64,000 nt of DNA, taken from positions 55,174-119,173 of the forward strand of contig CALWKF010000002.1 in NCBI GenBank assembly GCA_944381215.1, given 5' to 3'. The stretch comes from an uncultured Clostridia bacterium. Its GTDB lineage: Bacteria > Bacillota > Clostridia > Christensenellales > UBA1242. This document shows positions 1-64,000 of the stretch, piece by piece (within the stretch, counting starts at the first letter, position 1; every line of letters begins with the position of its first letter). The position numbers were made by a program, and so were the translations under genes. The notes beneath the pieces were generated by a model. It made no database searches, had not been told where the DNA came from, and saw nothing but the letters and a program-made list of their open reading frames with translations.

Positions 1-63
1 TGACAGAACCTGTAATTTATGGCAAAATATACTTAAATTTTTACGCGAAGGTGGTGAGAAGCG

Positions 64-240
64 ATGACAATGGTTGTAGTTGGCAAGGACGAATCAATCG
101 AGAGCGCATTGAAGAGATTTAAGCGCAAGTGTCAAAAAGACGGCATTATCGGTGATTTGCGCAAGCACGAAGCATACGAAAAGCCTAGCGTAAAGCGTAA
201 GAAAAAGAGCGAGGCCGCTAGAAAGCGTAATCGTAAATAA
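64..240 (+). CDS. rpsU: 30S ribosomal protein bS21
   Basis: 58-aa ORF below the track cutoff: [58 protein letters not shown]. It carries the typical S21 motifs (ALKRFKR, YEKPS.KRKKK). An AGGTGGTGA RBS sits upstream. Confidence 0.9.
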
Positions 241-243
241 TTT

Positions 244-273
244 AAAGAACATAGAAAACTATGTTCTTTTTTA
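244..273 (+). terminator. Rho-independent terminator of rpsU
   Basis: Stem AAAGAACATAG / CTATGTTCTTT with a 4-nt loop, followed by a T-run. Confidence 0.7.
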
Positions 274-383
274 TTTATTCAAGTTGTTTTTTAAATATAA
301 TAAGTCTAAATTTTTTAGAATATTTTTTAATTTTTAGGCTAAAATGTTTTAATTTTCCCTTGTAATTAAGGCACATTTGATAT

Positions 384-420
384 AAAAAAGCAGGTCGCCT
401 ATTATTCGGCGATTCCCTGC
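384..420 (-). terminator. Rho-independent terminator overlapping the end of the DUF1292 gene
   Basis: On the minus strand: GCAGGgaaTCGCCgaataatAGGCGAcCTGC followed by TTTTTT. Confidence 0.55.
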
Positions 421-728
421 TCTTCTAAGAGCTTGTTGTAGATTGCGAATACTTCGTCAATGACAGCATCGCTTTCCTCAACTACGAGTAGTTGATCCTC
501 GTTATCATCCTCTTCGAATGAAAATACAATTGCCTCATCATCAGCAACACCATCCATTTTGTTAACTGGTTTTAGGATAGCGTACAACTTCTCGTTATAA
601 GGAATTAGCGCGATTTGCTCAAATTCAACAGGCTTCTCATTTTCATCGTAGAGTATAATCGGGTCATTGTTGTCTGGGTCTAGTAATTGTAGAATTGGGT
701 TGTCTAATTCTTCTTCCTTTTTTGCCAT
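402..728 (-). CDS. DUF1292/UPF0473 family protein (YrzB-like)
   Basis: Acidic 108-aa protein with the pattern ...DENGNE..FE.... It sits immediately downstream of ruvX, as in the Bacillus yrrK-yrzB arrangement. Confidence 0.7.
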   Translation of the reverse strand: MAKKEEELDNPILQLLDPDNNDPIILYDENEKPVEFEQIALIPYNEKLYAILKPVNKMDGVADDEAIVFSFEEDDNEDQLLVVEESDAVIDEVFAIYNKLLEEQGIAE

Positions 729-743
729 GATTTTTCATCTCCT

Positions 744-1157
744 TTAAATTTTCTTATCCAAATAATTTTGCAGAATAATACTAGCGGCGACTTTGTCGAT
801 GACTGTCTTGCGTTTTTCCCTGCGGACGCCACCCTCGATCAGCATTTTTTCGGCACTTACTGTTGTAAGCCTTTCATCCTGATAGACGATTTTTGCGGGA
901 GTTACTTTTGAGAGTTGTTCGCAAAAGTCGTAGGTAAACTTTACCCTCTCCCCGTCGGTGCCATCCATATTCTTAGGCAGTCCAACAACGATCACATCGA
1001 CATCTTTTTCCTTAACTAGATTAGCCAAGTACTCCAAATCTTGCTCCATAGATTGTCTACGGTAGTTTAGAAAACCGCTGGCAAACATACCTAACGGGTC
1101 GCTAAACGCAATCCCGATATTTACATCGCCAAGGTCAAGTCCCATTTTACGCGCCAT
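744..1157 (-). CDS. ruvX: Holliday junction resolvase-like protein RuvX/YqgF
   Basis: N-terminus MGLDLGDVNIGIAFSDPLG and the motif VVGLPKNMDGT are typical of the YqgF family. Length is 137 aa. Confidence 0.9.
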   Translation of the reverse strand: MARKMGLDLGDVNIGIAFSDPLGMFASGFLNYRRQSMEQDLEYLANLVKEKDVDVIVVGLPKNMDGTDGERVKFTYDFCEQLSKVTPAKIVYQDERLTTVSAEKMLIEGGVRREKRKTVIDKVAASIILQNYLDKKI

Positions 1158-1308
1158 TATTACCTCTAAATATGCAAAAGATTTGTTAATGAAACTATAC
1201 CATATTATGAGTTTTTTTGCAAACTTTTAAACGCATTTTGTGCTAAATAAATTAAATTAGCGTTTTTTCTAGCGCAATTATTACCCTTTTAAATTATTTA
1301 ATAGCTAT

Positions 1309-1662
1309 TTAAAACCAATAAATAGCAGTCCGCGCATTCGATAGTACATTGGTGTCCGCAGTATTAGCCGTTGTTACCGCGTTACTTGCATTACTGCTGG
1401 CAGTTTCTGCGATACTTTTCGCAGAGTTTGCGGTAGTTTCCACTTCATTCGCTTTTAGTAGAGCAGCGGATGCATTATTTACCGCAGAGTTTATTTGCGT
1501 ATTAAAGGCATTCATTGTAGTAGCATCAATTGGACTGCCTGCCACCTCAATTTCACCTTCGTTACGAGTAATGTCTACTACCAATTCGGTAGGGGTTTGT
1601 GATACAATAGTCAATTTTCTACGATTTATATATTGACTTTCTCTATTTTTAAAATCTTCCAT
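1309..1662 (-). CDS. Hypothetical protein with an N-terminus resembling phage tail-fibre proteins
   Basis: The opening NRESQYINRRKLTIV... resembles the conserved start of Firmicutes prophage tail-fibre/host-specificity proteins. The remainder is an Ala/Ser/Asn/Thr-rich low-complexity tail. It stands alone in an AT-rich patch. Confidence 0.4.
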   Translation of the reverse strand: MEDFKNRESQYINRRKLTIVSQTPTELVVDITRNEGEIEVAGSPIDATTMNAFNTQINSAVNNASAALLKANEVETTANSAKSIAETASSNASNAVTTANTADTNVLSNARTAIYWF

Positions 1663-1715
1663 ATTTACTCCTTTTTATATAAAATTTTTTAATTTTAAGG
1701 TATTTTAAAACAAGG

Positions 1716-1792
1716 AGTACTTAAAAGTTACTTCTTTTATACAATATTAATTGTTTTTTCGTGTGTTTAAACTAAGTAACTTTTAAGTTACT
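1716..1792. promoter_or_regulatory. Two copies of a 17-18 bp palindrome (AGTAACTTwwAAGTTACT), candidate operators
   Basis: AGTACTTAAAAGTTACT at 1716-1732 and AGTAACTTTTAAGTTACT at 1775-1792. Each is self-complementary, and both lie upstream of the 1309..1662 ORF. Confidence 0.4.
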
Positions 1793-1831
1793 CTATGCTT
1801 GTATTTGTTTGCAATACTGTTTTCTAAACCT

Positions 1832-2554
1832 TTAATTACTTTTCTCTGAATTATCTATCGTTTTTTCACTATCTATATAAGTAATTATATTTTTATTTTC
1901 TTGATTTATTATATTTTCTGCTTTTTGTTTTTTAGTTTTTTTACGAATTTTTTCTCCGCGTTTCAGTTGTAAATCTTCTCGATTGTATCCACCATAAATA
2001 TACCAGTCTTGCATTATTTCATCGATATTCAATTTATTTTCATTGCCTATTTCTTGCATATTTTCATTGATGTATTTTAGCATTTTTATTATTTGTTTTT
2101 TATTATAATAATTTATACACATTCGTTGTTTCTTTTTGGTATTTATTAATGTGAATTCTAAATACTTCTTGGGCATTGAAGATGATACCCAAGCAAGTTG
2201 AATGCTTTGATTTTTAGAATTTTTTTCGCTAGCAATTATTGCTATTGATTGGATGTATTTGTAATTTACTGTACATCTATATTGAATTTTTTCAAATTTG
2301 GGTAATCCATCACCAAATGTGATTACATCGTTTTGTCTTAAATGAATTTTAAAGCATAGTAAGAATCTTATTGAGGTGTATAATAGAAAAATAATTGCTA
2401 GTACAACAAATGGTGCAGTGATGGGTTCTACACCAGGAATCTTTCCCATTAACCATAAAATAAATGAAGCTAATATAGCAATAGTTAATCCCCCAAAAAA
2501 GATATTTAAAAAAGCAAAGCCCACTGAAACTGGTATAAAAATTCGTTTTTTCAT
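1832..2554 (-). CDS. Membrane protein, candidate immunity protein for the upstream Rhs C-terminal toxin
   Basis: 240 aa with two N-terminal TM helices and a Lys-rich tail. It lies 10 nt downstream of the Rhs-CT ORF, which is the usual position of a cognate immunity gene. AT-rich. Confidence 0.45.
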   Translation of the reverse strand: MKKRIFIPVSVGFAFLNIFFGGLTIAILASFILWLMGKIPGVEPITAPFVVLAIIFLLYTSIRFLLCFKIHLRQNDVITFGDGLPKFEKIQYRCTVNYKYIQSIAIIASEKNSKNQSIQLAWVSSSMPKKYLEFTLINTKKKQRMCINYYNKKQIIKMLKYINENMQEIGNENKLNIDEIMQDWYIYGGYNREDLQLKRGEKIRKKTKKQKAENIINQENKNIITYIDSEKTIDNSEKSN

Positions 2555-2564
2555 TTAACAACCT

Positions 2565-3392
2565 TTAAACTTTAAATGTATTATAAAAAATATCTATAGA
2601 AGATTCGTAAAATGATAATCCTAACATTTTACCAAATGTTTTTCCAGAAATTTTTTTAATAATATTCCTTCTAAATTTTGTGTACATTTGTTTAGAAATA
2701 GCGCTCCAACTACCTCGTCCAAAAGTTAATCCTTTTATTGCATATTGTGTATTCATTACACCTACAAATACCATAGATAAGATTCCTGCTTTTGCACCAT
2801 TTAATAGAGATGTTCCCAAGTTAAATTCAGTTCCATACATAACAGAACTAAAAGCATCAGTTAGTACATTGGTTACAAGACCTGTAACGAATGCTGAAAT
2901 ATAAGAGCCCACACCTGGAATTATTGAGAACATACCACCAATTAATCCACCGAGCGCGCTTCCTAAAAATTCTGCTGCATTAAATTCCCAATTCCCAGTT
3001 GTTATGCCTTTGTATAGATATGAAATCCCATATGAAGCAGCACCTATGACAGTTCCAATAAGTGCTCCTATTAACATACCAATCAAGAAACTTAAGAAAT
3101 ATCCATTTTCATCAACTTCGTTTACAGGATTGTTTAAGCAGTATGCATAAAGGTTAACACCATTCAAAGCAATGTTAGTTACATTAAGAACAGAAATATC
3201 ATCAATGTTAATAAATCTGCCAATCTCAGGATCATAGTAGCGAGAGTTTAGGTAGTATAAGCCTGTTTCAAAATCGTAATAGTAGCTACGGTAACGGAAC
3301 GGGTTTTTATTTGCAATAAACCTATTTATATTGCTAATATCATTATAGCAAAAATCTGTTTCCGTTGCAACAAAATTACCACTATTATCCAA
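2565..3392 (-). CDS. RHS repeat-associated core domain fragment with a C-terminal glycine-zipper/hydrophobic toxin domain (orphan, N-terminally truncated)
   Basis: Contains YYLNSRYYDPEIGRFINIDD (RHS core) and NNPVNEVDENGYF (a PxxxxDPxGL-like cleavage motif). A roughly 170-aa Gly/Ile-rich tip follows. The open frame continues upstream to 3446 (..AKYTYDVWGNHIVKYLDNSG, a YD repeat) and is closed by TAA at 3447-3449. There is no Rhs shell and no N-terminal domain. Confidence 0.8.
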   Translation of the reverse strand: MDNSGNFVATETDFCYNDISNINRFIANKNPFRYRSYYYDFETGLYYLNSRYYDPEIGRFINIDDISVLNVTNIALNGVNLYAYCLNNPVNEVDENGYFLSFLIGMLIGALIGTVIGAASYGISYLYKGITTGNWEFNAAEFLGSALGGLIGGMFSIIPGVGSYISAFVTGLVTNVLTDAFSSVMYGTEFNLGTSLLNGAKAGILSMVFVGVMNTQYAIKGLTFGRGSWSAISKQMYTKFRRNIIKKISGKTFGKMLGLSFYESSIDIFYNTFKV

Positions 3393-3469
3393 ATATTTAA
3401 CTATATGATTTCCCCAAACATCATAGGTGTATTTTGCTATTACAGATTATTGGCTGAGTCATTTGTTAA

Positions 3470-3512
3470 TAAAAAAGCACACTTTATGTAGTTTTCACCA
3501 CTTTAAGTGTGC
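3470..3512 (-). terminator. Rho-independent terminator of thrS
   Basis: Stem AGCACACTT / AAGTGTGCT followed by a T-run on the minus strand, directly after the thrS stop. Confidence 0.75.
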
Positions 3513-3519
3513 TAAATTT

Positions 3520-5430
3520 TTACTTAATTTCTTTTGTATCGATTTCATGTTGAAGTGATTTTACGAAGTCACTTAAATTGAATTTCCCTAAATCACCTGC
3601 TTTACGGTGGCGAACAGAAATTTTGTTTTCTGCCATTTCTTCATCGCCAATGACTACCATATAAGGCACTTTTTGGAGTTGTGCCTCACGAATCTTGTAG
3701 CCTACCTTTTCGTTGCGCTCATCAAACTCTACTCTAATACCTGCCTTATCTAACTTCTCCGCAATCTCGCGTGCGTAGTCGTTTTGCTTTTCCGAAATAG
3801 TAATAATTTGCACTTGTACTGGAGCGAGCCACAATGGAAATGCGCCTGCAAAGTTTTCGGTCATTATACCCAAGAATCTATCAATTGAGCCGTAAATCAC
3901 GCGGTGAATCATAATCGGTTCTTGCTTTGAGCCGTCGGCATCAATATAGTATAGTTCAAAACGCTTTGGCAACTGCATATCGAGTTGAATCGTACCGCAC
4001 TGCCAAGTTCTACCAATGGCATCTTTAATATGAATATCGATTTTCGGGCCATAGAATGCGCCGTCGCCCTCGTTTATTGAGTACTCTTTGCCGAGATTTT
4101 TAAGCGTGTTTTTGAGTGCGGTCTCCACCTTTTCCCAGTCTGCTACATCGCCGATGTGGTCCTCGGGCATGGTGCTGAGTTCCAAAGTATAACTTAAATT
4201 AAAGACTTTATATGCCTCATCGACAAGTTTTAGGACGTTTGCAATTTCGCTCTCGATTTGCTCGGGCAACATAAATATGTGTGCATCATCCTGGGTAAAT
4301 GCGCGGACTCTAAACAAGCCGTGCAGTGTACCGCTAGCCTCTCTGCGGTGTACTTTACCCAATTCGCCGACTCTGAGCGGAAGGTCCTTGTATGAGTGGA
4401 TGTTCTCCTTATAAAAGAGCATGCACCCTGGGCAGTTCATAGGTTTTATAGCGTAGTCCTTGTCCTCATCGGCCTTAAAGGTATACATATTTTGCCTATA
4501 GTGGTCCCAGTGGCCCGAGACCTCCCACAACTCCCTACTCATGGCGGTCGGGGTCTCAATTTCGACATACCCTGCCTTTTTGTGAATTTCGCGCCAGTAC
4601 TTGATTAGTTCATTTTTAAGTATCATACCCTTAGGCATATAAAATGGCATACCTGGGGCGTACTCGCTGATAAAGAACAGGCCCAGTTCCTTTCCTAACT
4701 TGCGGTGGTCGCGCTTTTTAGCCTCTTCAAGCATAGTTAGATACTCATCGAGTTCGCTCTTTTTCGGGAATGAAGTACCATATATACGAGTTAGCATCTT
4801 GTTGTGCTCATCGCCCTTATAATATGCGCCAGTCACTGACTGCAACTTAAAGGCCTTTATGATGCTGATATCATCAAGGTGTGGCCCACGGCATAAGTCG
4901 ACAAGTTCGCCGAGTTTATAAATAGTCAAAACCTCATCATCAGGAATTCCCTCCAGGATGTCGAGTTTATATGGCTCGTTAAGTTCGGTAAAAATTTTTT
5001 GCGCCTCTGCTCGCGTAACTTCCATTCTCTCAAAAGGCACTTTTTCCTTAATAATTTTGCCCATTTCCTCTTCAATTTTAGGCAAATCATCCTGCCCTAT
5101 TGGCTCTTTAAAATCGAAGTCGTAGTAAAAGCCGTTCTCGATTGCGGGGCCTATACTAATCTTGGTATTTGGGTACAATCTCTTAACAGCAAGTGCCAGG
5201 ATGTGCGCAGAAGAGTGACGAAAGACCTCAAGCCCTTCCTTGTCCTTTAGAGTAACAATCTCGACTAGATCGCCCTCCGCAACTTTGGTAGCAAGTTGGC
5301 AGAGTTTGCCGTTCACTTTTCCCGCGATTGCGTTGCGCGCTAACCCTTCGCTAATCTTTTTCGCGACATCCATTACGCTTGCGCCCGCTTCCATTTCTAA
5401 TTTAGAGCCATCTTTTATTAAAATAATCAT
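3520..5430 (-). CDS. thrS: Threonine--tRNA ligase
   Basis: TGS domain, second additional domain, class II core and anticodon-binding domain are recognisable (HSSAHILA, RGPH, FRVRAFTQDDAHIF). The probable start is MIILIKDGS at 5430, preceded by a GGAGAA RBS. The track ORF runs upstream to 5472. Confidence 0.95.
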   Translation of the reverse strand: MIILIKDGSKLEMEAGASVMDVAKKISEGLARNAIAGKVNGKLCQLATKVAEGDLVEIVTLKDKEGLEVFRHSSAHILALAVKRLYPNTKISIGPAIENGFYYDFDFKEPIGQDDLPKIEEEMGKIIKEKVPFERMEVTRAEAQKIFTELNEPYKLDILEGIPDDEVLTIYKLGELVDLCRGPHLDDISIIKAFKLQSVTGAYYKGDEHNKMLTRIYGTSFPKKSELDEYLTMLEEAKKRDHRKLGKELGLFFISEYAPGMPFYMPKGMILKNELIKYWREIHKKAGYVEIETPTAMSRELWEVSGHWDHYRQNMYTFKADEDKDYAIKPMNCPGCMLFYKENIHSYKDLPLRVGELGKVHRREASGTLHGLFRVRAFTQDDAHIFMLPEQIESEIANVLKLVDEAYKVFNLSYTLELSTMPEDHIGDVADWEKVETALKNTLKNLGKEYSINEGDGAFYGPKIDIHIKDAIGRTWQCGTIQLDMQLPKRFELYYIDADGSKQEPIMIHRVIYGSIDRFLGIMTENFAGAFPLWLAPVQVQIITISEKQNDYAREIAEKLDKAGIRVEFDERNEKVGYKIREAQLQKVPYMVVIGDEEMAENKISVRHRKAGDLGKFNLSDFVKSLQHEIDTKEIK

Positions 5431-5444
5431 ACATTTTCTCCTTT

Positions 5445-5672
5445 TAAATAACAAAAAACTCGCCCTATACAAAAGGACGAGTCAACCCCGCGGTTCCACC
5501 TTTCTTGCCCTAGGTAACCTAAGGCCACTCAAATTTCTCAATAACGCCTGAGTCGCGCAATAGTCAAAAGGTGGTTTCGTATGCTCCCCCTACTAATCCC
5601 GCTCTCAGCCAAGGCGAAATTTCTCTGTATAGCGGTGTGAACACACTACTTGTCCTCTCTCACACTATGATT
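5445..5672 (-). promoter_or_regulatory. T-box riboswitch leader, Thr specifier (ACC)
   Basis: Read on the minus strand. Stem I carries an AGAGAG/AGTA GA-motif. The specifier loop reads GAAACCACC (ACC, plus strand 5571-5576). The T-box sequence AAAGGTGGAACCGCGGGG lies at 5486-5503. A terminator hairpin ACTCGTCC...GGGCGAGT plus a T-run follows. Confidence 0.85.
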
Positions 5673-5678
5673 TATTTT

Positions 5679-5707
5679 ATTATACTCCTGTAATTTAATT
5701 TTGTCAA
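5679..5707 (-). promoter_or_regulatory. SigA-type promoter for the thrS leader
   Basis: TTGACA - 17 nt - TATAAT on the minus strand, a perfect consensus. Confidence 0.7.
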
Positions 5708-5716
5708 CAGTTTTTA

Positions 5717-6463
5717 TTAATTTCCGACTTCAACTCTATCATCAAACACAGAACGCAATAAAGACACGATTTCGCCACCAGATTCGCTCTTGTGCACTTT
5801 TATTAAATAAGGGTTTAAATCAATAAGTTTTGATAAAATATCGTAGCCGTCATTTACATCAATAGAAGTTATTATGTCAAAATCGCTCTCTTGGTCATGG
5901 TAGATTAGGCACTTGTCTTTTAGTTCCAAAATCACGCTTTGGCACTTTGAGTCAATGCTACCAAGCAGAAAGCGCAAAAACTCAATGAAATTGTCCTTTT
6001 TTAGAATAGTAATGGAGTTTTGGTTTGCCAGCTCACAGAGTTCGCTCCATTTACTTATAAGGCCTTGCATGCGGAAGTACAGCAGGCTCTTCAAATTCAA
6101 TTTTTTACCACTCAATTTTAATAATTTTAGGACCATGTGCCGTTCGGTTTCACGGTCGAAATATGTGCAGACCTTCAAAAAAGTTTCTGCATAATCTGGC
6201 AATTCGCTAGGCAGGTCGATATTTTCTTTTAAAAAATCGTACTTCATTAATTGGCAAAACACTTCGGTCAAAATCAAGCGCAATTGGGTTTTTACAGCTG
6301 GCATATTTTGAAGTTTCACGCCTAGTGAGAGATATATATACTCTCTATCCGCCACCGTTGCCATTACCCCGCCCGCTTGCGAGATGGGTTCGGCGAGTTT
6401 GTCCTGTATGTATCGCATATATTTGGCGTCCTTTAAATCGCAAATTAGTTCAAACTCCCACAT
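5717..6463 (-). CDS. YtxC-like putative sporulation protein
   Basis: 248-aa protein directly upstream of the thrS leader, which is the conserved ytxC-thrS position in Bacilli and Clostridia. The call rests mainly on synteny and size. Confidence 0.5.
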   Translation of the reverse strand: MWEFELICDLKDAKYMRYIQDKLAEPISQAGGVMATVADREYIYLSLGVKLQNMPAVKTQLRLILTEVFCQLMKYDFLKENIDLPSELPDYAETFLKVCTYFDRETERHMVLKLLKLSGKKLNLKSLLYFRMQGLISKWSELCELANQNSITILKKDNFIEFLRFLLGSIDSKCQSVILELKDKCLIYHDQESDFDIITSIDVNDGYDILSKLIDLNPYLIKVHKSESGGEIVSLLRSVFDDRVEVGN

Positions 6464-6564
6464 AATCTCTCCTTCAATTTAAGCCTAGTGTATGCAATTT
6501 TACTTTTTAATACACCGAGAAATTAAATTTTTGCAAGTTTATATTTAATTTAGGCTTAAAGCTC

Positions 6565-6599
6565 AAACAAAAAACACCCTCTTTATTTGAGAGAGTGTA
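6565..6599 (-). terminator. Rho-independent terminator
   Basis: Minus strand ACACTCTCTCaaataaAGAGGGTGT followed by TTTTTT. Confidence 0.6.
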
Positions 6600-6629
6600 A
6601 AAAGGAAATATTAATTAATTTTAGCTTGC

Positions 6630-7118
6630 CTACACCACCGTAGTATCCGAGAACCAGGAGTCTTGCCATAAATTTAACACCAAATCATATTGGATATTGG
6701 CACCCATTTTAAATTGAAAATAATTTGTTTCAAAGCTATTATCACTAGAATCCCATATTGTTAACTCAGAAAATGATGGAAGCATAAAATATAGACTGTA
6801 ATCAACGCCTTGTTGCAAATTTGAAAACACTATATTATTAGTAGCTGTAGAGCTACCATCTGTTGTACCCGCTTTTATGTTATAATAATGGCTTTCTACA
6901 ATTTGACCGCTAGTATCAATTGCCTGCACGACAATAATAGCATTATTAGCAAATGATGAGGATAATTCACTACAATTCAATGTCAAACTTCCAGCGACAG
7001 CACTGACGGTTGACTTGGGATTAAGTGCTGAGTAGCCAGAAACGGCTAGGAGTGCAATCATTGCCACAATAAAAAGTGGCCAAACTTTTCTTAATAAATT
7101 GTTCCCCTGTTTGTACAC
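6630..7118 (-). CDS. Hypothetical secreted or membrane-anchored protein
   Basis: GTG start with a GAAGGAGA RBS. An N-terminal hydrophobic segment (WPLFIVAMIALLAVSG) is followed by a beta-rich Ser/Thr/Asn region. Confidence 0.55.
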   Translation of the reverse strand: MYKQGNNLLRKVWPLFIVAMIALLAVSGYSALNPKSTVSAVAGSLTLNCSELSSSFANNAIIVVQAIDTSGQIVESHYYNIKAGTTDGSSTATNNIVFSNLQQGVDYSLYFMLPSFSELTIWDSSDNSFETNYFQFKMGANIQYDLVLNLWQDSWFSDTTVV

Positions 7119-7413
7119 AAGAAATCTCCTTCATTTAAATACTTCATTGTTATTATATCTATTTTCGTAAAAATAATCAAACAAATTTAGCCAAAAATCG
7201 AAAAACTTTATAATATCTTAGATTAATATAATTTTACTTGGTAAATTCCACGTTTTTATATTTTAGTATAGAAGTTTTATAAAATAGAAAGAATTAATTA
7301 TTTCTTGTTGATAAACTACAACAAATTGCTTTTAGCATTCTATGAGACTTTCACTTAAAATGGATAGACATTCGATAATTGCATTCAAACTTATGCTTTT
7401 GCTAGAAAAAATT

Positions 7414-7447
7414 TAAAAGCCCCCAAATTATGTTTGGAGACTTTTTT
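7414..7447 (-). terminator. Rho-independent terminator of rubrerythrin
   Basis: Minus strand GTCTCCAAAcataaTTTGGGGGC followed by a T-rich tract. Confidence 0.5.
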
Positions 7448-7452
7448 AAGTA

Positions 7453-8004
7453 TTAGTAGTCTTTCTTTAATAAAGCATAATAAGACTTTGGATGCTTGCA
7501 CACAGGGCACTCTTCTGGAGGCTCTTTGCCGAAATAGTGGTTTCCACAGTTAAGGCAAACCCACTCCATCTCATCCACTCTTGCGAAAACTTCTCCAGTC
7601 TTCACATTAGCGAGTAGGTCTTTAAAGCGTTGCTCGTGGCTCTTTTCAATCGCAGCCACACCATCAAAGAGGTTTGCGATTTCCTCAAAGCCTTCTTCCC
7701 TAGCGGTCTCAGCAAAGTGCTTGTACATATCGGTCCACTCGTAGTTCTCCCCACTAGCTGCCCACTCTAAACATTCTGCGGTCGAGCCCATTCCGTGGAA
7801 CAACTTAAACCAGATTTTTGCGTGCTCTTTTTCGTTATTTGCTGTTTCAGTGAAATAGTTTGCAATCTGCACAAAACCTTCTTTCTTTGCGATTGAAGCG
7901 AAGAAGTCATATTTCGAACGCGCCTGGCACTCGCCAGCGAACGCAGTCATCAAGTTTTGTTCTGTTTTTGTGCCTTTCAAGGCTTCTACTTTTTTTAGTT
8001 CCAT
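7453..8004 (-). CDS. rbr: Rubrerythrin
   Basis: Ferritin-like diiron domain ([34 protein letters not shown]) plus a C-terminal rubredoxin CxxC...CPVC. Confidence 0.92.
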
Positions 8005-8031
8005 TTTTATTCTCCTTTGATAAGACTTGTA

Positions 8032-8062
8032 TTGTTATAACAAAACAAACAATATTTGTCAA
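8032..8062 (-). promoter_or_regulatory. Promoter of rbr with an overlapping 12-bp palindrome
   Basis: TTGACA (8057-8062) - 17 nt - TATAAC (8034-8039) on the minus strand. The perfect palindrome TTGTTATAACAA at 8032-8043 covers the -10. Confidence 0.5.
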
Positions 8063-8069
8063 ATGTTTT

Positions 8070-9347
8070 TTACTTTTTCCAAACTTTTTTGCGTTTAAAA
8101 TCCTTTTCTCGACCATTTTGGCTTGGCTCATAGTAAACTCTATCCTGTAGACCATCGGGCATATATTGTTGATATACATAGCCTCCAAAATCGTGTGGAT
8201 ACTTATATTTGGGCGCATTTTTGTCTATATGATAATTTTTTAAATGCTCGGGGACTCTATCATTTCGATAACTTTCAGCATCTTTTTTTGCGCGATTGAG
8301 GGCAGTTATTACGCTATTTGATTTAGGTGCTTCGCAAACGTAAATAATCGCATGAGAAAGCGGAATATTCCCTTCAGGCATTCCTAGGTTTTTGACAGCG
8401 ACCAAGGCGCAAGTCGCAAGCAGTAGTGCATTACTATCCGCTATACCAACGTCTTCACTCGCATGTGCCATAAGCCTGCGCGCAATAATTAACGGGTCGC
8501 ACCCTGCTGAAATTAAGCGATTACTCCAAAAAAGCGCAGCCTCGGCATCACTACCACGCAAACTCTTACAAAACGCCGACAACATATCGTAAAATATATT
8601 TTCATCGACACTTAAAGCCTTTGACTGAATAGATTGCTCCGCAACGATTTTATCTATTACAATTCGCCCATCTTTATCTAGTGGCGTTGTTCTAGCGGCA
8701 AGTTCGAGTGCCCCAAGAGCCGTACGCAGATCGCCTGCACTTACCCACGCATAGTGGTGTTTTGCCTCGTCCGTAAGCACAATATTTAACTTGCCAAGTC
8801 CCCTTTCTTTGTCCGCAACCGCCCTTTCAAGTGCCTTTATAATGTTTTCTTCGGACAAAGGCTTGAACTCAAAGATTCGACAACGCGATACAATTGCAGG
8901 TGTCATCGAAAACTGCGGGTTTTCAGTGGTCGAGCCGATAAAGACGATGCATCCCTCTTCAATCGCAGACAACACGCTATCGCTCTGCGCCTTGTTCCAA
9001 CGGTGGCACTCATCTAGTAATAAATAGGTCTTTTTACCAAATAACTGGTAATCTTTTCTAGCCTCATCAATAACCTTTTTTGCATCTGCCACACCACTAG
9101 ACACTGCGTTTAATTTTACAAAGTTAGAGTTGGTGGTGTTTGTAATGATATGCGCTAGGGTTGTCTTCCCTGTCCCTGGTGGTCCGTAGAAAATACAACT
9201 ACCTAACATATCACTCATGATAGCACGACGGAGTAGACTATTTTTCCCAACTATATGTTCCTGTCCCACGAACTCATCTAGAGTATTTGGCCTCATTCTT
9301 TCGTACAAGGGCGCATTTTGTTTTGTATTGACATCAAATAAATCCAT
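8070..9347 (-). CDS. rarA: Replication-associated recombination protein A (AAA+ ATPase RarA/MgsA)
   Basis: Walker A GPPGTGKTT, LLLDECHRWNK and the MgsA C-terminal helical domain (DMLSAFCKSLRGSD, YVCEAPKSN) are present. The likely start is MDLFD at 9347; a GTG at 9374 is the alternative. Confidence 0.9.
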   Translation of the reverse strand: MDLFDVNTKQNAPLYERMRPNTLDEFVGQEHIVGKNSLLRRAIMSDMLGSCIFYGPPGTGKTTLAHIITNTTNSNFVKLNAVSSGVADAKKVIDEARKDYQLFGKKTYLLLDECHRWNKAQSDSVLSAIEEGCIVFIGSTTENPQFSMTPAIVSRCRIFEFKPLSEENIIKALERAVADKERGLGKLNIVLTDEAKHHYAWVSAGDLRTALGALELAARTTPLDKDGRIVIDKIVAEQSIQSKALSVDENIFYDMLSAFCKSLRGSDAEAALFWSNRLISAGCDPLIIARRLMAHASEDVGIADSNALLLATCALVAVKNLGMPEGNIPLSHAIIYVCEAPKSNSVITALNRAKKDAESYRNDRVPEHLKNYHIDKNAPKYKYPHDFGGYVYQQYMPDGLQDRVYYEPSQNGREKDFKRKKVWKK

Positions 9348-9394
9348 ATTTACCTCGTACCTATATTTTATCACATTTGCGCCTAAATTGCAAC

Positions 9395-11017
9395 CTATAT
9401 AAATTCAATTATAAAGTTACTAGGATACTCTACTAAATCTAAAAACTCCACCCCACTCATTACTATATTTTCAACTTTTAAATTACGCCCAAAGCCTTGT
9501 TTAATTAAATGAATGTTATGTCCATGCATAAAAATTTCAATATTAAATCGAGCATCAATATCTGGTTCTAAAAACAATTTCGTTCCGCTTAATCTTAGCC
9601 CCAAAACTACATTTAAGTAATACTCATATTCCATACTCTTCTTTATCGTCTTTTTATCTAAAACAGCATCTAGAACGCGATTACTGAGAGCGTCATCTGT
9701 AATATATGGGAGAATTTTCTTAAAATAAACGCACTTTTGTAAGGTTATAGCTTGTAAATTTTTACTTAGCGAGTTGTAGAGCAAAGCTTTTACATCGCTA
9801 CGCCCTAGTAAGTCATACCTTTCAAATACATTAATATAAGTTATTAATAAATTCGCCAACAAAAACTGCTGATTTACATTTAAAAATGTAGGATTGAGTA
9901 GACTAAATAATGTGTCTATACAAAGGTAAACGCCATGTAGTGTAAGTCTGTTTAAATTATACAAAAATGAATTAATTGATACACTTTTGGGAAATCTACC
10001 CCCTTCTCCTTTAATTAATTCACTAAATAAAAAAGTATTTTCTATTACCTTTGGCAATATTTCAACAACTGCCTTTCTTTTTTCTGTTGCACTGATGTAC
10101 AAAAACATTTCTTTTAGAATAACACATTGTGAGTACGAAAAATCACCATTAACCTTGATAACGATTTCGAAATTAGTGAGCAAATCTTTAATAAATAACG
10201 TATTCTTGCTACGGCTGAATCGCAAAATCTTGGACAACCCCAGTTTATCTAAACTCAAAAAACATTTGGTAAAACAAAACTCACGACCAATCTTTTCTAA
10301 AAATAAACTGTTCTTGGTTTTTGGAATGTAGATTTTTAAATTTTTAGAATCGAGTAATTCGCTAAGATATCTCCTCTTTAACGCGTTTTCGGGCGATAAA
10401 GTTATATTAAACTTAGGAATGCTTTCCCAATTTGATGTATCAATAAAGCCAAAATATTCTGTTAAAATTTGCTTGTTTTCTTGTCTAACCGCTCTTAGTT
10501 TAAGATCTTCATAATTAATACTTGCCTCATTATTGATTTCACCATTAAAAGACAAAACTCTGCCACCCTGCACTTCGAGATTTTTAAAGCCTGTAAAAAT
10601 TAACTTCTGTTTTTCAATAGATAACGCTTGATGTCTGCTGTCAAATGTAAATTTGCTATTGGGCCTTGTTACTGAAAAGTTAAATTGGCCATTACCTTTA
10701 ATCTTTATACAATTTTTATCAAAAACGAGTAAAAAATTTTTAATACGCATAAAAGCACGATTTTCATTGCACAACATATCTTCACATTTGTCGAAAGAGA
10801 ATAATAGTTTCGTATTTTTTACTATTAGTGCTACCACGATATTGGGCACAATTATAAGTTTTGCATTACTATTAAAAAAAATCGTGCTAAGCCGATACCC
10901 ACACACTTTTGAATGTAATTTTCTTGTGCTATATATTATTGGCTTATTTAAAAACTTAAAAAGAATAAGTAAAGAAAAGGCAGTAACCAATATACTAGAA
11001 ATTATTATACTAATCAT
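9395..11017 (-). CDS. Hypothetical protein, AT-rich orphan with an N-terminal TM helix
   Basis: Long uninterrupted 540-aa ORF rich in Asn/Lys/Ile/Phe. I recognised no motif. Confidence 0.5.
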   Translation of the reverse strand: MISIIISSILVTAFSLLILFKFLNKPIIYSTRKLHSKVCGYRLSTIFFNSNAKLIIVPNIVVALIVKNTKLLFSFDKCEDMLCNENRAFMRIKNFLLVFDKNCIKIKGNGQFNFSVTRPNSKFTFDSRHQALSIEKQKLIFTGFKNLEVQGGRVLSFNGEINNEASINYEDLKLRAVRQENKQILTEYFGFIDTSNWESIPKFNITLSPENALKRRYLSELLDSKNLKIYIPKTKNSLFLEKIGREFCFTKCFLSLDKLGLSKILRFSRSKNTLFIKDLLTNFEIVIKVNGDFSYSQCVILKEMFLYISATEKRKAVVEILPKVIENTFLFSELIKGEGGRFPKSVSINSFLYNLNRLTLHGVYLCIDTLFSLLNPTFLNVNQQFLLANLLITYINVFERYDLLGRSDVKALLYNSLSKNLQAITLQKCVYFKKILPYITDDALSNRVLDAVLDKKTIKKSMEYEYYLNVVLGLRLSGTKLFLEPDIDARFNIEIFMHGHNIHLIKQGFGRNLKVENIVMSGVEFLDLVEYPSNFIIEFI

Positions 11018-11053
11018 ATATTGATTATTGCCATAAAAAGAGAAATAAAAAGA

Positions 11054-11085
11054 GTGTGTTTAAAATTTTTCAATTTTAAACACAC
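11054..11085 (-). terminator. Perfect hairpin downstream of rnpB
   Basis: GTGTGTTTAAAATT-tttc-AATTTTAAACACAC, followed by a T-rich tract on the minus strand. Confidence 0.6.
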
Positions 11086-11090
11086 CCCAC

Positions 11091-11491
11091 CCTGTAGCAT
11101 GGTCTGTAAGCCGAGTTCTGTCGAGGACGGCCATCTATCTAGACACTTTGTCGCCAAAGTGTTCAAGCGATGTATAGCGGGAGCGAGCGGGCAACTCTTA
11201 TTTGCCCCCTTATCTTGCACAAGGTGGGGTTTACAGAGCGTACAAATATCACTATCCGTACCGGTGGTCTCTTAAACCACCTTTCCATCCTTACCGCTGT
11301 AACTTTTTGTGAAAAAATAGGAGGTATGATACTTAATATCAAAAAACACAAAAATAGACAAATTAGCGGCGGTTTATTTCTGTTGCACTTTCCTTGGAGT
11401 CGCCTCCACAAGATGTTATCTTGCACCTTGCCCTGCTGTGCTCGGACTTTCCTAATTTGCGGTTGCAAATTCGGCCGCCCGACCAGCTACA
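11091..11491 (-). ncRNA. rnpB: RNase P RNA (about 401 nt, probably type B)
   Basis: Minus strand carries AGGAAAGTCCGAGC (the conserved GAGGAAAGTCCGGGC block) and ACAGAACTCGGCTTACAG (the ACAGAA.CCGGCTTA block). P1 pairing joins TGTAGCTGGTC (5') to GACCATGCTACA (3'). The region is GC-rich, and its overlapping ORFs are spurious. Confidence 0.85.
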
Positions 11492-11496
11492 TTGGT

Positions 11497-11525
11497 AGTA
11501 TAGCATAAAGTTTTAAAAAATGCAA
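11497..11525 (-). promoter_or_regulatory. Promoter of rnpB
   Basis: TTGCAT - 17 nt - (TGc)TATACT on the minus strand. It places the start about 6 nt upstream of P1. Confidence 0.6.
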
Positions 11526-11676
11526 TACCTTTTTTTAAAAAAATATGCAAATTTGCTTGACAAATTGAATTTTAGGCTAAAAATAAGCAAAAAACTGCCC
11601 ATTTTGACCTAAAAAATTTAAAAAATTATGTTTTTAGGTATGCAAATGCATAAAATTTAGGCAGTTTTTTATAATT

Positions 11677-12831
11677 TTAGGATGCTAAAACAATCTTTTC
11701 GGAGAGTTCGTTTAGCATATTTGTTAGATTCTTGTATTCACAATTAAAGAAATCTGTAACAATTGCTCTGTAACCTAATTCGGTAGTATTTAAGTTTTCC
11801 ACATTCTCCTCGGATGCATCGTAGTGCTTTAAGGCCTCCAAGGTCATCTCGTACCCGTTTTGGAAGATATATTCATAGCTTCTAACGGAATTGAAGGTTG
11901 TAATTGCAGACTGTTCTTGAGATGTGGGGGTGCCCTCTTTATTTTCAAAAGCCTGGATGGTGTCAGCAATGTCCATATAGGAATCAAGTGCACTATTTAT
12001 ATCAGCACAATAGTTTGGATATGTATAGGCCTCTACATATTCAAAACCAGCGGTACCACCGTTGTCAACAGTAATCGATGTGGTTCCAGACTTATCGTAA
12101 ATATTAACCAAATATACATTGATATAAACATCTGCAAGTGAAGTTAACGACTTTAAGAAGAACTTGTCAATACTGCCGATTGCTGGCCTACCATCGGGTC
12201 TAGTAGCCGTGTCGTCGCTCACATTATAACGCTCAAAAGCGTCGATAAACTGCTTTGAGAAGTTGTTAGCAGTTACTACTAGATTTGCGTAATCATCTAA
12301 TAATTCCTCTAACCATGTTTGGTCAATTGCGTTAAGTTTACCATCTTCACCTATATAGAACGTACCCTTATTATCAAAGCGATTTTTGCTGTAAACGAAG
12401 TCATCGGTGGCATTTATTAAGTCTTGAAGACTGTTGTATAACGAAGTGCTGGCTGAAGTGGGTACATTTATACCTGTGGTAACATTAATGTAATTGCGGA
12501 CATAGAGCATGGTAGCCTTTAACGTGGGTTCAAAAATTGCCTGGTCACTATTTGTATCACCAATTAGACGAGTAACTTTTGTAAGTTTAGTATCAAGGTC
12601 AGTCCGCCTAATGTAGGTATTCATTTGGTCGTTTTCATAGATTATGTCAATGTATCCGTTTTCATCAAAAATTTCGCCCTTGTATTCCTCGACATAGTCT
12701 TGATATGCAAGTTGGAACTCGGAGTATGTATACTGCGTTTCTCCACAACCACTAAAAAGCGGAATGGAGCACAAAAACATTGCAATCGCCATTAAACCGA
12801 AAATCGGTTTAGAAATAGTTATTTTCTTCAT
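11677..12831 (-). CDS. Hypothetical lipoprotein
   Basis: Signal peptide with lipobox LFSG|C. The TAATG overlap with the upstream ORF indicates translational coupling. Confidence 0.65.
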   Translation of the reverse strand: MKKITISKPIFGLMAIAMFLCSIPLFSGCGETQYTYSEFQLAYQDYVEEYKGEIFDENGYIDIIYENDQMNTYIRRTDLDTKLTKVTRLIGDTNSDQAIFEPTLKATMLYVRNYINVTTGINVPTSASTSLYNSLQDLINATDDFVYSKNRFDNKGTFYIGEDGKLNAIDQTWLEELLDDYANLVVTANNFSKQFIDAFERYNVSDDTATRPDGRPAIGSIDKFFLKSLTSLADVYINVYLVNIYDKSGTTSITVDNGGTAGFEYVEAYTYPNYCADINSALDSYMDIADTIQAFENKEGTPTSQEQSAITTFNSVRSYEYIFQNGYEMTLEALKHYDASEENVENLNTTELGYRAIVTDFFNCEYKNLTNMLNELSEKIVLAS

Positions 12832-13760
12832 TATAACCTCCCCGACAACCCAAGCCCAGCGGCAACAATACGCAACTGAGCCTTCAATTCGTCGTTTGCG
12901 CTATTAAAATAACTAGATTTGTCTACGGCATTGTAAAATTCGGTAAAATCATAACTCATGTTTGACACAAGGCTAATAAATTCATCTAGGTTTAGACCTG
13001 AGTTTGATTGTTCCGTAAAGTTTGTTTGCTTGCACTCTACATAAAATCTAGCCATGGCGATGCTGTCCTGATATAACGTATTTCCAACGCCCGATTCGCT
13101 ATCTAGTGCGGTGTTAACTAGGCCTGATTGGATATTTAAGGCATACGATTGCGCATACTTTTGACTGATAAATGGATTTACATTTTGGTAATAGTGGCTG
13201 GTTACATAGTTAAAGGTTTGGGACACAATCGAGTGGAAAATGTCCTGAAGTCTTATAAAATCGTTTAGGAAAAAGCCAAAATTTCTAGACACCTCGGCAT
13301 ACAACTCATTATCTTGCCCGCCATTTCCCAAAAGCGCGTGAGTGGTATTAAATAGTTCCTGACTGTGTACCACCTCTGCAAGGGTCGTTTCATAATTTGA
13401 AATTAAATTATCAAGGTTCCTTATGACCTCGCCATCAACATCGCCGACATAGACAAGAAGGTCCTTGTATGCGTCAAGAATTTGGCTGTCCATATAATAT
13501 GCGAGGTACACATTTTTATAATTAATATTCCCCGCATCGGTATTTGCGTATGTATAGTAGTCGCCCGACTCCAATCCGCCTATATTTTGCTCAAAGGTGG
13601 CTTGATTTTCCGAAGTCAAAACTCTCACCATTTCTTCATACGTGTTTCCTCGCGAATCCCCGCCCCTGATTACCAAAAAGTAAATTAATGCAGCGATACC
13701 AGCGAGCAAAATTAGTACTACGACAACCCTAGCGATAATTACGCCAACAGATTTTGCCAT
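12831..13760 (-). CDS. Hypothetical membrane-anchored protein
   Basis: N-terminal TM anchor (VVVVLILLAGIAALIYFLVI) followed by an extracytoplasmic domain. Translationally coupled to the lipoprotein gene. Confidence 0.6.
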   Translation of the reverse strand: MAKSVGVIIARVVVVLILLAGIAALIYFLVIRGGDSRGNTYEEMVRVLTSENQATFEQNIGGLESGDYYTYANTDAGNINYKNVYLAYYMDSQILDAYKDLLVYVGDVDGEVIRNLDNLISNYETTLAEVVHSQELFNTTHALLGNGGQDNELYAEVSRNFGFFLNDFIRLQDIFHSIVSQTFNYVTSHYYQNVNPFISQKYAQSYALNIQSGLVNTALDSESGVGNTLYQDSIAMARFYVECKQTNFTEQSNSGLNLDEFISLVSNMSYDFTEFYNAVDKSSYFNSANDELKAQLRIVAAGLGLSGRL

Positions 13761-13774
13761 AATTTCCTCCCTTT

Positions 13775-14419
13775 TTAATAAACTTTAACTAGTCGTTCAA
13801 CATCAAAATAAGTCCAAGGCTTGCCTTCTTGGGGCATTGCCTTAAAGGTGCGGTGCCCGTCGCCAGCGATATCTGGGAAACCGACACTGTGTAAAATTAG
13901 CGCAGTGTGCGTGTTTTTTGCAAGCGTGTCGCCCTTGTAGACCTTGTCCCCGAAAACGGGGGTACCTAGGTCGGCAAGCATGAACCTGACACTTCCCTTC
14001 CTATACTTACGAGCCTTTACTGACAAAAGCGAAATGTTTTGCACCGAACTTAATACTACGTAGTCTAGCGCAATATGTTCCGCCCCCGCGTTAAGCATGG
14101 GAACGTGCCCGAGTTTGTGCTCGACCTTGTCGTAGGCAATGTATGCCGAGTACATATCGCGCTCCTTTTGGGGCTTCCCTACTATAACGGCTAGAAATTC
14201 AAGAGAAAACTCGCCGTTTTTGTAAAAGTCAGCAAGCGTCTTATAGGTCTGCTTGTCCTTTGCAAATACTACAATTCCGCCCGCCACATCATCGAGGTCG
14301 TAAATTGGGGCAAGCTTTTCATCCCCCGCCTTAACGCGCGCGATAAAGTCTTGCATACTCTCGCCCTGCGACTTATATGCAACTAGCATTTTGTCGTTAT
14401 TTTCTAAAATATCGCTCAT
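13775..14419 (-). CDS. RluA-family pseudouridine synthase-like protein (divergent, no S4 domain)
   Basis: YDLDDVAGGIVVFAK resembles HRLDxxTSGLLxFAK. FLAVIVGKP resembles YxALVxGxP. ARKYRKGSVRFMLADLGTPVFGDKVY resembles TGRTHQIRVHLAxLGxPIxGDxxY. The likely start MSDIL at 14419 lies 2 nt after the ileS stop. The position mirrors ileS-...-rluD in Bacillus. Confidence 0.55.
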   Translation of the reverse strand: MSDILENNDKMLVAYKSQGESMQDFIARVKAGDEKLAPIYDLDDVAGGIVVFAKDKQTYKTLADFYKNGEFSLEFLAVIVGKPQKERDMYSAYIAYDKVEHKLGHVPMLNAGAEHIALDYVVLSSVQNISLLSVKARKYRKGSVRFMLADLGTPVFGDKVYKGDTLAKNTHTALILHSVGFPDIAGDGHRTFKAMPQEGKPWTYFDVERLVKVY

Positions 14420-14421
14420 AA

Positions 14422-17400
14422 CTATACCTTTTGAATACTTATTTTGCACTCAATTCCGTTTATATTCTCTACAATTACATTATCAAATAAACTTCCGCGT
14501 GTCAACTCATTTGCGAGTATTACACTCGAAATAGTAGATTTGTACTCATCGAGCACATGAGAGAGAGTGTCGTCTGTTTCGTAATGTACTAAAATGTTAT
14601 CCTCCACCGCAAGTCCCGACTCCTTACGCAAATTCTGCACTTTGCTGATAAACTCGCGCGCATAGCCCTCGTTTATTAACTCTTGTGTTAAAGTGGTATC
14701 CAAAATTATGGTAATACCAGCGTCCGTTTCCGCCGTAAAGTTAGGCAGGCTGTGTGGATATATTAGCACGTCGCCATTAGATAGAGTAATTCCCTCCTCT
14801 TTGTCTACCACAATTTCGCCACCACTCTCTAAGGTGTTAACGACCTCGTAGGCATCGCAGTTGTTTAGGTATTCGCGGATGATATTTAAATTCTTGCCAT
14901 ACTTTGGCCCTAGGGTTTTGAGTTGTGGCTTTAATTCAAAGGAAATGTACTTCTCAGGTGTCGCGATTATGCTAACCTCTTTTACATTGAGGTCATCGGC
15001 GACGATGTCGAGTAAGTCTTGGTTTAAGTCAATCTTGTGCGTTGAGTAAATATACAAGTTCGACAAAGGCTGGCGGTTTTTGATACTGCTAGCATTTCTT
15101 GCGGCGCGCCCAAGTTCTACAATTTTAATTACCTCACGCATCTGCTCGTTTAGGGTTTCATTAATTAAGCTCTTGTCTGCCTGCGGATAATCACATAGGT
15201 GGACACTCTCTACCTTGTTTGGTAGCACGGTCGCGAGATTTTGGTAAATATTATCACTGATAAACGGCATAAATGGTGCCGAAATCTTGGTCAATTCAAT
15301 AAGGACATAGTATAAGGTGTTGAAGGCCGCGGTCTTGTCCTCATTCACCCCGTCGAGCCAAAATCTCTCACGGCTACGGCGGACATACCAGTTAGAAAGG
15401 TTGTCGATAAAGTCGGCAATTTCGCGCGTGCTGGTGGTAAAGTCAAAGTCAGCCATATACTTTTCAATTCTCGCCTCCAAGGCATTCAGTTGCGAGAGTA
15501 GCCACTTGTCCATTAGGTTTAGTTTGCAATCGTTTAACGGGGTTGGCTTGAAGTCATCGAGGTTTGCGTAGAGCACAAAAAAGGAGTATGTGTTCCACAG
15601 AGTCGAAATAGTCTTTCTCTGCACCTCGGCAAGTCCGTCCTCGTCGAGTTTTTGGCCAAACCATGGTGCTGAATTCGAGCAGAAATAGAATCTAACTGTG
15701 TCGGCACCATATTTGTCGATTAGGTCGTTGACGTCGATAACGTTACCCAAAGATTTACTCATCTTTTGCCCGTTTTTGTCGGCAACATGACCGCACATTA
15801 CAACGGCTTTGTATGGAGTCGTATGGAATATAGTCGTCCCAATTGCCTGCAATGAATAGAACCACCCGCGCGTCTGGTCCTGCGCCTCACAAATAAAGTC
15901 TGCGGGGAATTGCTCTTTAAACTTGTCCGCATTCTCAAAGGGATAGTGCCACTGTGCAAAAGGCATTGCGCCCGAGTCGTACCAGCAGTCGATTACCTGT
16001 GGCACGCGCTCCATGGTACCCCCACACTCGCACGGGAATGTAAACTGGTCGATGTAGGGCTTGTGCAGGTCTTTAATCTCGGTTGCACCTGTTAGGTCGC
16101 ATAGTTCCTGTCTGCTACCTACCGAGTGGAGTTTTCCGCACTGGTTACACTTCCAAATGTTTAGCGGAGTGCCCCAGTATCTATCACGCGACAAGTTCCA
16201 GTCGATTGCGTTGCTTAGGAAATTGCCCATGCGTCCGTCCTTTACAGACTCGGGGTGCCACGATACCATGTTATTGTTTTTAACCATCGCCTCGCGGTAC
16301 TTACTCATGCGGACAAACCACCCACTGCGTGCGTAGTAAATAAGCGGTGTGTGGCATCTCCAGCAATGCGGATACTCGTGCTCGTACATTTGCTCGCGTA
16401 CAACCACCCCACGCGCCTTTAAGTCGTCGATAATCTCGCCGTTTGCTACAATATTACGCTTGCCTGCATATTTAGGCAAATCGTCGGTAAAACAGCCTTT
16501 CTCGTCGATAAGCTTTAAGAAAGGCAAGTTGTATGCGTTGCCGACATTTGAGTCATCCACACCAAAGGCGGGCGCGGAGTGCACAATTCCCGTACCGTCA
16601 GATAGCGTAACATAGTCAGCACAAGTAACATAGTATGCCTTTTTGTCCTCAAAGAGCGTCTCGGGCAGGCTAAACAAGGGCTCGTACTCGGTAAACTCGA
16701 GGTCTTTGCCCGTAAACCTAGCCACAACATCGTATTCCTCAAAGAGCTTTGAAACCAGATTTTCTGCCATTATGTAGTGTTCAGTGCTATCTTTTGGCAC
16801 GATTTCTACGTAACTAAACTCGGGGTTTACGGTAAGGGCAACGTTACTAGGCAGTGTCCACGGGGTTGTGGTCCATGCTAAAAAGTAAGCATTTTCTCTG
16901 TCCTTTAACTTAAATTTAACGTACACGGTGCGGTCTTTTACTGTCTCATACCCTTGCGCCACCTCATGACTCGCAAGGCTCGTGCCACAGCGCGGACAAT
17001 ACGGCCCAACGCGATACCCTTCATAAATGTCGCCCTGCTCAAATAGTCGTTTTAACGACCACCAAACAGACTCAATATAGTTATTGTCACAAGTAACATA
17101 GGCATCGTCGAGATTTACCCAAAAGCCAATCTTTTTGGTGGCAATTTTCCACTCGTTCTCGTACTCGTTTATGATGCGCTTACACTCGTCGACAAATTTT
17201 TGGACGCCTACGCCCTCGATTTCAAACTTGTTCTTTATCCCTAGATTCTTCTCGGCCTTTTGCTCAACTGGGAGGCCGTGAGTGTCCCAACCTGCTTTAC
17301 GTAGCACCTTGTTACCCTTCATCGAGTAGTAGCGGAGCACGGTGTCCTTGTAAATACGCGTACTACCATGGCCGATGTGCGGGAGCCCGTTCATACCTGG

Positions 17401-17541
17401 AGGTCCCTCGTAGAACACAAAGGGCTTATTACCCTCGCGTACCTTTTCGCTTTTTTCAAATATATCATTCTTATCCCAAAATTCTAGCACTTCTTTGTCT
17501 AGTTCAGGCAAATTCATTTTGCTGTCAACTTTTTTAAACAT
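14422..17541 (-). CDS. ileS: Isoleucine--tRNA ligase, long (type 2-like) form
   Basis: HIGH motif (PHIGHG), KMSKS, CP1 editing domain and zinc-knuckle cysteines are present. The 1039-aa length and the N-terminus FYEGPPGMNGLPHIGH are typical of the type-2 form. Confidence 0.95.
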   Translation of the reverse strand: MFKKVDSKMNLPELDKEVLEFWDKNDIFEKSEKVREGNKPFVFYEGPPGMNGLPHIGHGSTRIYKDTVLRYYSMKGNKVLRKAGWDTHGLPVEQKAEKNLGIKNKFEIEGVGVQKFVDECKRIINEYENEWKIATKKIGFWVNLDDAYVTCDNNYIESVWWSLKRLFEQGDIYEGYRVGPYCPRCGTSLASHEVAQGYETVKDRTVYVKFKLKDRENAYFLAWTTTPWTLPSNVALTVNPEFSYVEIVPKDSTEHYIMAENLVSKLFEEYDVVARFTGKDLEFTEYEPLFSLPETLFEDKKAYYVTCADYVTLSDGTGIVHSAPAFGVDDSNVGNAYNLPFLKLIDEKGCFTDDLPKYAGKRNIVANGEIIDDLKARGVVVREQMYEHEYPHCWRCHTPLIYYARSGWFVRMSKYREAMVKNNNMVSWHPESVKDGRMGNFLSNAIDWNLSRDRYWGTPLNIWKCNQCGKLHSVGSRQELCDLTGATEIKDLHKPYIDQFTFPCECGGTMERVPQVIDCWYDSGAMPFAQWHYPFENADKFKEQFPADFICEAQDQTRGWFYSLQAIGTTIFHTTPYKAVVMCGHVADKNGQKMSKSLGNVIDVNDLIDKYGADTVRFYFCSNSAPWFGQKLDEDGLAEVQRKTISTLWNTYSFFVLYANLDDFKPTPLNDCKLNLMDKWLLSQLNALEARIEKYMADFDFTTSTREIADFIDNLSNWYVRRSRERFWLDGVNEDKTAAFNTLYYVLIELTKISAPFMPFISDNIYQNLATVLPNKVESVHLCDYPQADKSLINETLNEQMREVIKIVELGRAARNASSIKNRQPLSNLYIYSTHKIDLNQDLLDIVADDLNVKEVSIIATPEKYISFELKPQLKTLGPKYGKNLNIIREYLNNCDAYEVVNTLESGGEIVVDKEEGITLSNGDVLIYPHSLPNFTAETDAGITIILDTTLTQELINEGYAREFISKVQNLRKESGLAVEDNILVHYETDDTLSHVLDEYKSTISSVILANELTRGSLFDNVIVENINGIECKISIQKV

Positions 17542-17555
17542 AATTACCTCTGTTA

Positions 17556-18296
17556 TTATACATCGTAGTCTTCTACCACTTTATTTAAATCAATTATATC
17601 AGCGGTGGTAATGATACTAATTGGACGCTCTAAATTACTCCCATTTTTAGTCAGCACCACTGCTTGAAGGCGTCTATTATTATAAAATAGGTCGAGTGCC
17701 TCCTGTACGGTTAGATTTTTAGGGCGAATGGCAAACACCCTGCCGATATCCTGCTCCGAGATTACATCGCGGACCGCCGTCTTTGATGCAAAGTCATCAA
17801 TATTTACGCCATTACCTACCTGCATGCCGAGCACATTTACAATTCGACCTGCATTAATTACCCCAGCAATAGTTTCGTTATCGCAGACGGGAATCGACTT
17901 AAAACCAGTCTTATAAATGGTTTCCAATGCCTTTTTTAACGAAATTCCGCCGTCGAGGACTAACACATTTTTAGTTGCGATACTGTCTAGTACTTGTGGA
18001 GGCCTTGCGACAAGGTCGGCAATCCTCTCCATTTCGAGAACAACATCGTCGTGGGGCTCGGCAATAATTCGCTCCTCATTACTGTTATGTATGATTGCGT
18101 TTCTAAGGCGCGCGTAGTCGATTAGTTTATCCTCATACTTTCTAACTACGCTATTTAACGACACTGCACGCCTAATCATATCGCTAAACGTTATATTGCG
18201 CTTGAAATTATACACAGCGCGCAGAGTTTGGTCGATTTGATTATATGCATTTATAAATCTAATTGCGTTTGATTCTTTTGGTGTTCTTATATCCAT
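17556..18296 (-). CDS. CBS domain-containing protein
   Basis: A C-terminal CBS pair (..GFKSIPVCDNETIAGVI.., ..LQAVVLTKNG..ISIITTADI) follows a helical N-terminal domain. The probable start is MDIRTP at 18296. Only 14 nt separate it from ileS. Confidence 0.7.
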   Translation of the reverse strand: MDIRTPKESNAIRFINAYNQIDQTLRAVYNFKRNITFSDMIRRAVSLNSVVRKYEDKLIDYARLRNAIIHNSNEERIIAEPHDDVVLEMERIADLVARPPQVLDSIATKNVLVLDGGISLKKALETIYKTGFKSIPVCDNETIAGVINAGRIVNVLGMQVGNGVNIDDFASKTAVRDVISEQDIGRVFAIRPKNLTVQEALDLFYNNRRLQAVVLTKNGSNLERPISIITTADIIDLNKVVEDYDV

Positions 18297-18318
18297 ATTT
18301 TTATACCTCGTATTTTTA

Positions 18319-18347
18319 ATTCTACCATATTTGGCATAAAATAACAA
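18319..18347 (-). promoter_or_regulatory. Candidate promoter for the CBS-ileS-rluA-like operon
   Basis: TTGTTA - 17 nt - (TGg)TAGAAT on the minus strand. Confidence 0.45.
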
Positions 18348-18392
18348 TAATTTACGGCTATTTTAATAAAATAAAAAGGGAATAATGATTCC

Positions 18393-18956
18393 CTATTTTT
18401 GCATTTCCTCAAAATAAGCCTTTATATTCTCGTCGCGTTCTTCCTTTGTTTTGTGAGCACTAGCTAACTCTTCTTTAAGTTTATCGCGCTCACTCCTTAA
18501 TTTTTCTCTGGTCTCATAATATTCATCAATATTCTGCTCTAGCGCGTCATCGATTGCCCCAGCGAGTGTATGTACAAGAAATGAGCGAATTTCGCTAAAT
18601 TTCCCATCAATAACTTTGCACGCATCTATAAATTTCATTTTCCTGCCCCCATCATTTACTGGAGAATAACATACATTAACTTCGTTCTCCAAGAGACTGT
18701 CTATGCCAACATCCTTTTCTCTAGACCGATAGAGTGAGTCCCAAAAGGCTTCAATAGCATCGTCAAGCGCATCCTCTAAAATCTCCGTGTGCAAATCGGT
18801 CCTACCAATATAACTAGGGATTTTTTCTACTTCTCGAATCGCGTCATTATAGTCTTCAATACGTTCCTTAACTGCCTCGCGATACTCGGGGTTATCATAT
18901 CTACGCAAAGCCTTTTCCTTTTCGACTTCTTTGTTTAATTTTTCATACTTTTTCAT
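18393..18956 (-). CDS. Hypothetical acidic coiled-coil protein
   Basis: 187-aa ORF with coding-like composition and a terminator hairpin (AGGGAATcattATTCCCT plus a T-run) at its end. Confidence 0.5.
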   Translation of the reverse strand: MKKYEKLNKEVEKEKALRRYDNPEYREAVKERIEDYNDAIREVEKIPSYIGRTDLHTEILEDALDDAIEAFWDSLYRSREKDVGIDSLLENEVNVCYSPVNDGGRKMKFIDACKVIDGKFSEIRSFLVHTLAGAIDDALEQNIDEYYETREKLRSERDKLKEELASAHKTKEERDENIKAYFEEMQK

Positions 18957-19055
18957 TTTTTCGCTTTCCTTTATTTAATATATAAATTATTATAGTATAA
19001 ATACAAGTCTTTGTCAAGAATCTTGCGAAATCAAAATTATTTTTTTGTAGATTGC

Positions 19056-19084
19056 TTGATTTTTTAAAAACTTTGTGGTAAACT
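19056..19084 (+). promoter_or_regulatory. Promoter of SRP RNA
   Basis: TTGATT - 17 nt - (TGg)TAAACT, with the start about 7 nt downstream. Confidence 0.55.
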
Positions 19085-19090
19085 AATTTT

Positions 19091-19360
19091 ACTGTGCTAG
19101 ACGGGGAGCTAGCGGTGCCCTGTACCTGCAAACCGCTTTAGCAGGGTCGAATGCCTTTCTCGGTGGTGCGTTAGGTTTGGCACGTGTTTAGTATTTTGTG
19201 ATGAACGTTAAGGTCTTGTGCAATACTGCCCTACGAACCGTGTCAGGTGCGGAAGCAAGCAGCACTAAGGAGTGTGCAGTATGTGCCATAAGGTCGCCTT
19301 GCGGGAGCATTTTACTAGATGACGACCAAGTCTTTCCCCAACAAAAAAGGTTGCACAGTA
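19091..19360 (+). ncRNA. ffs: Signal recognition particle RNA, long Bacillus type with Alu domain (about 270 nt)
   Basis: GTCAGGTGCGGAAGCAAGCAGCAC matches the domain IV motif GUCAGGUCCGGAAGGAAGCAGC. AGCGGTGCCCTGTACCTGCAAACCGCTTTAGCAGGGTCGAATGCC closely matches the B. subtilis scRNA Alu-domain sequence as I recall it. The 5' ACTGTGC pairs with the 3' GCACAGT. Confidence 0.82.
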
Positions 19361-19385
19361 ATTTGTATATAACCTTATTTATATA

Positions 19386-19414
19386 AAAATCTACAGGTAT
19401 CCTGTAGATTTTTG
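19386..19414 (+). terminator. Terminator after SRP RNA
   Basis: AAAATCTACAGG-tat-CCTGTAGATTTT followed by T residues. Confidence 0.7.
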
Positions 19415-19460
19415 CTTTATAGTCGCAAATTTTTGCTACTTACCTACATTTTTTATAATA

Positions 19461-19497
19461 AACCGCAAGTAAAATTTTCATAAACTTGCGGTTTTTT
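19461..19497. terminator. Hairpin terminator between SRP RNA and the convergent CYTH gene
   Basis: AACCGCAAGT ... ACTTGCGGTT followed by TTTT. Confidence 0.55.
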
Positions 19498-19498
19498 G

Positions 19499-19972
19499 TT
19501 AGATGCTATATTTCTTGATAGATTCAAAAACAGCGTCAACGCGGTCCTTGTCCCCTTCAATTCCTACAACTAGTGCGCTATAAGGGCTAGAATATTCGTC
19601 GAGTTCAAATTCTACGCCCTTGGTTTTATAAACTGTGCGAGTGCGAATCATCGTGTTGTCTTTTTTATAGTTTAGGAAATCTAAAATTGATGCAACTGCC
19701 TCATCGTCGGTAAAATCAATCGCCTGCGACTCTTTTAATTCCTTTAACACCTCACCCTCGACCCAATTGTCTTGCTTAAAATCGAGCTGTTTTGTGATTT
19801 TGTCGTCGGCTTCGTTGATAGTAATGCGCGCCATTGTCTTGTTTGGGTTGCGGTAAATTGTGCGAGTTTGCTTTGATTTTGATACAAAATCGTAATTATT
19901 CTTTTTACAATACTCTTCTATCGGCTCAAAGGAATTCACCTTAAATGAATATTCGTATTCAGTGTTACTCAT
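19499..19972 (-). CDS. CYTH domain protein (triphosphatase / class IV adenylate cyclase fold)
   Basis: The N-terminal EYEYSFKV follows the ExExK pattern, and VEFELDEY...VVGIEG occurs near the C-terminus. Length is 157 aa. Confidence 0.55.
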   Translation of the reverse strand: MSNTEYEYSFKVNSFEPIEEYCKKNNYDFVSKSKQTRTIYRNPNKTMARITINEADDKITKQLDFKQDNWVEGEVLKELKESQAIDFTDDEAVASILDFLNYKKDNTMIRTRTVYKTKGVEFELDEYSSPYSALVVGIEGDKDRVDAVFESIKKYSI

Positions 19973-19988
19973 AATTTACCACCTGTCT

Positions 19989-20186
19989 CTATCTTTCGTT
20001 TTCCATTACTTTTTTAAAAATTTTATATGACAGCCCGAGGCCTGCAAGGCAAACCGAGGTCCCAAGCACTCCTAGATAAAGATTGCCACTTTCCGCCCCC
20101 GCGCGCAATGCCGTAAACCCCGAAGTTAGAGTAATAAATAGCGTAGTGCCACAGAGCAGAGTGTTTTTAAATTCAAACTCATCCAT
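19989..20186 (-). CDS. Small hydrophobic protein
   Basis: 65 aa with two predicted TM segments. It starts 2 nt after the HIT gene stop. Confidence 0.4.
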   Translation of the reverse strand: MDEFEFKNTLLCGTTLFITLTSGFTALRAGAESGNLYLGVLGTSVCLAGLGLSYKIFKKVMENER

Positions 20187-20187
20187 T

Positions 20188-20532
20188 CTACATCTCCAAG
20201 CGCTCGCCCGCTAGAATGTGAATGTGTAGGTGCATAACCTCCTGCCCTGCATCGTTTCCACTCTCGCCTTTTTGATTTATAATGAGCCTGTATCCGTTTT
20301 CAAGCCCTAATTTACTCGAAAGTATTGGAATTTTTCCTAAAATTCGACCAAGCATCATAGAGTCCGCCTCGTCCATTTCGGCGAGCGTTGCAAAGTGCTT
20401 TTTTGGAACGGCTAAGTAGTGCAGTTTTGCCTTTGGGTTAAGGTCGGGGAAAATTACAAAGTCCTCATCGTCGTAAACGATGTTACTCTTAATCTCCCCG
20501 CTAATAATTTTACAAAATACACAATTTTCCAT
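20188..20532 (-). CDS. HIT family (histidine triad) protein
   Basis: CVFCKII... and the histidine triad HLHIHIL are present. Confidence 0.9.
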   Translation of the reverse strand: MENCVFCKIISGEIKSNIVYDDEDFVIFPDLNPKAKLHYLAVPKKHFATLAEMDEADSMMLGRILGKIPILSSKLGLENGYRLIINQKGESGNDAGQEVMHLHIHILAGERLEM

Positions 20533-20559
20533 ATATTTTACTCCTTTTTAATCGCTTTT

Positions 20560-20838
20560 TTAGTTTTCCCAGCCACGACTTTCAAATTCATCATCGAGCA
20601 TTGCAATTTCATAACCGATGTCGTCGATGACCGCTTGGATTTCGGCCTTAACCTCATCGCTAAAACTTAGCACCAAAGTCATGTCCTTTAAAAGTGCTTT
20701 TTGTTCTTTGTAAAAGTCATCGATTTTGTCGAACTCGGCAAGGGCGACCTCGGGCTCTTTAATTTCCTTTACACGGTTGATTTCGCTTTTTAACGCCTTC
20801 AATTTTTCTAAAATTTGTTCATAACCTAATATTTCCAT
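20560..20838 (-). CDS. Hypothetical helical protein
   Basis: Start MEILGYEQ at 20838 is preceded by an AAGGAGGAAG RBS. The track ORF extends to 20886. Confidence 0.5.
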   Translation of the reverse strand: MEILGYEQILEKLKALKSEINRVKEIKEPEVALAEFDKIDDFYKEQKALLKDMTLVLSFSDEVKAEIQAVIDDIGYEIAMLDDEFESRGWEN

Positions 20839-20900
20839 AACTTCCTCCTTAATCAATTTTATCAGTTGATAAAATAATACCGCCAAACTCTAAAATAATT

Positions 20901-22184
20901 TTATTCATCTTTTATAATTTCGACTACATCGCCTTTTACGCCGTCGAGGTAGGGCTTGCCCATACGCACGTTTGCGAGTGTATTTTCGGGCACTTGACCT
21001 ATGGGAATGTAGACTTTAGTATAATTGCGGGCGTGTCCTACTATGTAGCCGTCCTTTTCCTGTTCAGTTAGCACCTCGTAAATCATGCCGTGCTCGCGCT
21101 CCAAAAAGGCAAGTTTTAACTCGTTTCGAAGTTTACTAAGTTCCGCTACACGTTTCTTTACAGTATCGCCGTCTACCTGTTGCATTTCAGCGGCAACGGT
21201 GCCTTCCCTCTTCGAATACGGGAAAATGTGGATGTCTGCAAAGCCAATTTCGCGAATGTTTTTCATAGTCTCGGCAAAATCTTCGTCAGTTTCTTCGGGA
21301 AAGCCCACAATTATATCTGTGGTGATTCCAGCGCGTGGAAATGCCGCACGCAACATAGCGACCTTTTTCTTAAACTCGGCGACTGTGTAACGCCTGTTCA
21401 TTGCTTTTAGAGTTTTATCGCACGCGGACTGCATACTAAGGTGGAAGTGGTCGCAGAAGTTTGTCATCGAGGTCAGCACCTTGATTAAATCGGGGGTAAC
21501 TACATTTGCCTCCAGAGAACTTAGGCGGATGCGGGCATTGATCGTGCTAAGAGAGCCTAAAAGGGCTGGTAAATCAGACTTTATGTCCTGGCCCCAAGCA
21601 CTAAGATTTATGCCAGTTAAGACGATTTCGTGGTGGGACTTTGCCAGTCTAAACACTTCGACTATGATACTCTCGAGGTCGCGGCTACGGCTGTGCCCGC
21701 GCACATACGGAATAAGACAGTAACTGCAATAGTTGTCGCAACCGTCCTGAATCTTAACATAGGCGCGAGTACGCTTTGTAGTTGAGGTTATGTGCGAGTC
21801 ATCCTCCTCAAAATACTCGTACTCGCAAGCGGGCTCGACCACGTAATCGCCTTTTTGGTCAAGTAGGTCGGGTATCCAAATTTTGCCCGAAGTACCTACT
21901 ACAACCGTAACATTCGGCTTGTCTAAAAACTGGCTCGAGTCGTTTTGGCTGGCGCACCCGCACACGATAATGCGGGCGTTTGGCGACAGTTTTTCGAGTT
22001 TCGAAATCATTTGTCTTGATTTGCGCTCTGCCTCGTTTGTGACCGCGCAAGTAGATAAGATAAACACATCGGCGGGCTCTAGCTCTGTACTCACCTCGTA
22101 CCCACGACTCCGTAAAGTGCGCGCGATTTGGTCGGCTTCGTACTGATTGACTTTACATCCTAATGTTAAAAACGAAATTTTCAT
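20901..22184 (-). CDS. mtaB: tRNA (N6-threonylcarbamoyladenosine) methylthiotransferase MtaB (YqeV-like)
   Basis: UPF0004 N-terminus LGCKVNQYE, radical SAM motif CDNYCSYC and a TRAM C-terminus. It sits downstream of rsmE as in the B. subtilis dnaK locus. Confidence 0.85.
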   Translation of the reverse strand: MKISFLTLGCKVNQYEADQIARTLRSRGYEVSTELEPADVFILSTCAVTNEAERKSRQMISKLEKLSPNARIIVCGCASQNDSSQFLDKPNVTVVVGTSGKIWIPDLLDQKGDYVVEPACEYEYFEEDDSHITSTTKRTRAYVKIQDGCDNYCSYCLIPYVRGHSRSRDLESIIVEVFRLAKSHHEIVLTGINLSAWGQDIKSDLPALLGSLSTINARIRLSSLEANVVTPDLIKVLTSMTNFCDHFHLSMQSACDKTLKAMNRRYTVAEFKKKVAMLRAAFPRAGITTDIIVGFPEETDEDFAETMKNIREIGFADIHIFPYSKREGTVAAEMQQVDGDTVKKRVAELSKLRNELKLAFLEREHGMIYEVLTEQEKDGYIVGHARNYTKVYIPIGQVPENTLANVRMGKPYLDGVKGDVVEIIKDE

Positions 22185-22308
22185 ATGTATTTTTTCCTTT
22201 TAATCTTCTTTAAAATCTTTTATTTAACGATTGTTCCGCATTAAATTTTTACTTTTTTTAAAACTTCGAGTGATATAAAAAACCGAGCATTTAAAAATCA
22301 ATTATGCT

Positions 22309-23046
22309 TTACTTCCCCTTTCCCCAGGCGTCGAATTGATATAAAAGTGCACTGGTGAGGGCAACGGCGGCGGTTTCTGCACGAAGGATGTTGTCGCCCA
22401 AACTAATTACTTTTGCGCCCACATTTTCTAGGCTCGCGATTTCAGTTTCGTCAAAACCGCCTTCGCTACCAACAATTATTGCGGTGTCGCGAGTATTGTC
22501 GAGGGCGGATAAAACCTCTTTTGCGCTGGCGGTGCTATGCTCGTAGGCAACAATTATTTGAGAGTAACTCTTTAAATTTTCGAGCATTTTGTCAAAAGCA
22601 AGTGTTTCGGAAATTTCGGGAAGCCTAACTCGTCCCGATTGCTTGCTAGCGGACAAGGCAATTCGGGAGAGCCTTTCACGCTTGTTGCCCTTGTCCTTTG
22701 CAGTACAAAATTTGCTCTCAAAAGGGATAATCGCGTCAATGCCGAGTTCGGTTACCTTTTCAATGGCTATGTCCATGCGCTCAGACTTTGTTAGTGCCAT
22801 AAAAAGCGCAATTTTATTTTCACGCTCGGGAGCAACCACGATGTTTTTTATTTTGGCGAGCGATTCCTTTTTGCCGACTTCAAGCAATTCACACTCGTAA
22901 ACATTGCCGTCATTTAGGCAAATGTCTACCCTGTCGCCTGGCTTTAATCGAAGCACCGCACTTAGGTGCACATTCTCGCCTTCTGTAATTAAAATTGTAT
23001 CGTCCGACCTATTCACAGGCAAGACGAAAAAACGCGGGTACTGCAT
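22309..23046 (-). CDS. rsmE: 16S rRNA (uracil1498-N3)-methyltransferase RsmE
   Basis: PUA-like N-terminus (PRFFV..., HLSAVLRLKPGD) and a SPOUT C-terminus (IIVGSEGGF..E........LG..ILRAETA). Confidence 0.88.
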   Translation of the reverse strand: MQYPRFFVLPVNRSDDTILITEGENVHLSAVLRLKPGDRVDICLNDGNVYECELLEVGKKESLAKIKNIVVAPERENKIALFMALTKSERMDIAIEKVTELGIDAIIPFESKFCTAKDKGNKRERLSRIALSASKQSGRVRLPEISETLAFDKMLENLKSYSQIIVAYEHSTASAKEVLSALDNTRDTAIIVGSEGGFDETEIASLENVGAKVISLGDNILRAETAAVALTSALLYQFDAWGKGK

Positions 23047-23340
23047 AACTTTCCTCCTATTAAATTATAGCACAATGCAATCTTAAAATCAATCTTCATA
23101 TATAAAAAACTTGATTGTAAAATACTTTTAATTTACCAGCATTTTGCTTGTATTTTTAAAAATTTAATAAAAATTCGTATTTTTTGCACGGTTTTAGCAG
23201 TACTATGCAATAGTTTTCAATATTAAGTTGGCTTTTAAATTAATAATGTCTACCACAAAATTAAATAAAACAGTTATAAATTTACTCAAAAAAGTAACTA
23301 ATAGTTATTCCATTATCTAATTAAAAAGAAAAAGAGCAGG

Positions 23341-23568
23341 TTATCTTCTGCCGTGCTCTCTTTCATATTCCTCTTCGATACGCTTCTGCATATAGTACTC
23401 TTTTTTCATTTGTTCGTATCTTTGTTGATCTTCCTTTTCCTGATCCTTTTTCTTGTAATATGCTGTGATGTTGCTCATAATTGGCATTCCTGGACCGAAT
23501 GATTCGGCAAACTCCCTTACCTTCTTTTCACCCTCTAAAATTGTCCAAATGTTTTTAATTGCTCCCAT
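23341..23568 (-). CDS. Hypothetical small charged protein
   Basis: 75 aa, preceded by a TTGACA-17-TATACT promoter and an AAAGGGGTATAAAA RBS region. It lies in the AT-rich islet. Confidence 0.45.
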   Translation of the reverse strand: MGAIKNIWTILEGEKKVREFAESFGPGMPIMSNITAYYKKKDQEKEDQQRYEQMKKEYYMQKRIEEEYEREHGRR

Positions 23569-23774
23569 TTTTATACCCCTTTATTTTTATATAATAAGTA
23601 TATCACAAATTTAATTATTTGTCAAGTTTTTATACTATGCAAGGTACTATGCATATCTATTTTGCGAATAGTTAGTATTTAAAAATCTAATAAAAGTACT
23701 ATGCAAATATATTTTATAAAAACTTTGAAAATTTTTTATAAAAATGTTAGTTTTTAATCAATTTTTTTAAAAAA

Positions 23775-23808
23775 AAGCAAAAAGAGGCAAAGTGGTTGCC
23801 TCTTTTTA
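23775..23808 (-). terminator. Rho-independent terminator of the 556-aa gene
   Basis: AGAGGCAA-agtgg-TTGCCTCT flanked by A and T runs. Confidence 0.6.
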
Positions 23809-23816
23809 GAGTGAGA

Positions 23817-25487
23817 TTATTCATCTAGCTCATTAATCTTTTGCATTAAAGTATTACCATCCCACAAAATTACATCGTTTGCTTTTGCCAACTCACGTGC
23901 AGCTTTTGTAAAAGAGCTGTTTGTGATAACCATACATTTTTGTGCTTTATAATATTTTTTGCCTGTTACAACTTCTTGAATAGCTTTATTGCCAACTGAA
24001 TTTTGAAAGAAATGCTTAACTTGAATAGCTATCTTCTCTCCAGCCTTTTCTGCTACTACGTCTACTCCTTGGTCACCTGATTTTTTTGTCTTATATGAAT
24101 TATATCCCATTTTCTTAAATAGATCTGCTATAAATTGTTCAAAATCAAATGGCGACATTAAATCAAGGTCTATTTTTGAGAATTTTCCATCCTCATCAGT
24201 TTCTGCCTCTAACTCATATAAATAATTTTTTCGTTCTTGCGCTTCGCGCAAATTTTCTAAAATAGTTGAGTTTTTTATAGTATCCACTTCATTTAAAACT
24301 ATTGTTTGATCATTTTTATTGTTATAATAACCATCATAATACATAACAATATCTTCATTTGCCATATTTATATTATACTTAAAGATTTCTTTTGCGTAGT
24401 AATATAAATCTTTATTTTCAATCAAATTTAACCGATCAATATAGTCTTTATAGAATTTTTCAGACAATAAAACATTTCTTTCTTGAAACATTAAATAGAA
24501 TAAAGCAAATTTTTCTACAAAAGTATCCAATATAAAATTGGATTCGGTCAATGATAAAACAAACTTATCAAATTCGGCTTGGGAAACATTTTCAGAAAAA
24601 TTTAAACTATTTAAATAACTATTATTAAAAAATAATTCATTAAAGTATTTTTCCCGAGCTTGACAAAGTTTTATAAGATATTGAATAATTAAAGAGTTTT
24701 CGTTAGTTTCTATATTGTCAAGCAATTTATCTGCACAAAAATTAATTTTTGAAGAGTATTCACTAGGAATATATAACAAAAAGTTAAAACGATCATATAA
24801 AAAGAAATCATTTCTTTTTAAAAAACTTTTTATGAAATTATGAATTCTTTTTTCATTTTTTATATTAGAATATGATTCAATGATGTCTAAAAAAAGTTTG
24901 GATATCTCATTAATTTCTTCTAATGTAAGTCCATCATTTTGAGTGCATACTGTAGATTTCGGTTCTGAAATTATATTACTGCTAGATACTGGTGTTCGTG
25001 ATATATTTGAGAAGTCATTAAAAAATAATTCATTGTACTCAGATTCATCAATTAAGATTCGGCGATTTCCGTTTGTTGAGTTAGGTACCGAAATAAACCC
25101 ATGTCGTTCCATTTGATCTATTATACGCGCTGCACGCGCATAACCCACTTGATAACGGCTTTGAATAGCCGAAATCGACCCAGTCCCCGTTTTGATAAAC
25201 TCAAGCAATGCCTTTGGTAAAATCGGGTCTAATTCTTCATCTCGCTCAACATCTTTACTTTCTATACCCCTTGAGCAAGATTTATAATTATTACTTTGCA
25301 TAAAGTTATCACTCCTCCCACTTGCTAATTTTGAAACATTTTGATTATAATTATTTAAATGATTATTTGTCCTATTTATATTTATATCAGAAAATAACTT
25401 TTTACATATATAATAAATTATATAAATAGGGAGAATAAAGATTAAAAAAACAAATAAAAAATCACCTGAACCCTTTTTCATAAACAC
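23817..25487 (-). CDS. Membrane-anchored protein with an FtsK-gamma winged-helix domain and a C-terminal Mrr-like restriction endonuclease domain
   Basis: N-terminal TM helix (FLFVFLIFILPIYIIYYI). FtsK gamma-like segment SISAIQSRYQVGYARAARIIDQMERHGFIS. C-terminal Mrr_cat-like FEQFIADLFKKMGY...GDQGVDVVAEKAGEKIAIQVKHF...KAIQEV. The roughly 270-aa middle region is AT-rich and unrecognised. Confidence 0.7.
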   Translation of the reverse strand: MFMKKGSGDFLFVFLIFILPIYIIYYICKKLFSDININRTNNHLNNYNQNVSKLASGRSDNFMQSNNYKSCSRGIESKDVERDEELDPILPKALLEFIKTGTGSISAIQSRYQVGYARAARIIDQMERHGFISVPNSTNGNRRILIDESEYNELFFNDFSNISRTPVSSSNIISEPKSTVCTQNDGLTLEEINEISKLFLDIIESYSNIKNEKRIHNFIKSFLKRNDFFLYDRFNFLLYIPSEYSSKINFCADKLLDNIETNENSLIIQYLIKLCQAREKYFNELFFNNSYLNSLNFSENVSQAEFDKFVLSLTESNFILDTFVEKFALFYLMFQERNVLLSEKFYKDYIDRLNLIENKDLYYYAKEIFKYNINMANEDIVMYYDGYYNNKNDQTIVLNEVDTIKNSTILENLREAQERKNYLYELEAETDEDGKFSKIDLDLMSPFDFEQFIADLFKKMGYNSYKTKKSGDQGVDVVAEKAGEKIAIQVKHFFQNSVGNKAIQEVVTGKKYYKAQKCMVITNSSFTKAARELAKANDVILWDGNTLMQKINELDE

Positions 25488-25592
25488 CTCTTAATAATTA
25501 TCAGTTTATCACAACAACAAAATAAAATCAAGACCTAATAAACTAATTCGTTTATATTGATTTTAAAATTTTTAAGAAAAATTGAAAATATG

Positions 25593-25618
25593 AAAAAAGC
25601 GAGTAAATCTCGCTTTTT
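25593..25618 (-). terminator. Rho-independent terminator of the dnaK operon
   Basis: AAAGCGAG-taaat-CTCGCTTT plus a T-run on the minus strand, right after the dnaJ stop. Confidence 0.65.
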
Positions 25619-26750
25619 AGAGTGATTTGAGTTGTTTGTTGTAGTTGTTGAATTTGTCGAATTTATCTGTTGGGAAGTTAGATTCGAGTAGGTCGCGTAG
25701 TTCTTTTTTATTCTTACCCGTTTTGGGGAGTTCCACGCGCACGGTAATCAGCATATCGCCATAGCCGTTTTTGTTTAGTTGCTTGATACCTTTGCCTTTT
25801 AGCTTTAAAATAGTACCGCTCTGCGTGTTTTCGGGAATGTTTAATTCAAGTTTCCCCTCAAGGCTGGGAATTAAGACTTTACCACCGAACATGGCCATTG
25901 TAAAGGGTATTGGAACATCGAGCAACACATCGAAGCCATCGCGTCTAAGTAGCGGGTGTTTGGTAATCGAGATATTTACGAGCAAGTCACCAGCAGGACC
26001 TCCGCGGGTCCCCGCTTCGCCGTAACCCCTTGCAATCACGGTCTGCCCGTCGTCAATACCAGCGGGAATATTAATCGAAGTGGTACGCTGACCGCGCTTT
26101 ACCCCAGCACCGCCACAAGTGGTACAACGCTCAGTAATTTTCCTACCAGTACCATTACATTCTTTACAGATGCCAGTGTTCACGACACGGCCAAAAATTG
26201 TGTTTTGGGTGTAGTTGACTTGCCCTGTACCGTTACAGGTTTTACAGGTCGTGTACTCGGTGCCGTTCTTTGCGCCAGTACCGTGGCAGTCGCTACATTC
26301 TTGGGTGCAGGTGTAAGTTATGTCACGCTTGACACCCTTTGCGGCCTCTTCAAATGTAAGGGTAACTTTGACACTAATGTCGCGCCCTGGGACCGCGTAG
26401 TTTGCTTGCGTTGCGCCACCAAAGCCACCAAAAATGTCGCCAAAGATATCGCCGAAGTTAAAGCCGAAGCCCCCAGTGCTCCCTGCCCTATTGCCACCGA
26501 AATAATCGCCAGCATTTGGGCCGTTTGCACTACCGAATTGGTCGTAGTTCGCCTTTTTCTGCGGGTCGCCTAATACTTCGTACGCCTCATTAATTTCCTT
26601 GAATTTCGCTGCGGCTTCGGGGTTGTCTTTATTTAGGTCGGGGTGATATTTTTTCGCTAATTTGCGATAAGCGGACTTGATTTCGTCCGCGCTCGCATTT
26701 TTATCCACCCCTAACGTTTCATAATAATTTTGTGCCAATTTTATCTCCAA
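25617..26750 (-). CDS. dnaJ: Molecular chaperone DnaJ
   Basis: J domain with HPD (KYHPDLN), a G/F-rich region and four CxxCxGxG zinc-finger repeats. Confidence 0.96.
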
Positions 26751-26761
26751 AAGTTAATTTT

Positions 26762-28585
26762 TTAGTCTGCTTTCTTTGCATCAGCATCCTTTACTTCGAC
26801 ATCGGGCTCATCCTTTTTGCCTGCCTCAGTGCTACCGTTTGCGTTTTGGTTTGCTTGGTAAAGTTTCGAGATTATGTCTTGGCTAGACTTGCTCAACTCG
26901 TCAATAGCCTTCATAATCTTGTCTTTGTCGTCTACTTTAATTTCCTCTTTTGCCTTCTCAATTGCCTCAGTAAGTTTTTTCTTGTCGTCCTCAGAAATCT
27001 TGTCGCCATTCTCGCGCATTGCCTTTTCGAGTCCTAGAATTAGTGAGTCTGCCTGGTTGCGTTGCTCGATAATCTCACGACGCTTCTTGTCTTCCTCTGC
27101 GTACTTCTCGGCGTTCTTAATTGCCTCGTTGATTTCGTCTTCCTTCATATTAGAACTTGAAGTAATAGTAATTTGCTGTTGTTTACCAGTGCCTAGGTCC
27201 TTTGCGCTAACATTTACGATACCATTTGCGTCGATATCAAATGTAACCTCGATTTGAGGCACGCCCCTTGGTGCTGGCGGAATGTCGGTTAGGTTGAATC
27301 TGCCTAGGGTCTTGTTATCCTTTGCGAACTCGCGCTCACCTTGTAGTACGTGAATTTCTACGCCTGGCTGGTTATCAGCGGCGGTCGAGAACACCTGCGA
27401 TTTCTTAGTAGGAATTGTGGTGTTACGGTCGATAATACGGGTAAACACGCCACCCAAGGTCTCGATACCAAGGGAAAGTGGAGTAACATCGAGTAGCAAC
27501 ACATCCTTTACGTCGCCGCCCAGTACACCGCCTTGAATAGCGGCACCGATTGCGACACACTCGTCGGGGTTAATTCCCTTGAAGCCCTCTTTGCCTGCAA
27601 AGTTCTTTACAGCGTCGCAAACTGCTGGGATACGGGTACTACCACCGACAAGAATGATTTTGCTAATGTCGCTTTTATCAAGTTTAGCATCCTTTAAGGC
27701 TGCTGCGGTTAAGTCGATAGTTTGCTGAACTAGGTCGCTCGTGATGTCGTCGAATTTTGCACGAGTGAGTTCGTACTCAAGGTGCTTTGGACCGCTTGCA
27801 TCAGCCGAAATGAAAGGCAGAGAAATAGTAGTTTTCATAGATGCTGATAGGTCGATTTTTGCCTTTTCTGCAGCCTCTTTCAACCTCTGCATAGCCGTTT
27901 TATCGGTAGTCAAGTCGATACCATTTTGGTCCTTGAATTCCTTTACAAGCAGGTCGATAATGCGCTGGTCGAAGTCATCACCACCGAGGCGGTTATTACC
28001 CTTTGTGGCAATTACTTCGAACACGCCGTCGCCGATCTCGAGGATAGATACATCGAATGTACCACCACCGAGGTCGAATACTAGCAACTTCTGGTTGGCG
28101 TTTTCTGCCTTGTCAAGGCCGTATGCAAGAGCGGCAGCGGTAGGCTCATTAATTATACGCAAAACCTCAAGCCCTGCGATTTTACCTGCGTCCTTGGTCG
28201 CTTGACGCTGACTGTCGGTAAAGTAAGCGGGCACTGTAATAACAGCTTGAGTAACCTTTTGACCCAAGTAAGCCTCGGCATCGTTCTTTAATTTTGTTAA
28301 AATCATTGCGCTGATTTCCTGTGGAGTGTACTGCTTGTCATCGATTTTAACCTTGTAGTCACTACCCATTTCACGCTTGATACTAGAGACGGTGTGCTCT
28401 GGGTTCGCCACTGCCTGACGCTTTGCTACTTGACCAACGAGACGCTCGCCGTCCTTTGTAAATGCAACAACTGAAGGGGTTGTGCGAGAGCCCTCTGCGT
28501 TAGGGATAACGACAGGTTCCCCACCCTCCATAACTGCTACACATGAATTAGTTGTTCCTAAGTCTATACCAATGATTTTTGACAT
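26762..28585 (-). CDS. dnaK: Molecular chaperone DnaK (Hsp70)
   Basis: [18 protein letters not shown] and the other canonical Hsp70 signatures are present. Confidence 0.98.
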
Positions 28586-28634
28586 AATTTTAATCTCCTT
28601 ATAACTTAATAATCATTTAATATTTAAAATAGTG

Positions 28635-29213
28635 TTACTTCGCAATTTTGACCATTGCCACGCGCACAACGCCGTGAGGACTAGAAAAGCCTGATTTTAA
28701 CTCTTCTATAATCTGTCCGCTTGGCACGTCGTGGTTTTCCTCTGCAACGACTACATTGTGCAGATTCGGGTCGTACATTTTGCCGACCGTTTCGATCGGC
28801 TCGATACCCAGGCCTCGCAAATTGTCGATAAACGCGCGCTCAATCATATCAAAGCCCTTTAACGTGTTTTCGTCCGTAATGTGCTTTTTTGCCGATTGAA
28901 TGGCATCAAGTGCAGGAAGTAGTGCCTTGACTGCGTCAAAAATGCCGTTTTGGCGCGCATCACTCGCGATACTTGCGTTGCGCTTTCGATAATTTGCAAA
29001 ATCTGCCTGTAATTGCTGTACTAACTTAGTAAGCGCTATACTATTTTCTTTTTCTAATTGAAGTTTGAGGTTCAAATCCTCAGGCGGTGATAGCTCCTCG
29101 TCTATCACTTCGCTTTCCCCCGCTACCAGGTCATCTTGACCAATTTGAGCCTCATTCTCGAGGCTCGGTTCCGTTTCAGTCTCGTGCTTCAAGTCGTCTT
29201 TATTTTTGTTCAT
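28635..29213 (-). CDS. grpE: Nucleotide exchange factor GrpE
   Basis: FANYRKR motif and a C-terminal beta-domain (G.V.....GY..........V.V). Operon position also fits. Confidence 0.9.
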   Translation of the reverse strand: MNKNKDDLKHETETEPSLENEAQIGQDDLVAGESEVIDEELSPPEDLNLKLQLEKENSIALTKLVQQLQADFANYRKRNASIASDARQNGIFDAVKALLPALDAIQSAKKHITDENTLKGFDMIERAFIDNLRGLGIEPIETVGKMYDPNLHNVVVAEENHDVPSGQIIEELKSGFSSPHGVVRVAMVKIAK

Positions 29214-30258
29214 CTTTATCTCCTTTATTAGAATCTAGTGCTTTAAGGTTGGCAAACTCGCCAACTACGAATTTTAGCGCACTAGCGATTTTTGCGTAAT
29301 CCATTCGCTGTGGGCCGATGATGCCGATACTTGCGATACTTTCGCCGTCAATTGTGTAATCGGCGCGCGCCACGGCGCAATCTTGTAGTTCCGTAACTGG
29401 AATTTCGGTCCCTATTCTAAACGAGATTTCCTCATCATCTGGTTCGTCGAAAATCTGCTCTAGGTCTTTTGGATTACTGAGAGCATCGATAACTCGCTTT
29501 GCCTTGTCTAAGTCGTGGTACTCTGGGCTGTTTAGTAGCCTTAGTTGACCCCGCGCTGTAAAGCCACCAGACGAGGCAATTTTGTCGCAAAGGCATTTAA
29601 GTGAGTCGATCATTGTGTCGAAAATTCCGCAGAATTCCGCTAGGTCCTTGCCCATTTGCACGCGGTAATTCTCGATATTTTGAATCATGTCCGCCACGCT
29701 GTGTTCCGCGAAAGTCGTGGTTAAAAAGTTGCTTGCGTCGACATAAGTTTGTGTTGGGATATCGACTTTTGCGGGCATAAAGTTGTTTATAATTCCGCTG
29801 TTTGTCTCGATTAATATCAGTGCCTGCCCTGTCATAAGTGGAACAATTTTTACATTTTTTATAATCAGCTTTTCAAAGCCCTTTAGCATTACGACCGCTG
29901 GATAATTTGTGGCCTTGCTCACGATATCTGCAATTTCGTTTACCATGTCGCCTAAGTATATCGACCGATTTTCAAAAATGCCGTGAATCTCGTCGAGAAC
30001 AGCCTTGTCAAGCGGAACATCGCCCATAATCGAGTTCACGAAATAACGATAGCCCTTTGCTGTGGGGACACGGCCACTCGATGTATGTAATTGCCTAAGA
30101 TACCCCATTGCCTCGAGGGCATTTAGCTCGTTTCGCAAGGTCGCGGTGCTCAAGTTTTCACTGCAATGGGACCGAATGTTACTGCTCGTAATCGGGCTGG
30201 CGGACTGAATATACTCCTCGACCGCATTTAGCAAGATGTCGCGCTTTCTGTCGCTCAA
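29200..30258 (-). CDS. hrcA: Heat-inducible transcription repressor HrcA
   Basis: N-terminal wHTH (ILLNAVEEYIQSASPITSSNI...LSTATLRNELNALEAMGYL) and first position in the operon behind CIRCE. The start codon is uncertain: TTG at 30258, but the frame stays open upstream to the GGAGG RBS. Confidence 0.9.
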   Translation of the reverse strand: MSDRKRDILLNAVEEYIQSASPITSSNIRSHCSENLSTATLRNELNALEAMGYLRQLHTSSGRVPTAKGYRYFVNSIMGDVPLDKAVLDEIHGIFENRSIYLGDMVNEIADIVSKATNYPAVVMLKGFEKLIIKNVKIVPLMTGQALILIETNSGIINNFMPAKVDIPTQTYVDASNFLTTTFAEHSVADMIQNIENYRVQMGKDLAEFCGIFDTMIDSLKCLCDKIASSGGFTARGQLRLLNSPEYHDLDKAKRVIDALSNPKDLEQIFDEPDDEEISFRIGTEIPVTELQDCAVARADYTIDGESIASIGIIGPQRMDYAKIASALKFVVGEFANLKALDSNKGDKDEQK

Positions 30259-30323
30259 TACTTCATCATCAAAAATACGCTCACCTCCTAGTCAATACTG
30301 CTAGCACTTGTTTGTTTGTTTTG

Positions 30324-30350
30324 TTAGCACTCTCGCCAATTGACTGCTAA
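30324..30350. promoter_or_regulatory. CIRCE operator (HrcA binding site)
   Basis: TTAGCACTC-tcgccaatt-GACTGCTAA compared with the consensus TTAGCACTC-N9-GAGTGCTAA shows one mismatch. Confidence 0.88.
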
Positions 30351-30351
30351 T

Positions 30352-30380
30352 ATCATACTACTATAATATTCGTTTGTCAA
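30352..30380 (-). promoter_or_regulatory. SigA-type promoter of the hrcA operon
   Basis: TTGACA - 17 nt - TATGAT on the minus strand, immediately upstream of CIRCE. Confidence 0.65.
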
Positions 30381-30467
30381 CAAAAAATACACACTTTTTT
30401 AAAAAATTTTAAACTTTTTTAATTAATTTTAATCTTATATCTTGCATTACTCTTTTATATATTGAAA

Positions 30468-30519
30468 AAGCGGAATGAGATTCTTCGTCTCAGGCTTCGA
30501 GGGGCGGGCTCAGAATGGC
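30468..30519 (+). repeat. Dispersed intergenic repeat, copy A
   Basis: AAGCGGAATGAGATTCTTCGTCTCAGGCTTCGAGGGGCGGGCTCAGAATGGC. Confidence 0.85.
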
Positions 30520-30588
30520 TAAAATAATGATAAACCACACCTCAAAAATGTTTTCGGGGTGTGGTTCAAATCTCGGTTATATTTTTAT

Positions 30589-30640
30589 AAGCGGAATTGA
30601 TTCTTCGTCTCAGGCTTCGCGGGGCGGGCTCAGAATGACA
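30589..30640 (+). repeat. Dispersed intergenic repeat, copy B
   Basis: AAGCGGAATTGATTCTTCGTCTCAGGCTTCGCGGGGCGGGCTCAGAATGAC, nearly identical to copy A and 121 bp downstream of it. Confidence 0.85.
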
Positions 30641-30710
30641 GTGCCTTTATTGGTTATTGAAAAAACAGAACGGAACGGGCCTGGGCTGCCTTAGACAAGA
30701 ATCTCTCTTG

Positions 30711-30764
30711 GTCATCCTGAGTGTCGACCCGCGTAAGCCCCTTGACGAAGGATCTCATTCCTGC
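30711..30764 (-). repeat. Dispersed intergenic repeat, copy C (inverted, variant core)
   Basis: The reverse complement reads GCAGGAATGAGATCCTTCGTCAAGGGGCTTACGCGGGTCGACACTCAGGATGAC. A partial extra unit (CCTTAGACAAGAATCTCTC) lies at 30689-30707. Confidence 0.8.
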
Positions 30765-30780
30765 CACTTAAATAGGCAAA

Positions 30781-32799
30781 TTAGGCAAAATCGTCGTAGT
30801 TGTTGGTTTGGTCGTTTGTGGAGGAATCGGTGTCTACGGCTTCAAACACGGCCTTGATTACCTTGCCGTTTACCTGTTCTTTGGTGAGGCTGATGTTGGT
30901 GGAGGTGCCAAAGGTCTCGTCCTCGTCGTTTGCGTTTACCCAGCCTACGAAGCGGTAGCCTGAATACGCAAGGGCTATGAATGTAACTGTGTCGGTATCT
31001 TCGCCGTTTGCGATGTCGTTACCCACCATGCGCACCTCGCCCCCCGATGTCGCTGTTGCCACTGTGCCAACTATTCCTACTCCGCCACCACCATTCACGG
31101 TCGGAGGAATTTCGTATTGAGGTCTAGTTGTGGCGAGGTTGAATACCACAGTGCTTGCGGCCATTTGGTTTTCAAATTCCATTATGAACAAGTTCGTGGC
31201 GTCCATTGCGGTGTAGCGCACGTTTAGAGAATTGCCAGCACCGTAAATTGTGGCCTTGTAGTATGTAGGGGTTATGGTTGCCCCGTCAATAGTTATGGTA
31301 TTCACGTACCGCCCTGTTTGCGGGTGCGCAATCACGTACAAAATGTCGCCCTCTCTAAACGACTCAATCGTACCACTCCCGCCCGCGAATGAGGCATTTA
31401 TTCCCACACTTGTGGCGGTTACATTAATATCTTTCATCAACGCACGAATTATTAACATAATTGAGCCGTTTTCGTCGTTGTAGCACTTATATTGATACTG
31501 ACCGTCAACATTTATAAATATGCGGGCACTCGCTTCGCTCGCGCTGATGATTATAGGGTTGTTGTCGATCGTTAGACTTATTTTTGATACATTCGATGTT
31601 TTTGGACTAAATGTTAATGTAACTACATCTTCCGTGCCGTCCTCATTTGTTGAGTATGTGGATGTTACAGACACATTGTCGTCCAGCGTGGTCGTAACTG
31701 CGCCATTCACCGCGCTAAGCGCGGCAGTATCAAGGTTTAAGTGAAGCGCTGCCCGCACGCCGTAGCTAGAGCGGACATAGTAAGCGCCAATCGAGGAGCC
31801 GCCGGAGGAAGAAAGAGGGTAAGCAGAGTTCGAATTACTACAGTAACCAGACCGCGACCACCAATTAGTAGAAGCTGAGCGTTCTGTTTTGGATAGCCCC
31901 CATATTCCAGAATCGGAATCGCTAGTACCAGTTTCTGAAATACTAGGTATCCATAAGTAGTCTGCACCCCATTGAGTGTAGTAACCTTTCGTTTGATATG
32001 AGTACGCAGAGGCATCATCCTGAAACCAGCCTGTCGTTATGTTAGTAGCTAGGGACTCGTTGTTTAGCGTGTAGTCCATTGGGTTATCGCCACCAAGCAA
32101 TTGAGGCTCGGTTTGATACCATACATTGTTAGGCTGCACAAGGTATTGCGTTAGCCCAAGAGAAGGGGCTGTATAGAGTGCGTATTTGTGTGTAGTAGAA
32201 GGGCTACCAGCACTAACTGTAGTGGTAGGGGTTGAGCTGTTACTCGTAATATTTATATATTGCCCACCATTATTTAGGGTAACCGCACGAATGTGACTCG
32301 TACCATACATAGAGGTAGGAAAACCGCTGGTAAAACTATCTGGACCATAATTGGAACTACTATTACCATATGTGGCTGTACCATCATTGTTTGCCATTAA
32401 AAGAGTGGCTATACGATTTCCATAGTTATCTTTTGTAAGGTATACCACCTGCCATTGATAATTGCCTAGGGTTACTACTACTGCCTGGCCATTCGTTTTA
32501 CCGCCATAGACATATCCGCGGATGTTTTCGGCATTTTGATTGTTAGTATTTACACCTTCAATGGTGCCGTCACTTGATATATAGCTTAAAAGTGTACGCA
32601 TATTGGTTAAATCAAATGACTGGGTTGCGCTGTCCCAAATATTGCCAACTGTAACTGCATTTGAACTGCTTACACTGGTAAAGGCGTCGACTCTGTTGTT
32701 TATATTTGGTGAAAATAACAAAGATAATAATAGTGTCGATATGCTGAAAATTCCAACGATTACTGCCATTACCCCTGTTTTGACCTTTGATAACTTCAT
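30781..32799 (-). CDS. Cell-surface protein with an N-terminal signal/anchor and a C-terminal Listeria-Bacteroides (Flg_new) repeat
   Basis: N-terminal hydrophobic segment (VMAVIVGIFSISTLLL). The body is Ser/Thr/Asn/Gly-rich, and the C-terminus carries GYRFVGW, typical of the InlB-B/Flg_new repeat. Confidence 0.65.
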   Translation of the reverse strand: MKLSKVKTGVMAVIVGIFSISTLLLSLLFSPNINNRVDAFTSVSSSNAVTVGNIWDSATQSFDLTNMRTLLSYISSDGTIEGVNTNNQNAENIRGYVYGGKTNGQAVVVTLGNYQWQVVYLTKDNYGNRIATLLMANNDGTATYGNSSSNYGPDSFTSGFPTSMYGTSHIRAVTLNNGGQYINITSNSSTPTTTVSAGSPSTTHKYALYTAPSLGLTQYLVQPNNVWYQTEPQLLGGDNPMDYTLNNESLATNITTGWFQDDASAYSYQTKGYYTQWGADYLWIPSISETGTSDSDSGIWGLSKTERSASTNWWSRSGYCSNSNSAYPLSSSGGSSIGAYYVRSSYGVRAALHLNLDTAALSAVNGAVTTTLDDNVSVTSTYSTNEDGTEDVVTLTFSPKTSNVSKISLTIDNNPIIISASEASARIFINVDGQYQYKCYNDENGSIMLIIRALMKDINVTATSVGINASFAGGSGTIESFREGDILYVIAHPQTGRYVNTITIDGATITPTYYKATIYGAGNSLNVRYTAMDATNLFIMEFENQMAASTVVFNLATTRPQYEIPPTVNGGGGVGIVGTVATATSGGEVRMVGNDIANGEDTDTVTFIALAYSGYRFVGWVNANDEDETFGTSTNISLTKEQVNGKVIKAVFEAVDTDSSTNDQTNNYDDFA

Positions 32800-33144
32800 A
32801 CTAACCTCTTTTATTTATATTCCAAGTATTATTTTTTGCTTTTAAACAAATTATAATTCATAAATACTAAACCAGGTTTACTTTGTTTAAAGGCAAAAAT
32901 TTTAAAGAATTAGCCTACTTTTTAATTGAACCATTATTAAAACATAAAAGTAATACAGAATTAACTTAAAATATAGATATTCTATATATTTATTTTATCA
33001 ATATTTGAAGTTTTTAGCAAATTATTCAAAAGGTTTTTAAAAATTAGATGCTGTAAAATACTGGGAAATTTTACTTTGAGAAAACCTTATTTTTTTCAAT
33101 ATTTTGACTAAAATTGCAAAAATTAACACTTTTTTAAGAAGAGA

Positions 33145-33225
33145 TAGGAAAAATTCCTAATCTGGAATAAATTATAACATTCCTGTTTGGGAATGTCAAT
33201 GATTTTATTCCATTTTTGGAATAAA
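33145..33225. promoter_or_regulatory. Cluster of GGAAT/ATTCC inverted repeats upstream of the XRE gene (candidate operators)
   Basis: GGAAaaaTTCC, GGAAT-N13-ATTCC, GGGAAT-N16-ATTCC and ATTCC-atttt-TGGAAT all occur within 80 bp. The cluster ends 9 bp before the ATG. Confidence 0.35.
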
Positions 33226-33233
33226 ATATAAAT

Positions 33234-33437
33234 ATGTACAAATTAGGTGAAAGAATTAAAGAGTTAAGACTGGAACGCGGTCTTTCTATTCAAGCATTGA
33301 GCAAAATGGTGGACATTGGTGTCGCCTCTATTTGTCGTTGGGAAAACGGCAAGGCTGACATCCGCGGTGAGCAATTATGCAAGCTTGCGGACTTTTTCGG
33401 CGTAACTACCGACTACATTCTTGGGCGCGAGGACTAA
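33234..33437 (+). CDS. XRE-family helix-turn-helix transcriptional regulator
   Basis: 67 aa. LGERIKELRLERGLSIQALSKMVDIGVASICRWENGK...LCKLADFFGVTTDYILG is a canonical HTH_3 sequence. Confidence 0.88.
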   Translation: MYKLGERIKELRLERGLSIQALSKMVDIGVASICRWENGKADIRGEQLCKLADFFGVTTDYILGRED

Positions 33438-33650
33438 AATAAATAAAGTCTGTGTAACATAAAAAAATTTTGCTGTCTTTTAATTTGTTTGTCCCTTCCC
33501 TCGCCCTAAAAACAAAAAAAGAACGATTTAGTTATATACACTCTAAAAATGACATTTAGAGGTCACTAGATACGTTCTTTTTTTATACATTTATATAAAT
33601 AAAGTTAATTTTATTTTATAAATACTTAATGTTAATTTTATTTTGAGGCT

Positions 33651-34118
33651 TTAAAGATACGGGAAAACGATATTAAGTACAAGTACGGCTATTACATAAC
33701 TTAAAAGCATTCCTATAGTTAAGAACAAGATGGACACGATCACTTTTAAGTACCATTTGTTAAGTTGCCTAATTATAACTAAATTCGTAAATCCCAGTAT
33801 ACCACCACATATTCCCCCAACCAAGCCAAATAGAAAGCAAGGCAAGAACACTAAAATTGACAGCACAATTTCGTACCAAGTCAACTTCCTTTCAAGTTCA
33901 ATTTCGTTATTAAACATAGTTATGATCATACCGATAAACTGATTGCCCTTAATTCGAAATTGCTCGACTTTTTCGCCATCTTGGTACTCAAAAAGACTAT
34001 TTTTTATTTTCTTTAAGGGGATACCGTTATATTTTATGGAACGCCTGCCAGTCCAAAAGTTTTCCTCAAACTCTAAGGGCTTATTTAGAGTTTTTACATT
34101 ATTTAATTCTATTTTCAT
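33651..34118 (-). CDS. Hypothetical membrane protein
   Basis: 155 aa with a soluble N-terminal half and 2-3 TM helices. Its ATGA overlap with the upstream 1105-aa gene suggests coupling. Confidence 0.5.
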   Translation of the reverse strand: MKIELNNVKTLNKPLEFEENFWTGRRSIKYNGIPLKKIKNSLFEYQDGEKVEQFRIKGNQFIGMIITMFNNEIELERKLTWYEIVLSILVFLPCFLFGLVGGICGGILGFTNLVIIRQLNKWYLKVIVSILFLTIGMLLSYVIAVLVLNIVFPYL

Positions 34119-37100
34119 TGTGCACTCCTCAGTATTGGATTTCTATCCGTAGACATATCCCAAATTTCCTCATCCCAGTTAGCAAGACAAAATTCGCGTA
34201 TAGTTTGCAAGTCTGCTTCGGTACCGTTTGTTCCTTGATATCTTAATCCAGTAACGGTGTTTTGATCGCTATAATAGCAATTAGTAATCTTTTGTGAATC
34301 ATTGAATTTGCCGAAGGTGTAGTATGTTATGTTAGGATCGTTTAAGTCTCTAAAAAATTCAACATTTGTAGAACAAATTGCAAAACTGTTTTCTACATTA
34401 GAATAGTATGAAAATGCTACAACGGCTATTTGCGTGATATCGACCTCAACATCTATATTAATCTCGCTTTCTGAATAGCAATTTTTCACCGCACAACCAT
34501 AGCCTGCAAACCCTGAAATGAAAGATTCGCTCAAAGTCGGGACATAACTATCACTACTTAAATCGACATTTAAAATGGTTTTGGCGTGACAATTTGTCAC
34601 TCCTGCGCCAAAGCCAGCGAAGCCCGCAAGATCTACACTCGGCCTTTCCGTATATGAAATTGCATAAGTCGACAAGTTAATGGTAAGGTCAACGCTACTA
34701 TTACTAATAGTACCACCATAACCAACTAGTCCAGCCATATAATGCGAGAACATTTCGTAGTTTTTGATATTAAGGACACCTTGTACGTGGCAATTATCGA
34801 CAGTAGTATTTGCTGAATAGCCTATCAATGAACCTACATCCGCACTTTTAATAAAAGTTAGATTAACATTGGTAAAAGTAATGTTTTTAATAGTTGAACC
34901 AGAAGTACGACCAAATATTCCCGAACTGTATGCTGTTAATCTCGGTGCGGTAGAAAGGTTAGAAATAGTGTGGTTTTTGCCATCGAAATTCCCTGTGAAA
35001 TCATACCCCACGGAATGATTATCAATACCTATACTTTGAGAAATCGGGTAACCCTCCATATCAATATCATTTTCTACCACGATGTCCCTTGACCAGTAAT
35101 CTCTCTCGTTTACGAGTTCTATAAATGCCTCGGGAGATGTGAGCACCACAACGCCATCAGCCTCCAAAATATCGTACTCCGCTACCAAAGTTTTATCACC
35201 GACTGACCCGCGATAGATTTGGGTAATAAGGTAATCTCTTCCATCACGCCAGCCAATAAACGTGCACCCTGGCTTTTCGGGGCTGTTTAACGCGAATGTG
35301 GGCGTTTCTATATTGTACGTAGTGACATTTTCAACTGCCAACGTACCGCCGTTTAAGTCGTAAGTTATTGTATAGTTTATCGGGGTATATTTCGCGTAAA
35401 GTTGCACCTCGCCCATACTCCCTAACGGAATACGAGTAACAGGCTCGCCCTCGAGTTCGGCATTATCGAACCACCCGATAAAGTCGTAGTACGCTCTCCC
35501 TGGCTTAACCGAAATAATATGCTCCTCAACTATGGTGTAATATTTGTCGGTATCTTTTAAAGAGGTGCTACCACCGTTCATATTATAATTTATTTTATAC
35601 TTAATGGCCGAAAACTTTGCGTACAATATCAAGTCTTTACACATTGTGGGCGAAATCTCGGTTATTGCCTCAGTAAATAAAGCGTCCTGATACCACCCCA
35701 CAAAGTCAAAGCCCTGTTTTGAAGGCTCTTTGAGTACAAAACTTGTCGATAAAATATTGTATGTGGTGATATTATTAGTATCATTTGTGCCACCATCTAA
35801 AACATACTGGACATCGTAGTCAATTACCTCCCAGATTGCGTAAAGTGTAACTATACTTTCCGTTTCGGTCAAGTTGCACACTTGTTGGCCATCGCTATAA
35901 ACTTTGTTATTGTAGGCCCAACCGATAAACTGGTACCCTTCCCTAACATAAGTATTTGAAATCAAGAGAGCGGTTTGGTTATATGTGATTGTCATATCGG
36001 GCATTTTTGTATTTGTAGCGCCATTGCCATCAAATACTACCCTATACTTTAGAATTTCCCATTCCGCCGTTAACACGACTTGAGCACCTTGCTCGCTAGT
36101 TAAATTATATACTCGCTCTCCATCGTAATAATGATTATCATCGTATCTCCAATATTTAAACATATATCCTACTTTTCTAAAAGCGCATTCGTTGAGGTTT
36201 GCGCCAGTATCGTAGGTGAACACCTGATCGCTCATACTCCCGAAACCACCGTTTGCATTAAATGAAACCGTGTAACTTATCGGGGTTAATTTAGCAAACA
36301 AGGACATCGAGGTCATAATCGGCTCGCTACTATCAAATTTATTAATGAAGTTCGCGTCAAGGTAATAACCATCGAAAATATAACCTGTTTGATTAAAATT
36401 TTCGAGCAGGTCACCCTTGTATACTTCTATGACGCCTAGCAAACTTGTATCCTCGTCATAAACAGAAACTTTTAAGCTGTTATCGAAAAACTCTTGCATA
36501 GAGATATCGTAATCGTGCTCAACATCGTTTATTCTATTTATCGGTTTACATATATTGACCATATCGAAGCCAACGCCACTTACACTCAAATAGCCTGAAA
36601 TTATGCCGATCGCCTCGCCTTTTTCATTAAATAGCACGCCACCTCGATTTGCATTATCAATGCTAGCAGTGGTTTGAAAACTCGTGACACCATTTGAATC
36701 AGATTCGACTTTAAAAACCATTCCTTCAGTCACGACACTTGTGTAGTCGTCTTCATCAGTGTAAGTTATTGCGTAGACCTTCTCGCCCATTTCAACGTGA
36801 TTACTATTTGCCATTTTTATAGGCTTGGTTCTCTGTACACCAGTTTGGAAAATTGCTAGATTGTTTTCTTTATCAATTCCAATAATTTTTTCTATATTAT
36901 ATTTGGTGCCATCGCTTAATTCGATAGTTCCTGATGTGCAATTTTGAATGTTGCTATATAGCGACACGGCAAGGCCTGAGTTGTTGATAAAGAAGCCAGT
37001 ACCAGTTTGGCTAATCGATGGACCTTGTGCCGAAATATAAAATACTGAGTTGTTATAAGTATTAAAAATTTGTTTACTTGAATATGTAGCAGGGATTAAA

Positions 37101-37432
37101 ATAACACACAAAAGCAAGATGACCGCCAAAACTACAAGACCTGCCACCAAGTACCACGGCTTAGTTTGTAAAAAATTCCCTTTTGCTATTACAGAAGTTT
37201 TATTAGGCTGACTATTAGTATCATAAACACCGTTTGCTAAATTAAAGAAATCAGTCATAGTTATACCAAAAACTTGAGTTAACTTTTCAATTGTATCGAG
37301 GCTTGGTTCTGCTAAGTCGTTTTCCCATTTTGAAACTGCTTGATATGATACGTTCAGCATTTTGCCAAGTTGCTCTTGCGTTAGCCCTTTATTTTTTCTC
37401 AGTTTAGCAATTACTTGTCCATACTTTTTCAT
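34115..37432 (-). CDS. Membrane-tethered XRE HTH protein with an extracytoplasmic trypsin-like protease domain, Listeria-Bacteroides repeats and a GLUG-motif domain
   Basis: N-terminal HTH_3 (LRKNKGLTQEQLGKMLNVSYQAVSKWEND) followed by a TM helix (WYLVAGLVVLAVILLLCVILI). The S1C-like region reads GTGFFINNSGLAVS... and NRGGVLFNEKGEAIGII. Five GYxFxGW-type repeats follow. The C-terminus carries G(L/F)xG(Y/F)G repeats. Confidence 0.75.
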   Translation of the reverse strand: MKKYGQVIAKLRKNKGLTQEQLGKMLNVSYQAVSKWENDLAEPSLDTIEKLTQVFGITMTDFFNLANGVYDTNSQPNKTSVIAKGNFLQTKPWYLVAGLVVLAVILLLCVILIPATYSSKQIFNTYNNSVFYISAQGPSISQTGTGFFINNSGLAVSLYSNIQNCTSGTIELSDGTKYNIEKIIGIDKENNLAIFQTGVQRTKPIKMANSNHVEMGEKVYAITYTDEDDYTSVVTEGMVFKVESDSNGVTSFQTTASIDNANRGGVLFNEKGEAIGIISGYLSVSGVGFDMVNICKPINRINDVEHDYDISMQEFFDNSLKVSVYDEDTSLLGVIEVYKGDLLENFNQTGYIFDGYYLDANFINKFDSSEPIMTSMSLFAKLTPISYTVSFNANGGFGSMSDQVFTYDTGANLNECAFRKVGYMFKYWRYDDNHYYDGERVYNLTSEQGAQVVLTAEWEILKYRVVFDGNGATNTKMPDMTITYNQTALLISNTYVREGYQFIGWAYNNKVYSDGQQVCNLTETESIVTLYAIWEVIDYDVQYVLDGGTNDTNNITTYNILSTSFVLKEPSKQGFDFVGWYQDALFTEAITEISPTMCKDLILYAKFSAIKYKINYNMNGGSTSLKDTDKYYTIVEEHIISVKPGRAYYDFIGWFDNAELEGEPVTRIPLGSMGEVQLYAKYTPINYTITYDLNGGTLAVENVTTYNIETPTFALNSPEKPGCTFIGWRDGRDYLITQIYRGSVGDKTLVAEYDILEADGVVVLTSPEAFIELVNERDYWSRDIVVENDIDMEGYPISQSIGIDNHSVGYDFTGNFDGKNHTISNLSTAPRLTAYSSGIFGRTSGSTIKNITFTNVNLTFIKSADVGSLIGYSANTTVDNCHVQGVLNIKNYEMFSHYMAGLVGYGGTISNSSVDLTINLSTYAISYTERPSVDLAGFAGFGAGVTNCHAKTILNVDLSSDSYVPTLSESFISGFAGYGCAVKNCYSESEINIDVEVDITQIAVVAFSYYSNVENSFAICSTNVEFFRDLNDPNITYYTFGKFNDSQKITNCYYSDQNTVTGLRYQGTNGTEADLQTIREFCLANWDEEIWDMSTDRNPILRSAQ

Positions 37433-37651
37433 AGTACTTCTCCTTTTTTATACTAACATTATAACATATAAAATTGAATTTGTGATACATTTATTCTCAA
37501 CTACTGGTTGAATTACATTATTTTTTGTTGAAATTTGCTTATTTAAACTAAAATCACGAATTTTTTTACAAAATTAATCTCAAATCGATACTTTTTTAAA
37601 CTAAACTATTTTAATTTTAAGTTAATAAATTTAACCCCTTCAATTTAAAAA

Positions 37652-37692
37652 GAAAAAAAGCATAATTAAAGCAATCACTCAATTTATGCTCT
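37652..37692 (-). terminator. Rho-independent terminator
   Basis: Minus strand AGCATAAatt...aatTTATGCT followed by TTTTTTT. Confidence 0.5.
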
Positions 37693-37727
37693 TTTATTGT
37701 GCCAATTTAAATTTCAAGAGTAAATAT

Positions 37728-39233
37728 TTACAATAGGTCGTCGACGTCGAGGTCGTCGAGTGGGGACTTGGTCTTGAATACCTTTTTAGATTTTGGTTCG
37801 GGCTCGGTGTCCTCGCCTTTTTCTTTCTTTAAGGATTTGGTTAGTTCGCGCTTGTTAACCTTTTGCTTTTTCTCGGTCTTGGTAGACAAGGCCACGTCGA
37901 CTTTTTCCTCTTCCCTATCGGCCTTGCTCTCTTTCTTCAATGACTGCAAGCGTCGGAAATCGTCCTCAATCTTTTCAACTGGGACATTGTAAGCGGTGTC
38001 CTGTGTCATGTCGAGCATTTCGGAGACGTCAAAGAGGTTGTCATCAATTATGCCCGCCTCGACCATTTCCTCATGCTCGCGCCGTGCTTCGCGGACTTTT
38101 AGTCTTTCTTGCGCAAAAATCATGATGACTGACACAACAGGTGCGGACAGAATCATGCCTACGACGCCAAACAGCGCGCCACCTATGATTAAACCTGTAA
38201 CAATCACGAGTGCGCGGGTATTCATGCGCTTACTCATAATAAAGGCAGGAACAAATGTCGTAACGATTGCCCAGTCGAGAATTGCAAATATAATCGACAT
38301 CAGCATTAAATTTGTGTCGCCGAACATCAGGGTAACGATTGCAAGAGGGATACATGCGATAAAGCCACCGAGGTATGGAATAATCGTGAAAATTCCCAGC
38401 AGTAGAGCCATAACGATTGCCATTGGCACGCCCATGATTTGGAAACCTATCCAAGCAATCACGAAAACGATAAACATTACAATCAAGTTTGAAATGATGT
38501 ACTGGTTTAGCATATCGTTTGTGCGGTGAGTAACCGTGATGATTTCCTCTGCACTCTTGCGGTTATTGTAAGCGTAGGTCATACGGCGACAGGTCTTGGA
38601 GATTAGCTCTTTGTCCTTTAACATCAAGAAGGACACGAGCAGACCCATAATAAAGGAGAATACAAGCGAGACTGTGTCCATTAGGTATGTGGTGATATTG
38701 TCTACAAAGTCTGAAATGGCCCCTTGGATGCCGTCGCCGATGTTATTTATCGCGCTGGTAATTGCCTCGTCGAGTTGCTCGGCGGGTAGCCCCGTAAGTC
38801 CCCCGATTAGACTAGTTAGGGAGTCTTTGACTTTATCCACCATGGTAGTTAGGTTGTCCCCTTGCAGTTGCTCGAACACGCCAATTAAACTTGGCACTGC
38901 AAACACGATTAACAAGACAAAGACAAGAATTATAATTAGATACAGAATTGTTAGCGAGATTGCGCGCTTGTATTTACTGGCACGCGGGTTGCCTACAAAG
39001 GCATTTTTTAATAATCTATCCTCAATAAAGTGCATCGGGCGCAAGAGGATGAAAGATAAAACTAGCGCAATGAGAATGGGTGTAATACCTGCGAGCAGGC
39101 TCATAAACAGGTTTCGAATAACATCGCCCGCCATGCTCCAAAGAAGCAATGCACAAAGAATGGCTATAAAGAGCCAGACATACCACTTGTGCCCGCCGTG
39201 GCGACTATTGTTTGTCGGATAGTCCTGTTCCAT
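37728..39233 (-). CDS. AI-2E family (PerM/UPF0118) transporter with a Lys/Glu-rich C-terminal tail
   Basis: Multi-TM protein with the family-typical IPYLGGFIACIPLAIV segment. A C-terminal extension of about 120 aa is highly charged. Confidence 0.65.
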   Translation of the reverse strand: MEQDYPTNNSRHGGHKWYVWLFIAILCALLLWSMAGDVIRNLFMSLLAGITPILIALVLSFILLRPMHFIEDRLLKNAFVGNPRASKYKRAISLTILYLIIILVFVLLIVFAVPSLIGVFEQLQGDNLTTMVDKVKDSLTSLIGGLTGLPAEQLDEAITSAINNIGDGIQGAISDFVDNITTYLMDTVSLVFSFIMGLLVSFLMLKDKELISKTCRRMTYAYNNRKSAEEIITVTHRTNDMLNQYIISNLIVMFIVFVIAWIGFQIMGVPMAIVMALLLGIFTIIPYLGGFIACIPLAIVTLMFGDTNLMLMSIIFAILDWAIVTTFVPAFIMSKRMNTRALVIVTGLIIGGALFGVVGMILSAPVVSVIMIFAQERLKVREARREHEEMVEAGIIDDNLFDVSEMLDMTQDTAYNVPVEKIEDDFRRLQSLKKESKADREEEKVDVALSTKTEKKQKVNKRELTKSLKKEKGEDTEPEPKSKKVFKTKSPLDDLDVDDLL

Positions 39234-40767
39234 CGGGTTCCCCTCCTTGTTTTTGTTCTACATTATTTTCCTGAATTTTTTCTAGCACTTTTTCTTCTGT
39301 GGGCTCGATTTTCTGGCCGTTGTTTTCGAGCATTTTTATGAGGTTGCTTTCCTTGGCTCGCTGTTCCTCGTCCTTAAATCGCTGGAGCATTGGCTCAATC
39401 TTTTTATTACCGATTGCAAAGTCGTAAAGAAGCAGCAGGCCACCTTGAATTAAGTATGCGTAGTATGTGAGAATTCTATAAAACAGCACTGCCCATACTA
39501 GCACTCCTGGAGCTGCGGCCGCGTAGAACGGAGCAAAGACTGACTGGAAGGAAAGTTCCGCGGTACCTGCGCCACCTGGAATTGGAATAAAACTGATTGC
39601 GAGGTCGCACACGAGTTGGAGTACAAAGAAAGTGTACCACAAATTTATGTCGAATGGACAGAAGATGCAGTATACAATAAAGGCTAGTGAGTAAAGTAGC
39701 AAGTTATAGAGTATACTCAAAGCAAACTGGATAACGCACATCCACCCGCTAGTCATAAACATGCGGAAGGTAGAGACATACTCCTTGACAACGCGCATGA
39801 CCTTTTTGAATAGTGCGCGCGAGTCCTTTATAATATGCATCCATTTCAGCATTTTGAGTAGGCCGAACATCATTCTGGGTGCAACCTTCTTACTGATAGA
39901 TAGGAAGAATATTGCGAGCACGAGTAGCAGGTTTAACCCTAGACCTATATAACATAGTGTAAGCACAAAGGGCGAAATATTTAACTCAAACAAAATTCCA
40001 CTGCTAGACAATAGAATTATTACGGACATTAACACGTAAGTAACTTGAGCATAGATGTATTTTGCGAGCGGTACGCTAGTAGCACTGCTGGCATTCAGTC
40101 CGCGCTTGTTTAAATAAAAGACTTGAAAAGGCTGTCCACCAGTTGCTAATGGTGTTATGCAGTCATAAAAACGGCAACACAAGACCGACTTATAACTCAG
40201 CCATGGTCGGCTCCGCCCTGTAACCTTTTTAATCGCGATATAGACGCGCGCTGCATCCGTAAAATTTATCAAGAAGAACACGGCAATGGCGATGATTAGC
40301 CACCACCAATTTAATTTGCTGGAAAGCAGTTCGGTTAAAGATACAGGGTCTTCAGTCGAGAACTGCCACGCAAATATTACTGCTAAAATTGCTAGGTTAA
40401 GTAGCAAAAAAACGACATTAAGTATACGTTTTTTCTTACTTTGTTGATTTTTTACGGTTTCGTAGGTCGACTTAATTGCCTCTTTTGTCTCGACCTCTTT
40501 TTCCGCCTCGGCGACTAGGTGTGGAATGGCATTTTCGGCTGTGATTGTCGCAGGAGTATCATTACTCTCGACAGATTCTGCGGGCGTAGTATTTTCTAAC
40601 TCGGCTGTCTCGGTATTTGCAGGAATGTCCGTATTATCTTGTTGAGGGGGTTTTTGGAAAATGGAAAAAGTAAGGCCGTGTGTGTGCGCACGAGAAAAAA
40701 CCTGTTTTTTAAACAAAACAGGTTCGTTTATTCCCCTTATCTTGTCGGTTAAATTTCCACTTTCCAT
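39205..40767 (-). CDS. Lysylphosphatidylglycerol synthase TM-region family (UPF0104, flippase-like) membrane protein
   Basis: Polytopic membrane protein with ITPLATGGQPFQVFYL, which resembles the LPG_synthase_TM signature. The N-terminal 130 aa are low complexity. Confidence 0.55.
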   Translation of the reverse strand: MESGNLTDKIRGINEPVLFKKQVFSRAHTHGLTFSIFQKPPQQDNTDIPANTETAELENTTPAESVESNDTPATITAENAIPHLVAEAEKEVETKEAIKSTYETVKNQQSKKKRILNVVFLLLNLAILAVIFAWQFSTEDPVSLTELLSSKLNWWWLIIAIAVFFLINFTDAARVYIAIKKVTGRSRPWLSYKSVLCCRFYDCITPLATGGQPFQVFYLNKRGLNASSATSVPLAKYIYAQVTYVLMSVIILLSSSGILFELNISPFVLTLCYIGLGLNLLLVLAIFFLSISKKVAPRMMFGLLKMLKWMHIIKDSRALFKKVMRVVKEYVSTFRMFMTSGWMCVIQFALSILYNLLLYSLAFIVYCIFCPFDINLWYTFFVLQLVCDLAISFIPIPGGAGTAELSFQSVFAPFYAAAAPGVLVWAVLFYRILTYYAYLIQGGLLLLYDFAIGNKKIEPMLQRFKDEEQRAKESNLIKMLENNGQKIEPTEEKVLEKIQENNVEQKQGGEPDGTGLSDKQ

Positions 40768-40857
40768 TTAAAATCCCTGTGCTTCGACTTTTGTTTATGT
40801 GTATATCTTACCATTTAATAAGTACTTTGTCAAAGAAATAAATAAAAAATTGGGACT

Positions 40858-42204
40858 TTATACCCAATTTTGCATATCATACTTAATTAAACCACAGTGT
40901 TTAGTCTCATCGGTTACACGCAACTGCTCGCTAATGTCGACGCCTGCGACAGCAAAGACCTCGCTACCCAAGGCGAGCACGGGCAAATAATTGCGGACAC
41001 GGGCGGGCACTTTTTTGTCGTTTAGGTAACTTTTCAATTTACGACTACCTCCACCAAATTTCACGATGTAGTCCCCGTCCTTGCGAACGCGCCACACTGC
41101 ACCTTTTGGGACCTTGTCCATGTCGATTAGTAGATAACCAGCCTTTAATTCGGGGTCTTTTATACGGCGCACGGTGAGTTTCCCATAGTCGCCGAACTTA
41201 ATGGTGCCGATTTTGAATGGCCACTCGGTGCTTGCCTCGAATTTAGGTTTATTACGAACTAGTGTAAGATACTCATATTCTTTAAATACGGAAACGCCTT
41301 CCGGAAGGTCGAGCCTAGCACCATTCTCACCAATTCTAACTACTTCGCGGATGAGGTTAAAGTGCTTGCGCTCGATATTTTGGGTAACGCCGAGTTTTAT
41401 AAAGCAATCATCGAGCAAGCGATATAAGTACGAATTCCCGTACACGAAGTAAGTCAGCGGAATTTTGATAATATTATCGTTATACAAAACCGCATCGAAG
41501 CTAATCATGGAGCGAATGACGGCGTCATCCTCCTTACAGGTCTTGCCAAAATTACATAGATTGCGGTCCAGACTTGGCCAAACCTTACGCAATTCTGGCA
41601 TAACGACATTGCGGAGCAGATTACGGCTGATTGTGTTATCCTGATTGGTTTCGTCCTCTAAGTATGGAATTTCGTGCTCGTATACATATTGCATTACCTC
41701 GTCCTTTGGGGTGTCGAGGAATGGGCGGACATAGAAGTTGTCGCGCACAAAGTCCATTCCACCTGCTCCGCCGAGTCCACTACCGCGTAAAATATGAAGA
41801 AGAATAGTTTCTGCCTGGTCGCGTTGGTGATGCGCAAGAGCGATGTAGTCGACAATACCGCGCTTTTTGAGGCTTTCGAACACGCCAAAACGAGCCTCTC
41901 TGCACGCCTCCTCATTGGTCATACCCTTCTGCTTTGCTAGCACCCCTGCTTCAACACGGAATTTGTAGAAACGGATGTGATGCTCCCTACAATAGTCCTC
42001 GACAAAGATTGCCTCTGCCTCATCGGCCTCACGCGTACCATGGATGACGTTGATTGCCACGACGTCGATGTCGAGCTTGTCGCGGTTATAACTCAAAAAA
42101 TGTAGTAGTCCCATGCTGTCGGAACCTCCGCTGACACCCACGCCCACGACACTGCCTGGGGTGAAAAACTTTTCTTTTAAGATAAAATCGAGTAATTTTT
42201 CCAT
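40858..42204 (-). CDS. tilS: tRNA(Ile)-lysidine synthase
   Basis: PP-loop SGGSDSMGLL, LAHHQRDQAET and a TilS C-terminal domain. It follows spoIIE as in Bacillus. Confidence 0.88.
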   Translation of the reverse strand: MEKLLDFILKEKFFTPGSVVGVGVSGGSDSMGLLHFLSYNRDKLDIDVVAINVIHGTREADEAEAIFVEDYCREHHIRFYKFRVEAGVLAKQKGMTNEEACREARFGVFESLKKRGIVDYIALAHHQRDQAETILLHILRGSGLGGAGGMDFVRDNFYVRPFLDTPKDEVMQYVYEHEIPYLEDETNQDNTISRNLLRNVVMPELRKVWPSLDRNLCNFGKTCKEDDAVIRSMISFDAVLYNDNIIKIPLTYFVYGNSYLYRLLDDCFIKLGVTQNIERKHFNLIREVVRIGENGARLDLPEGVSVFKEYEYLTLVRNKPKFEASTEWPFKIGTIKFGDYGKLTVRRIKDPELKAGYLLIDMDKVPKGAVWRVRKDGDYIVKFGGGSRKLKSYLNDKKVPARVRNYLPVLALGSEVFAVAGVDISEQLRVTDETKHCGLIKYDMQNWV

Positions 42205-42303
42205 TTTGAGTATCTCCTTTTAACTTATTATACAATAAATTAGGAGTTTATTCAATACAAATTAGAAAAAAAGTCTAAACTTGCGCGCATTTTGGGCAAA
42301 ATT

Positions 42304-44577
42304 TCATACTTTTATGTAAATTCTGCCTATTAAAACGGTCATATCGTCGGCTGGGACATCGTGATAATTTTTTACGGCGGTGTCGAGAATTGCGTTTGCC
42401 AAAGTTTGCGGGTTTGTGGTGTCGGTCTCTTTTATCAAGGTTTCGAGCTCTATTAGGTCGGTAAAGCTGTCGGTAATACCGTCGGTAAGCAGTATTACCA
42501 TGTCGCCGTCTTTTAGTGGTATCGAGCGAATTGTAGGGCGAATATCCTCGAGTATTCCAAGAGGCAGTGCGCCTGCATCGAGCCGGGTTACAGTGTCGCC
42601 TGATTTTATATAAGTTGCGGGTGAGCCGAGCTTTATTACATCGCAAAGTCCGTTATTAAGGTCGACAACTGCGGTGTCTAGTGCGCTAAAACTCTCGGCA
42701 CCACTAAGAGATAACAGTTTATTGACACAAGAGAGAATTAGATTGTTGTCAAAGCCTGCCTTGTAGAAATTTTCAATTAGCCCTAGGGCAAGGCTACTAG
42801 TTTTTTCGGCCTCTTCCCCGCTTCCCATTCCGTCGCTGAGGGCGAGCAAAATTTTGTTGCCGTCGAGTTTGAGTACAGAATGAGTGTCGCCACTTGCCTT
42901 ACTTTCGGCCTTTTTTGCGCCCGCGCTCCCGAAAACGATGTCGTAGCGGTTGGCGTTCTCAATAGTAATTACTAAAAATCCTGCCTTTTCGCCATCGGTT
43001 ATGGTTGAAATTGCCATTGGAGTGCCGAAGACCTTGGATAAAACTTTTATAATTTTAGCCTTGTCCATTCCGTTTTTACGCACGACGAGAGTGATACTAT
43101 ACAAATTTTCGCGGCGGGAGTAGACAATTGCCTCGCTACACACGACGCCTTCGTATAAAAGGCCTTCAATTATACTCGACTCTAAGGAGGTGTCGAAAGA
43201 AACGTTAACTGCGACCTCGTTTGCTAAGGTCTGCATAATTTGGGACACGCCCCACATCTGCTCACCCAGTAATAGCCTACCACTGTCGAGGCTGTTTTTT
43301 GTTTGTAGACCTGTTTTATATTCGTCGACTGCGCTGTTTACTGCACTAATTAGGACATTTAGTTTACAGCAGTGAGCACATAAATTTGCGGGGACATCAA
43401 GGAGTGATACTTTCCCGCGGTCGTAGGCAAATCGCACCATTTCGTGCATCGCGCGGTCGGTATCATCCGCTTGAATTCGCAGGCACTCGTTTTTATTTTG
43501 GCAAGAGAGGCACATTTGACGCTTGATATTTTGCACCAAATAGTCGCTCGCCTCGTCAAAGTCTAGGTTCTTACCCACCATGCCATTAAAGACATTCTTC
43601 ATCTCATAGAATGCATCACTGAGTTCGAGCAGGCGGTTATACAGGACTCGGCGGTTGCGATTTACTAAGGCACGCACGGCGACTCCGTCATTTTCGCTGA
43701 TGACAAAGGAGTCAATTTTGGTTAACATTCGTGTAGGAATTAGCAAGTAAATTAATGCGCCCAGCATTGTGGCGAGCAAGTGGTACAGCGAGTAACTGGG
43801 CATAAAATATAGACCCACGATTACATCGACTAAAATTACAGCAATGCTAGTATAGACTCGCTTTGTGCACATTGTAGCGTTTGCACCAAGGGATAGCAGT
43901 GTAGCGTGTGCGACTAGGAGTACTTCGCTACTAGCAAAAGCACTGCCTAGGGAAAATGCGATTGCGAAAACTATTGAGGCGGTCGTTTTGAAAACTTGGG
44001 CAATCAGTAATGTAGAAAGAGTTAGTACTCCAAAGTAGATGTACTCGCCGAATGGTACGCAAGTAATTCCCACACCGAGCGCAAAGATTAGCACGCACAG
44101 ACACATTATCTCGTCGATTAAAAATTTTCTGCGGACACCGCGCAAGATTATACTCTCTAAAATATGCATATAGCAGTACATTGCGGTTAGACCAATTAGT
44201 AGCGTAATTATTCCGCCCCAAATATCAAGATTTATAAAGGAATAGTAGAGCATTAAAAATTGCGAGAGAAAAGCATAGAGGCCGATTAAAATTTTACTAA
44301 ACGGCCGTTTAAACCGATAGTGAAAAAAGTACATTACGAGCATTACACCGACACAAACAAGGTCAATTAACAACTTCGTTACATCAAAAAAGGCTAAAAA
44401 GCCACCTAGCAGGTACACGGGGGCAAGCAGGTAGGGCTTTTGGTTGCACCACATCAGTGCAAACAGCATTCCAAAGGCGAAAGGATGTAGCCCTTGAATA
44501 CTGGCAACATTTAGTATATAGAAAACAAGCAAATATAATAGGTATTTTAATAAACCGTACAACAAAACTTTATTCAT
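42304..44577 (-). CDS. spoIIE: Stage II sporulation protein E (PP2C phosphatase with a polytopic N-terminal domain)
   Basis: About 10 N-terminal TM helices, a central regulatory region and a C-terminal PP2C domain (LALSDGMGSGEEA, ILLTDGITD). Synteny with tilS supports the call. Confidence 0.82.
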   Translation of the reverse strand: MNKVLLYGLLKYLLYLLVFYILNVASIQGLHPFAFGMLFALMWCNQKPYLLAPVYLLGGFLAFFDVTKLLIDLVCVGVMLVMYFFHYRFKRPFSKILIGLYAFLSQFLMLYYSFINLDIWGGIITLLIGLTAMYCYMHILESIILRGVRRKFLIDEIMCLCVLIFALGVGITCVPFGEYIYFGVLTLSTLLIAQVFKTTASIVFAIAFSLGSAFASSEVLLVAHATLLSLGANATMCTKRVYTSIAVILVDVIVGLYFMPSYSLYHLLATMLGALIYLLIPTRMLTKIDSFVISENDGVAVRALVNRNRRVLYNRLLELSDAFYEMKNVFNGMVGKNLDFDEASDYLVQNIKRQMCLSCQNKNECLRIQADDTDRAMHEMVRFAYDRGKVSLLDVPANLCAHCCKLNVLISAVNSAVDEYKTGLQTKNSLDSGRLLLGEQMWGVSQIMQTLANEVAVNVSFDTSLESSIIEGLLYEGVVCSEAIVYSRRENLYSITLVVRKNGMDKAKIIKVLSKVFGTPMAISTITDGEKAGFLVITIENANRYDIVFGSAGAKKAESKASGDTHSVLKLDGNKILLALSDGMGSGEEAEKTSSLALGLIENFYKAGFDNNLILSCVNKLLSLSGAESFSALDTAVVDLNNGLCDVIKLGSPATYIKSGDTVTRLDAGALPLGILEDIRPTIRSIPLKDGDMVILLTDGITDSFTDLIELETLIKETDTTNPQTLANAILDTAVKNYHDVPADDMTVLIGRIYIKV

Positions 44578-44726
44578 AACTTACTCCTAGTTAATTATAA
44601 AACTTCTAGAAAAAGTATGCATAAATAAATCGTCGCGATTAAGTCAATATTACGACTATTTTTGGTAAATTTTAAATCTTTTTGTTTAAACTTTGCAAAA
44701 TTTAATTTTTGTGCTATAATATAGGT

Positions 44727-45512
44727 ATGAATAAAGTTATTGCAATTACTGGGGCATCGAGTGGCATAGGCCTTGCGATTGCCAAAATGTTAATAAGTAG
44801 GGGTGAAATTGTGTACTGCCTCGCGCGGACAGAACCCGAAGATAAACGCATTCTCTTTAAGTACTGTGATGTGTCAAAGAGGAACACAATTAGTACGGCC
44901 GTTAGCCAGATTATCGAGGAGCAAGGCAGACTCGACTGCATTATAAACAACGCAGGCATGGGAATAAGCGGACCAGTTGAGTTTGAGCCAGCAGAGGACA
45001 TTGAAAAAATTATCGATGTAAACCTTTTAGGCGTGGTCAACTGCTCGGCGGTCGCTCTGCCCTATTTGCGCAAATCTAATGGACTAATTTTAAACATTAG
45101 TTCCATAGCTAGCGAGTATGCGATTCCCTTTCAGGCACTCTATACTGCGACAAAAGCGGGTGTAAAGGAATTTAGTGTTGCCTTAAAAAATGAGATGCGC
45201 CCTTTGGGGGTGCGAGTTTCGTGCCTACTACCTGGGGATGTCAAGACTGATTTCACAAAAAATCGAGTCAAGACGCAAGTGGACAGCGTTTACCGTGAGC
45301 GAGTCGAGCGCAGTATTGCCAAAATGGAGCATGACGAGGAAAACGGTATGACGCCCGAGGCAATTGCCAAAGCGGTCGTGAAAGTGATAAACAAAAAGAA
45401 TCCGCCAGCGACATTTACGGTCGGGTTTAGTTACAAATTACTGCGCGTACTCAAGCGATTCTTGCCCCAAAAATTCATCAACTATATTTTATATCAAATG
45501 TACGGGAAGTAG
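44727..45512 (+). CDS. SDR family oxidoreductase
   Basis: TGASSGIG cofactor motif, NNAG and the catalytic YTATK. The start MNKVIAITG is at 44727. Confidence 0.88.
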   Translation: MNKVIAITGASSGIGLAIAKMLISRGEIVYCLARTEPEDKRILFKYCDVSKRNTISTAVSQIIEEQGRLDCIINNAGMGISGPVEFEPAEDIEKIIDVNLLGVVNCSAVALPYLRKSNGLILNISSIASEYAIPFQALYTATKAGVKEFSVALKNEMRPLGVRVSCLLPGDVKTDFTKNRVKTQVDSVYRERVERSIAKMEHDEENGMTPEAIAKAVVKVINKKNPPATFTVGFSYKLLRVLKRFLPQKFINYILYQMYGK

Positions 45513-45520
45513 AAAACAAA

Positions 45521-46315
45521 ATGCGTATTTGTGTATTAGCAAGTGGCAGTAAAGGAAACTGCACATTTATTGAAGGAGAAAGCACTAGAATCTTAATCGA
45601 TGCGGGGCTAAGCAAGTCCGATATTGAAAACAGGCTCCTGCAAATCGGAGTAGAGCCGAGTAGCATTGACAGCATTCTAATCACTCACGAACATAGCGAC
45701 CACATAAAAGGGCTCGGCAATTTCGCTAGAAAATATAACTGTCGGGTCTTTGCCCACCCTGACACCTGGGCGAACATGCAAGAAAAAGTGGGCGCGCTCG
45801 ACCTCACCCACCGCATAGGCATATATGGAAATGACTTTTACATAAACGAGTTAGCGGTATCTAGCTTCGACCTTTCGCACGACTCGGCGCACTGCCTGGG
45901 GTTTAGCATTTATGACGGAAACAAAAAAATCAGCACAGCGACGGACCTTGGTTACATTAATGATGATATAATTAAACATTTGGCGGATAGTAGCCTAGTG
46001 ATACTCGAGGCAAACCACGACATCGAGCGTTTACGCCTCAACCCGCGCTACCCTATTTACCTTAAAAATCGAATTTTGTCAAAGCGCGGGCACCTAAATA
46101 ACAAGGACACTGCTGAGGCAGTCTTGAAAATGCTGGGCTACGGCATCCGCGGGCTGATTGCGGCGCACCTTAGTGAGGAAAACAACACCCCGACCCTTGT
46201 CATGCAGGCATTAAACGAGGTGGTCGCACGGAATGGTGGTGAACTCGCAAAAGAAATTTATGTTGACATTGCAAAGCAAGACAGCGTTGGAAATATCTAC
46301 CGAATTAAATCGTAA
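45521..46315 (+). CDS. MBL-fold metallo-hydrolase (YycJ-like)
   Basis: HEHSDH motif and LASGSKGNC...IDAG at the N-terminus. Confidence 0.85.
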   Translation: MRICVLASGSKGNCTFIEGESTRILIDAGLSKSDIENRLLQIGVEPSSIDSILITHEHSDHIKGLGNFARKYNCRVFAHPDTWANMQEKVGALDLTHRIGIYGNDFYINELAVSSFDLSHDSAHCLGFSIYDGNKKISTATDLGYINDDIIKHLADSSLVILEANHDIERLRLNPRYPIYLKNRILSKRGHLNNKDTAEAVLKMLGYGIRGLIAAHLSEENNTPTLVMQALNEVVARNGGELAKEIYVDIAKQDSVGNIYRIKS

Positions 46316-46320
46316 AAATT

Positions 46321-46346
46321 AAGGCCAAAGTGAAGGCCTTTTTTTG
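46321..46346 (+). terminator. Rho-independent terminator
   Basis: AAGGCC-aaagtgaa-GGCCTT followed by TTTTTT. Confidence 0.6.
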
Positions 46347-46431
46347 TTTGTTGTCGAAAATTTTGTAAAAAGATGTATAAATACTTTTTTACTACGCAAA
46401 GTATAGATAGAAAAGTATAGGAGAGTGAATC

Positions 46432-46833
46432 ATGACTACAAAAAACAAAGATACAAAGTCCACCAAAAAGTCGCGGACAAGTACGAAAGCCGATAACGAC
46501 AAAAAGGAAAAGAAGCCACTACTTAGCACGAAGCGCAAGGTAGGAATTGCGGTATACTTTACTTTTCTAGCGACCTTGGCACTGACATTTGGTGCGCAAA
46601 TATGGATGATGGATGTATTTAACCCACCAGCGACCCAAGACCCGAGCAATGCCAATCAAACTACCGAAGCACCAATGACCAGCGACACTCCCGCTACCCA
46701 AGAGCAGAGCGAGGTTGTAACTTATCAAGAGGAAGCTCCCACCCCTGTGCAAGAAAACTTGGATGAAAATTTTCAAGATTATCAATTTGAGACTCCAGAC
46801 AACCAAATCTACCCTAACATTGTACTTCAATAA
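46432..46833 (+). CDS. Hypothetical membrane-anchored low-complexity protein
   Basis: AGGAGAG RBS. A Lys-rich N-terminus and one TM helix are followed by a Pro/Thr/Gln/Glu-rich tail. Confidence 0.55.
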   Translation: MTTKNKDTKSTKKSRTSTKADNDKKEKKPLLSTKRKVGIAVYFTFLATLALTFGAQIWMMDVFNPPATQDPSNANQTTEAPMTSDTPATQEQSEVVTYQEEAPTPVQENLDENFQDYQFETPDNQIYPNIVLQ

Positions 46834-47081
46834 TAAATTAAACATCTCTTAATTGAGGTGTTTAATTTATTTACTTGTGCCCTAGCCTAATAAAAATTTA
46901 TATCATTTCATTATATAAATCTTGCGCATTCGCCCTTATAAATTCTTTCCATTATATAATTATATAAATTGATTATATAAATTGACTATAAAATTTTTAA
47001 TAATATATTTGTCCTTTATAAAATCTTTATTCAACTTTTATGTTAATATAAAAACAAGGATAGCCCTTGTTTTAATAAAAT

Positions 47082-47112
47082 AAAAAGTGCCAAAAATACT
47101 TTGGCACTTTTT
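47082..47112 (-). terminator. Rho-independent (bidirectional) terminator
   Basis: AGTGCCAAA-aatac-TTTGGCACT flanked by A and T runs. Confidence 0.65.
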
Positions 47113-47119
47113 ATATTAA

Positions 47120-50100
47120 CTAGATGTTAAGAGTTGGGTATGAATCACTCACAAAGTTCCAAATTGTGCTGTCAAAGCCACGGTTTGTGAATGTTTCCAT
47201 TTTCTTACAATTCGCGTCGCTAGTCATACCATCGTCAGGGTTTGTGTGGAGCCACAAGAATCTGAACGAGTCATATCTACGCTCTGCGCCATTTGCAGAA
47301 TCACTATTGTAGATACAGTGCTCAACATAACCGCCAACCTTGGTGTCTGCATTCCACCAGTTGTTTAGTGCGCGAACTTCACTAGAAGTTTCTGCATAAG
47401 CATTGCCTGCGGACTTGTCAAATGTTGCATTTGAGAAGCAGTAAGATACTCTACCATAGTCAGAGGTGTTTGCAAATAAGATGTCTGCTGCAAAGCCACC
47501 CATTACACTACCGCTAAGGTAGCAAGTTGTGTAGCAGTTTACGATACCGCCACGAGTGATTTCACCAGCAAGGCCACCAACTCTCGTACCGTAGATGCTA
47601 CCAGTAGAGTAGCTTTGTGCTACGACATTAGTAACACCATTTGCACTGCTAGAGTCGAGCTTACCGATAATACCACCAACAAGGTATCCTACTAGGTAGA
47701 TGTTCTCTGCCTTGTTTGCGGTGATTAGACTCATGCTGGTCACGGTAGATGTTTGATACTTACCTACGATACCACCGACAATTACACCCGATACTGCAGG
47801 AGCATTGATGCGAGCAGTCGAGGTCGAACCGCTAACGGTCGAATAAAGTGAGCCTACAATACCACCTGCGACAATCTCCGCCCCTACTGAATCGATGTCA
47901 GCGGTAATAAAGTATGTGTAGTTGTTGTTAATCAATGCGCTGTTGTAGGTACATCCTGTAATTGTAGCGTTGCTACCACTGTAACCAGCGATACCACCGA
48001 GGTTAATCTCGCGTGTATTAGCATTACCAGAGATGATAATCTTGATTGCAACAGTGCTGTTTGAGATGATTGCGTTGCGGTCATTGTAACCAGCGATACC
48101 ACCTAGGTACTGGTTAGCATTCTTTACAGGTACGTCGATACCAACGGCCTCGGTCGTACCATTTGAAATTACGCTACTATTTGTAATCGAACCGCCATTT
48201 AGACCTGCAATTGCGCCTACATAGGTACCAGCCTCGATGCGCACGCCCTCAATAGCGAGGTTTTGGATGTTTGCATTCGCACCAGTTACACCGAAGAAGC
48301 CGTTAAACTCTCTGTCTGTGTAGATAACTAGATTTCTAATAACTGGCATGTTGCCGTCGGCCTTGGCTACCATAATGAACGTACCATTGAATGGCATATC
48401 ACGATCACCGATTGGAGTCCACTCGCCAATCTCAGATAAATCGATATCGTAATCGATAGTGTACGAGCCATCCAGCACTCCGTCGGCCTTGTCCTCGTTA
48501 ATTGCGTTTACAAGTGCCTGTGCGTTTGAGATGTAAATTACATCAAATTCGTCGTAAATCGAGTCAGCAATTGCTACTGCATTTGATTTAATGTAAGGAT
48601 ATCCATTGTTTTGTGTTGCGTCGATTGTCCAAACAAGATCGAAGTTCCACATAGCGAATTTACCTTGGATGTCGTAACCGATGAAAGCAATCGTGCTGTC
48701 AACATTTCCTGAATTTGTGATGTTGTCAAGTTGCTCTTGAGTAGGCTTCCTCTTTAAGTTCTCAGCAGTTTGAGGGTATGCAAGGTATGCGTCCATTACA
48801 TCCTCAAAGCCACCTAGACCATTAATTTCAAAATTATTTACACTAGTCTTCTGGTAGAAGTTACCCAAAATTCTGTTATAGTTTTTGAGCTCGTCATTCT
48901 CACCTTCGGTAATTTCAGGTCTTAATACTGCTTGAGAATTTGCACGGTTATTTGAGTTCCACCCAACGATTCCACCAATACGGCTGTTGTTAGTATTTGG
49001 AATGTCAAGGCTGGTAAACACGCTGTATGAGTTTACAACAGCATTTCTAGTTTGAGTGCCAGCGGTTGCCTCTGGGTTAGAAAGCACACCTACGATACCA
49101 CCAATAACAGGGTTATTTGCGCTCTCGGTAGAAATTGAAACAATAGCATAGGAGTTAGCAATAACAGCCCCCTCAGCCTCACCTGCAATACCACCGATTT
49201 CGCCAGCGTTAGCAACAGCGATTGTTGAATTTGCAACGCCTGAATATTGCACCCTAGCACCATAGTCAGTGCCGACGAGGCTACCAACCACACCACCTAC
49301 TGTAGGAGTGTTTTCACTAGTGCTACTAATAACTGAATCAACTACATTTACGAAATTAATTCTGCCGTTTGATACACCAGCCAATGCGCCAGCATAACTG
49401 TAATTTCCGTCAATAGTTGCGTTGGAAATTGTAAGACGTGATACCTCAGATCCTGTACCAAGGCGGGCAAACAAACCAGCCTCCATTACACTTGCATCTG
49501 TATATACAGTGTCAGGAGTTGCGTAACTCGAACCCTCTTTAAGCAGAGTCAAGTTCGAAATCACGTGGCCGTTACCATTGTAAGTGCCAGTAAAGCCAGC
49601 AGTTACGCCTGTACCAATAGGAGACCAAGCCTTATTTGCAACGCTCATGTCGATATCTGCAACCTGTTGATAGTGTGCAGTCAGGGTCATACCCTTTTCA
49701 CTATTAGCAAAGTCCTCTAAGTCTTGATACGAGCGGATGTAGAATGGATTCTCAACAGAACCATTACCTACATATACTGCGACATTGAGATTCTTGTATG
49801 CCTCGTTTGTGGTAATCAACTGAATGGTTGTGTTACCGCCACTGATGGCCCTAAATCTCCAAATTTTTACATTGCCTGAATTGTCGTCATCAAAGGACTC
49901 GACAAATTCAACAATTTCTTCATTCATACTCTGCATTGAGTACTCATCGCTACTGCCGTTTGTCCTAGTTACGGCAATATCGAAGGTTTCGCCCTCGTTT
50001 ACGTACTGAGTAACGGACTGTTCACCTGTGCCAATGCTGAATACCTCATTATTGCGCATAAAGTAGTAGATAGACAGACCGATACTAATTCCCACGATCA

Positions 50101-50140
50101 CGATGAGCAAAAAGATTAAAAATCTACTTAGCCATTTCAT
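47120..50140 (-). CDS. Large surface protein with an N-terminal anchor and many GLUG-motif repeats
   Basis: N-terminal TM helix (FLIFLLIVIVGISIGLSIYYF). At least 12 GG(I/L)(A/V)G repeats are present (GGIAGEAEG, GGIVGVLSN, GGIAGYNDR, GGLAGEITR and others). Confidence 0.72.
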   Translation of the reverse strand: MKWLSRFLIFLLIVIVGISIGLSIYYFMRNNEVFSIGTGEQSVTQYVNEGETFDIAVTRTNGSSDEYSMQSMNEEIVEFVESFDDDNSGNVKIWRFRAISGGNTTIQLITTNEAYKNLNVAVYVGNGSVENPFYIRSYQDLEDFANSEKGMTLTAHYQQVADIDMSVANKAWSPIGTGVTAGFTGTYNGNGHVISNLTLLKEGSSYATPDTVYTDASVMEAGLFARLGTGSEVSRLTISNATIDGNYSYAGALAGVSNGRINFVNVVDSVISSTSENTPTVGGVVGSLVGTDYGARVQYSGVANSTIAVANAGEIGGIAGEAEGAVIANSYAIVSISTESANNPVIGGIVGVLSNPEATAGTQTRNAVVNSYSVFTSLDIPNTNNSRIGGIVGWNSNNRANSQAVLRPEITEGENDELKNYNRILGNFYQKTSVNNFEINGLGGFEDVMDAYLAYPQTAENLKRKPTQEQLDNITNSGNVDSTIAFIGYDIQGKFAMWNFDLVWTIDATQNNGYPYIKSNAVAIADSIYDEFDVIYISNAQALVNAINEDKADGVLDGSYTIDYDIDLSEIGEWTPIGDRDMPFNGTFIMVAKADGNMPVIRNLVIYTDREFNGFFGVTGANANIQNLAIEGVRIEAGTYVGAIAGLNGGSITNSSVISNGTTEAVGIDVPVKNANQYLGGIAGYNDRNAIISNSTVAIKIIISGNANTREINLGGIAGYSGSNATITGCTYNSALINNNYTYFITADIDSVGAEIVAGGIVGSLYSTVSGSTSTARINAPAVSGVIVGGIVGKYQTSTVTSMSLITANKAENIYLVGYLVGGIIGKLDSSSANGVTNVVAQSYSTGSIYGTRVGGLAGEITRGGIVNCYTTCYLSGSVMGGFAADILFANTSDYGRVSYCFSNATFDKSAGNAYAETSSEVRALNNWWNADTKVGGYVEHCIYNSDSANGAERRYDSFRFLWLHTNPDDGMTSDANCKKMETFTNRGFDSTIWNFVSDSYPTLNI

Positions 50141-50260
50141 AAAAACTACCTCTCTATTTATTCATCTAGTAATTCGTAATTAATTATACTCCAAAATACT
50201 AATTTTGTCAATATGCAATATAAAATAAAAAGTAAAAACCGCCATTTTTTGCGGTTTAAC

Positions 50261-50605
50261 TTATAATCCTAGACTAATTAGGAGTGCATTATCGATATTT
50301 TCGAGCGTTTTTGCGTCGGTGTTACCTATTTTTTCAAGGAGACGAGCCTTGTCTAACGTGCGAATTTGCTCGAGCAGGACTACGCTATCCTTCTCTAACC
50401 CATATAGGTGCGCTGGGAGTTCGATGTGCGTGGGGAGTTTTGCCTTGTTGATTTTACTGGTGATTGCTGCCACAATTACTGTGGGACTGTATTTATTGCC
50501 AACGTCGTTTTGGACAATTAACACAGGCCTAACACCGCCCTGCTCGCTCCCTACAACTGGGGAAAGATTTGCATAAAATATGTCGCCTCGCCTAATTAGA
50601 TCCAA
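50261..50605 (-). CDS. mazF: Type II toxin-antitoxin system toxin, MazF/EndoA (PemK family) endoribonuclease
   Basis: [45 protein letters not shown] is near-identical in pattern to B. subtilis NdoA. It lies downstream of acpS as in Bacillus. Confidence 0.92.
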
Positions 50606-50786
50606 TGTCGTGCTCCTTTAACCACTGCTCGTATTTTGAGAAATCATCAAACTCGCCCCATATTTCCTTTTCGGTAAAGCCAGCGAATTTTTTAAAGTCG
50701 TTCTTTACCATTATATGAGTGCGCTTTATCCGTTTGTGCGGAATAATTTTTTGTAATGCTTTACTATATTTTTTGATATCTTGCAT
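50592..50786 (-). CDS. Putative antitoxin partner of MazF (unrecognised fold)
   Basis: A 64-aa ORF (or 39 aa from M26 at 50711) overlaps the mazF start by 14 nt. I saw no RHH or AbrB-like signature. Confidence 0.4.
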
Positions 50787-50881
50787 AATAATTTATCCCT
50801 TTTACCCCTTGAAATATACCTAAAAAATAAAAAATAGCCCTTCTAATAGGCTATAATTTGTCTTTTTTATAAAATTATACT

Positions 50882-51265
50882 CTAAACCGCCACACAGATT
50901 GCAATCGCCTGGGTATTAGAGTGCGAGATACTGATGTCCGCCTCTTTTAACTTCAAGGCGTTAAAGTATTCCTTGGCAAAACCATGTAAATTTAGAGTGG
51001 GTTTTCCCAAAGTATCTGGTAAAATCTCTATATCGGTCCACTTAATGCCCTTGTCTATGCCTGTCCCTAGCATTTTTGCGACCGCCTCTTTTGAGGCAAA
51101 CTTCCCTGCCATTCGCTCGGCGATTCCCTCTACACTATTTAGTTCCATAATGTGCTCGCGTTCGTGCTTTGTAAAAATTCGGGTCATAAAGGCGTTGTCG
51201 CTTGCCTTGCCTAAAAATCGCGAGATTTCAACTATATCAATCCCAACTTTCATCATATTCTCCAC
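50882..51265 (-). CDS. acpS: Holo-[acyl-carrier-protein] synthase
   Basis: VGIDIVEISRF, FTKHEREH and SISHS motifs. Confidence 0.9.
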   Translation of the reverse strand: MENMMKVGIDIVEISRFLGKASDNAFMTRIFTKHEREHIMELNSVEGIAERMAGKFASKEAVAKMLGTGIDKGIKWTDIEILPDTLGKPTLNLHGFAKEYFNALKLKEADISISHSNTQAIAICVAV

Positions 51266-51866
51266 TCCTGAATTTTGAAATTACAGGGCTAATGTCGTTC
51301 CACGAAAAGCCCTTACTTACTAAATGTCTTGCAAGCTTGTCGAGGTTTTCGCGTGTAGGTTCCTTATTTTTTAGGTACTTTTGGGCAAGGGTGAATACGG
51401 CATCCTCTTGCGGTTCGAGCTCATCTAAAACCTCGTCGATTGTCTGCTTGTCGACGCCCTTTGCTTGCAGATTAAAGCGAAGTTTTTGCCTGCCGAACTT
51501 CTGCTTATATGCATCGACATACATTTTTGCATACTGGGAGTCGTCGAGGTAGTGGTATTCTAGCATTTTATCAATAACCGAATTGACGACTGCGGACATA
51601 TATCCTTTATTATATAAGTAGTCTTTTATCTGCTTTTTTGTCTTTGGAGTATTCGAAATTAGGTCGATTGCGCGCTCGAAGGCGGTGCTAGACTCACTTT
51701 CGAGAGTGATTTGTTCGAGTGTGGCGCGATCAATCTCGAGCCCTACTTTTAGGTGATTTTTAAATGCGGTAAAGTCGTCGACCGTGCATATAAACTCATT
51801 ATCTATATAGATATGCTGGCGTTTTTTATTGCCTTTTGCGACTTTTATATCGGTAATTATACCCAT
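51237..51866 (-). CDS. recX: Recombination regulator RecX
   Basis: Three-fold helical repeat pattern (LYNKGY...VIDKMLEYHYLDDSQYAKMY; LQAKGVDKQTIDEVL; LVSKGFSWNDI). Confidence 0.78.
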   Translation of the reverse strand: MGIITDIKVAKGNKKRQHIYIDNEFICTVDDFTAFKNHLKVGLEIDRATLEQITLESESSTAFERAIDLISNTPKTKKQIKDYLYNKGYMSAVVNSVIDKMLEYHYLDDSQYAKMYVDAYKQKFGRQKLRFNLQAKGVDKQTIDEVLDELEPQEDAVFTLAQKYLKNKEPTRENLDKLARHLVSKGFSWNDISPVISKFRSGEYDESWD

Positions 51867-51869
51867 TTT

Positions 51870-52457
51870 TTACTCCTCAAAACTATAAATTATTTCCTCT
51901 AATAAACTTGCGCCGTCAACCTCTTCATCTCTCCCCGCCACAATCTCTAACTCTACACCGCTTGAAAAGTCGGCATTTAATACCTTAATTTTGCGGTTTT
52001 TGATTTTATTTAAAAAGGGCTCGTACTCGCTGTAATCGAGTTTTATTTTTAGTCTCTTTGCGGGCCCCCATGTTACCAATTTAGCGGTATCCAGGGCCTG
52101 CAAAGTTGCGTTTGAATATGCGCGCAAGAGCCCGCCTGCACCAAGTTTTATTCCACCAAAGTACCTAACAACTGCAACAATGACGCATAATAGTCCGCGC
52201 TTTTCTAAAATATTTAAAATAGGCTTGCCAGCGGTCCCAGCGGGCTCGCCGTCGTCGCTTGCCTTTGCGGTGTTTAGTAGCCTATATGCGTAACAGATAT
52301 GCCTAGCGTCGTGGTATTTTTCGTGGAGAGAATGCAAGTATTCGTTTGCCTCGGCTTCGGTAGAAATAAACTTTGCAAAACCCAAAAAGCGAGATTTGTT
52401 AATTACAATCTCGCTCGTAAAAATTTTATCTTTGGGGATAGATATAAATGCCTGCAT
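51870..52457 (-). CDS. yigZ: YigZ/IMPACT family protein (UPF0029)
   Basis: KSRFLGFA....A.......H..ARHICYAYRL and GEPAGTAGKPIL are present. Confidence 0.85.
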   Translation of the reverse strand: MQAFISIPKDKIFTSEIVINKSRFLGFAKFISTEAEANEYLHSLHEKYHDARHICYAYRLLNTAKASDDGEPAGTAGKPILNILEKRGLLCVIVAVVRYFGGIKLGAGGLLRAYSNATLQALDTAKLVTWGPAKRLKIKLDYSEYEPFLNKIKNRKIKVLNADFSSGVELEIVAGRDEEVDGASLLEEIIYSFEE

Positions 52458-53651
52458 CTATTCTACATTTACCTTTATGATAGTTTTCTTGCCTTTCTTT
52501 AAGACAAACTCCGAACTTGGGCAAGTGTAGTCGAGGCTCGTGATAGTTTCGTCGTTAACCTTTATGCCACCGCCCAAAATCAACTTTTTAGCGTCTCCGC
52601 GAGAGGAGGCAAGCCCTAATTTTACTAGACAATCGATGATTCCTAGGTCTGCCTTGGTAATTTTAGCCTCGGGCATATCGTTAACATCGCCACCAAAGGC
52701 TGCACGGGCCTGATTTAAAGCCATCTTTGCGCTCTCCTCCCCGCGCACGATTTTGGTTACTTCGTAGGCGAGGCGTTCTTTGGCCTTATTAATCTCTTTA
52801 CCAGTGCCCTTGCAAATTTCCTTGATTTCGTCTAGCGGAAGCAAGGTAAGGATACAGAAAACCTCCTCGACCTTGGTATCCTCGATATCGCGGAAGTACT
52901 GGAAGAAGTCGTAGTCGCTAAACTTTTCGCGGTCGAGCCACACTGCATTGCCTGCGGACTTGCCCATTTTTTTGCCGTCGGCCCTAGTAAGTAGCGGGGT
53001 TGTGAGGCAGAAAACAGGGTTTTCCTCTTTTCTGCGAATCAGCTCGACACCTGCTAGCATGTTTGCCCACTGGTCACTCCCGCCGAGTTCCAACTTGCAG
53101 TCATAATTTTTGTACAAGTACCAAAAGTCGTAGGCTTGCATCGGCATGTAGTTAAATTCGAGGAAACTGAGACCATTTTCCATGCGCTGTTCAAAGCACC
53201 CCGAGCTCAACATTTTATTAACGCTCATATTGAGGCCCACGGTGTTTAAAAAATCGATGAAACCTAGGTCCTTAAACCAGTCATCGTTATTCACGACCAC
53301 TAATTTATTAGGTACATTTTGGTCAAAAAAGGACTCAAGTTGGGCCTTGATTTTGCGGACATTTTCGTCGCGCTCGGCTTGTGTAATCATGGGGCGCATG
53401 TCGTTTCTGCCTGTTGGGTCGCCGATTCGCCCCGTTGCGCCACCAATAAGTGCGATTGGTGTATGCCCCGCCCTTTGCATACGAATTAATTGTAAAATCG
53501 AGGCGAGGTGCCCTACGTGTAGGCTGTCTGCTGTTGGGTCAAAACCGCAGTAGCATACGATTCGCTCGGAGTCGAGGAGTTTACTCAATTCCTCCTCGTA
53601 AACTGTTTGGTATACTAGACCGCGTTCTTTCATTTCGTTAAATAGATTCAT
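52458..53651 (-). CDS. tyrS: Tyrosine--tRNA ligase
   Basis: HVGHL (HIGH), KMGKS (KMSKS) and a C-terminal S4 domain. Confidence 0.95.
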   Translation of the reverse strand: MNLFNEMKERGLVYQTVYEEELSKLLDSERIVCYCGFDPTADSLHVGHLASILQLIRMQRAGHTPIALIGGATGRIGDPTGRNDMRPMITQAERDENVRKIKAQLESFFDQNVPNKLVVVNNDDWFKDLGFIDFLNTVGLNMSVNKMLSSGCFEQRMENGLSFLEFNYMPMQAYDFWYLYKNYDCKLELGGSDQWANMLAGVELIRRKEENPVFCLTTPLLTRADGKKMGKSAGNAVWLDREKFSDYDFFQYFRDIEDTKVEEVFCILTLLPLDEIKEICKGTGKEINKAKERLAYEVTKIVRGEESAKMALNQARAAFGGDVNDMPEAKITKADLGIIDCLVKLGLASSRGDAKKLILGGGIKVNDETITSLDYTCPSSEFVLKKGKKTIIKVNVE

Positions 53652-53681
53652 TTTAGTCGTTCCTTTGTTTAATAATATTAA

Positions 53682-53710
53682 ATTTTAGCACAAATTAAGC
53701 CGTAAATCAA
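53682..53710 (-). promoter_or_regulatory. Promoter of tyrS (short leader, no T-box)
   Basis: TTGATT - 17 nt - (TGc)TAAAAT on the minus strand, about 25 nt upstream of the ATG. Confidence 0.55.
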
Positions 53711-53843
53711 TCTTATAAACGAAAAAAGCGAGCATAATTCGCCTTTTGGTCGTGATATTAAATAAAGTTCTTATAGTATTACACTTTGAACCGCACCTCA
53801 AAAGCCAATAATAAAAACTTTTTCTTGTATATATTTGTTTTAA

Positions 53844-53895
53844 GAGGAATAGATCCTTCGTCTAAAGGCTTCGCGGGTCGACACTCAGGATGACC
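53844..53895 (+). repeat. Dispersed intergenic repeat, copy D
   Basis: GAGGAATAGATCCTTCGTCTAAAGGCTTCGCGGGTCGACACTCAGGATGACC shares the GTCGACACTCAGGATGACC core with copy C. Confidence 0.8.
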
Positions 53896-53910
53896 TTAAA
53901 TATATTGGGA

Positions 53911-54021
53911 GTGCGACTTTGCACCGCGCCAGCCCCAAGTAATTTAGATTTATTGCGTGTACGATTTGATTAATTATCGTGTATACGACTTTGCACCGTG
54001 CCAGCCCAGTGATTTAATTAG
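53911..54021 (+). repeat. Two direct repeats of about 36 bp downstream of the 138-aa gene
   Basis: GTGCGACTTTGCACCGCGCCAGCCCCAAGTAATTTAG (53911-) and ATACGACTTTGCACCGTGCCAGCCCAGTGATTTAATTAG (53983-). Confidence 0.75.
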
Positions 54022-54025
54022 CCAA

Positions 54026-54442
54026 TTATCTAGACATAAAGTCCTCGATGGAAGTTTGGGAGACTTTGTCTTTTACTTGGTGCGTGATGCGGTAGTAATA
54101 ATCTTCGCAAGGCTTTACTAGGCTCTTTTGCTCTTGTGTGGGCACGTGCATTGCCTTTAAATACTGCCTATAATTATTGATATAATTTAGGCCGAATTTT
54201 TTAATTAAAAAAGCCTTGTGGACAAAGTCGTCCTCGTAGTCCTCGACAACTTGCTCCACGTGTGTTTCCTCGTCAGTTGCCTCACTTACGGCATAAAAGT
54301 CGAGCAAAACGCCGTCAACATGGCCCAATTTATCAGTCATTGGCTCGAAATGAATGTCGCTTGACACCGAATAACCTTCACCGCAAATTACAATGCCTGC
54401 GTACTCGTTCCAATCTTCTTTATTTAATTTTTCTACAAACAT
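54026..54442 (-). CDS. Hypothetical acidic protein
   Basis: 138-aa ORF with a plausible RBS. No motif recognised. Confidence 0.5.
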   Translation of the reverse strand: MFVEKLNKEDWNEYAGIVICGEGYSVSSDIHFEPMTDKLGHVDGVLLDFYAVSEATDEETHVEQVVEDYEDDFVHKAFLIKKFGLNYINNYRQYLKAMHVPTQEQKSLVKPCEDYYYRITHQVKDKVSQTSIEDFMSR

Positions 54443-54567
54443 TTTCTTATCCCCTATGATTTAAATATATTACATTTTATCACAAGTGCATATTGCTGTC
54501 AACTTCTATAATGATAAAAAAATCGCAAAAGTATGCGTTTACGTTTTTGAAAATTGATAATTTGTGG

Positions 54568-54573
54568 TATAAT
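54568..54573 (+). promoter_or_regulatory. Extended -10 element (TGgTATAAT) for the NifU-like/GGGtGRT operon
   Basis: tgTGGTATAAT lies about 30 nt upstream of the ATG at 54606. The -35 is weak. Confidence 0.45.
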
Positions 54574-54605
54574 TATGTTAAAATTACGCTATAAAAGGGG
54601 ATAAA

Positions 54606-55292
54606 ATGAAAATTAACGATTGCTATAAAGTAAATTCTTGTCCACACTCTGGACCTGCGCCCATCCCGCAAGAGGGCGAATTTACGCAAGTAAAAGACAT
54701 TACCGAGATTTGCGGGTTTAGTCATGGTTGTGGGAAATGCGCACCGCGTCAAGGTGTATGCAAACTCACCTTGAATGTCAAAAACGGCATAATAAAAGAG
54801 GCTTTAATTGAAACCGTTGGTTGTAGTGGTATGACGCACAGTGCGTGCATGGCGGGCGAAATTCTGGTGGGCCTAACTCTACTCGAAGCACTGAACACCG
54901 ACCTTGTTTGCGACGCGATAAACGACGCGATGAAGGACATTTTCCAGCAACTTGCCTACGGGCGCAGTCAAAGTGCCTTTTCAATTGGAGGCTTGTCGAT
55001 TGGCGCGGGGGTTGAGGAACTGGGCTCCACCCACCACAGCCGTGTTGGCACTGTATACAGTAACGACAAGGCGGGTGTTCGGTACTACAACACGACCGAG
55101 GGTTACACTACTCGCCTTGCCCTCGATGAAAATAACGAGATAATCGGTTATGAGTACGTAAACTTGCCGAGATTGCTAAAAAACATCCGCGCTGGCATGG
55201 ATGCAAAAGAGGCCCTAATAAAGTCTAGCGGGACTTATGGCAGATTTGACGAAGGCAAGGCTTATATCGACACAATGGAGGAAAACATATGA
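54606..55292 (+). CDS. NifU/IscU N-terminal-like Cys-rich protein (partner of the GGGtGRT protein)
   Basis: Cys pattern CGKC...ETVGCSGMTHSACMAGEILVG..LLEA resembles the IscU scaffold fold. Its ATGA overlap with the next gene suggests coupling. Confidence 0.55.
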   Translation: MKINDCYKVNSCPHSGPAPIPQEGEFTQVKDITEICGFSHGCGKCAPRQGVCKLTLNVKNGIIKEALIETVGCSGMTHSACMAGEILVGLTLLEALNTDLVCDAINDAMKDIFQQLAYGRSQSAFSIGGLSIGAGVEELGSTHHSRVGTVYSNDKAGVRYYNTTEGYTTRLALDENNEIIGYEYVNLPRLLKNIRAGMDAKEALIKSSGTYGRFDEGKAYIDTMEENI

Positions 55293-56290
55293 CAGAAAAG
55301 TATTTCACGGGTTACAGTGAGCGCGCCGACGGCATTCGCTCCATTCTCAAAAAATATGGCATTTCTTCCATTGAGGAGGCGTATTCCCTCGCCGAAGGTG
55401 TGCTAAACTGCGAAGATTTTGTTAAAAAAGTCCAGCCGATTGTATTTGATAACGCGGTTTGGGCGTTTCGAATCGGTGCTGCACTTGCGGTGAAAACTAA
55501 AACTACCGACCCAAAACAGATTGCTCTACTTTTAGGGGAAGCGTTGCAGGCATTTTGTATACCTGGCTCGGTCGCAGCGAGGCGTCAGGTAGGGCTTGGA
55601 CACGGGCATTTGGCGGCAACTTTGCTCGATGACCGCACAAAGTGCTTCTGCTTCATCGCGGGGCACGAGTCTTTTGCGGCGAGCGAAGGAGCGATTGCGC
55701 TGGCAACCAGTGTAAATCACGTGCGCTCTACCCCATTAAAAATTATTATTAATGGCTTGGGGAAAGACGCTGCGTACATTATTAGCCGTATTGGGGGATT
55801 CACATATGTGCAGACCGACTATGACTACAATCGCGACAAGTTGATTGTTAAGTCCGAGCGCAAATTTGGTTCGGGCGACCGCAGTAAAGTGCGCGTTTAC
55901 GGGGCTTTGAGCGTTAACGAAGGGGTTGCAATTTGTGATTATGAGCAAGTTGACATATCAATCACGGGTAATTCGACCAACCCGACGCGTTTTCAGCACC
56001 CAGTGGCGGGTATTTATAAAAAAATGCGCGTTAATCAAGGACTCCCCTACTTCTCGATTGCAAGCGGTGGCGGGACTGGTAGGACCTTGCACCCAGACAA
56101 TTTAGCAGCGGGCCCCGCAAGTTACGGACTCACCGACACTATGGGGCGTATGCACTGTGATGCGCAGTTTGCTGGTAGTAGTTCTGTCCCCGCCCATGTG
56201 AATATGATGGGATTTGTTGGAATGGGAAATAACCCGTTAATGGGGTGTACTGCTAGTTTAGCTGTGCGACTTAGTGAACTTATTAAGTAG
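55289..56290 (+). CDS. GGGtGRT family protein (uncharacterised)
   Basis: The eponymous motif SGGGTGRTLHP is encoded at about 56061-56090. The 333-aa length is typical of the family. Confidence 0.8.
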   Translation: MTEKYFTGYSERADGIRSILKKYGISSIEEAYSLAEGVLNCEDFVKKVQPIVFDNAVWAFRIGAALAVKTKTTDPKQIALLLGEALQAFCIPGSVAARRQVGLGHGHLAATLLDDRTKCFCFIAGHESFAASEGAIALATSVNHVRSTPLKIIINGLGKDAAYIISRIGGFTYVQTDYDYNRDKLIVKSERKFGSGDRSKVRVYGALSVNEGVAICDYEQVDISITGNSTNPTRFQHPVAGIYKKMRVNQGLPYFSIASGGGTGRTLHPDNLAAGPASYGLTDTMGRMHCDAQFAGSSSVPAHVNMMGFVGMGNNPLMGCTASLAVRLSELIK

Positions 56291-56773
56291 TTGACATTCC
56301 AACGCAGAACCGCACTTTTGTTTGTTTCGGTTTTGTTGAGTGCGAGAGTTTGACTATACCCTATTCAATCAGGGTAGTCGGCTGAGCAAAAGTGCATGTT
56401 TCCAAGTTGGAATGGGAAATAACCCGTTAATGGAGTGTACGGCGAGTCTTGCTGTAAAGTTGAGTGAGTTGATTAAGTAGACAATTCCAACGCAGAACCG
56501 CACTTTTGTTTGTTTTGATTTTGTTGAGTGCGAGAGTTTGACTATACCCTACTCAATTAGGGTAGTTGGCTGAGCAAAAGTGCATGCTTCCAAGTTGGAA
56601 TGGGAAATAACCCTCTTATGGAGTGTACGGCGAGTCTTGCCGTAAAGTTGAGTGAGTTGATTAAGTAGACAATTCCAACGCAGAACCGCACTTTTGTTTG
56701 TTTCGGTTTTGTTGAGTGCGAGAGTTTGACTATACCCTACTCAATTAGGGTAGTTGACTGAGCAAAAGTGCAT
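56216..56773 (+). repeat. Tandem array of three units (190, 188 and about 180 bp), each with a copy of the last 24 codons plus stop of the GGGtGRT gene and a structured spacer of about 113 nt
   Basis: Units begin with GTTGGAATGGGAAATAACCC at 56216, 56406 and 56594. The in-frame TAG stops are at 56288-56290, 56478-56480 and 56666-56668. Spacers run 56291-56405, 56481-56593 and 56669-56773. Confidence 0.95.
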
Positions 56774-56800
56774 AAAGGCGGAAAAATAATTAATATAAAA

Positions 56801-56831
56801 AGAGTGAAAATATATCTTTCACTCTTTTTTT
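56801..56831 (+). terminator. Rho-independent terminator closing the GGGtGRT operon and repeat array
   Basis: AGAGTGAAA-atatatc-TTTCACTCT followed by TTTTTTT. Confidence 0.7.
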
Positions 56832-56837
56832 GTTATA

Positions 56838-56870
56838 AAAAAAGCCTAGGAAAAACCTAGACTTTTTAAA
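56838..56870 (-). terminator. Rho-independent terminator of tuf
   Basis: Minus strand TCTAGG-ttttt-CCTAGGC followed by TTTTTTT. Confidence 0.6.
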
Positions 56871-56881
56871 GTGAGTATTAA

Positions 56882-58093
56882 TTAAGCCTCAATCTTGGTT
56901 ACAACACCACTACCTACAGTGTGGCCACCCTCACGAATAGCGAAGCGAAGACCCTCTTCGATAGCGATAGGAGTAATTAACTCAACTTCCATCTCGATAT
57001 TGTCGCCTGGCATAACCATTTCAACGCCACCAAGGAGTTTGATGGTACCAGTTACGTCGGTTGTACGGAAGTAGAACTGAGGACGGTAACCAGATACGAA
57101 TGGAGTAGAACGGCCACCCTCTTCTTTCTTTAGAATGTACACTTGTGCAGTGAACTTTGTGTGTGGAGTGATTGTCTTAGGAGCGGCAAGCACTTGACCA
57201 CGTTGGATGTCCTTACGCTCGATACCACGGAGCAAGCAACCAATGTTGTCACCAGCTTCTGCTTGGTCAAGCAACTTCTTGAACATCTCAACACCAGTAA
57301 TAACGGTTGTCTTTGTAGGACCCATACCAACGATTTCTACGGTGTCGCCTACTTTTACAGTACCACGCTCTACACGACCAGTAGCAACGGTACCACGGCC
57401 AGTAATTGTGAATACGTCCTCAACTGGCATAAGGAATGGCTTGTCGTTGTCACGAACTGGGTCTTTGAAGTAGCTGTCGCAAGCGTCCATAAGCTCGAAA
57501 ATGCACTTGCACTCCTCGCCGTCAACATTACCTGCAATAGCAGCATCGAGAGCACCCTTTGCACTACCACAAATAATTGGAGTTTCATCGCCTGGGAAGC
57601 CGTACTCGTTTAACAAGTCACGAATTTCCATTTCAACGAGCTCAATAAGTTCTGCACGGTCAGCTGGTGGAAGCAAGTCAACCTTGTTGACGAAAACAAT
57701 AATTGCAGGAACACCTACCTGACGAGCAAGTAGAATGTGCTCACGAGTTTGAGGCATAACACCAGCGTTTGCAGCAACTACCAAAATCGCGCCGTCCATC
57801 TGAGCAGCACCAGTAATCATGTTCTTTACATAGTCAGCGTGGCCTGGGCAGTCTACGTGTGCGTAGTGACGCTTTGCGGTTTCGTATTCTACGTGAGTAG
57901 AGTTAATTGTAATACCACGAGCTCTTTCTTCTGGGGTGTTGTCGATAGCTGCGTAGTCACGCGCTTCAGCCAAACCCTTCTTTGCTAATACTGTAGTAAT
58001 AGCAGCGGTCAAAGTTGTTTTACCGTGGTCAACGTGACCAATTGTACCCAAGTTAAAGTGGGGTTTCTTTCTTTCAAATTTTGCTTTTGCCAT
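56882..58093 (-). CDS. tuf: Elongation factor Tu
   Basis: [18 protein letters not shown] and NKVD motifs, with full-length similarity to EF-Tu. Confidence 0.98.
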
Positions 58094-58123
58094 AATCTTT
58101 TAAAATCTCCTTATTAATTTTTT

Positions 58124-60199
58124 TTAGTTGGCAGAGTTGCGTTGGCCGATAATTTTTTCGGCAACAAATTTAGGTACTTCTGAGTAGCACTCTAGGTCCA
58201 TAGTGAATATTCCACGACCCTGAGTGATACTGCGCAAGTCGGTCGCATAACCGAACATCTCGGCCAGCGGAACGAGTGCGTTGATAGTCTGCTGACCATC
58301 CTCGCTCTCCATTTCGCGTAGTTGACCGCGTCTGCGGTTAATATCGCCCATAACATCGCCCAAATATTCTTCTGGAACGATGACTTGCACCTTCATAATA
58401 GGTTCCAAAATTACAGGACTTGCATTCTTGGCTGCTTCCTTGAATGCCATACTACCTGCAATCTTAAATGCCATTTCACTCGAGTCAACATCGTGGTAAC
58501 TACCATCGACTAGCGTTACTCTAAAGTCAACCATTTCATATCCAGCGAGTACACCATTTTGCGCTGCCTCGCGGATACCCTCGTCGATTGCGGGGATGAA
58601 CTCTTTTGGAATTGCACCACCGACAATTTTGTTTACAAACTCGTAGCCCGAGCCTGCTGGCAGAGGTTCCATCTCAATCACACAGTGACCGTATTGACCT
58701 TTACCACCTGATTGACGAATGTACTTGCCTTCCTGCTTTGTCTTACTGCGAATTGTCTCGCGGTAAGCAACCTGAGGTTTACCGATGTTAGCATCGATAT
58801 TAAATTCGCGCTTTAATCTGTCGCAGTAAATATCGAGGTGAAGTTCACCCATACCAGCGATGATTGTTTGACCAGTTTCTTGGTCAGTGTAAGTTTTAAA
58901 TGACGGGTCCTCTTCGGCAAACTTTAATAGTGCTGCGACGAGTTTCTCCTGTCCCGCCTTAGTCTTAGGCTCGATTGCAATACGGATAACAGGGTCTGGG
59001 AAGTTTATACTTTCTAGAATAATGGGGTGTGCCTCATCACAGAGGGTGTCCCCTGTTGTAGTGTCTTTTAGACCCACAATTGCTGCGATATCACCAGTAC
59101 GCACCTCGTTAATTTCAATACGCTCGTTCGAGTGCATACGAATAAGTCGTGCTACGCGCTCTTTCTTACCCTTTGTAGAGTTGTATACATAACTACCGCT
59201 CTCAAGTTTACCACTGTATACACGGAAGTAAGTAAGTTTTCCATATGGGTCAGTCGCCACCTTGAATGCAAGTGCACTGAATGGCTCGTCATCACTTGGG
59301 TGACGCTCTGATTCCTCACCGTTTGGAAGCACTCCCTTTATTGCAGGAACATCGAGAGGGCTCGGCAAGTAGTCAACAATTGCGTCGAGTAGCTTTTGAA
59401 TACCCTTGTTCTTGTAGCTTGTACCACAAATAACAGGGTTCATGCGAAGAGACACTGTGCCCTTTCTAATTGCCTTTTTGATTTCCTCCTCAGTAAACTC
59501 TTCACCAGCGAAGAATTTTTCAAGAAGGTCATCATCCATTTCGGCAATAGCCTCGATTAATTGTGCTCGGTACTGTTTAGCCTGGTCTGCGTACTCGGCA
59601 GGAATGTCGGTCTCCTCCATTTCCTTGCCTTCGTCGTCTTTATAAATTGTTGCCTTCATTGTAACTAGGTCGATAACACCTCTAAAGTCATCTGCGTGAC
59701 CTATTGGCAACTGAATCGGCACTGCGTTTGCACGCAAGCGCGATTTCATCATATCAACGACACGGAAAAAGTCCGCACCATTCATATCCATTTTATTTAC
59801 GTACGCAATACGCGGTACGCCGTATTTATTTGCCTGTTTCCAAACGGTCTCACTCTGGGGCTGTACGCCACCACGAGCACAGAACACGGCTACGGAACCG
59901 TCGAGTACTTTCAAACTACGCTCTACCTCGATTGTAAAGTCAACGTGGCCTGGGGTGTCGATAATGTTAATTTGATTATCTTTCCAGTGGCAAGTAGTCG
60001 CAGCAGAAGTAATTGTAATACCGCGCTCGCGCTCTTGAACCATCCAGTCCATTGTGGCTTGACCTTCGTGTACCTCGCCTAGTTTGTGAGTAATACCTGT
60101 ATAATATAGAATACGCTCGGTAGTAGTTGTTTTTCCTGCATCGATGTGTGCCATAATACCGATGTTACGTATCTTGTCTAATGGTGTAGTTCTTGCCAT
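58124..60199 (-). CDS. fusA: Elongation factor G
   Basis: [20 protein letters not shown] and NKMD motifs. 691 aa. Confidence 0.98.
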
Positions 60200-60223
60200 T
60201 TATATCTTAATTATCCTCCTAAA

Positions 60224-60694
60224 TTACCACTTAAAGTGTGCAAAAGCCTTGTTTGCCTCTGCCATACGGTGCACTTCGTCTTTACGCTTAATTGCGCCAC
60301 CAGTGCCGTTGAACGCGTCAACGAGCTCACCAGCCAACTTGTGCTCCATACCGCGCTCGCCACGCTTCTTTGAAAAAGCAACTAGCCATCTAATTGCTAG
60401 AGTCTGGCGACGTGCGGGTCTAATTTCGACAGGCACCTGATAAGTGGCACCGCCCACCTTGCGTGCGCGAGTTTCAACAACGGGACTGGCATTCTCTAAT
60501 GCCTTTTCAAGTGTCTCCATTGGAGAGACACCAGTCTTTTCACTGGCGATAGTCATTGCATCGTAAACGAGTCTTTCAGCGATGCTCAACTTACCATCGA
60601 GCATAACTTGGTTAATTAGCTTACGAACGACTGTACTGCCATAAACTGGGTCTGGTAGCACGCTACGGACGGGTGCTTGATTACGTCTTGACAT
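60224..60694 (-). CDS. rpsG: 30S ribosomal protein uS7
   Basis: PDPVYGS..V.KLIN..M.DGK and the remaining S7 signatures are present. Confidence 0.97.
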   Translation of the reverse strand: MSRRNQAPVRSVLPDPVYGSTVVRKLINQVMLDGKLSIAERLVYDAMTIASEKTGVSPMETLEKALENASPVVETRARKVGGATYQVPVEIRPARRQTLAIRWLVAFSKKRGERGMEHKLAGELVDAFNGTGGAIKRKDEVHRMAEANKAFAHFKW

Positions 60695-60741
60695 AATTAT
60701 TCTCCTTTTACTAGATTTTTCTATTTAATAAATAAGTTAAA

Positions 60742-61116
60742 TTACTTACCGTCTTTCTTTGTGCCGTATTTACTGCGACCTTGCTTACGCTTTGCAGTGC
60801 CTGCTGTATCCAAGACACCACGAACGATGTGGTAACGCACACCGACAAGGTCCTTTACACGACCGCCACGAACGAGTACGACAGAGTGTTCCTGAAGGTT
60901 GTGACCTTCGCCTGGGATGTACATTGTACTCTCACTACCATTACTCAAACGAACCTTAGCAATCTTACGAAGTGCTGAGTTTGGCTTTTTCGGGGTCGTA
61001 GTAGTAACAGCAAAGCACACGCCACGCTTCTGCGGACATTGATCTAGCAAAGGCGACTTAGTCTTGCGCTTTTGTTGCTTACGACTCTTTCTAACCAATT
61101 GGTTAATTGTAGGCAT
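60742..61116 (-). CDS. rpsL: 30S ribosomal protein uS12
   Basis: [10 protein letters not shown]...[10 protein letters not shown] are present. Confidence 0.97.
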
Positions 61117-61448
61117 ATTCCCCTCCTTGTAGATTTACCACGATTTCAACCCTTATAAATCGCGGTTTGGCGACAAAATTTAACTCACATATTATATATA
61201 GAATAACTATGTGCCTCTTTTGCGTCCTGCTGGATAGTCGCGCAACACACCACTATTGCGTTCCTTTCCATGACCAGATTTTCTGGATTTTGTAAAAGTT
61301 TTTAAAGCCTAAAACTAGGCCTTTACCCTATACAAAGTGTATAGAAAAACGCTACAAAATCATTTGTAACGATTTGTATTATACCAAAACTATAACTTTA
61401 AGTCAAGCATAAATTGAAAAAAGTTTATAGAATTTTATTATGCAAGAG

Positions 61449-62450
61449 TTAGCAATAAAGTGCTGAAAGTACCAAAAATACTATATAAGTAGCGAGAATC
61501 AGCGCACCTATTACTATATGGAAGGAATTTGTCGTCTTTAACTTATTATTACCACGCTTAACAAGTCCCAATATAATCATCAAAACGGTCGCCATAAGCA
61601 AGCACGCAGACAATACTATTGTCTGCAAATTTGTCAAGAAAACTGTGCCACTAGTGTACGCAATATCAGCAATTGCTAATACGGCGTAGTTAAACAGACA
61701 CGAACCGATAATATTTCCGTAGGCAGCGTTGAAGTTACCAAATCTAAGCAGAGCAAAACTTGATATAATTTCGGGAAGGCTTGTGGGCACACCTAAGAAT
61801 AACGCTCCTGCCAATCCCTTACCCAGTCCGTAGGTTTCGGCAAGGCTTTCGGCAAGGAAGGTCATGGCAACTGAAACGCCAACTAGCACTACCGAGTAGC
61901 CGACAAAACTCCATGCTAAATACTTTTTCGATTTTTCCTCGTACTTGTTTACCGACTCGTCCTTGCTCTCGTCGACATCCTCGGCCTTTCTTGTGGCCAA
62001 AAGAGCAACAACATAAAGTACGATTATTAGCGGGGTTAAAATATTAATATTTATATAAGGAATGACGACTTGAACATTGCAGATTGCGAGCACCAAAATT
62101 AGCGCGGTGATAGCGAAAACAAAGAAGTCGAAAATAATATTAGCACGACTGACGGATCGGGTCTTGATGCGCTTAAAGTAAATTACGAGCAATAGACCTA
62201 TTATAGTAATATCGAATACGTTGGAGCCTAGGATGTTACCTTGCGTCATGTCGGGCTCGCCCATAATTGCTGCAGTGAGGCTGGTAACGAGTTCTGGAAG
62301 GCTCGTAACACCCGCTAGTAATACGGCACCCAAGAACGCGCCAGAGAGCTTCGTCTTGCGGTCGAGTGCGTCTACTATGCCACCGATTTTATTTGAGACA
62401 AATATAACGACAACTAGTGTCAAGGCGTACAGCAACCACACCCACCACAT
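61449..62450 (-). CDS. CaCA family sodium/calcium (cation:proton) antiporter, YrbG-like
   Basis: Two alpha-repeats with G(V/P)TSLPE motifs (GVTSLPELVTS and GVPTSLPEIISS). About 10 TM helices. Confidence 0.8.
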   Translation of the reverse strand: MWWVWLLYALTLVVVIFVSNKIGGIVDALDRKTKLSGAFLGAVLLAGVTSLPELVTSLTAAIMGEPDMTQGNILGSNVFDITIIGLLLVIYFKRIKTRSVSRANIIFDFFVFAITALILVLAICNVQVVIPYININILTPLIIVLYVVALLATRKAEDVDESKDESVNKYEEKSKKYLAWSFVGYSVVLVGVSVAMTFLAESLAETYGLGKGLAGALFLGVPTSLPEIISSFALLRFGNFNAAYGNIIGSCLFNYAVLAIADIAYTSGTVFLTNLQTIVLSACLLMATVLMIILGLVKRGNNKLKTTNSFHIVIGALILATYIVFLVLSALYC

Positions 62451-62514
62451 AGGCTCCTCCTAAATTTAATAAATCTATTATACCCAAAACTGCAACAATT
62501 GTCTAACAAATTTA

Positions 62515-63858
62515 CTAAACTTGGGAAAATCTTTTCCAAAACTCGATAACTTCGGGACGAAGCGGTTCGTTTTCGATTGGGGTGGGCTTTGGACGTTCCT
62601 TGTTTCCTACCACTTTTACTCCTCGGGTCGCCTGGTAACTAACACGCCTAAGGAGTTTACGCTCGACTAGTTTGTTCCCTTCATACTTTTCAAGAATTGC
62701 GCGCACGCGGTAGCCCTTGTGCGGGGCAGAAATATAGGCAGACTCATCCGTGTAATTTACCAAATTGCTATACTCGCCATTTTTGTCGATAATAACCTCG
62801 TCACTGGGTGGAGTAATTTCCTTTTCAATTTCGGTAACACGTTTTAGAGTGTAGCGTGTTTTATCGGGCTTGCCATAGATTTCGACGCCCACGCGATTGC
62901 CAGACACATACGTGCGGACAAACATATCGGTATCCGTATTATTCACCCAGCGAAGGTCCGCCGAGCCGAAGTTTACCATTGCATCAAAACCCATATTCAC
63001 GTACGAACTAACCAGCGAGTGGCTGTGGACCTCGCGGAAGTCGAGCCCTGCAAGTAAAAGTGCATTGTATAGGGTCGTGCTGGCCTGGCAAACTCCGCCA
63101 CCATAGCCCTCGACGTACTTTTTATCGACTATGATATTTGCTGGACGGTAGCCGTTTGCCTCGGTGCGTCTGCCCGTCGTTTCGTTAAAGGAATATTCCC
63201 TATTTTTCTCGATTTTTAGGCCGTTAAACTTGCTAATTGCGAGGGCTATGTTGTGCTTACGGTTTGCGTTGTTTTCGTTAAAACTGGTGAAAAAACTACC
63301 GCGCAGGGTCGCGTAGTCCTTTATGTCATCATAGTAGACATCGGGGTAAAGATTTGTGGGATGCAAGTCGATTGTAAAGGTGCTGGATGCCCTTAAATTA
63401 TCGGCAATTTCGTGAGCAAGTGCCATTGTATCGAGGCTGTACCCCATTTTTTCGTGCTGGAAAACAAAGTATGGAGTGCGCTTTGGATTAAAGGTAAACG
63501 AGGCATCCTGTGGGGCGCAGTCGACGGCCTTTTTCATATCCGCAATCACCTGCTCTAACCCTGGAAAGCAGTACTGGAAAGCGACACTCGGCTCGACCCC
63601 GAGAGCAAGCACGCGCTCTAATAGATCAGCACGCTCCATGGGTGTGCCTAGGCGGTTGTTTTTCTGGGCAATAGAGCGAAAATAGAAGTTGTTTAGGTTA
63701 TCAAGGGCCGTGGAGGAGTATGTGTAAGTCGTGCCGTTGTACCGAAAATTCATGGAAATTAGGTCTGCTTCTGTTGCCGAAATGGTCGTAGTTATGCCAT
63801 TAATTAAGGCGCAAAAGACAATCAATACTAATCCCCACAAAATAGCGCGAAACCGCAT
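62515..63858 (-). CDS. VanW family protein
   Basis: GYGGGVCQASTTLYNA is the VanW domain signature, and there is an N-terminal signal anchor. The likely start is MRFRAILWG at 63858; the track ORF extends to 63966. Confidence 0.85.
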   Translation of the reverse strand: MRFRAILWGLVLIVFCALINGITTTISATEADLISMNFRYNGTTYTYSSTALDNLNNFYFRSIAQKNNRLGTPMERADLLERVLALGVEPSVAFQYCFPGLEQVIADMKKAVDCAPQDASFTFNPKRTPYFVFQHEKMGYSLDTMALAHEIADNLRASSTFTIDLHPTNLYPDVYYDDIKDYATLRGSFFTSFNENNANRKHNIALAISKFNGLKIEKNREYSFNETTGRRTEANGYRPANIIVDKKYVEGYGGGVCQASTTLYNALLLAGLDFREVHSHSLVSSYVNMGFDAMVNFGSADLRWVNNTDTDMFVRTYVSGNRVGVEIYGKPDKTRYTLKRVTEIEKEITPPSDEVIIDKNGEYSNLVNYTDESAYISAPHKGYRVRAILEKYEGNKLVERKLLRRVSYQATRGVKVVGNKERPKPTPIENEPLRPEVIEFWKRFSQV

Positions 63859-64000
63859 ACTCACCACTCCCCGTTTTTTGTGATATTTTACGTAAAATAG
63901 CCAAAAATATACTATATCACAAGGTGAATGGTTGCTACAATTTTTGCTAAAATCATCATTTCTCATGTAATAGAATTCTAATAATTTATAAATAATTCAA

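Follow-up and report, generated by a model that had tools for sequence, protein, structure and literature searches.

We describe a lone gene in the genome of a Clostridia bacterium from the chicken gut, situated between the housekeeping genes dnaJ and rsmE, which encodes in a single chain a transmembrane helix, an FtsK-gamma winged helix, an all-alpha middle domain and a C-terminal Mrr-type nuclease domain. According to our analysis its product is most likely a stand-alone, membrane-tethered endonuclease of the PD-(D/E)xK class (D...QxK) that would restrict incoming phage or conjugative DNA, a reading to which we give about an even chance. By analogy, the best description would be a SNIPE-like defence nuclease of Mrr type. 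The whole stretch of DNA analysed here, called the window, comprises 64,000 nucleotides, and the features of the locus within it are the following:

25594..25618, minus strand: terminator of dnaJ, the upstream boundary of the insertion
25485..25492, minus strand: Shine-Dalgarno sequence AAGAGGTG of the islet gene
23817..25481, minus strand: islet gene of 554 aa, from the ATG at 25481 to the stop codon at 23817-23819, in the order transmembrane helix, FtsK-gamma, helical middle domain, Mrr_cat
25401..25472, minus strand: N-terminal transmembrane helix, about residues 4-27
25023..25250, minus strand: FtsK-gamma winged helix with the FtsK C-terminal tail, residues 78-153
24177..24926, minus strand: family-specific all-alpha middle domain of about 250 aa, residues ~186-435
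23820..24176, minus strand: Mrr_cat PD-(D/E)xK nuclease, residues 436-554
23778..23808, minus strand: intrinsic terminator of the islet gene, a 13-bp stem followed by a T-run

An earlier note on this DNA had described a protein of 556 aa, following the original call of the open reading frame (23817..25487, minus strand). The frame is real, and its start is to be placed at the ATG at 25481; the GTG at 25487, as read directly from the letters, falls within the Shine-Dalgarno sequence, and the 554-aa version agrees exactly with P0001, a public gene call. Both the Shine-Dalgarno sequence and the terminator of the gene are conserved in L001, a genome carrying another allele. The same note had credited the islet with promoters and terminators of its own, which holds for the terminators after dnaJ and after the big gene and for the promoter of a neighbouring 75-aa gene, conserved in related genomes; the promoter-like matches 5' of the big gene itself are weak.

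The locus is AT-rich, as had been claimed, with a GC content of 0.22-0.33 over 23000-25600 vs 0.40-0.52 in the flanks, and comparison of the dnaJ-rsmE interval in related genomes identifies a real insertion. Two of these genomes (L004 and L005) retain the flanking genes and lack the big one, and similarity to them stops just past the dnaJ stop codon. The inserted DNA amounts to ~2.05 kb (~23,570-25,616) with a single gene, and not to the ~2.5 kb proposed earlier; the 75-aa gene (23341..23568, minus strand) and its promoter are kept in the genomes that have no big gene, the protein being 85% and 64% identical in L004 and L005, respectively. Co-occurrence therefore fails for the 75-aa frame, which we rejected as a partner of the nuclease gene and regard as ancestral to the locus; it was also not seen beside the relatives P0003 or P0121. 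For the annotation this means a protein of 554 aa, an unrelated 75-aa gene and a public label, 'restriction endonuclease', that is generic. The earlier comparison with Bacillus, in which prmA holds this slot, needs a correction. In all related genomes examined prmA is missing between dnaJ and rsmE, nor did a scan of ten open reading frames in the window, 224-333 aa long, find it; the islet therefore did not displace it recently.

The islet gene has a GC content of 0.274 and a GC3 of 0.205, vs a GC3 of 0.48-0.55 in host housekeeping genes. Against the L001 allele its dN is 5-50 times and its dS 2-5 times the values of the flanks, and an ortholog of 50% identity lies at another locus, downstream of tex. 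Its absence from L004 and L005, its GC3 (0.20 vs about 0.5), its contrast with the flanks in divergence and the ortholog elsewhere mark the gene as accessory and horizontally acquired. Searches for signatures of mobility turned up AT-rich chance repeats and nothing convincing in the way of a target-site duplication or terminal inverted repeats; tRNA and Rfam searches found no tRNA and no Rfam family, and there is no integrase or transposase near the gene among the open reading frames of the window. The ratio dN/dS against the L001 allele is 0.24 for the whole gene and 0.07 for the nuclease domain, which indicates a functional gene, with strong purifying selection on the nuclease.

Profile searches uphold the domain architecture that had been read from the letters, namely a transmembrane helix, an FtsK-gamma winged helix, about 270 aa of uncharacterised sequence and an Mrr-type D...QxK nuclease. 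The transmembrane helix is predicted by hydropathy at residues 4-22 and appears as a helix at 7-33 in the AF2 model, and relatives have one or two N-terminal transmembrane helices. Pfam FtsK_gamma (PF09397) matches residues 85-146 (E=6.8e-17), with further matches to the solved FtsK-gamma structures 2J5P (E=6e-10) and 5DCF, while NCBIfam gave nothing beyond FtsK gamma. Residues 150-440 have no Pfam match. AF2 modelled residues 157-435 with pLDDT <50 when given 3 sequences and, with a 16-sequence alignment, returned a confident all-helix middle domain (mean pLDDT 82), which is also conserved in the gamma-less relatives P0121-P0150. Foldseek against PDB and BFVD found no structural match for this domain, only for the nuclease, and a PDB profile search gave one weak match, AF1548.

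The C-terminal domain matches Pfam Mrr_cat (PF04471) over residues 442-549 with E=1.7e-33 and 115.6 bits, vs a cutoff of 21. Its predicted catalytic residues are E448, D474, Q487 and K489 (P0001 numbering), of which D474, Q487 and K489 align with D203, Q219 and K221 of E. coli Mrr and are invariant across 10 family members (alignment A4); D203A is a catalytically dead mutant of the E. coli enzyme (PMC5435990). A candidate assignment to NA-iREase1, the inactive REase of NACHT conflict systems, was rejected, given that PF22722 scores 52.7 bits vs 115.6 for Mrr_cat and that the catalytic residues are intact. Foldseek matches of the nuclease domain are MspJI, AF1548, AspBHI and Hjc.

With E. coli Mrr (EcoKMrr) the islet protein shares a winged helix followed by a nuclease in one chain, the C-terminal Mrr_cat and the E...D...QxK signature. 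A strictly Mrr-like reading therefore deserves consideration, that of a type IV restriction enzyme dependent on DNA modification: the winged helix, the middle domain or both would sense methylated or hypermodified DNA and license cleavage, and anchoring would be secondary. The arrangement of winged helix and Mrr_cat does parallel that of Mrr_N and Mrr_cat, with the same catalytic motif; MspJI and AspBHI, which the nuclease domain resembles most among PDB structures, are modification-dependent, PADLOC mREase_IV models match with E=5e-12, and prokaryotic winged-helix domains can sense 6mA (PMC11037411). However, the winged helix here is of the FtsK-gamma kind, which reads unmodified sequence motifs and partners with XerD (PMC2680272, PMC2965235), and it keeps the R/D/E residues of the FtsK recognition helix (1300/1303/1306 in E. 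coli FtsK). The profile search produced no match to Mrr_N, SRA, EVE or another known modification sensor. Unlike E. coli Mrr, the islet protein adds a transmembrane helix and the ~250-aa all-alpha domain, and over the nuclease domain the two proteins are just 29% identical. We consider this explanation doubtful, though deserving of some weight.

The PADLOC check, proposed in the earlier note, reached no known system and gave matches at the level of the nuclease only: the C-terminus of ZorD (E=2e-26, positions 922-1061 of 1071, matched by just the last ~130 residues of the islet protein), PDC-S02 models (E~1e-17, positions 190-307 of 334 and 213-355 of 390, again the C-terminal nuclease part only) and the type IV REases mentioned above. 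ZorD of Zorya has an Mrr-like nuclease domain, whereas the islet gene has neither its SNF2 helicase nor ZorABC partners. PDC-S02 is an uncharacterised PADLOC candidate, named in survey lists only, and offers no full-length match to the islet protein.

The gamma module deserves separate consideration, as residues 78-153 are a bona fide FtsK/SpoIIIE gamma subdomain which, in contrast to FtsK/SpoIIIE, is internal, fused to a nuclease and accompanied neither by the alpha/beta motor (FtsK_alpha, FtsK_SpoIIIE) nor by the FtsK N-terminal domain. This patch stands out within the gene by its GC3 (0.36 vs 0.18 in the rest) and shares 78-88% identity with the C-terminal end (~75 residues) of FtsKs of related Clostridia (78-82% for P0004/P0005); in FtsK P0005 the similarity does not reach beyond this end. 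Within the patch the recognition helix, GYARAARI(I/V)DQME, is preserved. The gammas of different orthologs match different FtsK clades in sequence, a shared indel and GC3, with polyphyly at 77-90% bootstrap, which implies that gamma was repeatedly captured or gene-converted from ftsK. The FtsK look-alikes and the fusion genes come from differing samples, and by housekeeping GC3 L006/L091 and L007/L094 belong to other species than the genomes with the fusion; what the comparison shows is that the gamma tracks different FtsK clades, which may or may not include the FtsK of its own host.

To our knowledge, FtsK-gamma is the only bacterial reader of chromosome-polarity motifs, and it is also the activator of XerD. 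We may tentatively suggest, with a rather small chance of being right, that in the islet protein it is a lineage-specific reader of the host polarity motif (KOPS/SRS-like) or of the Xer machinery, telling self from non-self or gating cleavage. In that reading, the repeated re-capture of gamma would reflect selection to keep the reader of the nuclease matched to the FtsK reader of the host. Chi for RecBCD provides the comparison for immunity based on a sequence mark. As a separate observation, one that counts against our main reading, non-specific DNA binding alone would hardly explain why gamma matches particular FtsK clades.

The combination had seemed unrecognised at first, and this can be said only of the form that includes the helical middle: among 1.84 billion representatives two full-length clusters have the exact architecture, which is thus very rare, while 53 of the 156 best-matching representatives pair gamma with Mrr_cat in many domain orders, about two-thirds of such proteins with predicted transmembrane segments. 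These other proteins, for example P0230, P0144 and P0126/MCI7740108.1, are annotated only as 'restriction endonuclease'. As in the islet protein, the two domains occur together and a membrane anchor is usual, and these proteins too are uncharacterised; they are compact, at 240-500 aa, with other domain orders and no helical middle domain, and probably share the same functional theme. Literature searches on the architecture, on the function of PDC-S02 and on immunity based on KOPS brought up no description. In phages and plasmids tblastn detected either domain by itself and never the two in a single gene, and a scan of viral contigs returned no relative.

Genomic context adds to this picture. 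On long contigs P0230, P0144 and the gene of L054 each lie directly downstream of a cI-like XRE repressor, co-oriented with it, in prophage-like elements, P0230 and P0144 being placed between the repressor and the integrase. The slot after a cI-like prophage repressor is a classic place for exclusion and defence genes. The sisters examined are prophage-borne. The window gene, by contrast, stands alone in the chromosome among housekeeping genes, outside any defence island or prophage, which counts against a defence reading, as do the PADLOC matches limited to the nuclease and the lack of relatives with both domains in the phage, plasmid and viral-contig searches. A defence-type role, one of the possibilities raised in the earlier note, is nevertheless the best-supported reading, with these genes in lysogeny modules among its evidence; for the islet protein the role is inferred.

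The same neighbourhood may point to the Xer system. The gamma could bind an XerD-type tyrosine recombinase, as FtsK-gamma does, and so place the nuclease at complexes of recombinase and DNA, where it might block elements integrating via Xer or phage integrases or modulate prophage integration and excision. FtsK-gamma contacts XerD by its TEKRKA loop (PMC2965235), 5DCF is among the structures matched, the integrase next to the sister genes is of the tyrosine type, and the gamma follows lineage-specific FtsK gammas, as a lineage-specific partner would need. Yet the corresponding loop of the islet protein, KTGTGS, is unlike that of E. coli and differs even from that of the closest FtsKs (RAGTGS), no recombinase gene lies near the window copy, and proximity to an integrase is the normal layout of a lysogeny module, all of which makes a directed action on Xer/dif quite improbable.

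A role in core chromosome handling, such as the clearing of septum-trapped DNA, or in sporulation had also been raised, and a membrane anchor, an FtsK-derived reader and a nuclease would formally suit septal DNA. It is unlikely because the gene is variably present among close relatives, two of which have an otherwise identical locus, and because its sister architectures are carried by prophages. The foreign composition of the gene, the ortholog in a different locus and the absence of the FtsK septum-targeting N-terminal domain and motor argue in the same direction, so that we would give a housekeeping function hardly any credence.

The mechanistic precedent for the preferred reading is SNIPE, a GIY-YIG nuclease bound to the membrane, which cleaves phage DNA as it is being injected. 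SNIPE consists of one transmembrane helix, a middle domain that binds DNA and, at the C-terminus, the nuclease, which is its most conserved part; the adapters at its N-terminus vary and mimic inner-membrane or division proteins of the host, and a variant without the transmembrane helix is highly toxic via nucleoid binding (bioRxiv 10.1101/2025.11.03.685801). The islet protein resembles it in being a single protein with one N-terminal transmembrane helix, a DNA-binding or adapter region and a C-terminal nuclease, with the nuclease again the most conserved part and the N-terminal regions variable and borrowed in part from host proteins. Its bulk would be cytoplasmic as well, an orientation taken from the gamma and Mrr_cat relatives, whose soluble domains should be cytoplasmic because they have even-numbered transmembrane hairpins and C-terminal hairpins with no signal peptides; charges alone leave the single-helix topology ambiguous, K/R residues being present on both sides. 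The two systems differ in their parts, DUF4041 and GIY-YIG in SNIPE vs FtsK-gamma, helical domain and Mrr_cat here, with no relation in sequence or fold, and the likeness is thus an analogy of mechanism and not one of membership.

We propose that the N-terminal helix would fix the protein at the inner face of the membrane, holding the nuclease off the bulk nucleoid and near the entry of foreign DNA. The FtsK-gamma winged helix, apparently copied from a resident-type ftsK, would grip double-stranded DNA and stand in for the Mrr_N winged helix of classical Mrr. The conserved all-alpha domain may be an adapter, a regulator or an oligomerisation module, and the C-terminal Mrr_cat is predicted to cleave the DNA.

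A tethered nuclease could also kill its own cell, as the toxicity of SNIPE released from the membrane illustrates. In such an abortive-infection or toxin effector the nuclease would be inactive at the membrane and, once released or activated on infection, would destroy the host chromosome, to which the gamma, as a reader of host KOPS-like motifs, would send it; the close mimicry of the FtsK gammas of related Clostridia, recognition helix included, is consistent with this, and the position of the sisters in lysogeny modules fits Abi genes as well. There is, however, no sensor, protease site, antitoxin-like or other partner gene, the 75-aa neighbour being unlinked, and the multi-pass hairpin anchors of many relatives suggest a permanent rather than a releasable tether. 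We regard an effector of this kind as unlikely, and return to restriction of incoming DNA by a membrane-tethered nuclease as the preferred reading.

If this reading is true, the islet gene and the roughly 50 or more related clusters that pair gamma with Mrr_cat would constitute a so far unstudied family of anti-phage nucleases, each encoded by one gene and tethered to the membrane, a family that appears to be common in gut Firmicutes and their prophages. The spatial discrimination of self and non-self known from SNIPE, Zorya and Kiwa would then extend to the Mrr nuclease fold. The repeated grafting of gamma onto nucleases, in which it stays close to particular FtsK lineages, also raises the question of whether immune nucleases may use the polarity code of the chromosome or the Xer machinery.

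The wider locus of the window reads hrcA-grpE-dnaK-dnaJ, a big gene, a 75-aa gene, rsmE and mtaB, where the two middle ORFs come from an ORF scan and their flanking genes were identified by Pfam:

22309..23046: rsmE, flanking the 75-aa gene
23201-23210, 23633-23642, 23645-23654 and 23697-23706, minus strand: TTGCATAGTA repeats, three exact and one with a single mismatch
23341..23568, minus strand: 75-aa ORF
23808-23778, minus strand: strong terminator 3' of the big gene, 13-bp stem
23817..25487, minus strand: big ORF, 556 aa as the longest ORF
25618-25594, minus strand: terminator 3' of dnaJ
25617..26750: dnaJ, flanking the big gene

GC content is 0.22-0.33 over 23000-25600 against 0.40-0.52 on both flanks; the AT-rich islet claimed earlier between dnaJ and rsmE does exist. 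By direct reading the GTG at 25487 falls within the Shine-Dalgarno sequence AAGAGGTG of the big gene, and the gene starts at ATG 25481; the ORF of the earlier note thus stands, but its length becomes 554 aa, the same as in the public gene call P0001. Neither tRNA, Rfam family, integrase nor convincing flanking repeats were found in the islet. The source sample is a chicken-gut metagenome, and among named genomes that of an uncultured Christensenella sp. is nearest. One low-depth contig of the chicken-gut run X1 (2.6 versus about 10) joins 24820 to 25015 and so lacks 194 bases of the linker and the beginning of the middle domain, right after the gamma-coding patch; the shorter side is backed by only 21 letters, the number 194 is not divisible by 3, and the skip probably reflects either an artefact of assembly or a broken variant that is rare.

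The closely related genome of loci L001/L002 has an arrangement identical to the window's, with a 100% identical 75-aa protein in L001. In the more distant L004 (RsmE 78%) and L005 (RsmE 66%) the big gene is absent but the 75-aa gene (85% and 64% identity) and its promoter region with the repeated TTGCATAGTA motifs are kept, and the insertion therefore measures about 2.05 kb, bounded on one side by the dnaJ terminator and on the other by the promoter of the 75-aa gene. A single gene makes up the islet, and the 75-aa gene, which had been counted in an islet of about 2.5 kb, is not part of it; of the promoters and terminators ascribed to the islet, the terminator at the end of the big gene holds, and the near-consensus promoter is that of the 75-aa gene. 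The 50% ortholog P0003 is found in another genome behind a tex-like gene, on a contig where no 75-aa gene is visible. The 75-aa protein (MGAIKNIW...EYEREHGRR) is highly charged, has no match in Pfam, NCBIfam or PADLOC, and is conserved within the dnaJ-rsmE slot across this clade (L001, L004, L005), in the place that prmA fills in Bacillus and Clostridium. The proposed check for prmA elsewhere was answered in part: it is absent from the slot in the window, L001/L002, L004 and L005, and a scan of the ten ORFs of 224-333 aa in the window did not bring it up either.

The 64-kb window has only three exact copies of TTGCATAGTA and ten single-mismatch matches; all three exact copies and one of the ten lie clustered in front of the 75-aa gene and in front of rsmE. 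Those that precede the 75-aa gene have been conserved in L001, in L004 (three copies) and in L005, immediately 5' of a near-consensus promoter (TTGACA-17-TATACT), and look like an operator for some regulator. Two peculiarities of the compared records can be mentioned. The spacer from the 75-aa gene to rsmE in L004 (7090-7965), a Christensenella-like genome, is about 880 bp versus 295 bp in the window, holds no ORF above 67 aa, and has two short ORFs with the peptide EGSIPLKN in common, pointing to DNA that is repeated or degenerate. In L001 (7756-8923) the dnaJ match is split into residues 1-220 and 227-377, and the only gene called is a 140-aa DnaJ_C, pointing to a frameshift or a misassembly in this record.

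The claimed fusion of an FtsK-gamma winged helix and an Mrr nuclease behind an N-terminal TM helix was borne out by Pfam, with FtsK_gamma at residues 85-146 (E=6.8e-17) and Mrr_cat at 442-549 (E=1.7e-33), the 'inactive REase' model NA-iREase1 scoring far below Mrr_cat, and by a predicted hydrophobic helix at residues 4-27. The solved FtsK-gamma structures 2J5P and 5DCF align with this gamma. The KOPS-recognition positions of E. coli FtsK, R1300/E1303/E1306 (PMC2680272), are kept here as R/D/E, and the XerD-contact loop TEKRKA (PMC2965235) is replaced by KTGTGS. E. coli Mrr D203/Q219/K221, of which D203A is a catalytically dead mutant (PMC5435990), align with D474/Q487/K489, and E448, D474, Q487 and K489 are invariant in 10 aligned family members. 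The middle region of about 250 aa has no Pfam match and is confidently modelled by AF2 as an all-alpha domain (mean pLDDT 82, 16-sequence alignment); Foldseek matches in PDB and BFVD are confined to the C-terminal PD-(D/E)xK domain (MspJI, AF1548, AspBHI, Hjc, Can2 and phage 'restriction endonucleases'), and therefore the middle domain is family-specific.

The reading with the best support, at about even odds, makes the big gene a stand-alone Mrr-type endonuclease, tethered to the membrane, which acts against incoming DNA by restriction. The TM anchor would hold the protein at the inner membrane face, off the nucleoid, the gamma would bind DNA in place of Mrr_N, the helical domain may act as adapter or regulator, and Mrr_cat would cut. 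In mechanism the closest precedent is SNIPE, built from a TM segment, a middle domain that binds DNA and a nuclease at the C terminus; the nuclease of SNIPE is its most conserved part, its variable N-terminal adapters mimic host proteins, and TM deletion is toxic (bioRxiv 10.1101/2025.11.03.685801); the two proteins have no domain in common, so the likeness is one of analogy, not membership. The rivals are type IV restriction in the strict, modification-dependent sense, an abortive-infection effector aimed at the host chromosome, a factor directed to Xer or integrases, and a housekeeping role in the chromosome.

The feature most worth experiment is the FtsK-mimicking gamma module. The gamma of P0001/P0002 is 78-88% identical to the last 75 or so residues of FtsK proteins P0004/P0005, extending into the FtsK C-terminal tail, and only 64-71% identical to the gamma of the ortholog P0003, which in turn is 82-85% identical to the gamma of FtsK P0019 and has a one-residue deletion in common with it. 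Neighbour-joining bootstrap is 90% for P0003 gamma with its FtsK clade, 77% for P0001/P0002 with theirs, and 1.3% for monophyly of the three fusion gammas; the indel was left out as a tree character, so it counts as independent support. GC3 of the window's gamma patch is 0.36 versus 0.18 in the rest of the gene, equal to its look-alike FtsK gammas (0.32-0.36), and that of P0003 is 0.20, matching its own look-alikes (0.23-0.25). At conserved residues, fusion and FtsK gammas have a codon identity of 0.58-0.61, as high as among FtsK orthologs within a clade and above that between clades (0.40). The simplest reading is that gamma was captured from ftsK, or converted by it, at least twice since the P0001 and P0003 orthologs diverged. 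A caveat to this reading is that, by housekeeping GC3, the sampled FtsK loci belong to species other than the fusion-bearing ones, and neutral concerted evolution is an alternative to selection.

Between the window and L001, flanking genes retain 97-99.7% protein identity (dN 0.001-0.018, dS 0.03-0.17) and the big protein only 85% (dN 0.078, dS 0.32, omega 0.24), with the nuclease most constrained (omega 0.07) and gamma and the N-terminal region changing fastest at the protein level; GC3 of the gene is 0.20 versus about 0.5 in host genes. By dN and dS the gene is functional, but its allele is older than its surroundings or evolves faster, a pattern typical of conflict genes, although the gene-wide omega gives no sign of positive selection.

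Searched exhaustively with a profile, 1.84 billion representative proteins gave full-length matches only to P0001 and P0003, with P0002 a member of P0001's 50% cluster. Next nearest are P0121 (42% identity over residues 165-553) and P0122-P0150, which have the middle domain, Mrr_cat and 1-2 N-terminal TM helices but lack gamma; gamma was therefore inserted, in this lineage, into a TM-helical-Mrr protein that already existed. Unlike this exact architecture, the pairing itself, whose membrane-tethered form the earlier note did not recognise, is not rare: 53 of the 156 best matches in an HMM census have both gamma and Mrr_cat, in the orders TM-gamma-Mrr, 2TM-gamma-Mrr, 2-4TM-Mrr-gamma, Mrr-gamma-2TM, Mrr-gamma-Mrr and gamma-Mrr-gamma. 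About two-thirds of them have predicted TM segments, and even-numbered or C-terminal hairpins with no signal peptides would place the soluble domains of such relatives in the cytoplasm. Their sole public name is 'restriction endonuclease', and our literature search found no paper on the architecture. Four tandem gammas and nothing else make up P0135 (362 aa), three follow an FtsK motor in P0174 (671 aa), and gamma is evidently a module that moves and multiplies outside canonical FtsK.

Context was judged on three independent gamma + Mrr_cat genes on long enough contigs: the L054 gene (316 aa), P0230 (2TM-gamma-Mrr) and P0144 (gamma-Mrr-gamma). Each of the three sits directly downstream of a cI-like XRE repressor, in the same orientation, within a prophage-like element; superinfection-exclusion or defence genes of prophages classically occupy this position. 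Taken together, the three loci also contain genes for RecT/YqaJ/RusA, Bro-N/ANT, holin and endolysin, as well as HicAB. A tyrosine integrase follows just downstream of P0230 and P0144, and none is visible on the L054 fragment. At L082 (6927-9129), in a region with a DnaB-like helicase, the gene for a 479-aa protein of TM, FtsK motor and gamma is followed directly by a separate one for a 252-aa Mrr_cat protein. The pair looks like a split version of the fusions and is possibly a translocase-nuclease system of two genes. The window's own subfamily occurs as chromosomal AT-rich singletons (window, L001, L003, L008, L009). In L008 (86-310) a divergent 74-aa XRE-type HTH gene adjoins the gamma-less P0121; in L009 the Mrr relative P0006 is an AT-rich insertion near spo0A (GC 0.25 versus 0.34), with an equally AT-rich 149-aa gene immediately downstream (6060-6509).

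The observation of the earlier note is thus confirmed and its interpretation right in part: the big gene is best classed as a variant within the Mrr-type, membrane-tethered nucleases, and is part of a widespread, uncharacterised theme of gamma joined to Mrr_cat.

Follow-up and report, generated by a model that had tools for sequence, protein, structure and literature searches.

Results

Organisation of the locus

The window, a stretch of 64,000 nucleotides from an uncultured Clostridia bacterium, carries a gene whose product is a GGGtGRT protein (Pfam PF14057, E=3.6e-160), and directly behind this gene lies an array built from copies of the gene's own 3' end. The flanks of the array are housekeeping genes. 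The gene is highly conserved in gut bacteria, and several metaproteome studies of the gut and rumen report GGGtGRT proteins. The features of the locus are as follows.

54606-55292, same strand as the GGGtGRT gene: NifU-like gene, overlapping the GGGtGRT gene by 4 nt
55289-56290, plus strand: GGGtGRT gene, 333 aa (open reading frame and PF14057 match)
56216-56290, plus strand: cassette 1, the functional gene end (last 24 codons and TAG)
56216-56224: left arm, GTTGGAATG (codons V-G-M), of a 9-bp inverted repeat around cassette 1
56230-56248: quasi-palindrome AACCC-GTTAAT-GGGGT (codons N-P-L-M-G-C) within the cassette
56291-56405, plus strand: spacer 1 (post-stop segment, hairpin, then linker ATGTTTCCAA)
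56295-56303: right arm, CATTCCAAC, of the repeat around cassette 1, 5 nt past the stop
56312-56320 and 56387-56395: perfect 9-bp arms, GCACTTTTG and CAAAAGTGC, of the spacer 1 hairpin, with a 66-nt interior
56406-56480, plus strand: cassette 2, a displaced gene end, with G>E at an invariant Gly
56406-56413 and 56484-56491: repeat bracketing cassette 2
56481-56593, plus strand: spacer 2, hairpin arms at 56500-56508 and 56575-56583
56594-56668, plus strand: cassette 3, 95% identical to cassette 2
56594-56601 and 56672-56679: repeat bracketing cassette 3
56669-56773, plus strand: spacer 3, hairpin arms at 56688-56696 and 56763-56771
56797-56829: intrinsic-terminator-like hairpin, bidirectional, between the array and tuf
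56882-58093, minus strand: tuf gene, convergent with the GGGtGRT gene

A first-pass annotation of the window had described three tandem units at this gene end, and the same units were recovered by translation and by Tandem Repeats Finder (56216-56773: 3.0 copies, period 188, 91% matches, score 914). Each unit, arranged head-to-tail, consists of a 75-nt cassette corresponding to the last 24 codons and stop of the GGGtGRT gene, followed by a hairpin spacer of ~113 nt; spacer 3 stops directly after its right arm and has no linker. Cassette 1 translates as VGMGNNPLMGCTASLAVRLSELIK, and cassettes 2 and 3 both as VGMGNNPLMECTASLAVKLSELIK. The only terminator-like site found 3' of the GGGtGRT gene is the one at 56797-56829, downstream of the array, which agrees with the earlier placement of the whole array within the transcription unit.

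The tandem structure is real. The three units can be told apart by SNPs within one contig, and the spacer-to-cassette junctions, impossible in a single-copy locus, need at least two units. The same architecture appears in SPAdes, MEGAHIT and IDBA assemblies of unrelated samples, and the arrays of two genomes assembled independently (L010 and L016) show no difference along 412 nt. A second record of the window sequence (L017) contains a 100-N scaffold gap together with an exact 55-nt overlap, equal to window positions 56642-56696; because this 55-mer recurs in unit 2, the join between cassette 3 and spacer 3 is the assembler's choice, and the number of units in the window is at least three.

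Arrays in related genomes

The first-pass annotation had asked whether other GGGtGRT loci carry such arrays and whether unit number varies, and both proved to be the case. Arrays of two to four units are present in ten uncultured Clostridia/Christensenella-like genomes from four clades, counting the window (WIN) and taking the identical L010 and L016 once. L035 has four units; WIN, L001 and L007 have three; L036, L015, L008, L010, L012 and L029 have two. On the gene tree the four array-bearing clades are separated by array-less clades, and no array was seen in a Christensenellaceae clade at 65% identity. Copy number differs even among close relatives (L008 two against L035 four, L001 three against L036 two, WIN three against L014 one), and empty sites exist in close relatives: L014 has one cassette and no hairpin, and L030 contrasts with L011.

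The GGGtGRT gene is intact in every locus examined. At the arrays, direct repeats of its 3' end, 60-95 nt long and coding, flank inserted DNA of 26-115 nt that is free of genes, and displaced cassettes begin just 5' of the palindrome and end just past the stop. A junction motif, AAAAGTGYATGGGCTA..., is common to distant lineages. L015 has mixed units, the post-stop segment and left arm of unit 1 being of window type and those of unit 2 of L001 type. Gene content between the GGGtGRT gene and tuf varies among relatives. Longer 'GGGtGRT' proteins (384-460 aa) have internal duplications in distant homologues and were set aside as unrelated to the array.

Divergence of the cassettes

A recount of codon differences among the three window cassettes gave figures identical to those first reported. 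Cassettes 1 and 2 differ in nine codons and 14 nt, seven of the codons being synonymous and the others G>E and R>K, with the Glu of cassettes 2 and 3 sitting at a Gly invariant in every real gene examined. Cassettes 2 and 3 differ in three codons, all synonymous, through a change of the palindrome loop from GTTAAT to TCTTAT and one further synonymous change. The differences between cassettes 1 and 2 are unevenly placed, with the first 28 nt identical and the last 47 nt 30% diverged (0/28 against 14/47, p=0.0007). The spacers had been described as better conserved than the cassettes, and between units 1 and 2 they are (6/110 against 14/75 differences, Fisher p=0.007); spacers 1 and 2 share 94.5% identity, and the identity of spacer 1 with the two others spans 94-96%. 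Unit 2 is a mosaic, its left 28 nt equal to unit 1 and its right 47 nt going with unit 3, a pattern from which recombination among cassettes is evident. Over its last ~120 nt the window gene itself switches from L014-like to L001-like. In the search for a donor of cassettes 2 and 3, no sampled genome came closer than about 80%.

The first-pass annotation held that purifying selection on the peptide had shaped the cassettes and that a simple decaying duplication would not explain them, and this was upheld by simulation. In 2000 runs the gene copy was limited to synonymous changes and the cassette mutated freely. In three genomes there were cassettes for which neutral decay was rejected (P<0.0005 each), namely cassettes 2 and 3 of WIN, the extra cassette of L008 and the third one of L007; for each of these, 0/2000 runs brought the non-synonymous codons down to the observed number. 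The distal cassettes of L035 and L001 are compatible with neutral decay, as is L015. Summed over 12 cassettes, 57 codon differences are synonymous and 22 non-synonymous, and several of the latter are residues of real genes in other lineages (R/K, L/I, N/K, CT/CC). Lesions do occur in the cassettes of relatives, in the form of frameshifts, in-frame deletions, a lost stop and inconsistent start codons. The most decayed cassette is the distal-most in L035 and L001; in L007 it is the middle one and not the distal one.

We also compared the displaced cassette and the attached end for likeness to the functional end of a sister lineage, in the three lineages with an atypical attached end. The displaced cassette was the nearer in all three, at 37 against 28 of 45 nt in L015 and, with small margins, 40 against 36 in L008 and 36 against 32 in WIN. 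This leads us to propose serial replacement of the 3' end followed by local duplication. Taken together with the direction of decay, the cassettes nearest the gene look more recent than the distal ones, and the cassettes behave as former functional ends.

Inverted repeats and the hairpin

The 9-nt run of the repeat bracketing cassette 1 was matched by 0/500 shuffles. Its equivalent in relatives has different letters, which track each genome's own codons, and the repeat is also present in the array-less L006. The quasi-palindrome, whose counterpart in L010 is a perfect 22-nt palindrome, is where identical sequence gives way to diverged sequence and where most lesions in displaced cassettes fall.

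The spacer hairpin is closed by arms, AACCGCACTTTT ... AAAAGTGYAT, that are invariant in 12 spacers from seven genomes with just 72-86% identity between their gene bodies; the 12-nt left arm is fully invariant and the 10-nt right arm invariant bar one C/T position. Interiors differ, with an average identity of about 60%, and are homologous among the closer genomes (WIN, L001/L036, L008/L035); mini-hairpins with a deleted interior occur in L029, L007 and L015. The distance from arm to arm is nearly constant, at 77-81 nt across five lineages. RNAalifold on 8 and on 12 spacers found the closing stem alone conserved, with no internal consensus and essentially no covariation, and the idea of the spacer as a structured RNA was dropped. 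A permissive Rfam 15 search of the region returned sub-threshold matches only, all in or reaching into the terminator region, and at gathering thresholds the whole window yielded only RNase P and SRP RNA, located elsewhere, and no family for the spacer. Origin of the spacer as a decayed cassette copy was also rejected, the likeness seen by eye not being significant against shuffles (p=0.13-0.96).

Searches for mobile machinery

Pfam searches found no integrase, transposase or reverse transcriptase within about 6 kb on either side in the window record or beside the arrays of relatives, and no site-specific recombinase in up to 10 kb around the gene in relatives; genes 3' of the arrays gave only a RadC-like protein and unknowns, with no mobile-element hallmark. 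An nhmmer profile of the cassette revealed no larger element flanked by cassettes and no copy outside the arrays in any locus, and within the 64-kb window and the fetched loci the spacer was confined to the arrays. Against phage and plasmid collections, blastn gave no spacer or cassette match, and a scan of viral contigs with degenerate cassette patterns and tblastn gave nothing real; the only pattern match in IMG/VR was a chance match within a phage open reading frame.

Discussion

Proposed repeated replacement of a gene end

We propose, tentatively and at a little short of an even chance, that the array is a record of repeated replacement of the 3' end of the GGGtGRT gene by a hairpin-bearing module. 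The module would be a gene-less segment of about 120-190 bp comprising the last 22-24 codons with their stop, a short stretch behind the stop that matches the left edge of the cassette as its inverted complement, a hairpin carrying the conserved arms, and a short linker. Recombination between module and resident gene would take place at or close to the quasi-palindrome encoding N-N-P-L-M-G-C, so that the module's coding end becomes the new functional end of the gene and the old end, promoterless and detached, is pushed downstream to decay, beginning at the unstable palindrome. Resident units may also be gained and lost locally by unequal crossing-over, which would explain why cassettes 2 and 3 of the window are almost the same, and likewise its spacers 1-3. 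Cassette 1 would then be the current end, installed more recently, and cassettes 2 and 3 two copies of an older end in which G>E was gained after displacement.

Serial insertion of a small element bringing a new 3' end from a diverged homologue was among the explanations offered by the first-pass annotation, and it stands as the best fit as far as former ends, polarity and modular units are concerned. As no recombinase, parent element or dispersed copy was found, we infer the movement of the module (whether site-specific or homology-driven), the crossover site and a trans-acting recombinase. By analogy, the extent of the displaced cassettes would be the layout expected of an attachment-site identity segment that restores its target gene. 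Displacement of a 3' end is an established principle at tRNA, tmRNA and protein-gene targets, where displaced repeats are also known to form tandem arrays (PMC3146451; PMC5704250).

Several observations run against replacement. Spacer 1 resembles spacers 2 and 3 though the right part of cassette 1 is 30% diverged, and so the newest end was not simply brought in with a foreign spacer; the reading needs either a patch exchange or homogenisation at a later time. Counting L010/L016 once, seven of ten arrays terminate with a hairpin, partial or complete, and not with a naive resident end, and this calls for additional deletions or for duplication in situ. Identity between the gene end and the first extra cassette is 94-100% in L012, L029, L010 and L001, for which local duplication is the simplest account. 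The decay order in L007, the small polarity margins in L008 and WIN, and the failure of the searches to turn up a recombinase or mobile carrier also weigh against it.

Alternative explanations

The strongest alternative dispenses with a mobile module. The hairpin would be a 3'-UTR structure serving the host, and the array an old tandem duplication of the stretch running from cassette to hairpin, still growing and shrinking by unequal crossing-over, with patches of the attached or displaced cassettes overwritten by homologous recombination with diverged relatives; because such patches would come from the donors' functional genes, differences limited to synonymous ones would follow. We regard this as a serious contender, if on balance unlikely. 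It accounts for perfect head-to-tail units in which spacers are near-identical and one patch of 52 nt is highly diverged, for the near-identity of cassettes and gene end in L029, L012, L010 and L001, and for the L014-to-L001 switch in the window gene. It is also in keeping with spacer interiors that diverge roughly along the host tree, with the confinement of the spacer to the array, with the lack of a recombinase near the arrays and with the bracketing repeat of array-less L006. The shared junction motif is compatible with a single old origin, and changes in the closing stem are G-U-compatible, a hint of a role at the RNA level. However, RecA-type exchange is inefficient at 20-30% divergence with anchors of 13-28 nt, whereas three lineages or more show replaced ends. 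Bacteria readily delete direct repeats, and the persistence of neutral arrays across lineages whose synonymous sites are near-saturated would need a selection that this account does not supply. An elaborate RNA is not borne out by any internal consensus or Rfam match, and neither the polarity from proximal-new to distal-old nor the mixed units of L015 is predicted.

The replacement reading can be taken further, to an integron-like, hairpin-directed mini-cassette system of gut Clostridia. Here a gene-less module of ~190 bp, with the AACCGCACTTTT/AAAAGTGYAT arms as its recombination site, would repeatedly enter the 3' end of one conserved and highly expressed gene, bringing its own last ~22 codons and served by a host or trans-acting recombinase, and would be the smallest known target-repairing integrative element. 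We consider this specific form doubtful.

It is also conceivable, if very unlikely, that the units are stumps of full-size ICEs, IMEs or prophages that integrated at the gene's 3' end, lost their interiors and accreted in the manner of cis-mobilizable elements. Direct repeats of a 3' end around inserted DNA, accumulating in tandem, are the classical signature of such integration (PMC3146451; PMC5704250), and the variable gene content towards tuf would suit it. Random deletion remnants are, however, hard to reconcile with an arm spacing of 77-81 nt in five lineages and with homologous interiors in WIN, L001/L036 and L008/L035; no locus has a large element between cassettes, the variable downstream genes come without an integrase or other mobile-element hallmark, and the cassette was on no viral contig.

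A role for the extra cassettes as donors for the C-terminus, also raised at first pass, survives only in that recombination among cassettes is evident in the mosaic; a programmed function finds no support. A reservoir that switches the C-terminus by direct-repeat recombination or gene conversion, like the silent cassettes of antigenic variation, would be consistent with the mosaic of unit 2 and with window cassettes that share one orientation and are largely intact. The encoded peptides, though, nearly equal the functional one and leave nothing to vary, the sole real change falling on a family-invariant residue; many cassettes of relatives are frameshifted or truncated, conversion tracts would be rare at 30% divergence, and nothing points to a surface antigen in proteins reported from gut and rumen metaproteomes. 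We judge such a reservoir quite improbable.

Translation of the extra cassettes as micro-proteins of 22 aa or longer is more improbable still. The micro-ORFs noted at first pass are present in the list of open reading frames, with in-frame ATGs open at 56412 and 56600, the cassettes lie within the transcription unit, and their differences from the gene end are biased to synonymous ones. The real gene has GGAGG as its ribosome-binding site, but upstream of window cassettes 2 and 3 no Shine-Dalgarno sequence was found and so, judged from their sequence, the extra cassettes are not translated genes. The Glu at the invariant Gly speaks against translation as well. So do relatives: starts are not conserved, and frameshifts or truncations occur in L012, L029, L010, L001, L035, L036 and L015, the frameshifts, deletions and lost stop being the kind of damage that the annotation had itself named as fatal to its interpretation. 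A 46-aa ORF in unit 2 is not conserved in unit 3, and readthrough of the TAG was discarded when the frame proved to close after 21 codons. Finally, an assembly artefact in which strain variants of one locus were concatenated is barely credible, for although the scaffold gap and 55-mer overlap lie inside the array and a third contig stops 35 nt past the stop codon, the junctions and SNP-distinct units of one contig, the arrays from three assemblers and unrelated samples, and the array recovered identically twice all speak against it.

Significance

If modules of this kind truly move, they would constitute a minimal integrative element made up solely of attachment site, hairpin and a patch to repair the target gene, would illustrate how small the strategy of inserting at a gene end with a spare end can become, and would point to a new recombinase activity in a common, uncultured gut lineage. 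Even if nothing is mobile, the locus holds a fossil stack of gene ends recording 3'-end replacement and exchange across lineages in a core gene, and a strictly conserved 12+10-nt hairpin motif is defined. The array locus is also a recurrent source of assembly breaks and copy-number uncertainty.

Comparison with known systems

Diversity-generating retroelements, with their variable and template repeats, offer one parallel, in that a near-copy of the 3' terminal coding segment lies nearby and a hairpin follows the gene end. In those systems mismatches between template and variable region are confined to adenines and are diversifying, and a reverse transcriptase is nearby. The window substitutions are instead of all types and synonymous, and no reverse transcriptase was found in the annotated neighbourhood; DGR-like mutagenesis was rejected, the substitutions not being adenine-specific.

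The spacer of about 90-110 nt, with perfect 9-bp terminal inverted repeats, a variable interior, internal-deletion derivatives and a position right after the stop codon, recalls MITE and REP elements. These have many dispersed copies per genome and usually a target-site duplication of a few base pairs. The GGGtGRT spacer, by contrast, occurs at one locus in all available sequence, lacks the usual short duplication and is always coupled to an adjacent copy of the gene end.

Integron cassettes are diverse ORFs, and their attC hairpins have conserved AAC/GTT core triplets and a variable terminal structure. The array is similar in alternating a short coding segment with a long imperfect hairpin, in having newer proximal cassettes, and in a hairpin interior that may be a few nt or as much as about 66 nt long. 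In the window the outer hairpin arms ATTCCAAC / GTTGGAAT are mutually inverse and also inverse to the start of the next cassette, and TTCCAAC/GTTGGAA is a near match to the attC core RYYYAAC/GTTRRRY. Unlike in integrons, the AAC/GTT triplets are not kept in relatives (L001, L008, L035 and L010 have CCTAC/GTAGG), IntI was not found in the annotated neighbourhood of the array, the 'attI' would fall in coding sequence, and all cassettes encode one gene end. Integron core motifs, like dif/Xer-like ones, are matched only loosely and are not conserved between lineages.

Integrative islands differ from the array in that ours has only 26-115 nt of gene-free DNA between repeats, a conserved hairpin and no integrase or parent element in sight, and in that its repeats are long (60-95 nt) and protein-coding, with divergence that is visibly synonymous. 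With islands at ssrA/tmRNA and tRNA genes and with accreted cis-mobilizable elements (PMC3146451; PMC5704250), the array nevertheless shares an insert that supplies the 3' end and leaves the gene intact and, as in the repeats left by serial integration, old ends displaced downstream and stacked in one orientation with strain-variable content.

Results

At 56216-56773 the 3' end of the GGGtGRT gene is repeated in three head-to-tail units of 188-190 nt each, as the first-pass annotation had claimed and as direct reading of 55100-57400 and Tandem Repeats Finder both confirmed. Each unit is a 75-nt cassette, matching the last 24 codons and TAG of the ORF, followed by a spacer of ~113 nt.

Features at the array
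55289-56290, GGGtGRT-family protein ORF (PF14057, E=3.6e-160), sharing 4 nt with the upstream NifU-like ORF
56216-56290, cassette 1, the functional gene-attached end
56406-56480 and 56594-56668, cassettes 2 and 3, displaced copies
56797-56829, the only terminator-like hairpin 3' of the gene, downstream of the array as previously placed

Units 1 and 2 differ at 14 nt in 9 codons, seven of them synonymous and the others G>E and R>K, and all 3 codons differing between units 2 and 3 are synonymous; a recount matched the earlier codon list exactly. Between units 1 and 2 the cassette differences all fall on the right side (14/47, against 0/28 on the left; Fisher p=0.0007), and the spacers, already described as more conserved than the cassettes, have 6/110 against 14/75 (Fisher p=0.007). 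Upstream of the NifU-like/GGGtGRT pair lies a divergent 138-aa ORF (54026-54442, minus strand) with no Pfam match; related loci have an ORF of comparable length (137-167 aa), likewise unannotated, at this position, which suggests a conserved three-gene neighbourhood.

Other features of the window
11090-11490, minus strand, RNase P RNA (class A) gene
19092-19358, plus strand, large SRP RNA gene
30479-30517 and 30599-30637, 39-nt direct repeat, 97% identical, 120-nt spacing, between ORFs 29200-30258 and 30781-32799
50261-50786, minus strand, PemK/MazF-type toxin gene and small upstream ORF (annotation of the identical record L017), likely a toxin-antitoxin pair, adjoining acpS, recX and Impact_N genes
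53903-53935 and 53975-54007, 33-nt direct repeat whose two copies lie 72 nt apart and are 82% identical, intergenic, 5' of the gene for tyrosyl-tRNA synthetase (52458-53651, minus strand), with no T-box or other Rfam family at gathering score

An assembly artefact had been raised as a possible undoing of the array. Private SNPs distinguish the window units inside one contig, different pipelines working on unrelated samples gave equivalent arrays, and those of L010 and L016, two assemblies, are identical at 412/412 nt; the tandem arrangement is not an artefact. L017, a 113-kb scaffold encoding the same GGGtGRT protein, is identical to the window on either side of a 100-N gap whose flanks overlap by exactly 55 nt (window 56642-56696). 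Because this 55-mer recurs in unit 2, the window's join of cassette 3 to spacer 3 is only inferred, and the window copy number is at least three.

Scans and look-ups gathered ~40 related loci (L-numbers) from uncultured Clostridia/Christensenella-like gut MAGs, and arrays of varying unit number, which the first-pass annotation had proposed looking for, were indeed present.

Units per array
L035: 4
Window, L001, L007: 3 each
L036, L015, L008, L010 (= L016), L012, L029: 2 each

A neighbour-joining tree built on the gene body places the array genomes in four groups with array-less groups between them, and arrays are absent from clades further out, whose proteins are 77% and 65% identical. All arrays share one layout, in which the cassette is followed by a post-stop segment, then by left arm, interior and right arm, and a linker leads to the next cassette. 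Units behave as modules, because L015 combines a unit 1 whose post-stop segment and left arm are window-type with a unit 2 of L001-type.

What lies between the GGGtGRT gene and the conserved gene that follows it differs among relatives: window 56291-56881 is gene-free, L014 and L001 have an ABC-transporter-like ORF (587-604 aa), L015 a RadC-like gene and a membrane protein, and L002, L008, L035 and L042 a conserved 204-207-aa HExxH-containing protein. L013 is masked with N across its cassette region (3930-4152) and is labelled Alistipes finegoldii, yet its gene is 85% identical to the Clostridia-type gene, which probably reflects bin contamination. Among distant GGGtGRT homologues predicted from metagenomes, seven proteins of 384-460 aa (P0016, P0020, P0026-P0029, P0037) have internal duplications of 50-130 residues, which reflect either chimeric assembly or genuine tandem duplication within the gene.

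The window spacer is a long imperfect hairpin with perfect 9-bp arms, GCACTTTTG and CAAAAGTGC, around 66 nt; it matched no Rfam family and has no copy outside the array within the 64-kb window. Across 12 spacers from 7 genomes the arms are invariant (AACCGCACTTTT and AAAAGTG(C/T)AT), while the gene bodies are only 72-86% identical, and in five lineages the arms lie 77-81 nt apart. Interiors are homologous among closer genomes, yet diverged, and no consensus fold was found for them; mini-hairpins with loops of 0-6 nt occur in L029, L007 and L015. Each cassette also lies between the halves of a further inverted repeat: GTTGGAATG, which covers the V-G-M codons of the left edge, pairs with CATTCCAAC, 5 nt past the stop. 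It is found in L001, L035, L008, L014, the window and array-less L006, and its sequence is lineage-specific, tracking each genome's own F-V-G-M codons. Invariant arms and bracketing repeat form the unexplained core of the system and an obvious handle for finding an enzyme or RNA-level function.

In L006 the repeat is of 8 bp (TTTTGTAG / CTACAAAA) and brackets the last 24 codons at ~-79 and +8 from the stop; its sister L005 retains the post-stop half, but changed codons have abolished pairing. L011 carries, downstream of the stop and with no extra cassette, an ~85-nt degenerate hairpin whose arms are similar to the conserved pair, whereas in its close relative L030 the stop leads directly into the terminator common to both, so that the two differ only in having or lacking the hairpin.

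Discussion

Our best explanation, held tentatively at a little under an even chance, is that a small hairpin-bearing module has replaced the gene's 3' end serially, leaving the array as a record, with local unit turnover. The module would replace the 3' end and push the previous one downstream to decay, and units would also be locally amplified and lost. Polarity points this way: in three lineages the attached end is atypical for its clade, and the displaced cassette is nearer the sister lineage's functional end.

Match to the sister functional end
L015: displaced cassette 37/45 nt, attached end 28/45 nt
L008: displaced cassette 40/45 nt, attached end 36/45 nt
Window: displaced cassette 36/45 nt, attached end 32/45 nt

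The window gene itself turns from L014-like to L001-like across its final ~120 nt. Displaced cassettes start just 5' of the N-N-P-L-M-G-C quasi-palindrome and end just past the stop, a layout as would be expected of an attachment-site identity segment restoring its target gene. The N-N-P-L-M-G-C-C codons form a perfect 22-nt palindrome within coding sequence in L010 (3925-3946), L016, L012, L029 and L007, weaker in the window, and most indels of displaced cassettes fall in its loop.

The main rival is an old tandem duplication of cassette and host hairpin, in which unequal crossing-over would keep gaining and losing units and homologous recombination with relatives would supply patches. We consider it unlikely, but credible because of several misfits with serial replacement. 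No recombinase was found near the array, nor any parent element, viral copy or plasmid copy of the module; window spacer 1 is near-identical to spacers 2 and 3 although the right part of cassette 1 is 30% diverged; most arrays terminate in a hairpin remnant rather than a naive end; and the first extra cassette of several arrays shares 94-100% identity with the gene end, which is simplest as in-situ duplication.

Simple decay of a duplicate had been judged improbable from the start, and simulation bears this out for the intact cassettes. Under in-situ decay, with the gene copy accepting only synonymous changes and the cassette mutating freely, 5-10 non-synonymous codons are expected at the observed nucleotide difference counts; window cassettes 2 and 3 have 2, L008 has 0 and the third L007 cassette 2, and 0/2000 simulations gave counts as low. 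Over 12 cassettes, 57 codon differences are synonymous and 22 non-synonymous, several of the latter being residues used by other lineages' real genes. The intact cassettes therefore diverged at a time when they were still the ends of real genes.

They are no longer functional. Donation of new C-termini, a second early proposal, finds no support as a programme. A selected, translated peptide is rejected, since window cassettes 2 and 3 encode Glu where every real gene seen, distant family members included, has Gly, no Shine-Dalgarno precedes their ATG (the gene itself has GGAGG), and displaced cassettes in relatives carry lesions of the kind that the first-pass annotation itself held against its interpretation: frameshifts of +1 or +2 at the loop of the palindrome (L012, L029, L010), deletions of the palindrome, in frame or not (L001, L035, L036), loss of the stop (L015) and many mutations in distal copies (L035, L001).

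Serial insertion of a small element is the best of the three early proposals, favoured by modular units and polarity, and the first-pass interpretation as a whole is supported in part. Serial 3'-end replacement follows the same logic as the tandem accretion of integrative elements at the gene ends they target (PMC3146451; PMC5704250), from which the array differs in that its unit is gene-less and reduced to 120-190 bp.

Follow-up and report, generated by a model that had tools for sequence, protein, structure and literature searches.

Tandem copies of a GGGtGRT gene tail and their structured spacers: candidate coupled micro-ORFs in a Christensenellales operon

Translational coupling by unmasking or by termination–reinitiation is a well-known principle, with the cistrons of ribosomal-protein operons and the RNA phage MS2 as examples. 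Other gene arrangements place copies of a C-terminus behind their parent gene: the cdiA-CT and rhs orphans are C-terminal cassettes located downstream of polymorphic toxin genes. MicroProteins, small proteins known chiefly from plants and animals, imitate a single domain of a larger protein and modulate the complexes in which it takes part. The array presented here, situated behind a GGGtGRT-family gene, has features of all three. Like coupled cistrons, it has downstream starts that lack a Shine–Dalgarno sequence and are paired with a segment which the upstream-terminating ribosome would cover, and it has a helix at whose base stop and restart codon come to lie side by side. Unlike them, its cistrons are serial 17–27-codon copies of the upstream gene's own tail, and the starts lie 115–120 nt from the stop, across a structured domain; we infer coupling from anatomy only. 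With the toxin orphans it shares an arrangement of 3′ fragments behind a full-length gene, a short common 5′ segment and reshuffling by homologous recombination. The orphans, however, carry diverse toxic tips together with immunity genes, whereas the cassettes of the array encode essentially the same 22-residue helix, their parent is a cytoplasmic Fe–S-associated protein, and a conserved hairpin follows each of them. As in microProteins, a short ORF derives from a single structural element of the larger protein and is apparently under purifying selection, but the ORFs of the array are bacterial and stand in tandem in the 3′ region of the parent gene, and their products are putative.

The locus was analysed in a window of 64,000 nucleotides (the whole stretch of DNA studied) from an uncultured Clostridia bacterium. 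The last 22–24 codons of the GGGtGRT gene, which encode a model-predicted C-terminal α-helix, are duplicated in tandem, and a structured spacer follows each copy (Table 1). The GGGtGRT gene is preceded by the Shine–Dalgarno sequence GGAGGA, and its start is overlapped by the final 4 nt of a NifU/IscU-like gene, which therefore probably heads the operon; related loci carry this pair of genes too. Gut and rumen metaproteomic studies have reported GGGtGRT proteins repeatedly, which makes high expression of the gene likely. In Bacteroides thetaiotaomicron the GGGtGRT/NifU pair is iron-responsive, being about 11–13-fold down in the iron-dependent stimulon (PMC10434189). The AlphaFold (AF2) model of the GGGtGRT protein, with a mean pLDDT of 82.5 and values above 90 in the tail helix, predicts a single long C-terminal helix at residues 314–332. 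A Foldseek search of this model against the PDB gave no significant match, and hence no functional clue. In a terminator scan, the bidirectional terminator was the first good one on the + strand past the GGGtGRT stop codon and the only strong one. All three units of the array lie upstream of this terminator, a position in the sequence which suggests that the array is part of the operon transcript. The Pfam domains of the convergent EF-Tu gene were recorded on the homologous gene of the related locus L217.

Table 1. The GGGtGRT operon, its tail-copy array and neighbouring features, in positions of the window.
Feature	Position	Strand	Remarks
NifU/IscU-like partner gene, 228 aa	54606–55292	+	weak NifU_N (Pfam) and NifU/IscU (NCBIfam) matches
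GGGtGRT-family gene, 333 aa	55289–56290	+	PF14057, E 3.6e-160
Cassette 1, the gene's own final 24 codons and TAG, encoding VGMGNNPLMGCTASLAVRLSELIK and stop	56216–56290	+	direct-repeat family D2, alignment A1; opens with arm GTTGGAATG
Spacer 1	56291–56405	+	post-stop arm CATTCCAAC at 56295–56303; AACC, then inner-stem 5′ arm GCACTTTTG at 56312–56320 and 3′ arm CAAAAGTGC at 56387–56395; variable 66-nt interior with hairpin at 56357–56376; out-of-frame 8-codon ORF 56396–56422, its AUG adjoining the inner stem
Cassette 2, with micro-ORF 56412–56480 encoding MGNNPLMECTASLAVKLSELIK and stop	56406–56480	+	in-frame ATGs at 56412 and 56430
Spacer 2	56481–56593	+	outer arm 56484–56491; inner-stem arms 56500–56508 and 56575–56583
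Cassette 3, with micro-ORF 56600–56668, peptide as in cassette 2	56594–56668	+	
Spacer 3, truncated	56669–56773	+	outer arm 56672–56679; inner-stem arms 56688–56696 and 56763–56771
Box ATTCCAAC	starts 56296, 56484, 56672		
Box GTTGGAAT	starts 56216, 56406, 56594		
Box GCACTTTTG	starts 56312, 56500, 56688		
Box CAAAAGTGC	starts 56387, 56575, 56763		66 nt between the GCACTTTTG and CAAAAGTGC arms
Bidirectional intrinsic terminator	56797–56829	both	13–14 bp stem, T-run on each strand
EF-Tu gene, convergent, sharing the terminator 56797–56829 with the array side	56882–58093	−	

Tandem Repeats Finder describes the array as 3.0 copies of a 188-nt period between 56216 and 56773, in which each of the three units joins the final 24 codons of the GGGtGRT gene, stop included, to a spacer of about 105–115 nt. 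An earlier note on this DNA had called the coding segments cassettes; all of them are copies of the upstream gene's end. Cassette 2 departs from cassette 1 at 14 nucleotides and just 2 amino acids, and the 4 nucleotide differences between cassettes 3 and 2 are all synonymous. A shorter form of the cassette peptide reads MECTASLAVKLSELIK. Repeat and box mapping recovered the nested inverted repeats where the earlier note had placed them, together with its gaps of 8 and 10 nt between boxes. The three spacers, which it took as equal, do all carry the boxes, but the third lacks the 3′ linker and 3′ outer arm and terminates in ...CAAAAGTGCAT at 56773. The outer arm, given as 8 bp, spans 8 nt in spacers 2 and 3, whereas the stem of unit 1 has 9 bp (GTTGGAATG/CATTCCAAC), and the sequence TTCCAAgTTGGAA, described as a perfect 13-bp palindrome, is palindromic but made of two 6-nt arms flanking a central base. 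The inner stem of the spacers can be written as GCACUUUUG/CAAAAGUGC, and the TACCCT(A)/(T)AGGGTA hairpin within it is shorter in spacer 1 (6 bp) than in the other two (7 bp). A 25-mer spanning the 5′ boxes was counted three times in the window and never in 100 shuffles; throughout the 64 kb the element is present at this one locus only, in its three array copies. Spacers of the window are about 96% identical, versus 81% for cassettes 1 and 2, a mismatch that means either that the spacers were homogenised or that a tail was replaced by recombination.

An assembly artefact is excluded for the array, as independent contigs from a chicken-gut metagenome run matched every junction with 0 mismatches, and the segments common to the units had 2–3× depth. 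A scaffold with an identical protein has at least four spacer starts and an N gap inside the array, which leaves the exact copy number of the array uncertain. In a related strain (run X4, with no sequence on inner units) the gene is followed by a spacer start, and its expressed tail combines the E variant with synonymous states like those of cassette 2. One tail sequence type can occupy the gene position in some genomes and a downstream position in others. The direct repeats undergo unequal homologous recombination and gene conversion, through which the units vary in number and order. Cassette gain and loss between strains does occur, as the X4 strain and the scaffold with at least four spacers illustrate; unequal homologous exchange between the 188-nt direct repeats suffices for it, and no site-specific recombinase is needed.

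That the spacers (AACCGCAC...) are attC-like or other site-specific sites, at which a tyrosine or serine recombinase captures and excises cassettes, is an explanation that we regard as extremely improbable. Like an integron attC site, each spacer is an imperfect palindrome whose outer and inner boxes are nested around a variable middle, it stands between short "cassettes" with a unit boundary near GTT, and copy number differs between strains. The resemblance ends at the attC core sequences, extrahelical bases, spacing, cassette diversity and associated integrase, all of which are absent. The window's TTCCAAC/GTTGGAA pair misses the attC core at the R and Y positions, and GTTGGAA, proposed as the core, mismatches GTTRRRY at position 7. 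In relatives, unrelated sequences that nevertheless complement each other take the place of the outer box and do not fit RYYYAAC/GTTRRRY (CCTACAAAG/CTTTGTAGG in L001, ACCTACAA/TTGTAGGT in L008, GCTGAC/GTCGGC in L012 and UAAAGCCCA/UGGGCUUUA in a second clade), and some arrays have no outer box at all; the "core" thus behaves as an ordinary covarying helix rather than as a conserved sequence for recombination. Unlike the L″/L′ of attC, the boxes pair perfectly (8–9 bp and 9 bp), with no extrahelical bases, and the gaps of 8 and 10 nt, where attC would have an unpaired central spacer of about 5–6 nt, are partly paired in the minimum-free-energy fold. Every cassette is the same 75-nt gene fragment rather than an independent ORF, the element is confined to one locus, and a Pfam scan of 33 window ORFs revealed no Phage_integrase, resolvase or other recombinase domain, in agreement with the earlier note's remark that the window encodes no recombinase. 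REP/BIME elements likewise comprise tandem hairpin-forming repeats between convergent genes, upstream of a terminator. They are dispersed, with many copies per genome, and lack coding segments, whereas the array element is found only behind the GGGtGRT gene, in the window as in other genomes; with only the three array copies in 64 kb, a REP/BIME or other dispersed palindrome was rejected.

The spacers are structured. Spacer 1 was folded on both strands, as the earlier note proposed (−43.8 kcal/mol, z −3.2, on the + strand; −38.9 kcal/mol, z −3.5, on the − strand). In the fold of the whole array (−201 kcal/mol, z −6.2) every post-stop arm is paired with the start of the next cassette. The inverted repeats (I6, I21–I25) also allow pairing with the start of the preceding one, which bears out the suggestion of mutually exclusive folds. 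The hairpin core, AACCGCACUUUU...AAAAGUGYAU, is invariant across species and is the strongest nucleotide-level conservation of the locus: AACCGCACTTTT and AAAAGTG[CT]AT do not vary among 13 spacers of 8 species whose interiors cannot be aligned. The outer stem covaries at the third base of Val310 (T-A, A-T, C-G and G.U), with covariation in both clades studied, and it is also present in L014, which is without an array; some downstream cassettes (L221) have no outer stem upstream. The inner stem begins 17–21 nt after the stop, and in both clades the hairpin is directly adjoined by an AUG at its 3′ base. As AUG... rather than a U-run comes next, the inner hairpin was rejected as an intrinsic terminator. 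A search of 56150–56900 against Rfam 15, in gathering and E-value modes, yielded no family at gathering score and no attC-type match. The best hit, HrrF, reached 31 bits versus the 77 required, most likely because of a AAGTGCGGT-like motif. The alternative idea of the earlier note, a structured 3′-UTR RNA motif repeated three times, is therefore supported in part: the element lies between stop and terminator, its outer stem covaries and its inner core is invariant.

The module has a patchy distribution among relatives. In clade 1 it occurs in 9 of 20 species-level genomes, and the invariant hairpin motif stands within 60 nt past the stop in 8 of the 9 with copies and in none of the 11 without; the exception, L007, bears a variant stem in its first spacer. 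Clade 2, at about 64% protein identity, has the module too, with a post-stop AAGYCC/AAGCAC motif 5′ of the hairpin in 9 of 10 genomes with copies and 2 of 19 without. Hairpin element and tail copies co-occur almost perfectly in both clades. Tail copies were found in none of about 50 more distant loci. The module is dispensable, given its absence from L014, whose protein is 97% identical, and from about half of the relatives; array-less relatives have an ordinary terminator directly after the stop. A scan of a metagenome collection added one locus only, a duplicate of L010, and among the matches listed by a pattern scan of a genome collection there were only known GGGtGRT loci and Pasteurellaceae uptake-signal noise. 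The array represents an extension at the 3′ end of the GGGtGRT operon that is specific to this lineage.

The earlier note on the array made no use of the peptide conservation of the repeated coding segment. Among 23 tail/copy pairs, 259 nucleotide differences in 163 codons are accompanied by 63 amino-acid differences versus 158 expected, a codon test that is biased towards conservation because peptide similarity served to detect the copies. Ser AGT↔TCA, Arg AGA↔CGC and Leu TTG↔CTT are among the changes. At L175 the gene tail and two downstream copies differ pairwise by 6–10 nt or more, with at most one amino-acid change over 15 codons. Diverged intact copies show 6–10 differences per 45 nt to the nearest of 29 sampled gene tails, and those of the window 11 per 48, so that no recent donor is visible. 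A "private mutation" test on the reference tails is biased, as their synonymous sites are saturated and only non-synonymous states can look private. An in-frame ATG and a stop are kept in every non-degenerate copy, even where the N-terminus is remodelled (MENCTAS... in L001, MANTLTCTAS... in L221). Relative to the gene tail, cassettes carry 1–2 conservative replacements, in the window G319E and R327K. Decay is also seen: the L012 copy is degenerate (stop or frameshift), copy 2 of L221 has a 1-nt deletion, terminal copies are decayed in L001, L221, L175 and L192, L015 has lost its stop, and L218 and L225 keep the hairpin plus just the last ~30 nt of coding sequence. Copies at L010, L012, L204 and L215 barely differ from their own gene tail, a sign of recent conversion or duplication. 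No Shine–Dalgarno sequence was found at the cassette ATGs, where the median anti-SD duplex energy is −2.2 kcal/mol versus −7.7 kcal/mol for annotated genes. Contigs of a chicken-gut metatranscriptome were too thin to inform on expression, covering the GGGtGRT gene about 2× and leaving the array uncovered, and a search for RNA runs for the clade-2 locus L175 found none. In-frame starts and stops together with a synonymous excess are what a translated small ORF under purifying selection would display, and a recombination-based explanation could still produce them. As the amino-acid sequence is kept while the DNA drifts, the copies probably encode small peptides that mimic the C-terminal helix.

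The explanation that we favour, and to which we give about an even chance, is that the array consists of translationally coupled micro-ORFs encoding the C-terminal helix and is turned over by unequal recombination. The downstream copies would be translated as micro-ORFs of 17–27 residues, and, with no Shine–Dalgarno sequence, they would have to rely on being coupled to ribosomes that terminate at the stop before them. The post-stop arm, 5–13 nt past the stop, would pair with the segment bearing the next AUG (GUUGGAAUG), and the invariant inner hairpin would draw the stop and the next start together. By covering and melting the post-stop arm, a terminating ribosome would expose the next AUG for re-initiation; in clade 2, a single hairpin abutting the AUG could do the equivalent job. 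The products would be free "tail-helix" peptides in amounts proportional to GGGtGRT translation, which may modulate the assembly or partner binding of the GGGtGRT/NifU-like pair. The more specific proposal is put forward tentatively, its chances lying somewhat below even: in some Christensenellales, a conserved RNA module (invariant hairpin and covarying masking stem) would hand GGGtGRT-terminating ribosomes across a structured spacer to starts without a Shine–Dalgarno sequence. The resulting free C-terminal helices would act as tail-mimic microproteins and tune how the abundant, iron-responsive GGGtGRT/NifU-like pair assembles or how active it is.

The main rival, which is possible though rather unlikely in our estimation, regards the copies as untranslated by-products. 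The hairpin-rich 3′ end would promote slippage or unequal exchange that duplicates "gene tail + hairpin", leaving copies as fossils of former or foreign functional tails, and differences would be synonymous only because the tail or the whole unit was replaced through homologous recombination with diverged alleles, not because of selection. Such by-products would agree with a patchy, dispensable module whose copies are often truncated or frameshifted, the terminal ones most decayed, and in several cases nearly identical to their own tail, with tail sequence types common to gene and downstream positions in different genomes, with the disagreement between spacer and cassette identity in the window, and with copies that have no Shine–Dalgarno sequence. 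They do not readily account for diverged intact copies without a close donor among the 20 + 29 sampled gene tails, nor for L175, where tail and copies are mutually diverged at synonymous positions and several separate imports would be needed. The retention of ATG and stop through in-frame remodelling of the N-terminus also stands against them, and the invariance of the hairpin core amid heavily diverged synonymous sites, and only where copies exist, argues for a selected module.

Selection could, on the other hand, act on the RNA only. Hairpin and tail-enclosing outer stem would then be a 3′-UTR element (exonuclease barrier, processing site or protein-binding site) whose dosage is raised by tandem repeats, with the coding segment hitch-hiking. 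The conservation of the hairpin core, the survival of the hairpin with a mere coding remnant at L225 and L218, an outer stem that covaries in both clades and exists without an array, and the likely high expression of the GGGtGRT gene are in keeping with this improbable alternative. It leaves unexplained the amino-acid conservation at 20–30% nucleotide divergence and the retained ATGs and stops; moreover, array-less relatives manage with their ordinary terminator, and no Rfam family matches. Very unlikely indeed is a silent-cassette archive, in which the copies donate variants of the C-terminal helix to the expressed gene by segmental gene conversion or unit deletion, in the manner of pilS or orphan toxin-tip cassettes. 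Cassettes with one or two conservative replacements, the X4 tail with its cassette-2-like states, and tail sequence types that shift position between genomes would suit an archive, but little variation is stored, often none at all, which does not amount to diversification, and an archive needs neither its own ATG and stop nor a hairpin adjoining the AUG.

Several other known classes were considered and rejected. The array is not the work of a diversity-generating retroelement, since the differences are not adenine-specific (at the 14 sites that distinguish cassettes 1 and 2, the cassette 2 bases are G six times, A four times, T three times and C once) and none of the scanned ORFs was recognised as a reverse transcriptase. 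A RiPP precursor array does not fit either, as no maturase was recognised among the neighbours (NifU-like gene, tyrS, tuf/fusA) and the peptides are conserved, not hypervariable. Stop-codon read-through or translational hopping is incompatible with the frame of the copies relative to the preceding stop, which is inconsistent across loci (0, +1, +2), and for hopping via an AAG take-off/landing pair the landing, read from the sequence, is out of frame. An insertion element carrying a replacement tail was discarded because spacers and cassettes are 96% versus 81% identical and the window array ends in a spacer. Read on the opposite strand, ACCGCACTT gives the Haemophilus uptake signal sequence, a coincidence, as the motif is unenriched in the window.

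The module appears to be selected to supply an extra C-terminal helix, which would make this helix a functionally separable element of the uncharacterised GGGtGRT family and gives a concrete experimental handle on that family. If the micro-ORFs are translated, they would be a clear bacterial example of microproteins mimicking part of their parent protein, and also of serial re-initiation across a structured spacer without Shine–Dalgarno sequences. If they are untranslated, the locus would be a useful case of gene-tail repeat recombination that mimics purifying selection, and of nested palindromes that mimic attC in integron scans. As a side observation, several over-long GGGtGRT proteins with similar internal duplications are present in databases and are probably chimeric assemblies.

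The array downstream of the GGGtGRT-family gene comprises 3.0 copies of a 188-nt period (Tandem Repeats Finder), in which every cassette repeats the final 24 codons and the stop codon of that gene. It is located between the GGGtGRT stop codon and the only strong plus-strand terminator, which is common to the convergent EF-Tu gene, and a scan of the window sequence found no promoter-like site within it. Re-reading of the window bore out the nested inverted repeats that the earlier note had placed in the spacers, with 66 nt between GCACTTTTG and CAAAAGTGC in every unit, as well as the inner TACCCT(A) hairpin; spacer 3 is truncated, its last sequence being CAAAAGTGCAT. A 25-mer across the 5′ boxes occurs three times in the window and never in shuffles. 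On either strand the fold of spacer 1 is more stable than those of its shuffles (z −3.2 and −3.5). For the entire array the fold energy is −201 kcal/mol (z −6.2), and there the post-stop arm of each unit pairs with the beginning of the following cassette. The alternative named in the earlier note, pairing with the beginning of the preceding cassette, is likewise available given the inverted repeats. Independent contigs from a chicken-gut metagenome run match all junctions with 0 mismatches, shared segments having 2–3x depth, so the array is real. Its precise copy number is not certain, since at least four spacer starts, and a gap inside the array, are found on a scaffold that encodes the identical protein.

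Features of the GGGtGRT locus and of the wider window
Feature	Position	Strand	Remark
RNase P RNA	11090-11490	-	bacterial, class A, 254 bits
Large SRP RNA	19092-19358	+	168 bits
556-aa protein gene	23817-25487	-	FtsK-gamma and Mrr-type restriction endonuclease domains
138-aa ORF	54026-54442	-	divergent, upstream of operon; no Pfam or NCBIfam match
GGGtGRT-family protein gene	55289-56290	+	PF14057, E 3.6e-160
GGGtGRT residues 261-297	56069-56179		GGGTGRT motif and ~30 following residues
Tandem array	56216-56773
GTTGGAAT box	56216, 56406, 56594
ATTCCAAC box	56296, 56484, 56672
ACCGCACTT	56309-56317		also in homologous spacers
Out-of-frame 8-codon ORFs	56396-56422, 56584-56610		MFPSWNGK* / MLPSWNGK*
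Strong terminator	56797-56829	+	the only one
Insertion site in run X4 strain	56837-56843		35 nt, CCGCGGGACTATCCCGTGG TTTTTTT...

The resemblance of the spacers to integron attC recombination sites, raised in the earlier note, did not survive comparison. This reading is rejected because the supposed core lacks sequence conservation and its two sides covary in the manner of a helix, extrahelical bases are absent, the cassettes are all identical gene fragments, the element is found only at the GGGtGRT locus within the 64-kb window, and no recombinase was found among the 33 window ORFs scanned.

The host lineage consists of uncultured Christensenellales-like Clostridia from animal guts. Among the 20 species-level genomes of clade 1 (protein identity ≥77%), nine carry one to three downstream tail copies each. 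AACCGCACTT lies at most 60 nt from the stop codon in eight of these nine, the exception (L007) having a variant stem in its first spacer, and in none of the 11 genomes without copies, where an ordinary terminator directly follows the stop. The same arrangement, with short spacers of ~45–135 nt, is found in clade 2 (~64% identity; tail ...MGNNPMVGATVSLAVAVSLAKK), where each spacer holds one hairpin with a covarying stem (CAUAUGUCC/GGACAUAUG, AAGGGUU/AACCCU, AAGGUUU/AAACCUU). Copies occur in 10 of 29 clade-2 genomes, and a post-stop AAGYCC/AAGCAC motif accompanies them in 9 of these 10, compared with 2 of the 19 without copies. No tail copies were found among ~50 more distant GGGtGRT loci. The hairpin element and the tail copies thus make up a single module that is limited to two related lineages. 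Two copy-free clade-2 loci, L226 and L240, still have AAGCCC after the stop together with one half of the hairpin, and look like relics of lost arrays. Locus L013 (3931-4150) is labelled Alistipes finegoldii and is probably mis-binned, since its protein is 85% identical to the Clostridia protein of the window; masked Ns run exactly over its gene tail and downstream region.

In an alignment of 13 clade-1 spacers from eight species, AACCGCACUUUU and AAAAGUG[CU]AU are invariant, the sole change being G-C to G.U. At this depth of divergence the GGGtGRT gene is only 82–84% identical in nucleotides, which indicates a sequence-specific constraint beyond the mere requirement for a helix. The interior (4–84 nt) cannot be aligned and is a bare tetraloop in L007. 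The outer stem joins codons F309–M312 to positions +5 to +13 downstream of the stop and shows covariation: at the third position of the Val310 codon the base pair is T-A in the window, L014 and L015, A-T in L001, L008, L221 and L010, C-G in L012 and G.U in L218. Its clade-2 equivalent, UGGGCUUUA/UAAAGCCCA, has the stop codon inside the helix, with UUC<->G covariation in L175. The distance from stop to inner stem is a constant 17–21 nt, and in both clades an AUG adjoins the 3′ base of the hairpin. No Rfam family was matched. Read on the opposite strand, the invariant ACCGCACTT gives AAGTGCGGT, the core of the Haemophilus DNA uptake signal; owing to this likeness, Pasteurellaceae matches swamped a genome-wide pattern scan and a sub-threshold Rfam match to HrrF appeared. 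This motif is not enriched within the window.

The copies bear a coding signal. Across 23 pairs of gene tail and downstream copy, 259 nucleotide differences fall in 163 codons and yield 63 amino-acid differences, where random substitution would be expected to give 158. Within the final 16 codons, 14–15 nucleotides but only two residues (G319E, R327K) separate the window copies from the gene tail, and all four sites separating copies 2 and 3 are synonymous. Some synonymous changes involve more than one nucleotide of a codon (Ser AGT<->TCA, Arg AGA<->CGC, Leu TTG<->CTT). L175 has two downstream copies which, like its gene tail, have each diverged from the others with at most one amino-acid change. 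An in-frame ATG and stop are kept in every non-degenerate copy (ORFs of 17–27 residues), even with the N-terminal part remodelled in frame (MENCTAS..., MANTLTCTAS...). In the AlphaFold model (mean pLDDT 82.5), residues 314–332 are confidently predicted as a single long C-terminal helix, and each cassette therefore encodes MGNNP plus this helix.

We give even chances to the explanation that tail-helix micro-ORFs are expressed from the module through translational coupling. Transcription would run through the array, and a ribosome terminating at the upstream stop would cover and melt the post-stop arm and so release the arm with the AUG, which would be kept nearby by the compact invariant hairpin; in clade 2 the single AUG-abutting hairpin would do the equivalent job. 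The anatomy, the conservation and the synonymous bias are observed, while transcription across the array, the coupling, and the existence and role of the peptides are inferred. The main alternative, which we consider rather doubtful, is that the copies are untranslated fossils from a recombination-prone, hairpin-rich 3′ end, their synonymous pattern having arisen via allelic replacement. Translation is argued against by the cassette ATGs, which have no Shine-Dalgarno (median −2.2 vs −7.7 kcal/mol for annotated genes), by the dispensability of the module, and by several copies that are decayed or reduced to the last ~30 nt of coding sequence; decay is strongest at the distal array end. The array also lies outside the coverage of the available metatranscriptome contigs. 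As for replacement, diverged intact copies are 6–10 of 45 nt or 11 of 48 away from the nearest sampled gene tail (29 and 20 tails), and therefore no recent donor is evident.

It is unlikely that the repeated hairpin acts purely at the RNA level, and a silent-cassette archive is very improbable. Each of the out-of-frame 8-codon ORFs begins at the AUG immediately 3′ of the inner hairpin, overlaps the cassette AUG and ends 10 nt beyond it; the corresponding AUG of L008 and L010 shares the frame of the cassette, giving 26-residue ORFs.

Array copy number varies among closely related strains, and some copies hardly differ from the tail of their own gene, a sign of recent conversion. A tail sequence type that is expressed as the gene's end in some genomes can be a downstream copy elsewhere. 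In the window, spacers are 96% identical whereas cassettes 1 and 2 share only 81%, implying spacer homogenisation or tail replacement by recombination. All of this is consistent with gene conversion and unequal homologous exchange between direct repeats. A related strain (run X4) has a spacer start after the gene, with no sequence aligned to inner units, and its insertion makes an additional hairpin resembling a terminator, placed between tuf and the GGGtGRT operon. Database GGGtGRT proteins of 384–460 aa with internal duplicated segments (P0016, P0020, P0026-P0029, P0037) are probably chimeric metagenome assemblies of an abundant, strain-variable gene.

A full-text search on the family name gave only omics listings and no prior description of the module. 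Its ingredients, namely tandem 3′ gene-fragment arrays, translational coupling and domain-mimic microproteins, are known; we have not seen their combination reported. The GGGtGRT family is uncharacterised and turns up repeatedly in metaproteomic studies of gut and rumen; in Bacteroides the GGGtGRT/NifU pair is among the genes listed as iron-responsive (PMC10434189). Here, a NifU/IscU-like partner gene lies directly upstream, overlapping the GGGtGRT gene start by 4 nt. Sequence and structure searches of the fold against the PDB gave no significant match. In the AlphaFold model, residues 261–297 alone make up a long stretch of low confidence (pLDDT < 50); they are almost invariant in sequence and may form a flexible active-site or partner-binding loop. 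A 138-residue gene with the position and orientation of the divergent ORF is called in L217, and comparable minus-strand genes upstream of the operon in L219, L221 and L222. Elsewhere in the window, the RNase P and SRP RNAs both fit a core chromosomal region, and the FtsK-gamma/Mrr protein gene is located in the part of lowest GC (~0.30).
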